DNA of 63,677 nt, the filler included, from Octopus bimaculoides (Eukaryota), in NCBI RefSeq assembly GCF_001194135.2. It is 7 parts of 6 records of this genome, joined end to end, with 100 filler letters (N's around TTAATTAATTAA, not from the genome) between each part and the next. Parts side by side here need not be neighbours in the genome. Positions count along the whole stretch, not along the records: positions 17,001 to 24,046 come from NC_069009.1; 6 more parts are not named here. The stretch is one strand, 5' to 3'. Both the position numbers and the translations under genes were made by a program. Below the pieces are notes generated by a model, which made no database searches, had not been told where the DNA came from, and saw nothing but the letters and a program-made list of their open reading frames with translations. This document shows, piece after piece, positions 1 through 63,677 of the stretch. Within the stretch, counting starts at the first letter, position 1; the number at the start of each line of letters is the position of its first letter.

Positions 1-51
<51 letters not shown>
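1..51. repeat. (TG)n microsatellite
   Basis: Perfect TG dinucleotide run at window start; one of many (CA/TG, TA, GA, TAA, TATC, GAA) microsatellites across the window. Confidence 0.98.
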
Positions 52-53
<2 letters not shown>

Positions 54-576
54 TTGACGTCATAAAAATTTATAAACTTTGTAGAGAACGTGAAATAATT
101 TCTTTTGGAAAGCAGTGGATCTCGAAGTAGATTAAGCTATAAATAGCATGTAAATATTAGATTTAAAACCCCTGCTGGGTAGAAAAAGTCGCCGCCTGCC
201 CGTGGGATTCGATCCTTTTTTCTATGTGTGTATGTGTGCGTTTATGTACCATTGCGATCCCCATGAGTTTAGAAGTATGAAGATAGCCACAATGGTGATA
301 TGTTTAAAACCCTTGATTTGTATTCGAACCTGGGCTAATCATTAACTCGACCAATTCTGTGGTTGATGGTTCACTTTTGTAGTTTTTTTTAAGAATAACA
401 ACAGGAAACGAGCTCATGGTCCTGTCACGTGCTTTACACCCTAAACGTTTTGTTGATTTAACTGATTTCACAATGAACTAATTTCTCAATGTTTCAGCTG
501 GGGACACATTTACAGAATTTTACCATTTCTATCTTAACCTCTGGGAATTGAAGTTTCTTTATTTTTGTTCATGTTA

Positions 577-577
<1 letters not shown>

Positions 578-632
<55 letters not shown>

Positions 633-633
633 G
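578..633. repeat. (ATT)n microsatellite
   Basis: Perfect trinucleotide run. Confidence 0.97.
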
Positions 634-1639
634 ATGGATGTCAGAATCGTTAGTGCTTCTTGGTTTTTAATTACATTCTTTAGCTTTTCGAATTAAAANN
701 NNNNNNNNNNNNNNNNNNNNNNNNNNNNNNNNNNNNNNNNNNNNNNNNNNNNNNNNNNNNNNNNNNNNNNNNNNNNNNNNNNNNNNNNNNNNNNNNNNNN
801 NNNNNNNNNNNNNNNNNNNNNNNNNNNNNNNNNNNNNNNNNNNNNNNNNNNNNNNNNNNNNNNNNNNNNNNNNNNNNNNNNNNNNNNNNNNNNNNNNNNN
901 NNNNNNNNNNNNNNNNNNNNNNNNNNNNNNNNNNNNNNNNNNNNNNNNNNNNNNNNNNNNNNNNNNNNNNNNNNNNNNNNNNNNNNNNNNNNNNNNNNNN
1001 NNNNNNNNNNNNNNNNNNNNNNNNNNNNNNNNNNNNNNNNNNNNNNNNNNNNNNNNNNNNNNNNNNNNNNNNNNNNNNNNNNNNNNNNNNNNNNNNNNNN
1101 NNNNNNNNNNNNNNNNNNNNNNNNNNNNNNNNNNNNNNNNNNNNNNNNNNNNNNNNNNNNNNNNNNNNNNNNNNNNNNNNNNNNNNNNNNNNNNNNNNNN
1201 NNNNNNNNNNNNNNNNNNNNNNNNNNNNNNNNNNNNNNNNNNNNNNNNNNNNNNNNNNNNNNNNNNNNNNNNNNNNNNNNNNNNNNNNNNNNNNNNNNNN
1301 NNNNNNNNNNNNNNNNNNNNNNNNNNNNNNNNNNNNNNNNNNNNNNNNNNNNNNNNNNNNNNNNNNNNNNNNNNNNNNNNNNNNNNNNNNNNNNNNNNNN
1401 NNNNNNNNNNNNNNNNNNNNNNNNNNNNNNNNNNNNNNNNNNNNNNNNNNNNNNNNNNNNNNNNNNNNNNNNNNNNNNNNNNNNNNNNNNNNNNNNNNNN
1501 NNNNNNNNNNNNNNNNNNNNNNNNNATATATATATATGTATATGTATATAAATATACATGCACACACACATGTATATGTAGATATATGATATGTCGAAAG
1601 TAATATTTAATAGAAAACAATAAAGTATTAAATATTATT

Positions 1640-2215
1640 ACATATTCTAATGTAACAGGCAACTCGACGGAAAGGCTGGAGGTGGAGAATGTAACGGATG
1701 TGTTACCATTGTTGGAACCATGGGTGTCGGCGACTGTAGGTGAAGGACAGAGAGAAATTGTAACAGAAAGGTTTTCTCCAAACGAAACCGCTCTAGTGTA
1801 ATCACAAAATTGCAAAAGTTAATAACACTCTGGGGATTTCGAACAAATGCCAAGCAGGTTTACGCCAAAGGAAAATAGACATCTGTGGGTTGTTGGCTGC
1901 GTCAGAAAGAAGGAGGCCTTGGTGTTATATTTGTGGTAATGCATGTCATCTGAAGGATTTCTGTTTTCTATTGAAGCATCAAATGTAACAATTGCAAGAC
2001 TAACCTTAATATTGATGGCCAATAACTCGGCAGCGGCAACAGCAACACTATGAAATTCAGTGATATGAGTAACCATGGGTAACCATGGGTAACCATACTG
2101 TAGCTACCACCGCTTGTACTGCGTCTGCAGCAGCAACCGACCATAATAAAAGGAGCAACTGTGACGGCGACGACACAACACATCCACTGAGAACAAATAA
2201 CCTTGACCACCATTA
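1640..2215 (+). mobile_element. Degraded gag/ORF1-like retroelement remnant with CCHC zinc knuckle
   Basis: + frame reads ERRRPWCYICGNACHLKDFC (CX2CX4HX4C at 1923-1964), then after a frameshift IKCNNCK. Several stops and a 10-bp tandem repeat (AACCATGGGT) disrupt it. Context resembles the GGPPLCFTCGERGH knuckle of the 35070-36416 ORF. Confidence 0.45.
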
Positions 2216-2987
2216 AATTGTAATTCTATCACAGAAATAATTAATGGGGAAAAATGAAATAACAAGAACATATGTAAATTATCTTTATCGTACTCAAAAC
2301 ATGGATTCCTAATAAAATATCGCCGTCAAACACATCAGCTGGAAATTTGAACGCCTTATCTTGTATCATTTAAGACAATAGCAAATACAGCTTTTAACGA
2401 AAATCGCAAATACACTAATCACAGACAGATAATAAAAGAATTCTTTGATTAAAAAAATGAATATTAAGGACACATGATCAGGAATTGGATTATCGTAATT
2501 TTCAATCTTCTAAGTCTCACATCCTGTTTAGTTTACTCTTTACAGCTTTATCACGACTCCACTTGAAGCACTTTATAAACATTCTCTTGTTTACAGAATG
2601 CGTTTCTCTATCACTGTAAACCTAAATATTACTATTGTAAACATAGTTAATGTTTAACATCTCCACAATAACTATCTAAGAATCTCTAAGCAGAGATTTA
2701 CTACCACAGTTGCTGATCCTAAGCTCTTATTAACTTGTAGTTGATTATAAAACAATCGTCACGAGATTAAGCTGGTTTACATAATAAAGATTATATTGTG
2801 TGGAGTGTAACTTTGGTCTCCTTTGGCAAAGCTGTGCCACTTTATTTCTGTAACAATGTGCAGAAGGTGTTTAGCCTAATTCAGTAAATTCATATCATAT
2901 TTTCTGCTTTGTTTTTAAAGTAAATAAGTCAAAATTCCCTCGTTAAGGGAAGTATGATATTATATAATATCATATATGTGGTCTGAT

Positions 2988-3047
<60 letters not shown>

Positions 3048-4880
3048 CGGCGTACGTACACGTTGGTCTCTTATATGTATGTATATATTTATCTAAATCT
3101 TGTACGACTCTATTCTTTCTTTCTATCAGCCCTTTCACGCTTATTCGTTCATCCCACTCTTCGTTCTTTCGTTCCCCCTCTCTCACATTTCCCTGCCTTA
3201 TCTTCTTGCTCACTTTCCCTCCTCTCTTCACTTCACTGTGTCCCTGACATTTTTTCTCGCCCCTCCTTAATTCTTCTGTCCCTCTGCCTCTACCTCTCTC
3301 TTTTCTCCCCACGTGACCGGTGTTCGGCCAAACCTGAGGTTTCTTCTTAGTTCGGCCGTCGTCCGTGCAACATCTATATTCCTCCCTGTGCCTGTGAAAT
3401 CTTGTATCCCTGCTGTAAGGCTTTATTTCCACACACGCCCATACACATCCTTTAAGATGATAAATAAAAAATTTGGAAAAAGCTTGTTTCCTGAATTGAA
3501 TAAATCTGCTGTTCGATTTATTCAATGCGTATCTGCTGTGTGTGTGTGTGTGTGTGTGTGCGTGTGTGTGTGGATTGAAGAAGTTTAGAGCCAACTCATT
3601 GACACACAGGCAAGAAAGGTCAAGTAACATTGATCCATAATCCAGTCCTCTAGAAGATTTATCACTTTGCTATTTTGGGTTAGACGTGTGAAAACGTGAA
3701 AACATTGTTAATCTTACCGAAATCTCTACGGAGGCCCATATATCAGACTTGTGTCGGAAATTTAAATTTCAGAGATAGATATATTAAGCAGACCCTGGCA
3801 TAAGTTTATAAAAATAATTCAGTTAAACATTCGAGTCTTGAAATCTAATCTAAACGTCAAAAATTCATTAAAGTTGGATTAAGCTGACAAAATATTCAAG
3901 AATTAAGCAATGTTTATATATGGCGGGTATCGGTTTCTATATAAATGATGCAATAGTCATTTGAATGCAGACCCTACAGAATTCTAATTTATTTGAAAAT
4001 CACATTAGTTTTATGACTTTGTCTATCTACAGTAATAAATAGTCTGCGATAAACTTATAACGGCAACGAATAAATATAATATGAAAATAAAAATATAAAG
4101 AAACGAAACCTAATTGAACTTACGGTTTTACGCCTAAGGGTTGTGTATCAAACTATAGACTGTTAAACCCCTTGGGGGCTCGAATTAGAACAAAATCTAA
4201 CATGCATGTCGTATGTGTATCAGATGTTCAATAGCGTCATCGAAAAAAAAGAAAAAAGGAATAAAATGGCTGAGTTGACCAGGTAACAGAATACTTGCTC
4301 AAAGATAATGTTTTCAAATATTCAACGGACGTTGCATTCTTTTTCTTGGCTGACCCTTTATTCTGAATGAATTAATTTCATCGAGTTGTCGGGAAAAGAT
4401 TGAAAATCATAGGTGCTGCATATAACGGTATATTTATTTAATCCTCATTCACTTAACTAGAACTAAACACTAGGGCTTCATTTCCCCCCTCCCCACTTAT
4501 TCGTCATGTTAACGGAAGAAACTCAAAAGTCTGTTGGTGAACAAGAATCATTCAGGTACATTCCAAATAAAATGACATTACCATGCAAGAAATTTATCCG
4601 GCTTTGGCTGAAATCTTTCCAAGACAGGTCTGGAAAGTAAAATATTATTACAAATCTACTGAATGTATATAACATTAGAAATAACGGCATCACTAACAGA
4701 TCAAGCGATGATGTTTATTATATTTGAGTAACAGCCGCCATTATTGTTTTTACAGAAGATAGCCATATCGAAATTCGAAATGGCGACAGGGTTATGTTTA
4801 CTGAATTATTTATAAATTTTCTCTTTAGAGAACCGCAAAAACGTTTGCAGGTACCAACAAAATCACAAACGTACCAACAC

Positions 4881-4998
<118 letters not shown>

Positions 4999-5469
4999 GC
5001 GCATGCATATGAATATGAACGTGTATACGTTTCCAATATGTGCGTATGTGTTTGTGTGTGTGTGTCTGTATGCGTGTGTATGTGTGTAGGCATGTATATG
5101 AGTGTGTGAGTGTATATGCGTGTTTGTGAGTGATGCAAATAGCAGGAGTGAATGATAAAGAAGTTCGGTTTTCTATCACAAGATCATGAGTTCGAACTCG
5201 TTGTTTGGCTTTTTTTATTTTTTTACCATAGACTCGGGTCGACTCATGCAGACGAACACTAAACGAAATTTCCCCGAGAAAGTCTTCAAGCGCAAATTCT
5301 TGCCTGAATAAGACCTATCGTGAGTGAAATTGGGTTTACGGAAACTGTGCGGAAGCCTATCGGATAGATTGTATCTAGAATTCAAAGCTCCAGCTAGTTT
5401 CTGAGACTAGTTTCTGAGTCATTGCTTGTCAAAGGCAGACAGACATCGACAGCTAGCAAGCCATGCAAC

Positions 5470-5512
5470 TCCAGACTGATGACGAGCAAAGACTCAGAAA
5501 CATGTCTCTGGA
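5470..5512 (+). ncRNA. Minimal type I hammerhead ribozyme motif (Penelope/retrozyme-like)
   Basis: TCCAGA-CTGATGA-CGAG-CAAAGA-CTCA-GAAA-C-AT-GTC-TCTGGA: 6-bp stem I, intact core, GAG/CTC stem II, palindromic ACATGT stem III, GTC cleavage triplet. Confidence 0.8.
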
Positions 5513-6339
5513 TGCAGGCTTAGCTAAGTGGAGGTGCTTATCTCCCCCTTGTAAACATAAGGACACAGGAAATGTGTCAAGGCCGACAGGAAGCATTGCT
5601 TCCTAGGGCTCAATAGCAGTAATATCATTCCCTTTCATGGGACTGTCACATTAAGTTGACAGTATACAACTACTTTATCGTGTTGCTACTGTATAAATCT
5701 CTGAGAGATTTAGAAATGTATTATTTCTATATTAAATACATGTATACATATATATTATACATACATATTATACATATTATACATATTATACATACATACA
5801 TACATATTATACATACATATATATTATATACATAATATACATGCTGGCAATTTATCATTGCTTATTATTACCATTCACATTGTCTTCACTGGACTCACTC
5901 AAACCACTACTACCACTTCATCCTTCCTAAAATGTCTTTCCTTCCATAATTTCTCTGCAGGTGTCGTCTTCAAGAGACGCATTAACCACGCCCGTCTCTT
6001 CAATCTCAGTAGATCTACGAAGACCATTGGTGTAGCACCTTCCTCCAAATCAATTCAGTTTAACATAATATGGTGCTGACAGGATAACCAGCATCTGTTC
6101 GCAAAACACCAGTGTCCCAGAATTCCTTGCACCAATGAGCCGAGTATGATATGATTGCATTGTTGTCATAAAAAGGAAAAGTTGTTCTCCTTTGACGCAT
6201 GCAACAGTGACTAGCGTATTTGCGTTCGAATCTGGCGGAACGTATTTAGCATAAATATGCAAACAATCAATTCATATCTTCTCAAGACTTAATTTGGCAG
6301 CCAATCGAGCCATCCCTCTTGGCTCAGCCCTCTAAACGG

Positions 6340-6575
6340 AAAGCAGCTCGAATTCATATTGGTTTCAAATTTTAGCACAAGGCCTGCAAGTTCGGGGTGA
6401 AGGGGTAAGTCGATTACTTTGACCCCAGTGCGCAACTGGTATTTATTTTATCGACTCCGAAGGAATGAAAGGTAAAGCTGACCTCGGCGGAATTTGAACT
6501 CAGAAACGTAATAAGCGGACAAAATGCTGCCGAGCATCTTGCCCAACGTTCTAACGATTCTGCCATTTTGCCTCC
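6340..6575 (-). mobile_element. tRNA-derived SINE (family A)
   Basis: Matches the recurrent repeat ...gacctcggcggaatttgaactcagaa..., which reads GAGTTCAAATTCC (B-box-like) on the - strand. Confidence 0.85.
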
Positions 6576-8531
6576 TTGACTCGTATTTATATTAAAGAGG
6601 ANNNNNNNNNNNNNNNNNNNNNNNNNNNNNNNNNNNNNNNNNNNNNNNNNNNNNNNNNNNNNNNNNNNNNNNNNNNNNNNNNNNNNNNNNNNNNNNNNNN
6701 NNNNNNNNNAGAGAGAGAGAGAGAGAGAGAGAGAGTGAGAGAGAGAGGGGGGGGAGAATGGGCGAAAAATTGCGTCAAGTAGTGTAATATTTAGGAATTT
6801 GTGATATTAGAAAGCAAAGCATAATTAGAATGAGAAATGTAAGTGTTTTGAATGCGAGATGTCATAGAGTTTGCAAAAATGAAACCCTCGGAGGGGTGAT
6901 AGGTTAGGATAAAAAGTAGGGCAGTTTCTTATATAATAAAAGTGGTAAAGTTCCCACATGTAAGGAAAAGGATCAGTAAAAAAGACAAAAAAAGAAGGGA
7001 ATCTTGGTCGGAGAATGGCCGTGTAAAACATTAACGAAGAACTAAAACAAAACGAAGCAGATGAGAAGCGTAGTGTATGTGATAAGATAAAGTTTAAGGG
7101 TTTTGGAATGGAGATGTAATAGGGACAGGAAAGAAAAAAAAGGGGCCGGACGTCTTGGGAATAACAGACAGCTTGGGAAAGGGAGACTGACAGGTGCAAT
7201 TAGGTTGTGTAAGGGGTACTGGGATGGCATTAGGGGCCTCTGAAAAGCGACGTTAATTGCAGCAGCAGCAACAACAACGTCAGTGGTAGTAGCTCCAGGA
7301 ATGATGCCACCACCACCACCGCCACCACCACCACCACCACTATCACAACAACAACAGCATCAACAACAGCAACGGTAGCAAAAATATTGGCAATAACAAA
7401 CGATAAGGTCGGCCAAACTAAAAGCATGTCCACAGATCGTGGGTTAACCGGTTCGAGGTTATCAGCCGGTTAATATTTTTATTTTCTTCCTTGGTTGTAA
7501 ATATTTAATTCCAAGCTTCTATGGAAATGGTGGCAGACTTTATAGTTTTCCACTTAAATATCCGTAGACCTATTGCTTCCTAATCTTTTCCTTCTCTTAA
7601 AACCTCCAATTCCTTTTCCTAACAATTCTAATTATTCTCGCTCTGTCTGTCTGTCTGTCTCTCGCTCAATCTCTCCGTGTCTCGTTTCATGTAAAAAATA
7701 ATAATAAACATATACTTGCTTGCCGTGTTAGAAAACAAAATGACAGCATAGGCTAACTTGCTCCTGTGTATATACTATTTCTGGGAGTAAGACGGGATGG
7801 CTACGGCTGGAATGTGTTTTATTATAGGACTGATCTAAGATTAATCAAGAAAGCCACCACCGCTACCACCTACTTCACCGACAAGTACAACCACGACCAC
7901 CACGACTAACCCTAACCACTACAAACACAAACATTTTGTATTGCACCTCCATCATAAACGTAATCACCAACCCCACCCCGACCACCACGACAGCCACGAT
8001 CATCACTGCTACCGCTAACACCACAACCACCACCCTCTCCAACACCATCGCCACTATGACCATCACGACGACAATGAATACCACCACCACACCACCACCA
8101 CCACCATTGAATTGTCTTTGAACCTTAAAAGCCTCGATTCAGTTATCAAAACAAGACAAAGTGCTACGGCAGGAAACTTGCTCCAGTGTGCCGTGGCTGT
8201 TGCTGACGTAAGCCTGTTGATGCCATAAAGCTTTCTTTTATAAAAACCACGGCCCTCTTCCGACAGCCTTCTCTCGGGAGACCAAACTCAGCGACAATAG
8301 TTATATTGTAGGAGATATTTAAATGAAATGCAACGTGGGCTATGTATGCGCGTGTGTGCGTGAGTGTGTGTGTGTGTGTGCGTTTGTGTGTGTGTGTGTG
8401 CGTACGTGTGTGTGTGTGTGTATGCATGCGTGAGAACACGTTTCTGCAAAGTTGTGTGTAGTTAATGGATCAATGTGCCTAAATATCTTTCCATTTTGCT
8501 CTCTCTGCGTTTATATACATACATACATACA

Positions 8532-8609
<78 letters not shown>

Positions 8610-8699
8610 CTGTGTATGAGAGAGAGAGAGAGACTCATGTACATTCATATATACATAAGTGTGTGTCTATATATATATATACATATATATATGGTGGTT

Positions 8700-8946
8700 G
8701 TCTACTCCTTAAACAGAGTCTGACCACCTCCTGCACCTACACCTTAGCCCCTTCATGGCGTCTGATGTGGCTTTTTAAACCAGACAGTGTTTTGAAAAAA
8801 CACCCACACAGATTGCACCTCTGATTTGCACTACCAATACCTGCAAGTAAGTTCTGCTCATTGTGGATCCTAACATGTCTTTTAAGACCCCCATTGGATT
8901 TGCAAACCCTCTGGCACACACCACATTCAAACGTGTGCACAGACAT
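8700..8946 (-). mobile_element. 3' end of an RTE-like LINE ORF2 carrying two C2H2 zinc fingers
   Basis: FECGVCQRVCKSNGGLKRHVRIH and RCNLCGCFFKTLSGLKSHIRRH with no TGEKP linker; stop, short tail and (TA)n follow; the 5' side runs into a gap. Confidence 0.55.
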
Positions 8947-9053
8947 ATAATCANNNNNNNNNNNNNNNNNNNNNNNNNNNNNNNNNNNNNNNNNNNNTTA
9001 ATTAATTAANNNNNNNNNNNNNNNNNNNNNNNNNNNNNNNNNNNNNNNNNNNN

Positions 9054-9111
<58 letters not shown>

Positions 9112-9433
9112 CGAGAGAGAGAGAGCGAGAGAGAGAGAGAAAGAGCGAGAGAAAAAGAGAGAGGAATAGAGAAAGTGATTTATACATACCTTTTTTTAAT
9201 ATTTGTTTTAGTCCTCTGACTGCGGCCATGCAGGAGCAACACATTGAAGATTTCATTCGAACAAATCGACCAAATCGACCCCAGTACTAAATATAAATGT
9301 ATGTGCGTGTGTGCGCATGTAGAAACACACACACACACACACATATGTGTACATATATATGTTTCTACATTATATATAAGTAAACGCCACGCATTATACG
9401 AATACGTATATATGCATTCGTACAATACGTGTC

Positions 9434-9473
<40 letters not shown>

Positions 9474-9837
9474 NNNNNNNNNNTATATATATGTATACGT
9501 GTGTGTGTATGTATATATGTGCATTTGTGCATGATTCTTCGTGTATGTGTGTGCATATGAGTAAAGTTGAAGTGAGGTCATATGAGATTCGACCTTAATT
9601 GGTGACCTTAAAAGAAAAGAATGCGAAATGAAACGGTAGAAAGGTCATCGAGTCGGTGAGGTCAGGAGAGACACTGTAGTAGCACCGTTTCTAAAAATGG
9701 ATCAGAGAAACGGCAGAAGACTTGATGAACCTCTAAATAAGAGAAGGACAATTAATATAAGAAAGTGTAATAATGAACGTACCTAGGGTTGTACTATGAA
9801 TTACTTATATATAGACGGAAACTGAATGAAGCCCGTC

Positions 9838-9898
<61 letters not shown>

Positions 9899-9958
9899 CA
9901 CATATATATATGCATATATATATATACATACATGCATTCATGCATACATATATATCTA

Positions 9959-10006
<48 letters not shown>

Positions 10007-10007
10007 A

Positions 10008-10039
<32 letters not shown>

Positions 10040-10042
10040 GTC

Positions 10043-10076
<34 letters not shown>

Positions 10077-10218
10077 CGTCTGTGTTTGTCCGCCCAACAT
10101 AGCACTTGTATGCTATGTACTTCATAAGCATACAAGTGTTTCTGCTATACGATATACTGAACTCATGCTTGTATATATATTTATATTAATGGAAGTATAA
10201 ACGTTATATATCCTTTAT

Positions 10219-10302
10219 GACCGATCTCACCAATCGGTTTCGCGCTAAGGATTCACCGTAGTGTTAGATAATAGTCCGATCATGTAAGCCTGCGCTCATC
10301 AG
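10219..10302 (-). ncRNA. Hammerhead ribozyme core with closed stem III, stem I unpaired
   Basis: - strand: CTGATGA-GCGC...GCGC-GAAA-CCGAT-TGGTGAG-ATCGG-TC; canonical core, G-C closed stem II, GTC triplet. Confidence 0.7.
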
Positions 10303-10477
10303 TGGTTGCCATTATGAAATGAAATATGGAGACTGCGATCTATTGTTGGAGATCAATGGACACATCCGGTTTGCTGTGAAAAAGATGATGAAACGAATCG
10401 AGTAGGGGATTGAGTTAAAAGTTAAGAATCATATATCTGTGTGTGTGATTGTGTGCGTGTGTGTGCGTGGATGCGTG

Positions 10478-10520
<43 letters not shown>

Positions 10521-10540
10521 ATCTATCTATCTATCTATTT

Positions 10541-10620
<80 letters not shown>

Positions 10621-10669
10621 GATATAGAGGTTATGAGCGATAGTGGTGTCGATTAGACCCAGAGGTAGT

Positions 10670-11065
10670 CATTAGACAGCAGCCATGCTGGGGCAGCGGC
10701 TTGAAGAACTTTTAGTTGAATGAATCGAACCCAGGCCTTATATTCTTTTAAAGTCTGGTACTTATTCTCTCGAGTTCTTTTGCCGAGCCACTAAGTAACG
10801 TAGACGTAAACAAACCAACAATGATTGTCAAGTGCTGGTGGGTGACAAACAAACACACAAAATCACACACTCACTCTCACACACATAGACACACGCACAG
10901 ATATACACACACACTCATATGTATATACAACGGCTTTCTTACAGTTTCGATCTACCAAATCCACACACAAGGCTCTAGTCGGACCGAAGCAATAGTGGAA
11001 GATATTTCCATGCAGTGGGACTGAACCCGGCACCATGTGGTTGGGGTGCAAATTTCGTGCCTCAC
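10670..11065 (-). mobile_element. Composite tRNA-derived SINE (family B)
   Basis: Contains cagtgggactgaacccgg-accatgtggttgg and tctaccaaatccacacacaaggc, shared with copies at 33620, 53750 and 61490. Confidence 0.8.
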
Positions 11066-11136
11066 AGCCTATGGAATTAAATTATCTGACAGTGAGTTCT
11101 CTTGGTGGCAGCAGTATGTATGTTCCTGTTTTCTAG

Positions 11137-11207
11137 TTAAAGTGTATAAGGGATGTAATAAATGTACAATTTGTCAAACTGATAAAGATAGATGTTGCAC
11201 GCTATGG
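11137..11207 (+). CDS. Candidate Cys-rich exon (VKVYKGCNKCTICQTDKDRCCTLW), possibly upstream part of the EGF gene
   Basis: Acceptor cctgttttctag, donor GG|gtgagt; open from phase 1 to phase 0; five Cys; no family recognised. Confidence 0.35.
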
Positions 11208-11590
11208 GTGAGTAATGCAAGGCCATGTTGAGAATATTCCAGGTCGTACTAGACAAATCATTACACTGGCTTCGAAGTATCCAGAGAAAATGCAACAGTG
11301 AAGCGAAATCTTTCCGTCAATTGAGCTGAGGTTGTGTATATACTGAGTGAGCCATCGCTTGGAATCTTTGGTTATGTTACCTGTGTAGCTCCTGGAGATA
11401 TAATCAGACAGCAGAAGCGTCACCTTATGGACTGGTGCCATGGAAAAACAGAACCGCTTCACTGATTCTGCGTTTCCATGCCAGTGGTCTGTAGAGGAGT
11501 TATTATATCAAGCAAGCGATAAAATAATACTTTGGTGTCAGTGAAACATTTAGTAATGTAGACCTGAGTCAACTTCTAAATCATGCAAGC

Positions 11591-11638
<48 letters not shown>

Positions 11639-11794
11639 NNNNNNNNNNNNNNNNNNNNNNNNNNNNNNNNNNNNNNNNNNNNNNNNNNNNNNNNNNNNNN
11701 NNNNNNNNNNNNNNNNNNNNNNNNNNNNNNNNNNNNNNNNNNNNNNNNNNNNNNNNNNNNNNNNNNNNNNNNNNNNNNNNNNNNNNNNNNNNNN

Positions 11795-11849
<55 letters not shown>

Positions 11850-12031
11850 AATGTACGTATATATACATATTCCTATATAGATACGTAAACGTAAATATAT
11901 ACCCATATATAGATCTCTATACGTACATGCATACACACACACACACAAACTCATGCACATACTCACAGACATGTATATATACATGTGTGTGTGTGTGTGT
12001 ATGCATCTATCTCCTTTTCTCTCTCTCTCTC

Positions 12032-12062
<31 letters not shown>

Positions 12063-12500
12063 NNNNNNNNNNNNNNNNNNNNNNNNNNNNNNNNNNNNNN
12101 NNNNNNNNNNNNNNNNNNNNNNNNNNNNNNNNNNNNNNNNNNNNNNNNNNNNNNNNNNNNNNNNNNNNNNNNNNNNNNNNNNNNNNNNNNNNNNNNNNNN
12201 NNNNNNNNNNNNNNNNNNNNNNNNNNNNNNNNNNNNNNNNNNNNNNNNNNNNNNNNNNNNNNNNNNNNNNNNNNNNNNNNNNNNNNNNNNNNNNNNNNNN
12301 NNNNNNNNNNNNNNNNNNNNNNNNNNNNNNNNNNNNNNNNNNNNNNNNNNNNNNNNNNNNNNNNNNNNNNNNNNNNNNNNNNNNNNNNNNNNNNNNNNNN
12401 NNNNNNNNNNNNNNNNNNNNNNNNNNNNNNNNNNNNNNNNNNNNNNNNNNNNNNNNNNNNNNNNNNNNNNNNNNNNNNNNNNNNNNNNNNNNNNNNNNNN

Positions 12501-12581
<81 letters not shown>

Positions 12582-12951
12582 GCGCGTGTGCTTGGGTTTA
12601 TATTTGTATAGATTTAGTATTTCAACTCTATGAATTTATGACTATGCGAGTGTGTATGTATGTGTATATATATGTGCGCGCGCAAACACATATGTGTTCA
12701 TATATATGTATATATACATCTCTCTCTCCTTCCCTGTCTTTATCTCTATCTATCTTTCTATTTATCCATCTATCGATATTTCTATACATACACACACACA
12801 TATATATTCGTATATATGAATGTGTGAATGTGTGTGACTTTGTAAATTAGTAACGAATGATAAACCAGCATATATATATGTATATATGTATATGTATGTA
12901 AATATACATGCATATATAATATGTACATACACATATATATATGTATGTATG

Positions 12952-13004
<53 letters not shown>

Positions 13005-13427
13005 CTACTTTACTAAACAAAACTGTCTGACGAATGGAAACATGAAACTCTGAGTAACAGTTTTTGTGATATTTTTGCTGCTTTTTAATAAAGCATATTA
13101 CTCTACCTCTGGTATTCAAGTACTATTTTCTCCACCTTGTTTCGCATTTATGTACTTACTCCGGTATATATATGTATATATATACGCGCGCGCACGTGTG
13201 CGTTTCGTTGTCCAACGAGTTTCTCTGTGTGCTTGTGAAGAGAGAAGTCGCTGTGACTGCGTAAGTTATAAGGTCGTGTGGTTGTCTCTGACTTGGTCTT
13301 TGGGTTTGCAGATATAAAGGTGTGTATATGAATGTATACGTGCATGTGCGTCACTGTGATATTGAAGGCTCCTATGCGTTTTATACTACATGTGTGCGCA
13401 TGTGCGCGAGTATGTGCGTATGTGTGT

Positions 13428-13461
<34 letters not shown>

Positions 13462-13544
13462 TCATTTATGTCTCATTCAGTCGGACTTACGACAAGATTC
13501 CATTTCGCGTACTTTTTCCAGGAAAAGACACTCATACAATCAAC

Positions 13545-13582
<38 letters not shown>

Positions 13583-14456
13583 AATGCAACACTTTCACAA
13601 CGATAAATGTATTCATACACATATATGTATGTGTGTGTATCTATTAATTATTCATGCAACTTATAAATATGCATGAAGTATGCATTTTGGGTGGACGTGT
13701 ATGCATACACATACGTACACATACATGCACATTCATGCGCTTACACCGACATACACTCAAACGCACACACAATCAGAGGCGCATATATGTAAATATGCAA
13801 ATATCAATATTCATAAATGTTATGAATATGCATAAGGGAGGCGTATCTGGTAGGCGTGAATATGGACGACATAGTTTGTAATGGTAAGAGGGATGAGGAG
13901 TGTACGCAGGATGCCTGTGTGTCAGATGTATTTGGATGATGGTGACTTAAATTTTATCAGTGTGTCGGATGGCCTTTTTATGGATGCTACCTACATGGTT
14001 CCACTTTCACATCAGACATCTATGATCCATGTTCTTGTATGGGCGAGAAATTAGCCTGCAGTGGGACAGGAACGCCTCGAATATAAATGAGGTTCTGATC
14101 CTGAAGAGAAATTCGAAACCTTGCAAGACTGAATTTAGAAATATGAGGTCACCACAAGAATAAGGGATTTGTGAAGAGGCTGCACACCACTAAATTCGGT
14201 CTCTGAGTTTAGTCGTAAGATGTTGCGAAATAATGAAGACATAGCCGTGTACTGATGGTATTGTTGCTGTTGTTTAGGCCCAATTCCTTTCTCGAACCCA
14301 TTACGGCAGACCTTTATCATAAAAGGTATTCATATCGTGACCATTGCGTCGAAAGTTGGATGGCATTGTCTAGTGTCGACTTCCCTTTATGTAAGACGAT
14401 ACGGTATGGTGTGAGGAAGGTGTGAACCTTTCTGTAATAAGTTTGTGCCTGCTCAG

Positions 14457-14513
<57 letters not shown>

Positions 14514-14697
14514 CCCCACCCGGGATATATACTCATCGAAGGACAATGTTGATGAATAATGAATGTTTTTAAAACAATCTTTCTGTGATTGATAAATGTA
14601 TTTTACGTGAGGCAAGAAATTTTCAAACTGCTTAGTAGAGGGAAATTTTTCAATAAACGGACATGGAAGTGTTTGCAATATTTCAACATTGTTTCAG

Positions 14698-14784
14698 ATG
14701 TTTTGTGCAAAAATACAAAAGCTGCAATACAATATTATACTCCTCCGAAACAAAGTGGTCGAAGATTTTAGAAAATCAATAATG
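14698..14784 (+). CDS. Candidate phase-0 exon (MFCAKIQKLQYNIILLRNKVVEDFRKSIM)
   Basis: Acceptor tttcaacattgtttcag, donor ATG|gtaaga; 87 nt, open in phase 0, compatible with the 11137-11207 candidate. Confidence 0.3.
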
Positions 14785-14851
14785 GTAAGAGTTGTATATT
14801 TCATAAAGTATCAATCGATCTTATCATTGTTGATATTATTATCCTGTAGTA

Positions 14852-15065
14852 AAGCGGTGAGTCGGTAAAATCGTTGGCACGCCGGGGAAAATGCTTAGTG
14901 GCGTTTTGTCCGTCTTTACGTTCTGAGTTCAAATTACGCAGAGGCCGGCGTTGCTTTTCATTCTTTTGTGATCGATAAAATAAGCACTAGTGGTACACTG
15001 GGGTTGATGTGATTGACTGTTCGCCTCCCGCGAAATTGCTAACATTTTGCCAAGATTTTAAACCA
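14852..15065 (+). mobile_element. tRNA-derived SINE (family A)
   Basis: Head gcggtgagtcggtaaaatcgttggcacgccgggg...gttctgagttcaaatt. Confidence 0.8.
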
Positions 15066-17105
15066 ATATTATTATCCTTTACATACCAGATAAATGTGGA
15101 GAGTGAAGTAGCATGGCATCTTTGTGCATATTCAAATGTCTATATTATTGAATGTGTATATATATTAAAAGTGGAGATTTATGAGTCATATACAACTTTT
15201 TGTTTCACTGTCAACTAATAATGTAGAAAGACACATACCATTGCCAGAGATATAAGGATTGTAATAATTCCAGAATAGGGACATTTTTCGCGAATTTATA
15301 ATGAAAAAGTTTCTTCTACTTAATATTGGTTTCGGCAACATCGATGCATTTGGTGCATTTTCAGTAAATCTTACTGTTATTTTCGGTGAAAATATAATAT
15401 CCATGGTCCTTCATAAGTTATAGGAAAATTATGTTATATTTGAACGATCACTTAAACTATAAAGAGGATTGTACCATATCATCTTTCGTACATTGCTTTT
15501 AGATTTATCAATATTTGTATTATTTCATACGTAAATATGTAATGCATTCTATCGATCTTGCTGCTGCTATTGAAAGCGGTATTGTAGGAATTAGAGGCTA
15601 GGCGAAAGGATTACTCGTCAGAGAAAAAGTTGGAAATACACTTTTGATTTTACTAATTGTCTCAAATATGTAACGCTACTAATTGACAGACCTCAGCCTC
15701 ATCAGCAGATTTTGTAGCTACATCAAACAATACATGGCCATTATGTTTAACACTAAAATAATTATCGTAAAATAGAAAAACATTTCATTATTTGTATACC
15801 ATTAATCGCGGAAACACTAATTGGAATAAAACATCTACCAAATCAAAAAGCTTTTCAGCGACAGATAGAATTCTATGATTTCAAATACGAAAAATTTACA
15901 AAGACGCTTATTATCTATATTACTGGGATAGAATATTAATCCCCTTGAAACATCTGACCTGCCTAATGCTAAATACGATGGAAACTAAAACACTATTCAC
16001 TTGTCATATTTATTTCGTATTTGTCTCGATTTATTAAGTTGCATTTGGAAATATCAAGAAAATTATACTTATGGTATTTAAATGTAATGTATGGTTTGCG
16101 TAAGGCTGAAGATTTATTCTACTCCATCATCAATTCGTAGCGTGATAGGTTTCCCTTTCTTTGTTTTACGGTACTTGAGCCGGTGGAGCATTCGATATGT
16201 GACAGTTGAAGGTGTGAGAAAGCTGCAACAACAACTGAGTGGTACTCATTATAGTTGCAATGTGAAATGAAGTGCCTTGCTTAAGGATTGATTGCACCGG
16301 GTTTAGGAATTGTTCCCCAGCTCTTGTGATAACGACACGAAATACTCTTAATTACCAGGCCACACGCACATTCATACACAGTGTTCGGACTAAATAAGAC
16401 GTTTCCTTATTTAAGAAAGGCTTGGTGTATTGGTGAACAGTCAACGGCGTTGGAGAGCATAAAGATTAAAGTTGTAGATAAGAAGAGCTCACATTGATGT
16501 CTGGAAGCCATCTGAATTTTGGAAAGGAGTTACCTGAATTATGATCATTCGCATCGGGTATCAAAATGCTGACGTCATGACTGCTGCTCAATGATCTGTG
16601 AATGCTGTAAAAGTTTTCTGATAGATGAAGCTCATTGTTGTGTTCTATGAATGTTCTACGTTTGCAGAAATATGATCGTGTCCCAGTATTATATATATAT
16701 ATATTGAATTGTTTCTATTCAGTTAGTCTATGAAATAATTATAACGATATAAACTCGTATTCATAGGGGGGCCCCTTTAATAGATGCTGCTGATCGATAC
16801 ATTCCAGTGGATATGTGTGTGTGTATTAATATGCACACACATACACTCTCTCTCGTGCGCGCATATATATATGTTTATATAAATATATATATATATATAT
16901 NNNNNNNNNNNNNNNNNNNNNNNNNNNNNNNNNNNNNNNNNNNNTTAATTAATTAANNNNNNNNNNNNNNNNNNNNNNNNNNNNNNNNNNNNNNNNNNNN
17001 CCCTAGGCATAACACAGACATGAACTTCTAACTTGTTGTCTCTTGAGGTTTCTGGGTGAGACTTGGATCCAACTTGTACAAATGCAAAGCAAAAGTCAAA
17101 CATAA

Positions 17106-17193
<88 letters not shown>

Positions 17194-17236
17194 TATCTGT
17201 TTTCTATACATGCCAAAACTTTGTTTTGCATTTCAG

Positions 17237-17356
17237 ATATAGACAAATGTAGATGGATCGATCGATGTGGTAGACACGGTAGATGCTATAACACACTAGG
17301 ATCTTACAGATGTTTATGTAATCGAGGATATCGTTGGGACGGGAAGACATGTGTTG
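17237..17356 (+). CDS. Calcium-binding EGF-like domain exon A (6 Cys)
   Basis: ttttgcatttcag|...|gtaagt; 120 nt, phase 1-1; (D)IDKCRWIDRCGRHGRCYNTLGSYRCLCNRGYRWDGKTCV(G) fits the cbEGF C-x-N-x2-G-S-Y-x-C-x-C pattern. Confidence 0.95.
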
Positions 17357-17439
17357 GTAAGTAAAAATGAATAAACAACAATAAGAATCCATTCATAAGT
17401 ACAATTAGCTTCTGGCTGTTATAATCCTTTCTAGAAAAG

Positions 17440-17872
17440 GCAGAATGTTTGAAATTGTGTGGGTGGGGGATGAGTCGAGTACATTGACACCAGCGTTACA
17501 CTGGAACTTAATTTATCAACCCGAAAGGATGAAGTGCAAAGACGACCTCAGCGGAATTTGAGCTCAGAACATATAGACAGTTGAAATACCGTTAAGCATT
17601 TCGTCCGGTGTGCTAAACTATTCTGCCAGTTCATCGACTTAATATTGATGATAATGGTTTCAAAATTTGCTAAAAGGGCAGCAATTTGGTTGGGGGAGGG
17701 GATAGGTCGATTATATCGATCCCTGAGTTCAACTGGTACTTATTTAATCGACCCCCAAAAGAATGAAAGGTAAAGTCGACCTCGGTGGAATTTGAATTCA
17801 GAACGAAGCGAAGGGTTAAATGCCGTTAAGCATTTCGTCCAGCATGCTAACGATTATGCCAGCTCGCCACCC
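17440..17872 (-). mobile_element. Two tandem family-A SINEs in the intron after exon A
   Basis: Two copies of gacctc(a/g)gcggaatttga...tcagaac; the same pair recurs at 20200-20615. Confidence 0.8.
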
Positions 17873-17950
<78 letters not shown>

Positions 17951-18374
17951 CAACAACAACAACATCATCGAAAAATACCTTAGAAATGAGAACCCAAGTT
18001 CGAAATTTCCCCAAGACACCTGAAGAATGTTATGTGGTAACAATAGACAAGATGAGGACAAAGATCCGTCGAATTTAAATAATGTAAATAATGGACATAA
18101 TTCTTCGTATCTTAAATATAGAACTGTAAAAAAACTGTTACTTTAAAGGTCTGTGTCGTATTACATGAAGATATTTCGCTACTACATCTGCCGTTTCCTC
18201 TCCCAAAGGTTTTAGTCATTCTGTAAATTCTCTTTTCCTTCACTCGCCTTAGGACGCTGGGTGCGTCTCGGTGAGTGACCGTAACAAGCATGCAGATTAA
18301 ATGTAAATAATAATAATAATGATGATAATAACATTTTCATATCATATTGCAATACATATATATTACTGTTTCAG

Positions 18375-18491
18375 ACATCAATGAATGCGCAAGTATAGCT
18401 TTAAGGAAATATTACAAGTGTTATAACACACCAGGTTCTTTTTATATTGCTTGCATGGAAGGCTTTGAAGAGATCAAGAAGTCCTGTATTG
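18375..18491 (+). CDS. EGF-like exon B with only 4 Cys (C2 and C4 absent)
   Basis: tactgtttcag|...|gtaagt; 117 nt, phase 1-1; (D)INECASIALRKYYKCYNTPGSFYIACMEGFEEIKKSCI(G). Confidence 0.92.
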
Positions 18492-18952
18492 GTAAGTACA
18501 AACAACAATAACAAGAACAATAACTACAACAACAGTATTAGAGGCATATATGTCTGAGTGTGTGCACGGGCACCAGTGTGTATGTACGGGTACGTTTGAT
18601 ATGCAGCCGATGAATAAAAATAATCAATTAACATCCATGTTCCATGCTGGCATGTGTTGGACGGTTGGGCACGATCCGAAGGTACTCAAGATTGCATCAT
18701 TCCTCGATGTCTGCTTTGTTATTATTTTTGTGGATTGAGGCCGTTCCAAAACAGCCACCATTTCACAGCATATACTGAGTTTGAAGTTTCCGTGACTTGA
18801 ACTGGGGCCAGAGTAGAAAAGAAAGAAGAAGGAGGTAAGAGATCAGGTGTTTAAGTATGTGAGAAGGGAGCAGAAGAGGTTCTGACCGTACAGAAACAAC
18901 GCGGTTACTCACTTTGAGGTCGATCAAATAGGACTTAATAATAATAATAATG

Positions 18953-19031
<79 letters not shown>

Positions 19032-19820
19032 CAACAACAACGACAACAATAACAGCAACAACAACAACACCAACATCAACACCAACAATTATACACTCCT
19101 GACAACAAAAATGAACACACATTGCCGCAAACACCTCAACAACAGGGAGGTGTATCAGGCGATGCAGTAGAAATTTTCCTGAAAGCATGAAATGTTTAAT
19201 GATAACAAGCAGTAGCTCCCATGGCTTCTGATTTTAATTGATTGGAAGTGTTATCATGTACTTTGCTTTGTCTTGGTATAAAAGATGGGTTACAGCAAAT
19301 ATTCTGCTCAATACCACAGATTTTCTTGCCCGGATGCAGTAGCAGACAGTGGCTCTCATGGCTTCTGATCTTAATTGATTGGAAGTGTTATCATGTACAT
19401 TGTTTTTTCTTGGTATAAAAAATGGGCTACAGCAAATATTCTGCTCCATACCACACATTTGCTTTCGGTTGTTTGATCAGTAGTAGTGGGGCAGCATCAT
19501 AGCCATGTGTTGAGAGGAATTCTTTGGGGTTTGAATAATTCACCTTTGGAAATATGGGTGTTTTACTCAAAATCCTTAAACAAACCTTATTCAGGGATCT
19601 TTTGAGCGGGATAGGCTACTCGATCTGAAGAAAATTCTAACTGGGCCGCACCTTCAAGGTCATGCGCTGTTTATCTTGATATGAGATCACCATGCCGCGC
19701 ACATATGGTTGTGATGCATACACCTGGTGTACCCTTATCAGACGGGTAGTCATGATGGGTATAATGGGTTTCGTATATTTTACCCCAGTGTCAGTTTGAT
19801 GGCATGCACTGCTCTCTCCC

Positions 19821-19888
<68 letters not shown>

Positions 19889-19995
19889 CTATTCCACTAT
19901 GAGCATAAAACCTGATATTTGGGAGAGGGGTATAGTCGATGACATCGACCCCAGTGTTTCACTATACATGCTAAAAATTTCTCTTTGTTTTTCAG

Positions 19996-20115
19996 ACATA
20001 AACGAATGCTTACAGAGTAACCCATGTGGTACAAACGGTAGATGCTATAACGCACTAGGATCATACAGCTGTTTCTGTTATCGAGGATATCGTTGGGACA
20101 AGAAAACATGTGTCG
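19996..20115 (+). CDS. Calcium-binding EGF-like domain exon A' (6 Cys)
   Basis: Pyrimidine-rich acceptor ending ttcag, donor gtaagt; 120 nt, phase 1-1; (D)[39 protein letters not shown](G). Confidence 0.95.
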
Positions 20116-20199
20116 GTAAGTAAAGATGAATAAACAACAACAACACTATCAACAACAACAATTAGCTTCTGGCTGTTATAATCCTTTCTATTAAAGGCA

Positions 20200-20615
20200 G
20201 AATGCCTGAAAATTTGGGGTGTAGGAGATGAGTCGACTACATCAACATCAGCCGTGATACTGTACCTTAATTTATCAGCCCAAAAGGTTGAAAAGAAAAA
20301 TCGACCTCGGCGGAATTTGAACTCAGAACATAAGGATAGGCGAAATACCTCTATGCATTTCGTCCGGTGTGCTAAACGATTCTGCGAGTTTATCGACTCA
20401 GTCTTGGTAATTATAGTTTCAAAATTTACCAAAAGGGCAGCAATTCTGGATTTGGTGATAAGTCAATTATATCAACCCAAGTTTGCAACTGGTACTTACT
20501 TTATCGACCCCGAAAGGATTAAACATAAAATCGATCTCGGCGAACTCAGCGATGGGCAAACTAGCACTAAGCATTTCGTCCAAAGTGCTAACAATTCTGC
20601 CTAATCGCCGCCTTA
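20200..20615 (-). mobile_element. Two tandem family-A SINEs in the intron after exon A'
   Basis: Paralogous to 17440-17872. Confidence 0.8.
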
Positions 20616-20695
20616 AATAATAATTATGATGATGATGATGATGATGATGAAGATGATGATGATGATGATAATAATGATGATTGTGATGATGATAG

Positions 20696-20735
<40 letters not shown>

Positions 20736-20736
20736 C

Positions 20737-20801
<65 letters not shown>

Positions 20802-21224
20802 TACAATGATAATAATAATGATCGGCTATAGCATTCATTCTTGCCGATAATTCTTTCCTTGTGTTGCATCATGATTTCATGAATTGTTCGTGGGTTTCCC
20901 ACAAGAAATCTTATTGACATCCCATCTCTTTCTTCCTCTCTTTATTTCTATATACTCGTGCATATATCTGTACATAAACATGTATATGAGTAACGTGGTT
21001 ACATTATATCGCCTCCATAACCTCACTGATTATCATTATCACCATCGTCCTACCTATACCATTAAAGATATATCAAAAATAAGATGGGTCCAGGTATATT
21101 GCAGCCGATATTCGTCGCTATTTATCAAATATTCACCTTTCGCTCCCTGTACATTGGTCTATACTAATCAGTCCTCTGCCACCATTCTATCTTTTCATAT
21201 ACGATCTGTTTACGTTTGCAGTTC

Positions 21225-21600
21225 GTGGAGGCGCAATGGCCCACTGGTTAGGACAGCGGACTCGCGGTCAGAGGATTTCGGTTTCGATTCCTAGACCGGG
21301 CGTTGTGAGTGTTTATTGAGCGCAAACACCTAAAGCTGCACGAGGCTCCGGCAGGAAATGCTGGCCAACCCTGCTGTACTCTTTCACCACAACTTTCTCT
21401 CACTCTTTCTTCCTGCTTCTGTTGTGCCTTATTTCAAAGGGCCAGCTTGTCGTACTGTGAATATCTCCGAGAACTACGTTATGGGTCCACGTGTCTGTGG
21501 AGTGCTCAGCCACTTGCACATTAATTTCACGAGCAGGCTGTTCCGTTGATCGGATCAACTGGAACCCTCGATGTTGCAAGCGACGGAGTGCCAACATGAA
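21225..21600 (+). mobile_element. tRNA-derived SINE (family C)
   Basis: Head ggaggcgcaatggcccactggttagg...ggtttcgattcc (A/B boxes); related copies at 42880-43180 (+) and 29890-30230 (-). Confidence 0.8.
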
Positions 21601-21909
21601 ACCTTTGCAGTTAAAACTTAATACTATCGTTTGTGCTACCTGCATGAATGGTAATCCAGGGGTCATTCTCAACTAATTTTTACTTCAATTACTAGTCATT
21701 TCAAGTGCTCCCATAATCATTGATTTGTAACCGTCTTGAGAGTAGGTGGAAGAGAAGCAGCTTGGTGAATAGACCAAATTCTATAGGTCTGTAAATACAT
21801 TCCACTGATTGTGAGGAGATCAGCTGTGGGTATTCTTGTGCGACAAGGAGACAAAAACGATACCAGTGGTGATCGGAGCGTTCGGCTCAATCCCATTGAA
21901 ACTGCAATA

Positions 21910-22515
21910 GTGGGTCATTATTTATATTGGAAGATATGTAAACAATACAAAATCAACACTCCTGCTTAGGGGCATGAACATCATCCTGAGCCACTCGTTG
22001 AAAGTAAAGATGTCACTATACTCTAGCATTTTGCAGTCAACACTTACACAATTCCCCAGTCTAATCGACTGAACATAGTCATTGAAGACAGAAAAGAAAA
22101 TGCTTGTACACTAATAGATGTAAGCGTTCCCACTGATAAAAATATATCAGTAACGGAATATGAGAAATTAAGTAAATATATCAACCTAAAAATTGAAATG
22201 CAAAAGATATGATATGTGAAAGCGAGAACTGTTCTTGTTATTATAGGTGCTCTAGGAATGATAAGAAAATTATGCTGAAAACATCTAGATAATATCCCAG
22301 GAGAACCATGTCTCAGTGACATTAGGGCTGCCAAAATTCTTAGTAAAAACATTATAAGTTTAAATGTCTGCGTTGTATTACATGAAGGTATTTCGCTACT
22401 ACCCCTGCCACATCTCTTCCCCAAGCTTTCAGTCATACAGCATTATTTCTTATCTTTCACTCGCCCTGGGAGTATCTCGTCGATGAATGGTAACAAACAT
22501 TCAAAAAGAATGTAA
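21910..22515 (+). mobile_element. R4/Dong-like non-LTR retrotransposon 3' fragment (restriction-like endonuclease domain), degraded
   Basis: Reads ...NRLNIVIEDRKENACTLIDVSVPTDKNISVTEYEKLSKYINLKIEMQKI*YVKARTVLVIIGALGM with stops; tail ends in (TAA)n and is paralogous to 18140-18310. Confidence 0.8.
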
Positions 22516-22520
22516 ATAAA

Positions 22521-22606
<86 letters not shown>

Positions 22607-22806
22607 NNNNNNNNNNNNNNNNNNNNNNNNNNNNNNNNNNNNNNNNNNNNNNNNNNNNNNNNNNNNNNNNNNNNNNNNNNNNNNNNNNNNNNNNNNNNNN
22701 NNNNNNNNNNNNNNNNNNNNNNNNNNNNNNNNNNNNNNNNNNNNNNNNNNNNNNNNNNNNNNNNNNNNNNNNNNNNNNNNNNNNNNNNNNNNNNNNNNNN
22801 NNNNNN

Positions 22807-22858
<52 letters not shown>

Positions 22859-22859
<1 letters not shown>

Positions 22860-23224
22860 TAATTGATGTATCAATACCAGCAGATGACAACGTTTCCCTA
22901 AAAGAAATGGAAAAACTTTCAAAATACAAAGCCCTGGAAATAGAGATAACTCGAATGTGGAATCTAAAAACAGAAACAATTCCTATCATAGTAGGTGCCT
23001 TAGGTATAATAACAATTGTTCAGACAAATACATAAAAAAAACACCAGGATTACAAATATATATAACATACAGAAAATTGCACTACTGGGTACTGCACATA
23101 CGCAAAACACTTTCAATACAGTAACCATAAGAGCACCACAGCAAACCACAGCACATACCCAAGGCGCACAGCACTGCGCTCGGTAGTGAAGTGAAATCAC
23201 GTTATAAAACTAAAACTACTGAAC
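22859..23224 (+). mobile_element. 5'-truncated R4/Dong-like LINE embedded in (TAA)n
   Basis: IDVSIPADDNVSLKEMEKLSKYKALEIEITRMWNLKTETIPIIVGALG...QKIALLGTAH; (TAA)n on both sides. Confidence 0.85.
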
Positions 23225-23235
23225 AATAATAATGC

Positions 23236-23281
<46 letters not shown>

Positions 23282-23355
23282 CATAATAATAATAATAATA
23301 ATAATAACAACAACAACATTTTCATGTCATATTGCAACACGTATTTCCCTTTCAG

Positions 23356-23472
23356 ACATCAATGAGTGTGCAACTATACATACAAGGCCGCCTTACAAGT
23401 GTTCCAACACGCCAGGTTCTTTTAATATTGGCTGCATCGTAGGCTTCCAAAAGATCAATGACAAATGTATAG
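23356..23472 (+). CDS. EGF-like exon B' with only 4 Cys (C2 and C4 absent)
   Basis: atttccctttcag|...|gtaagt; 117 nt, phase 1-1; (D)INECATIHTRPPYKCSNTPGSFNIGCIVGFQKINDKCI(G). Confidence 0.92.
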
Positions 23473-24004
23473 GTAAGTATTAGACGACAATAAAAACAAG
23501 AAGAACGGTATTATAAACATATATGTCTGAGCGTGTGCACGTATGTGTGTGTGTGTGTGTGTGTACGGGTACCTTTGCTATGTAACCGATGAGTAAAAAT
23601 AATCAATTAACATCCATGTTCCCTGCTGGCATGTGATGGGCGGTTAGACACGATCTGAAGCTGCTCCAGATTGCATCATTCTTCGACGTCTGCTTCGCTA
23701 TTGTTTCTTTGAATTGATGCCGTTCCAAACAGCGACCATTTCACAGCGCACACAGCGTATTTTTGGTAGCTTGATTAATACTGAGGCTGCAGATATTCTA
23801 GTCTAGGCACATGGCCCGACATTTTGGGGGAGAGGGGGCCAGTTACTTAGATCGACAGCAGTACGCAACTGGTATTTAATTTATCGACCCCGAAAGGATG
23901 AATGACAAAATCGACCTCAGGCAAATTTGAACTCAGAACGTTGTGGCAGGCAAAACACCGATAAGCATTTTGCCGGAGTGGTAACAACACTGCTAGCTCA
24001 CCGA

Positions 24005-24046
<42 letters not shown>

Positions 24047-24799
24047 NNNNNNNNNNNNNNNNNNNNNNNNNNNNNNNNNNNNNNNNNNNNTTAATTAATT
24101 AANNNNNNNNNNNNNNNNNNNNNNNNNNNNNNNNNNNNNNNNNNNNATGGGTGTGTGTATGATTATATATGTACATATGCACACAAATATATTATTCATG
24201 TATACATATATAATAAGAATTTGATATACACTTATGATGCATATTTGTAAATTATACAAGAAATCACACACACACATATATAGAAATGTATTTAATATAT
24301 ATGTATATGTATGTATGTGTGCTTTTGTGTGTGTGTATTATTTCTTCTGAATGCAATAAAACTCACTTAAAGAACCAATCTAAGATATCTATATTGAAAT
24401 TAATATTATTTGTCGCCTAATTCTTTTGTACCCTTACATCATAAGCGAAGAATTCTGTAGAATTATATTAATTGAAATCTAGTAACCACAATTGAGACTT
24501 GCTGCGGTTATATGATTACTTTTATCCAGAATCTAACCTTAGACTTAATACTAACAGTAACCCTGACCCCCGACCCTTAATCTCGTCACGAATCTAGACT
24601 TGGAATCATACATTTCTTGGAACAGATAAATGGCATTATGTTTTCTGTGAGGTCAATTTAGACAAAGAATTAATTGTTAGAAACGTGTGCAACCAACACG
24701 GTGGTTGGTTATAGCACAAGATGTCAGGATTGGTAATAATCTGGAGTTAGCTGCAGTCACAATATACGTCCGAACGGTATATTATTTGTGTATAATCAT

Positions 24800-24834
<35 letters not shown>

Positions 24835-24835
24835 A

Positions 24836-24923
<88 letters not shown>

Positions 24924-26101
24924 AAATAAATAATATATATATGCATATATACATACATATATGTATATGCCTACATATATATGTATATATACATGCCTAT
25001 ATGGGTATAGGACGTAAAAAAAAGGTGAACAAAATGAAAAACGAGAACATAAAAAAAATAAAAACATGGAAAACTTTTTTTCGAACAACGAAAGAAACAA
25101 ATAGAGAAATGAGACAGGGCAACATAAAGAACAATCCCTTCATCCGTTGTCCCCTGTTTTATCTACTCTGCGTTTCGAACGTTGGGACAAGACGCAGAGC
25201 AAATTAAATAAAATTTGGGATTTGCGGAAGGTTAAAGTAGTAACAAAAACAGGACAGTAAGAACAAATAAATAAATAAATAAATATATATATATATATAN
25301 NNNNNNNNNNNNNNNNNNNNNNNNNNNNNNNNNNNNNNNNNNNNNNNNNNNNNNNNNNNNNNNNNNNNNNNNNNNNNNNNNNNNNNNNNNNNNNNNNNNN
25401 NNNNNNNNNNNNNNNNNNNNNNNNNNNNNNNNNNNNNNNNNNNNNNNNNNNNNNNNNNNNNNNNNNNNNNNNNNNNNNNNNNNNNNNNNNNNNNNNNNNN
25501 NNNNNNNNNNNNNNNNNNNNNNNNNNNNNNNNNNNNNNNNNNNNNNNNNNNNNNNNNNNNNNNNNNNNNNNNNNNNNNNNNNNNNNNNNNNNNNNNNNNN
25601 NNNNNNNNNNNNNNNNNNNNNNNNNNNNNNNNNNNNNNNNNNNNNNNNNNNNNNNNNNNNNNNNNNNNNNNNNNNNNNNNNNNNNNNNNNNNNNNNNNNN
25701 NNNNNNNNNNNNNNNNNNNNNNNNNNNNNNNNNNNNNNNNNNNNNNNNNNNNNNNNNNNNNNNNNNNNNNNNNNNNNNNNNNNNNNNNNNNNNNNNNNNN
25801 NNNNNNNNNNNNNNNNNNNNNNNNNNNNNNNNNNNNNNNNNNNNNNNNNNNNNNNNNNNNNNNNNNNNNNNNNNNNNNNNNNNNNNNNNNNNNNNNNNNN
25901 NNNNNNNNNNNNNNNNNNNNNNNNNNNNNNNNNNNNNNNNNNNNNNNNNNNNNNNNNNNNNNNNNNNNNNNNNNNNNNNNNNNNNNNNNNNNNNNNNNNN
26001 NNNNNNNNNNNNNNNNNNNNNNNNNNNNNNNNNNNNNNNNNNNNNNNNNNNNNNNNNNNNNNNNNNNNNNNNNNNNNNNNNNNNNNNNNNNNNNNNNNNN
26101 N

Positions 26102-26211
26102 GAAGAAGAAGAAGAAGAAGAAGAAGAAGAAGAAGAAGAAGAAGAAGAAGAAGAAGAAGAAGAAGAAGAAGAAGAAGAAGAAGAAGAAGAAGAAGAAGAA
26201 GAAGAAGAAGA
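26102..26211. repeat. (GAA)n microsatellite
   Basis: Perfect trinucleotide run next to a gap. Confidence 0.97.
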
Positions 26212-26302
26212 TGTTTTTAGGATGGAAGGGATAGAAAGAGGGAAGAGGGAGAGTAGAATGAGAAGAAAATTTTCCCGATGATGAAAAACAATGCCAACAA
26301 CA

Positions 26303-26336
<34 letters not shown>

Positions 26337-26894
26337 TTACTACTACTACTACTGTGAGAAACGCAAGACTATGGGAAAGAAGAAAACACACGAAGGACAA
26401 AAGCCAGAAGAGGATGTCAAATGCCAGAGTAGAAGGGACGCAAAGAATGAAATGATTGAAAAGTCGGGAAGAGAAGCAGCATTGTTTGAGTGGCATTGTC
26501 TCCAGACGGATGTTGTACGGCAATTGCAGTCGTCATCTGCAGATGGGTTTGTTATAAGAGAACATTTCAGGAGCCAGGAAGCGCATCAGAATGAAAATCT
26601 AGGAGAGAGAAGGAGAGAGAAGGAAACAGACAGACAGACAGACAGACAGAGACAGACAGAGAGAGAAACAGATTAAGAGAGAGAGAGAGACAGTCAGAGA
26701 CAGAGACAGAAAGACAGATAGACAGAGAGAAAGCGAGTAAGAAAAAGAGGGACAGAGAAAAAGAGAGAGAGAGAGGGGCGACAGAGAAAGAGAGAGAGAC
26801 AAAGAGAGAGAGACAAAGAGAGAGAGACAAAGAGAGAGAGACAAAGAGAGAGGGCCAGAGAAAGAGAGAGAAAGAGAAAGAGAGAGAGAGAGTG

Positions 26895-53900: not shown

Positions 53901-55872
53901 CTTTCAGTTTCTGTTCACGAAATCCACAGACAAGGCCTGGCTGGTCCAGGGTTATAGAAGACACTTGCTCAGGGAGTCACGCAGTAGGACTGAACCTGGA
54001 ACCATGTGGTTGGGAAGCGAACTTTTTACCATATAGCCACACCTGTGCCTATGTGATCCTTCTTGTTTTAAGATGGAAGGACATAAGATGAGAGAGCTTT
54101 GGCAGCTGTTTTAAGCAAGTTAGCAGCTCCAACAAGTTGTTTGCCAGGAAGAAATCTAAAAATGGCATAGTTTCTGTGAACAACGTATGAATTGCCACTG
54201 AAAGAACTGCATGTTTTTTTTCTCCAGGCAAAAGTGATGGTCTTATCTGTTTAACCTTATGCCTGGTCTGAGGCACCTTTAGCCAGATTTCAAGTCTGAG
54301 TATAACTTCCGTTTACTAGTCTTAGTGATCCTGAAAAAGGGTCATGGATATTGCTCCTCCCCTTCTGACTAAAGCATAATGAAAAAAAAAAAATTTTATG
54401 TGCACTTCTCTATCATTTCTAAAACAAAGCTGGAATCCATGCAAAACCATGTATGTATAAAGTGCACTTCATGTTCATTTAGGCTAAACTGTAGAAACTG
54501 TTGTTTCGGTTTGTTGTTAAAAATCCCTGTATTTTGTGGGGATAGGTTGGAGGAGGGGGGGGGGGTTAATTTTTTTATTATTTTTAACATATTCGTTATC
54601 TCCGACATGTAAAACTTAGAAATCAGAATAAACATTTTCAGAAAAATGCATTTTTCATGGTGAGATGCGATTCTGCATTAGCCCCCATTGCGGACTTACG
54701 AAAGAGCATATGGACTTACTGATAAGTGGATTTTTTTTCTTTTTTCAAAAAAAAAAAGAAAAAGAATAAAAATTGTGGTAATCTTTAAAGAAAATTATCA
54801 ATAAGGACTTTTGGTGTCTACAGCTTAGCCGGCGTTAAAATGTCTTTCAGAAATTTATCAAAGTCGAGCTTAAAAACCACAAAGCTTTAGACAAAACCAA
54901 TCAAGATTTTTTTATCCGGCTTTCTAGATAAAATAAAATTATTATACACTGAAAATAGGCCTCAGAAATTTAAGACACTAAAAGTTACGAAATTAGACTC
55001 CTGAAATATTAAGGATTTTTTTTTTAATACATAAAGAACTCCGTTCACGGGATCTTCAATCAAAATAATTATTAAAAATAAAATTGCTACTAATTCCCAT
55101 AAGAAAAACAATTAAGTCAATCATGCAAATATTGAAATCCAAGTCAGCCCTGCAAGAACGGATTTATAATTAAACCATTCTACTCGTGACCACCCTGTCC
55201 TATCGCATTGTGCTTTCCCTTTTTAACTGAAAACATTAAGGAAATTAAGTTGGTAATTCTTAGCAGGTCGGGTGATCACGTATAAAGCTTTCCGTCAACT
55301 CGAACCATGCGAATTAATGTGGTTTATTTAGGTTGTGTGCCTTCTTGCTTAAAGTTTAGGCAACAAACACTTAAAGGGCTACCAAAATAGGATTTACTCA
55401 TCCTGTCGACAAATAAGTGTTGGTTTTGTTATTTATTCATTAATTCTTGGCTCCTATTAAAATAAAACACATTCACACACGCACACGTAATACACGTCAA
55501 CATTAGTTTTCGAGTGGAAGGTTCGAGAAAGTGGCATTCGCATTAGGTTGAAGTAGCTCTCGTAAATTTGCGAATACCATGCAAATGGAAGCAGAACGGT
55601 GCTTCAAAGAAGACTGACAGGCATTTTGGGGAATAAACTGGCAAATTTTGCGTGTTTCTATGACGTCAGCCAAGCATCTTAATATACTCGGACTGCAAAT
55701 TGGGGTGAGATAGTGGAATGGCCAGTAAACCAGTGGGCAGCAGAGAATTTGGTTTTAAGTGTAAGGGAGGAAAAAAAAGGGCACACACACACATATATAT
55801 ATATATAGTGCAAAGATTCTAAGTTAAAAATACGCACACATGTGTTGTGTATTAGTGGATATGTGTGCATGA

Positions 55873-55904
<32 letters not shown>

Positions 55905-56917
55905 GTGTGTGTATATATATATATCTATATATAAAATTTAATAATAAGGGTAGAAATTGATATATTTATAAAGAGCCAGTTAGCTTTTTCATGCTCCCTG
56001 CAGTAAACTGTTTAGGTATATACACACACAAACACGCGTTAAGTGTGTGTGTATATATATATTCTATCTTCATTTAGGCTAAACTATAAAAACTGTTGTT
56101 TCGGTTTGCTGTTAAAATCCCCGTATTTATACAGATATATATACACTTTTATATACATTTTATAGACCTACATATATATGTGTGTGTGTAGACACGCACA
56201 TACTGTTGTGTCATTTGTGTATATATGGCGTTAGCAACATATGTATAAATTACGCTCCGCTCAAATATGGTACAACCAAAGGAGCAAGTATGTAGCATTT
56301 ACCCTCCAATACAATACATAACCAACTACTAAACTTATACTAATTCTGTACAAACAACAAATTCAGTTCAGTATAAAATATGGCTTTTTCGAAAATCCAT
56401 TTCAAAATATCTATATATAATATAGTTTGGGTTTATAAATGAAATGTGAAGAATATATGCCTCGCTGGATTTCTTGGGAATCTCTCTAACTTCCTCTGTG
56501 TGTATAAATATATATATAACATTATTCGAAAAAGAAAACTCTAGAAAAACACGAAATTCGTTTTTCAAAATCAGTATGGGGGTTGTATTTAAGTAACCTG
56601 TTTCTTCGACGTACGTACAATGCTTTTGTTATTCCAAAATTATAAATAACATGTGTAATAGTATCATAAATAAATTTAAGAATAGCAAACTTTAAACTGT
56701 AATAGAAATATTCTGTAACCACATTTTTATGGTTGAAAAAATAAGGGTGAAAGGAGCTCCTCTGTCTAAGAGACATTCTCTCTTGTATGTATGTATGTAT
56801 ATCTATGTATGTATGTATATATATATATGCAGCACGTGTGTTTAATATCAGTTAATAAAAAAGGTATGGAGCGAGGTATCTACACACTCACAAGTTCCAA
56901 CAAGTTATAATCCTCAC

Positions 56918-56944
56918 CTGCAGCTTCAGCCATGTTATCATTTC
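56918..56944 (-). CDS. Start-codon exon of the - strand gene (coding 56918-56933: MAEAA + G)
   Basis: tttgatttcattttcag|GAAATGATAACATGGCTGAAGCTGCAG|gtgagg; AACATGG start context; ends in phase 1. Confidence 0.7.
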
Positions 56945-57770
56945 CTGAAAATGAAATCAAAACCAACAACAACAAAACCTTTTGCAACTGACACAGGAGA
57001 GTTCCACTAACTTCAACACAGAAGATTTCTACGCACACACACTTTCTCTTTCTCATCTTTTATGTATGTGTGTGTGTGTGTATTATTCTTATACAAGAAT
57101 GTTGTTGACAGTGAAATAATAAATTTGTACCCTACAAAAGTATCAAGTAACCCATCAAAGTTGTTTTTTTATTATAACTAAATATAAAAACAAAGATCGA
57201 TATACTCTTTTATTTGTTTCAGTCATTTGACTGCGGCCTTTAGTCGAACGAATCGACCCCGGGACTTATTCCTTGTAAGCCAAGTACTTATTCTATCGGT
57301 CTCTTGTCAAGCGAGGGTGGGAGGACAGATACACACAAACATATACCATCATCATCATCATCGTTGTCGTCGTTTAACGTCCGCTTTCTATGCTGGCATG
57401 GGTTTGACTGAGGACTGGTGAGCCAGAAGGCTGCACCAGGCTCCAATCTGATTTGGCAAAGTTTCTACAGCTGGATGCCCTTCTTAACGCCAACCACTTT
57501 TACGTGCCACCGGCACGAGGGCCAGTCAGGCGGTTTTGGCAACTACCACGCTCAAATGTTTTTCACGTGTCACCAGCACATGTGCTGGTAAGGCAACGCT
57601 AGCAACAATCAAGCTCGAATGGTGCTTTTAACGTGCCACCGGCACGATATATATCTATATACGACGGGATTCTTTCAGTTTCCATCTACCAAATCTACTC
57701 ACAAAGCTTTGGTTGGCCTGCACGCAGTGGGACTGAACCCAGTACCATGTCGTTGGTAAGCAAGCCACTT

Positions 57771-59273
57771 TTCTTCTTTTAAATTGCCATAAAGGCATTA
57801 CATAGAGGGGGACAGTACAACACATGTGGGGACATATAACAATTAAAATAAAAATATGATGCTATGAATGACACATGAAAAACATCAAAATCAAAATATT
57901 AAAATAATGATACATGAATGATAAATGGGAAATGAGAATATGAAAAGTGTGTTACCTTACACTACCACTCGCCACCTCTGAGTCCTGAGTCCTCTTTAGT
58001 CTTTGATCTAGTCTTTCATTTACTGATTTCCCTATCGTTGAGTGACAACACTCTCTCCTCCATGTAGACGTAACCTTTTCACCTGGGGAGGGGTCTTGTA
58101 AATTTTGTGGTGTCTGTTCTTTTTTTTTCTATGGGGAAAGGGGTGGGTGGGTTTGGTGCCTGTATGGGAAGGGTGGGTTTGAGTGGTCTTGGGTGGGATG
58201 GAGTTGGTCTGGGGTCCCACATCACACTGACTGTTCTTCCTCTTCTTTCTCTTTTTTCCTTTTATTCTCTGTTACTGTCCATTCATCCTCCTTGTTCCTT
58301 CCATCCATCTGTACTTTCTCCTTTTTCTCCTCCGTCTCCACCACCGCTTCTTCTGCCGTTTTCCTCTGCAGAGGGCAGTGCGCTCTAATGTGTCCCTTTT
58401 GGCCACATTTAAAACATCATGGAATTCTGCCCTCCACCCACACTCTCAACACAATCTTTCCCAACGTCACCGTCTCCGCCAAACTCTCCAATTGCCTCTC
58501 CTCTGCCTGTATAATGGACTCCTCATTTGGACAGTGTTTTTCCTCTCCATCTTCCGTCCTCCGTTTCCTTGGCTTGGAGGACAACTACCTCCTCCTCACT
58601 TCCAATGAGGACGGCTGCTGCAACCCAAGCCACTTCTATATCGGGTGGAATTCCTTCAGCTTAGAAGTCTTTCTTCCAAGGTATGTGGGTAGAAGTACTA
58701 TTTCCTCCATTTTGACAGTTGCACTCGCCAGCCTCTTTGCCTCCTCCACTGTCCTAAACTGGACAACCACCATCCCATATCCATTTCCTTTCGCTGTGTA
58801 TGTCACTTCCTTCGAAAGCTCCTTCAATGCTTCTTCTACTTTTTCCATCTCCATCCGCTCCACTTTCCTACTCTCCACTGAATACACCTTGTAGGTAATG
58901 GACTTCTTTTCCATATTTTCCATAACCCTTTTTGGGAGTAATAACTTTATGTCAACGCCCACCTCCTGTCATCTTACCCAGCTCCTTCAGTCCGGCTAGG
59001 TCCATATTCCTTTTCTTCACCTCTGCAGCCTCAGCAAAACTCTTTACTCTTTCCAAATGTTCGTCCATTCTATTTACTGCCTTAACGAGCTCCTCCTCCG
59101 CTGAGGACAGCTCATACTCGCTAAGGTCTGAATACATTTTCTCCACTAGTATAACACCCACTGACAACCACTGCCAAGCAGCTCAAAAAATCCCGTCCGA
59201 GTCTTTAAAAATCAACACAGCGAATAGACCGACACATGCGCCAGAAGCAAGCTTCTTACCACACAGCTATGCC
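57771..59273 (-). mobile_element. Second ORF1-only retroelement (disrupted ORF), about 1.5 kb, with 17-bp TSD
   Basis: TGGTAAGCAAGCCACTT at 57754-57770 and 59274-59290; ORF fragments VLLPTYLGRKTSKLK and LRVWVEGRIP*CFKCGQKGHIRAHC (CCHC 58375-58416) align with the 448-aa ORF. Confidence 0.88.
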
Positions 59274-59301
59274 TGGTAAGCAAGCCACTTACCACACATA
59301 T

Positions 59302-59385
<84 letters not shown>

Positions 59386-60082
59386 TGAGAGGTACTGGTG
59401 TCAAGAAGACCCAAAGGTATCAGGTAATGCTGAGTAAGTGCTATGGACAGACTATAGTTAAGCTCCAGGTTCGGTAATGATACAAATGAGAAGTCCAACG
59501 TAGGTTGTGTATTAGCAAGCATATATATAAAAATTGACAGAATGAGATTAAAAAATCCAAGACTGTGAATAGTTTTCAGAACATTTATAAATAAAACGTC
59601 TTACAGTTGTTTCCAGGATATTTTATATGTCCCTTCATCAGAGATGGTGCGAGAAAATGTTTAAGCAATAGTTATTATAGAGAAGATATGAAATACAGAG
59701 TGAAGTGGAGGAATGAAAACAGACATGAGATACGTAAGGATATTGCATCTGCAGTTCCATTATTTAAGCAGTGTATATATAAGAGTGGTGTGTGTGTGTG
59801 TGTGTATACATATATATATATATGTACATAGTAAATCAAAAAAAAAACTGAAGAACAAACACAACAAAAAAAAACAATGCGTGGAACTGGTGCATGCAAA
59901 GTATTAGCGGACACTCTGGGAAGGAAAGAAAGGTAGTTTTACGCTTTGAGCAAAGCTCTTCTTCAGAAACAGAAGATGGGGTAGAGTCCAAGAGATAAAA
60001 GAAAGACGGAGGAAGAAAATCACCAATGATCCACACACACATACACACATACACACACACACATATACAAATTAAAATCCAG

Positions 60083-60410
60083 AAAATGGAGAAGTAGCAT
60101 TAATATAATTTATTAACTGCAAAAATTCAACATGTTCACTTACAGCTCTTTCGATTTTGCGCAAAAGAATTAAATTCCAGTAATTAAAACATCTTATTGG
60201 ACAAAATCTCAACAGACTGCTGAGATGTTTTGGAAGAGTAACATGTAATAACCTAACGATATGTCTTTTTTACTCCTCTGAGGAGATTTTTCCCAATAAA
60301 ATGTTTTAAATACTGGAATTTAATTCTTTTGGGCAAAATTGAAACAGCTGTAAGTGAACATGTTGAATTTTTGCTGTTAATAAATTATATTAATGCTACT
60401 TCTCCATTTT
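60083..60410. mobile_element. Foldback element made of two inverted Penelope-type termini, each with a hammerhead-like core
   Basis: 133-bp inverted arms 60083-60215 and 60278-60410; right arm reads CTGAGGA...GAAACAGCTGTA. Confidence 0.75.
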
Positions 60411-60907
60411 AATTTGAATATCTATAAACCAAGATTTATATCTAAACCTATTATTTCAGGAATATTACTATTCACAAGAAAATAATAGGTAACAAACCAG
60501 TAATTCATTGGATATTTTCTATCCCTTAAGATGGTTTTTTTAACCTCTATTTAAATGTATATATATATAATTAGCACAAAGCCTTAAGGATGCAGTGAGC
60601 ATCAACCTATTTAGAAATGAGAGCTAAAGTTTCAATTCAACTACCAGAAGGCACCAAAATAATAGAAAATAACACAGTATGCGAGGAAATGGACAAAGAA
60701 TTAAAAAATATACCTATAAAGATTATGTTGTTCAGATGCTCATATACCATGGTTTCGGATGTTGGCCCAAGGACCTTAACCCTCCTCAGTATGGGTTACT
60801 GGGCAAAAGAAGTTCCAAATCCACCATGTTATAAATCCATTTGTGCTCTGGCTTGTTTTGTGCCAAAAACCAGCAATGCATGGTGCAAAGTATTTATGAG
60901 CAAAAAT

Positions 60908-61052
60908 GATGTTACTATTATTAATACCATCTGTGGCAAATATTTTTAATTGATAATATTAACAACAGTAACATGGGCGGTTCACAGGTTACTGCTATTA
61001 ATATTATCAATTAAAAATATTTGCCATAGATGCTATTAACAATAGTAACATC
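60908..61052. repeat. AT-rich long hairpin (65-bp arms, 15-nt loop)
   Basis: gatgttactatt...cagtaac / gttactg...aatagtaacatc inverted arms with few mismatches. Confidence 0.85.
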
Positions 61053-61489
61053 TTATTTTGAATGTAAGCATTTGAATGTTTTTGCTGCTTATACATACAT
61101 ACATATATATATATATATAAATGCCAATGCACATTGATAAGTGCTAATGCACAAAACTCGTACATTGTGGCACTCTTTTGCTTATGCTAAATATTAATAA
61201 AAGAATACATATACTCATATTTTGAGTTAAATTTTTCCTGCTTGCGTTACTATAACTGTACATACATACATGCATGGAGGCATGCGTACGTGCATGTGTA
61301 TGTACTTCAATTTTTTAAACTCTAATACTTATTGTATTGGTTTCTTTGGTGGAACCACTAAGTTATGAGAATCTAACAAACTAACATTGGCAGTCAAGCA
61401 CAAACATAAAGACATGCAAACATATATATAGGTAGACAGACAGATAGATATACAAATGTGCGTATATGTATATATATATATATTCTCTT

Positions 61490-61860
61490 TTACTTGTTTC
61501 AGTCATTTGACTGCGGCCATGCTGGAGCACCACCTTTAGTCGAGTAGGACTTATTCTTTGTAAGCCTAGTACTTATTCTATCAGTCTCTTTTGCTGAACT
61601 GCTAGGTTACGGGGAAGTAAACACACCACCATCGGTTATCAAGCGATGGCGGAGCGACAAGCACAGACACACAAACATATATATATACATATATACAATG
61701 GACTTCTTTCAGTTTCCATCAACTAAATCCACTCACAAAGCATTTGTCGGCCCGAGGCTATAGTAGAAGACACTTGCCCAATGTGCCACACAGTGGGAAT
61801 GGACCTGGAACTATGTGGTTGGTAAGCAAGCTACTTACCACACAGCCACTCCTGCGCCCA
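61490..61860 (-). mobile_element. Composite SINE (family B), near full length
   Basis: Ends ...ggtaagcaagctacttaccacacagccactcc, giving the uninterrupted version of the site split at 57770/59274. Confidence 0.85.
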
Positions 61861-62034
61861 TATATGTATATATATATATATATATATACATACAGAGGGA
61901 CCAGCTATCCGAGTTGATAGTACCAGGGTAGNNNNNNNNNNNNNNNNNNNNNNNNNNNNNNNNNNNNNNNNNNNNTTAATTAATTAANNNNNNNNNNNNN
62001 NNNNNNNNNNNNNNNNNNNNNNNNNNNNNNNGAT

Positions 62035-62340
62035 GTAATTCACCTCTCCTCCTCGGAACTTTCCAGGAATTAATTTGCTCCCTCCCCCTCCAGGGTTTAA
62101 TTTCTTCCCTTATCCTCTTCCTCGGAACTTTCCAGGAAGTTATTTGCTCCCTCCCCCTTCCAGGGAGTAATTCCTCCCCTTCATCTCCTTCCTTGGAACT
62201 TTCCAGGAAGTAATTCACCCCACCCTTGGAACATTTCAGGAATTAATTCCTTCCCCTCCTCGTAACTTTGCAGGAATTATTTCCTCCCCCTCCTCGGAAC
62301 TTTAAGAAATAATTCGTCATCCTCTTCGGAACTTTCCATA
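62035..62340. repeat. Degenerate minisatellite (about 33-35-bp unit, about 70-bp higher order)
   Basis: Recurrent GGAACTTTCCAGGAA at 62055, 62124 and 62195, with variants near 62228, 62263, 62296 and 62327. Confidence 0.8.
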
Positions 62341-63199
62341 GCAGCCAAATCTCCCTCAAAACTCCCTACAATATTAATGCGACAATTCTGCGTAGTTTGA
62401 ATGAGAAAGTGTAATGTGCGCGTGTAACTAGTTGTGTTAATGGTCGAAGAAAGGGGAATGGTATTAGAAAATGTTTTAATTCCTGTTCTGCGTAAGTATG
62501 GGGCTAGGAAAAATAGAAGAGGCATTAAGAAGTTGACGTTAAGAATTCCTTTAACAGAAAATGAAGCTGTAAGAATTAACGGGGAAATTGTATGTAAGAA
62601 TTAATAGCAGACGTATCCAATTTAATAAAGTAGCGATAAAAGCTAAGTGAAGAAGTATGGAATAAGTAATTGTTATACTCTTATAGGGAAACAATTTATA
62701 TTATAGAATAGACGCATACCTGTCTATTCACTGATATAGTGTCTTTACGACCTTAAAGGTCTATAGTAAAAAATTTATCTGTGCATGAAAGAAAATGGAA
62801 AGGATCTGCATACGGTGCTGTTAAGGGAGTTTTAACAACATCATTGCACACAAAAACTTGAATCCAAGAAGTAAAGCTTCCTTCAAGGCAGAGCGAAAAA
62901 TGCAATTGTCAAGTAGGTAAGAGGTTTTGAACAGGAGCGATATAATCAAAATTGGTAAAACTAAAAATTGTTGAGGATAAATTTATTATTGTCACTGAAT
63001 ATGTTAGTGTTATTTAATTTCTGAACGGTTTTGCTGCCGTTTGTTTATGTAGTTTGATTTCTTTATCCATCAGTTTCTACTAAGATAGAGACGCGAGTAA
63101 AATTAATAATAGAGAAGCAAAAATAAAACTTTGGAAACAGCAACACTGCCATAACTTACATGTGAGATCGTAATACTACATGTAAAGTAAATATAACAA

Positions 63200-63380
63200 A
63201 TAATCCAGAATCCTTGTCAGATACCAGATCAATCCCCAAATCTAATCAGTTCATGCCAGTCACAAGGCCAAACATCCCTGAAAGTTTCATTCAAGTCCAT
63301 CCAGTGGTTCTGTCCATGGAAAACAAACAAACATGACTGAAAACAATGCCTCTGCCTTCGCTAAGACAGAGGTAATAATA
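63200..63380 (+). mobile_element. Possible non-autonomous Helitron-like element 3' end
   Basis: Terminal hairpin cctctgcctt-cgct-aagacagagg before an A/T-rich end; family assignment is inference only. Confidence 0.3.
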
Positions 63381-63677
63381 ATGATTTCTTTTTAATAATA
63401 ATAATAATATGTGTATTATATGCATATTCACACACACACAGAAATGGACGTTTGTTGTCGTATGTGTGCGTGTGTTTTTGCGGCTAAATTGGCAGGCGTT
63501 TTGCAGTCAGCAAGGCGTGGTTTGTGTTTTATCTCTCTATCAATAGCTGGACAAGTGAAAATATTTTTTTAACGTGTGCTTTGGGGAAAGGGGATCTTTT
63601 GAAGTGAGTGTCAAATGAAAAGAGACGTGGACAGTTTTATGACTGAACTTCTTTTGAAGTTGGCGTGAGACGGAAGA

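What the first reader, a model, noticed from the sequence alone, without database searches (positions are those of the whole stretch)
18375..23472. EGF modules that lost precisely one disulfide pair, alternating with normal cbEGF modules
Seen: exons B and B' keep D-I-N-E-C1, C3-x-N-T-P-G-S-F, C5 and C6, but lack both C2 and C4 (C4 position is Ile in both). Known: EGF disulfides pair C1-C3, C2-C4 and C5-C6, so the two missing cysteines are partners and no free thiol is left. Splice sites and frame are intact in both paralogues. Inference: a functional two-disulfide cbEGF variant maintained in a 6C-4C-6C-4C array, possibly a lineage-specific matrix, adhesive or recognition protein.
Basis: partly seen in the sequence, partly recalled or inferred. 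Interest (0 to 1): 0.7.

Follow-up and report, generated by a model that had tools for sequence, protein, structure and literature searches.

The report
Octopus EGF modules missing one disulfide
An octopus gene for a small secreted protein has calcium-binding EGF modules that lack the two cysteines of one disulfide bond but keep every other hallmark; this variant is rare and probably functional, and it is not a new kind of domain.

Summary
The piece holds four + strand exons, all phase 1-1 and all with AG/GTAAGT splice sites. A (17237-17356) and A' (19996-20115) encode six-cysteine cbEGF modules. B (18375-18491) and B' (23356-23472) encode modules with only C1, C3, C5 and C6, and Ile at the C4 position. 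Both B modules pass Pfam EGF_CA.

The assembly gap lies inside an (AAT)n tract in the A'-B' intron and touches no exon.

The 6C-4C-6C-4C order comes from a tandem duplication of a two-exon unit, introns included. It is not a design rule: the matching Octopus sinensis gene ('LTBP2-like', XP_036369591.1) reads 6C-4C-4C. Its two 4C modules have the identical cysteine pattern and are part of RefSeq gene models. The 4C module corresponds to a normal six-cysteine module in octopus 'fibulin-1-like' paralogues, so the pair was lost once and then inherited.

Consensus positions are fully kept, while other codons diverged faster than the flanking introns. AlphaFold predicts a normal EGF rod.

The pattern is rare: 2 of 2,569 modules in other proteins. 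It recurs elsewhere, for example in a flatworm adhesion protein. No transcript of the window's own gene was found.

Verdict: a real, probably functional variant of a known domain, of modest interest.

The parts
17237..17356 (+). Exon A: six-cysteine EGF module, phase 1-1, 120 nt. It starts DIDKC, so Lys replaces the usual Glu/Gln calcium ligand.
   Evidence: Translation and splice sites. Pfam EGF_3 39.5 bits and EGF_CA 37.5 bits. It fails the EGF_CA pattern because of the Lys.
18375..18491 (+). Exon B: four-cysteine cbEGF module with C2 and C4 absent and Ile at C4; phase 1-1, 117 nt.
   Evidence: Pfam EGF_CA 32.6 bits against a cutoff of 27. The AlphaFold blocks covering this module have pLDDT about 97.
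19996..20115 (+). Exon A': canonical six-cysteine cbEGF module (DINEC...), phase 1-1, 120 nt; a paralogue of A.
   Evidence: Pfam EGF_CA 37.7 bits. The exon with its near flanks (19974-20143) is 81% identical to 17215-17384 (D8).
23356..23472 (+). Exon B': second four-cysteine cbEGF module with the same cysteine pattern; phase 1-1, 117 nt; a paralogue of B.
   Evidence: Pfam EGF_CA 29.6 bits. The exon is 74% identical to B at nucleotide level, while the flanking intron is 82% identical.
17215..19973 (+). First copy of the duplicated two-exon unit: A, intron, B, intron.
   Evidence: Direct-repeat families D6, D8, D13 and D14 have a spacing of about 2759. D7, D9 and D15 have a spacing of about 4980.
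19974..23750 (+). Second copy of the unit: A', intron enlarged by inserted repeats and the gap, B', and the start of the next intron.
   Evidence: The intron after B' (23555-23729) is 86% identical to the intron after B (18576-18750).
22607..22806 (.). Assembly gap inside an (AAT)n microsatellite in the A'-B' intron; it touches no exon.
   Evidence: The flanks are colinear with unit 1 (D11, D12, D9).

Best explanation
The piece is part of an octopod gene for a small secreted protein built of calcium-binding EGF modules, one module per phase 1-1 exon. The gene belongs to a family so far seen only in octopus. Family members have a signal peptide, an acidic linker, a short cysteine-rich domain and then a cbEGF array.

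In one branch of this family, the module at the third EGF position of the paralogues lost both C2 and C4 in a single ancestral event, together with one residue of the C1-C3 loop. The resulting two-disulfide module kept the calcium ligands (D-I-N-E, and Asn after C3). It also kept the aromatic packing residue, the C1-C3 and C5-C6 bonds, and an invariant Ile in place of C4. It therefore most likely still folds as an EGF module and sits in a calcium-stiffened rod.

The module has since been copied by exon duplication. Here it was copied as an A+B pair, giving 6C-4C-6C-4C. In O. sinensis it was copied alone, giving 6C-4C-4C.

Inferred consequences:
- The C1-C3 loop is no longer stapled to the main hairpin. 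About a third of the variable positions lie in that loop, and the surface as a whole diverges faster than the neighbouring introns. Both points fit a binding surface that is evolving quickly.
- Without C4, the Cys3-Cys4 loop required by Asp/Asn beta-hydroxylase cannot form, so the retained Asn is probably not hydroxylated.

Shown here: sequence pattern, exon structure, duplication, conservation across two genomes, family placement and predicted fold. Inferred: expression of this particular gene, real folding and calcium binding, and the binding role.
For: - Exons, frames and splice sites. EGF_CA scores above cutoff for both B modules.
- Tandem duplication including the introns.
- O. sinensis XP_029651374.2 and XP_036369591.1 contain the same 4C modules after a signal peptide, acidic region, Cys-rich domain and one 6C module. 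Their exons lie at L001 25455-25571 and 26004-26120 with AG/GTAAGT sites.
- In the alignment, the 4C module lines up with the six-cysteine module DINECRRxRVCGRYARCYNTPGSYYCKC of paralogues P0001, P0122 and P0123.
- P0001 lies about 130 kb from P0121 on the same chromosome.
- None of the 15 amino-acid differences between B and B' falls in the 13 pre-set consensus positions (P = 3e-4).
- Nucleotide divergence between B and B' is 3/39 in consensus codons, 27/78 in other codons and 57/309 in flanking intron. Other codons against intron give Fisher p = 0.003.
- dN/dS of B against sB1 and sB2 is 0.23 and 0.20, p = 0.002 and 0.001.
- AlphaFold model of A-B-A'-B': mean pLDDT 95.1, with the same two beta-hairpins in B and B' as in A and A'.
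- The best PDB fold matches are cbEGF rods: NELL2, uromodulin, Notch EGF11-13 and EMR2/CD97.
- AspH accepts the non-canonical Cys 3-4 disulfide form of EGF domains (PMC7278358).
Against: - No transcript or protein from the window's own genome was found. Splicing of B and B' here rests on the sister-species gene models and on conservation.
- dN/dS between B and B' (0.52), and between B' and the O. sinensis copies (0.41-0.87), is not significantly below 1. The exons are only 117 nt, so all rate estimates are noisy.
- AlphaFold builds on homology and would predict an EGF fold whether or not the missing bond matters, so the model says little about stability.
- The residue aligned with C2 is not conserved (Arg here, Met in O. 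sinensis), so there is no clear hydrophobic partner for the invariant Ile.
- The O. sinensis model ends five residues after the last 4C module. It does so by reading the ancestral last exon in a different frame from the paralogue. That could mean the gene is a shortened, partly decaying duplicate.
- The faster exon divergence could also come from gene conversion keeping the introns alike.
Confidence: 0.6

Rival explanations
1. The B-type modules are relics in a degenerating gene duplicate. The disulfide was lost under relaxed constraint, and the modules are tolerated as spacers or are on the way to being lost, with no specific function.
For: - The O. sinensis gene is a shortened relative of the 'fibulin-1-like' paralogues. 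It skips a good six-cysteine exon-like ORF at L001 27470-27586 and reads the last exon in another frame.
- dN/dS for B/B' and B'/sB1 is not distinguishable from 1.
- Module A has also lost a calcium ligand (DIDKC).
- No transcript evidence exists for the window's gene.
Against: - All consensus positions, the even cysteine count, the frame and the consensus splice sites are kept in four copies across two genomes and at least two separate duplications.
- dN/dS is 0.2 for B against the O. sinensis copies.
- Consensus codons diverge less than the introns: 8% against 18%.
Confidence: 0.2
2. B and B' are not coding exons in this genome. They would be exon-like remnants that the spliceosome ignores, so the real product is a plain six-cysteine array.
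For: No annotated or transcript-derived protein in the searched collections contains the window's own A-B-A'-B' sequence. In O. sinensis one 4C exon is optional: isoform X2 lacks it. Because all exons are phase 1-1, skipping would keep the frame.
Against: Both O. sinensis isoforms keep at least one 4C exon. The donor sites are the full GTAAGT consensus and the acceptors have pyrimidine tracts. There are no stops or indels in 117 nt at 26% divergence, whereas the flanking introns carry many gaps. Consensus residues are conserved.
Confidence: 0.12
3. The missing cysteines are an assembly or sequencing artefact.
For: The locus is repeat-rich and contains an assembly gap.
Against: Two separate codons are changed in each of four copies, in two independent genome assemblies, and always in the same way, with Ile at C4. 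The gap lies in an intron microsatellite, far from any exon.
Confidence: 0.01

Closest known systems
Octopus sinensis 'latent-transforming growth factor beta-binding protein 2-like' (XP_036369591.1, 266 aa; XP_029651374.2, 227 aa)
   Same: It has the same module types in the same order at the start (6C, then 4C). The cysteine pattern and Ile at C4 are identical, and each module is one phase 1-1 exon. Protein identity to the window's modules is about 74%. Non-coding sequence at the left end of the piece matches the region upstream of the 6C exon at 92%.
   Different: The array is 6C-4C-4C, not 6C-4C-6C-4C; there the 4C exon alone was duplicated (the two copies are 97% identical). Nucleotide identity to the window is only 74-92%, so the window comes from another species or from a paralogous locus. 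The RefSeq name is by similarity only: the protein has no TB domain.
Octopus 'fibulin-1-like' and 'wall 2-like' paralogues (P0001, P0122, P0123, P0124, P0125)
   Same: P0122, P0124 and P0125 share the full architecture: signal peptide, acidic stretch, Cys-rich domain ending CCKGW.....C, then a cbEGF array. P0123 keeps only the end of the Cys-rich domain, and P0001 is the cbEGF array alone. P0001 lies on the same chromosome as the O. sinensis gene.
   Different: All their modules have six cysteines, including the module that aligns with the 4C module.
Canonical cbEGF arrays: fibrillin-1, Notch EGF11-13, EMR2/CD97, NELL2, uromodulin
   Same: Sequence matches at E = 5e-8 to 7e-3 and fold matches at probability 1.0. 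They share the calcium-binding consensus and a rod of tandem modules.
   Different: In every aligned solved structure a Cys stands where B and B' have Ile, and a C2 is present.
Isolated C2/C4-less modules in other cbEGF proteins: adhesion protein 1 of the flatworm Theama mediterranea (UQT06002.1) and an unnamed Logan protein (P0237)
   Same: Each has a single module with C1, C3, C5 and C6 only, embedded among six-cysteine modules.
   Different: These are unrelated proteins with other residues at C4 (Ala, Phe). Each has one module in a long array, with no sign of duplication of the variant.
First EGF domain of MSP1-19 in Plasmodium species other than P. falciparum
   Same: By recollection it lacks the same C2-C4 bond and still has an EGF fold in solved structures.
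   Different: It is not calcium-binding, belongs to a parasite surface protein and is unrelated. I could not confirm this from the papers available here, so it is a lead from memory only.

Membership tests
Calcium-binding EGF domain (Pfam EGF_CA, PF07645) | Profile score above the curated cutoff | tested here: met
   B scores 32.6 bits and B' 29.6 bits against a cutoff of 27. A scores 37.5 and A' 37.7.
Calcium-binding EGF domain (Pfam EGF_CA, PF07645) | Calcium-ligand consensus: D/N-x-D/N-E/Q before C1, D/N two residues after C3, and an aromatic residue four residues further on | tested here: met
   B, B' and A' have D-I-N-E-C ... C-x-N-x-x-G-S-F/Y. Module A has D-I-D-K-C, so Lys stands at the E/Q position.
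Calcium-binding EGF domain (Pfam EGF_CA, PF07645) | Six cysteines forming the C1-C3, C2-C4 and C5-C6 bonds | tested here: not met
   B and B' have four cysteines. C2 is absent and C4 is Ile. The actual bond pairing cannot be tested with these tools.
Calcium-binding EGF domain (Pfam EGF_CA, PF07645) | PROSITE-type patterns EGF_CA, ASX_HYDROXYL and EGF_2 (patterns written from memory) | tested here: not met
   All four 4C modules fail all three patterns. A' and the O. sinensis A module pass all three. A fails only EGF_CA.
Calcium-binding EGF domain (Pfam EGF_CA, PF07645) | EGF fold: a major and a minor beta-hairpin | tested here: met
   This is a prediction only. AlphaFold gives the same strand pattern in B (54-59, 62-67, 71-74, 77-80) as in A', with pLDDT 94-98. 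Fold matches are cbEGF rods.
Calcium-binding EGF domain (Pfam EGF_CA, PF07645) | One module per symmetric phase 1-1 exon, as in fibrillin- and Notch-type genes | tested here: met
   Exons of 120 and 117 nt start with the second base of the Asp codon. The O. sinensis exons have the same structure.
LTBP / fibrillin | TB (8-Cys) domains (PF00683) | tested here: not met
   The O. sinensis homologue P0121 has no TB hit at E up to 1. The window's own gene is only partly in the piece.
Fibulin | C-terminal fibulin-type module (taken here to be Pfam PF22914, which the EFEMP1 hits carry; that identification is from memory) | tested here: not met
   P0121 and P0001 show only EGF-type Pfam families. P0121 ends five residues after its last EGF module.
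EMI-domain proteins (EGFL7, EMILIN, multimerin) | EMI domain (recalled as PF07546) ahead of the EGF modules | tested here: not met
   The Cys-rich N-terminal domain of four family members gives no Pfam hit even at E up to 10. The CCxGWxGxxxxC ending only looks EMI-like by eye.

The most novel reading that the evidence does not exclude
Octopods have turned a disulfide-depleted cbEGF into a fast-evolving recognition module. Losing the C2-C4 staple freed the C1-C3 loop and made the module unreadable by Asp/Asn beta-hydroxylase. The module's surface is now under diversifying selection, and the module is multiplied by exon duplication in a secreted protein family specific to the lineage.
Probability: 0.2. 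Interest if true: 0.55.

Novelty: new variant of a known kind. Interest (0 to 1): 0.3.

Why it matters
EGF modules are among the commonest extracellular building blocks, and their three disulfides are treated as defining. In human fibrillin or Notch, losing one cysteine causes disease.

This case is a natural, inherited and duplicated module that removed a whole bond cleanly and kept calcium binding. It is a ready-made test of how much the C2-C4 bond contributes to folding, rigidity and enzyme recognition in a cbEGF rod.

It also shows that motif-based annotation, such as PROSITE-type patterns, would miss such modules. The practical reach is limited: the domain class, the fold and the gene family type are all known, and similar isolated losses occur elsewhere.

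Tried and rejected
- Looked for proteins or transcripts of the window's own gene with two word-indexed searches and one full HMMER scan of 1.84 billion representatives. None was found. The full scan was swamped by giant multi-EGF proteins, so I used it only as a sample for counting cysteine patterns.
- Exact look-ups of P0002 and P0122 found no contig.
- Seven literature searches failed to find a paper that documents two-disulfide EGF domains or anything on this octopus family: four-cysteine EGF, MSP1 EGF disulfides (two searches), Cys2-Cys4, 'instead of three', octopus fibulin-1-like, and hEGF Cys14/Cys31. Only the AspH substrate paper was useful. The Plasmodium precedent stays unverified.
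- Tested the idea that the N-terminal Cys-rich domain is an EMI domain. Pfam gave no hit, and the AlphaFold confidence there is low (block means 52-77), so I did not run a fold search on it.
- Checked whether the gap could hide a frame problem. It cannot, because it is intronic.
- Checked the piece for tRNA genes and Rfam families. None were found.
- Rejected 'two independent losses in B and B''. The flanking introns are homologous, so it is one loss copied by duplication.
Full report
**What is in the piece.** The 7 kb piece (17001-24046) is AT-rich animal DNA full of (AAT)n tracts and short interspersed repeats. On the + strand there are four short exons, each preceded by a pyrimidine tract plus CAG and followed by GTAAGT. 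All four are in phase 1-1:
- A, 17237-17356
- B, 18375-18491
- A', 19996-20115
- B', 23356-23472

Joined, they read through without a stop as four EGF modules. A scan of all six frames found no other EGF-like exon in the piece.

**The observation.** A and A' have six cysteines in the usual cbEGF spacing. B (DINECASIALRKYYKCYNTPGSFYIACMEGFEEIKKSCI) and B' (DINECATIHTRPPYKCSNTPGSFNIGCIVGFQKINDKCI) have four. There is no cysteine between C1 and C3, and Ile stands at the C4 position of G-S-F-x-[C4]-x-C5. The missing cysteines are the two partners of the C2-C4 bond, which I know from the established EGF disulfide pattern.

Both B modules still pass Pfam EGF_CA, at 32.6 and 29.6 bits against a cutoff of 27. 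It is the only family they hit. They fail motif patterns that require C2 or C4; I wrote those patterns from memory.

**The gap.** The N run 22607-22806 sits between two (AAT)n tracts in the intron between A' and B', so no frame crosses it. Sequence left of it matches the stretch upstream of B in the first unit. Sequence right of it matches the stretch that runs into B. The order is the same in both units (families D11, D12, D9). The two sides thus fit one continuous locus. The true length and content of the gap are not known.

**Origin of the alternation.** A with its downstream intron is repeated 2,759 bases later (81-89% identity). B with its downstream intron is repeated about 4,980 bases later, and the intron there is 86% identical. 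The 6C-4C-6C-4C order is therefore a tandem duplication of a two-exon unit. The second A-to-B intron was enlarged by repeat insertions and the gap. B and B' are two copies of one event, not two independent losses.

**Relatives.** The best protein matches are two RefSeq isoforms from Octopus sinensis named 'LTBP2-like'. They consist of:
- a signal peptide;
- an acidic stretch that AlphaFold leaves disordered;
- a short cysteine-rich domain;
- one six-cysteine module;
- one or two four-cysteine modules (DINECAMIRLMHHYKCYNTPGSFYIDCMEGFQMIKEKCI and a 97% identical copy);
- five more residues.

In that genome each module is again one phase 1-1 exon with consensus splice sites. The window is 74-92% identical to this locus at DNA level. 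It therefore comes from a related species or a paralogous locus. Non-coding sequence at the left end of the piece matches the region upstream of the O. sinensis six-cysteine exon at 92%, which favours orthology.

Other family members were found only in octopus, under the names 'fibulin-1-like' and 'wall 2-like'. P0122, P0124 and P0125 share the full architecture; P0123 has only part of the Cys-rich domain, and P0001 is the EGF array alone. All their modules have six cysteines. In the alignment the four-cysteine module lines up with their module DINECRRxRVCGRYARCYNTPGSYYCKC. The pair was therefore lost once, together with one loop residue, after this gene split from those paralogues. One paralogue lies about 130 kb away on the same chromosome. 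The RefSeq names are similarity labels: the proteins have no TB domain and no fibulin C-terminal module. The cysteine-rich N-terminal domain matches no Pfam family.

**Is it maintained?**
- Between B and B', 15 of 39 residues differ, yet none of the 13 consensus positions fixed beforehand is touched (P = 3e-4). The same holds for every pair among the four copies.
- Nucleotide divergence between B and B' is 8% in consensus codons, 35% in the other codons and 18% in the flanking introns. The excess of the other codons over the introns gives p = 0.003.
- dN/dS is 0.20-0.23 for B against the O. sinensis copies (p about 0.001-0.002). It is 0.4-0.9 and not significant for the other pairs.
- There are no stops or indels in the exons, while the introns carry many gaps.

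Together this points to a constrained scaffold with fast-changing surface residues. The sequences are very short, though, and gene conversion of the introns could mimic the excess.

**Structure.** AlphaFold, run with a 48-sequence alignment, gives mean pLDDT 95.1. The B modules fall in blocks with means of 94-98, and they show the same two hairpins as the six-cysteine modules. The best PDB fold matches are cbEGF rods: NELL2, uromodulin, Notch EGF11-13 and EMR2/CD97. In every aligned solved cbEGF sequence a Cys stands where B has Ile. Such a prediction follows homology, so it does not show that the module is stable without the bond.

**How rare is it?**
- Among 423 cbEGF modules in the 212 close hits, 387 have six cysteines. 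The only C2/C4-less one is the O. sinensis module.
- Among 2,569 modules in 150 large cbEGF proteins, 2,421 have six cysteines, 82 have five and six have four.
- Two of those six lack exactly C2 and C4. One is in 'adhesion protein 1' of the flatworm Theama mediterranea. The other is in an unnamed protein from a Logan assembly.

So the clean loss is rare, about one module in a thousand, but it has happened elsewhere. From memory, the first EGF domain of MSP1-19 in Plasmodium species other than P. falciparum lacks the same bond. I could not confirm this from the available papers.

**Likely working.** The B module most likely remains a calcium-binding EGF unit in a rod-like secreted protein:
- The invariant Ile fills the place of the bond.
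- The C1-C3 loop, no longer tied to the hairpin, holds about a third of the variable positions.
- Human Asp/Asn beta-hydroxylase acts on EGF domains through a Cys3-Cys4 loop (PMC7278358). A module without C4 probably cannot be hydroxylated even though it keeps the Asn.

These last points are inference. The fast surface change and the flatworm adhesion-protein parallel fit it but do not show it.

**Weak points.** No transcript of the window's own gene was found. The O. sinensis model skips a good six-cysteine exon-like ORF at L001 27470-27586. It also reads the last exon in a frame different from the paralogue. The gene may therefore be a shortened duplicate. A relic under relaxed constraint remains a fair rival.

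**Verdict.** The feature is real and correctly described. It is a new variant of a well-known domain inside an octopus-specific family of small secreted cbEGF proteins. It is already present, unremarked, in RefSeq models of a sister species. Interest is modest.

Noticed in passing
window 17237-17251: Module A begins D-I-D-K-C instead of D-I-N-E-C. Lys replaces the Glu/Gln calcium ligand, so this six-cysteine module may not bind calcium at its N-terminal site. The O. sinensis counterpart has the normal DINEC.
   Followed up: partly
window 17102-17192, 17873-17947, 18936-19028, 19822-19888, 20737-20819, 22515-22606, 22807-22863, 23225-23307, 24008-24046: There are nine (AAT)n tracts of 13-31 units in 7 kb. 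Several sit directly at the 3' end of short interspersed repeats, as if they were the repeats' tails. One of them hosts the assembly gap.
   Followed up: partly
window 17462-17875, 20231-20616, 23827-24010: Copies of one short interspersed repeat occur in introns: two in tandem after A, two after A' and one after B'. The core reads ...TCGACCCCGAAAGGATGAA...GCATTTCGTCC... The same element occurs many times in the O. sinensis locus L001.
   Followed up: partly
window 21225-21420: A different repeat has four copies in L001, on both strands, at 80-88% identity. Its start looks tRNA-like by eye, but ARAGORN and Rfam report nothing.
   Followed up: partly
window about 22100-22330 and 22857-23010: By eye these are two decayed fragments that look like the C-terminal tail of a retroelement ORF (e.g. 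...IDVSIPADDNVSLKEMEKLSKYKALEIEITRMWNLKTETIPIIVGALG...). They lie on either side of the gap in the A'-B' intron. The stretch 22860-23277, which begins with the second fragment, also matches sequence upstream of the six-cysteine exon in O. sinensis.
   Followed up: no
window 19210-19464: A 137-nt unit is present as 1.9 tandem copies (90% identical) in the B-A' intron. Related copies occur in L001 at 7326-7468 and 7942-8010.
   Followed up: no
window 20620-20735: An (ATG)n / (GAT)n microsatellite of about 36 units lies directly next to an (AAT)n tract.
   Followed up: no
L001 27470-27586: There is an intact six-cysteine cbEGF ORF with AG/GTAAGT borders between the last 4C exon and the terminal exon of the O. 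sinensis gene. It is not used in either RefSeq isoform. It resembles the fourth module of the 'fibulin-1-like' paralogues.
   Followed up: partly
L001 about 31764-31781: The last coding exon of the O. sinensis gene gives G-I-G-T-I-stop. In another frame the same DNA reads ...ALAPSES-stop, which resembles the ...LAPSEG end of paralogue P0001. The terminal exon therefore seems to be read in a shifted frame in this gene.
   Followed up: partly
protein P0003 (ENA metagenome, 256 aa): This unidentified eukaryote-like protein has irregular EGF modules with various cysteines missing. They include a C-terminal one, DINECANPENVPAHSTCANTDASFVITCNTGF, that lacks C2 and has Ile at C4 like the octopus modules.
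   Followed up: no
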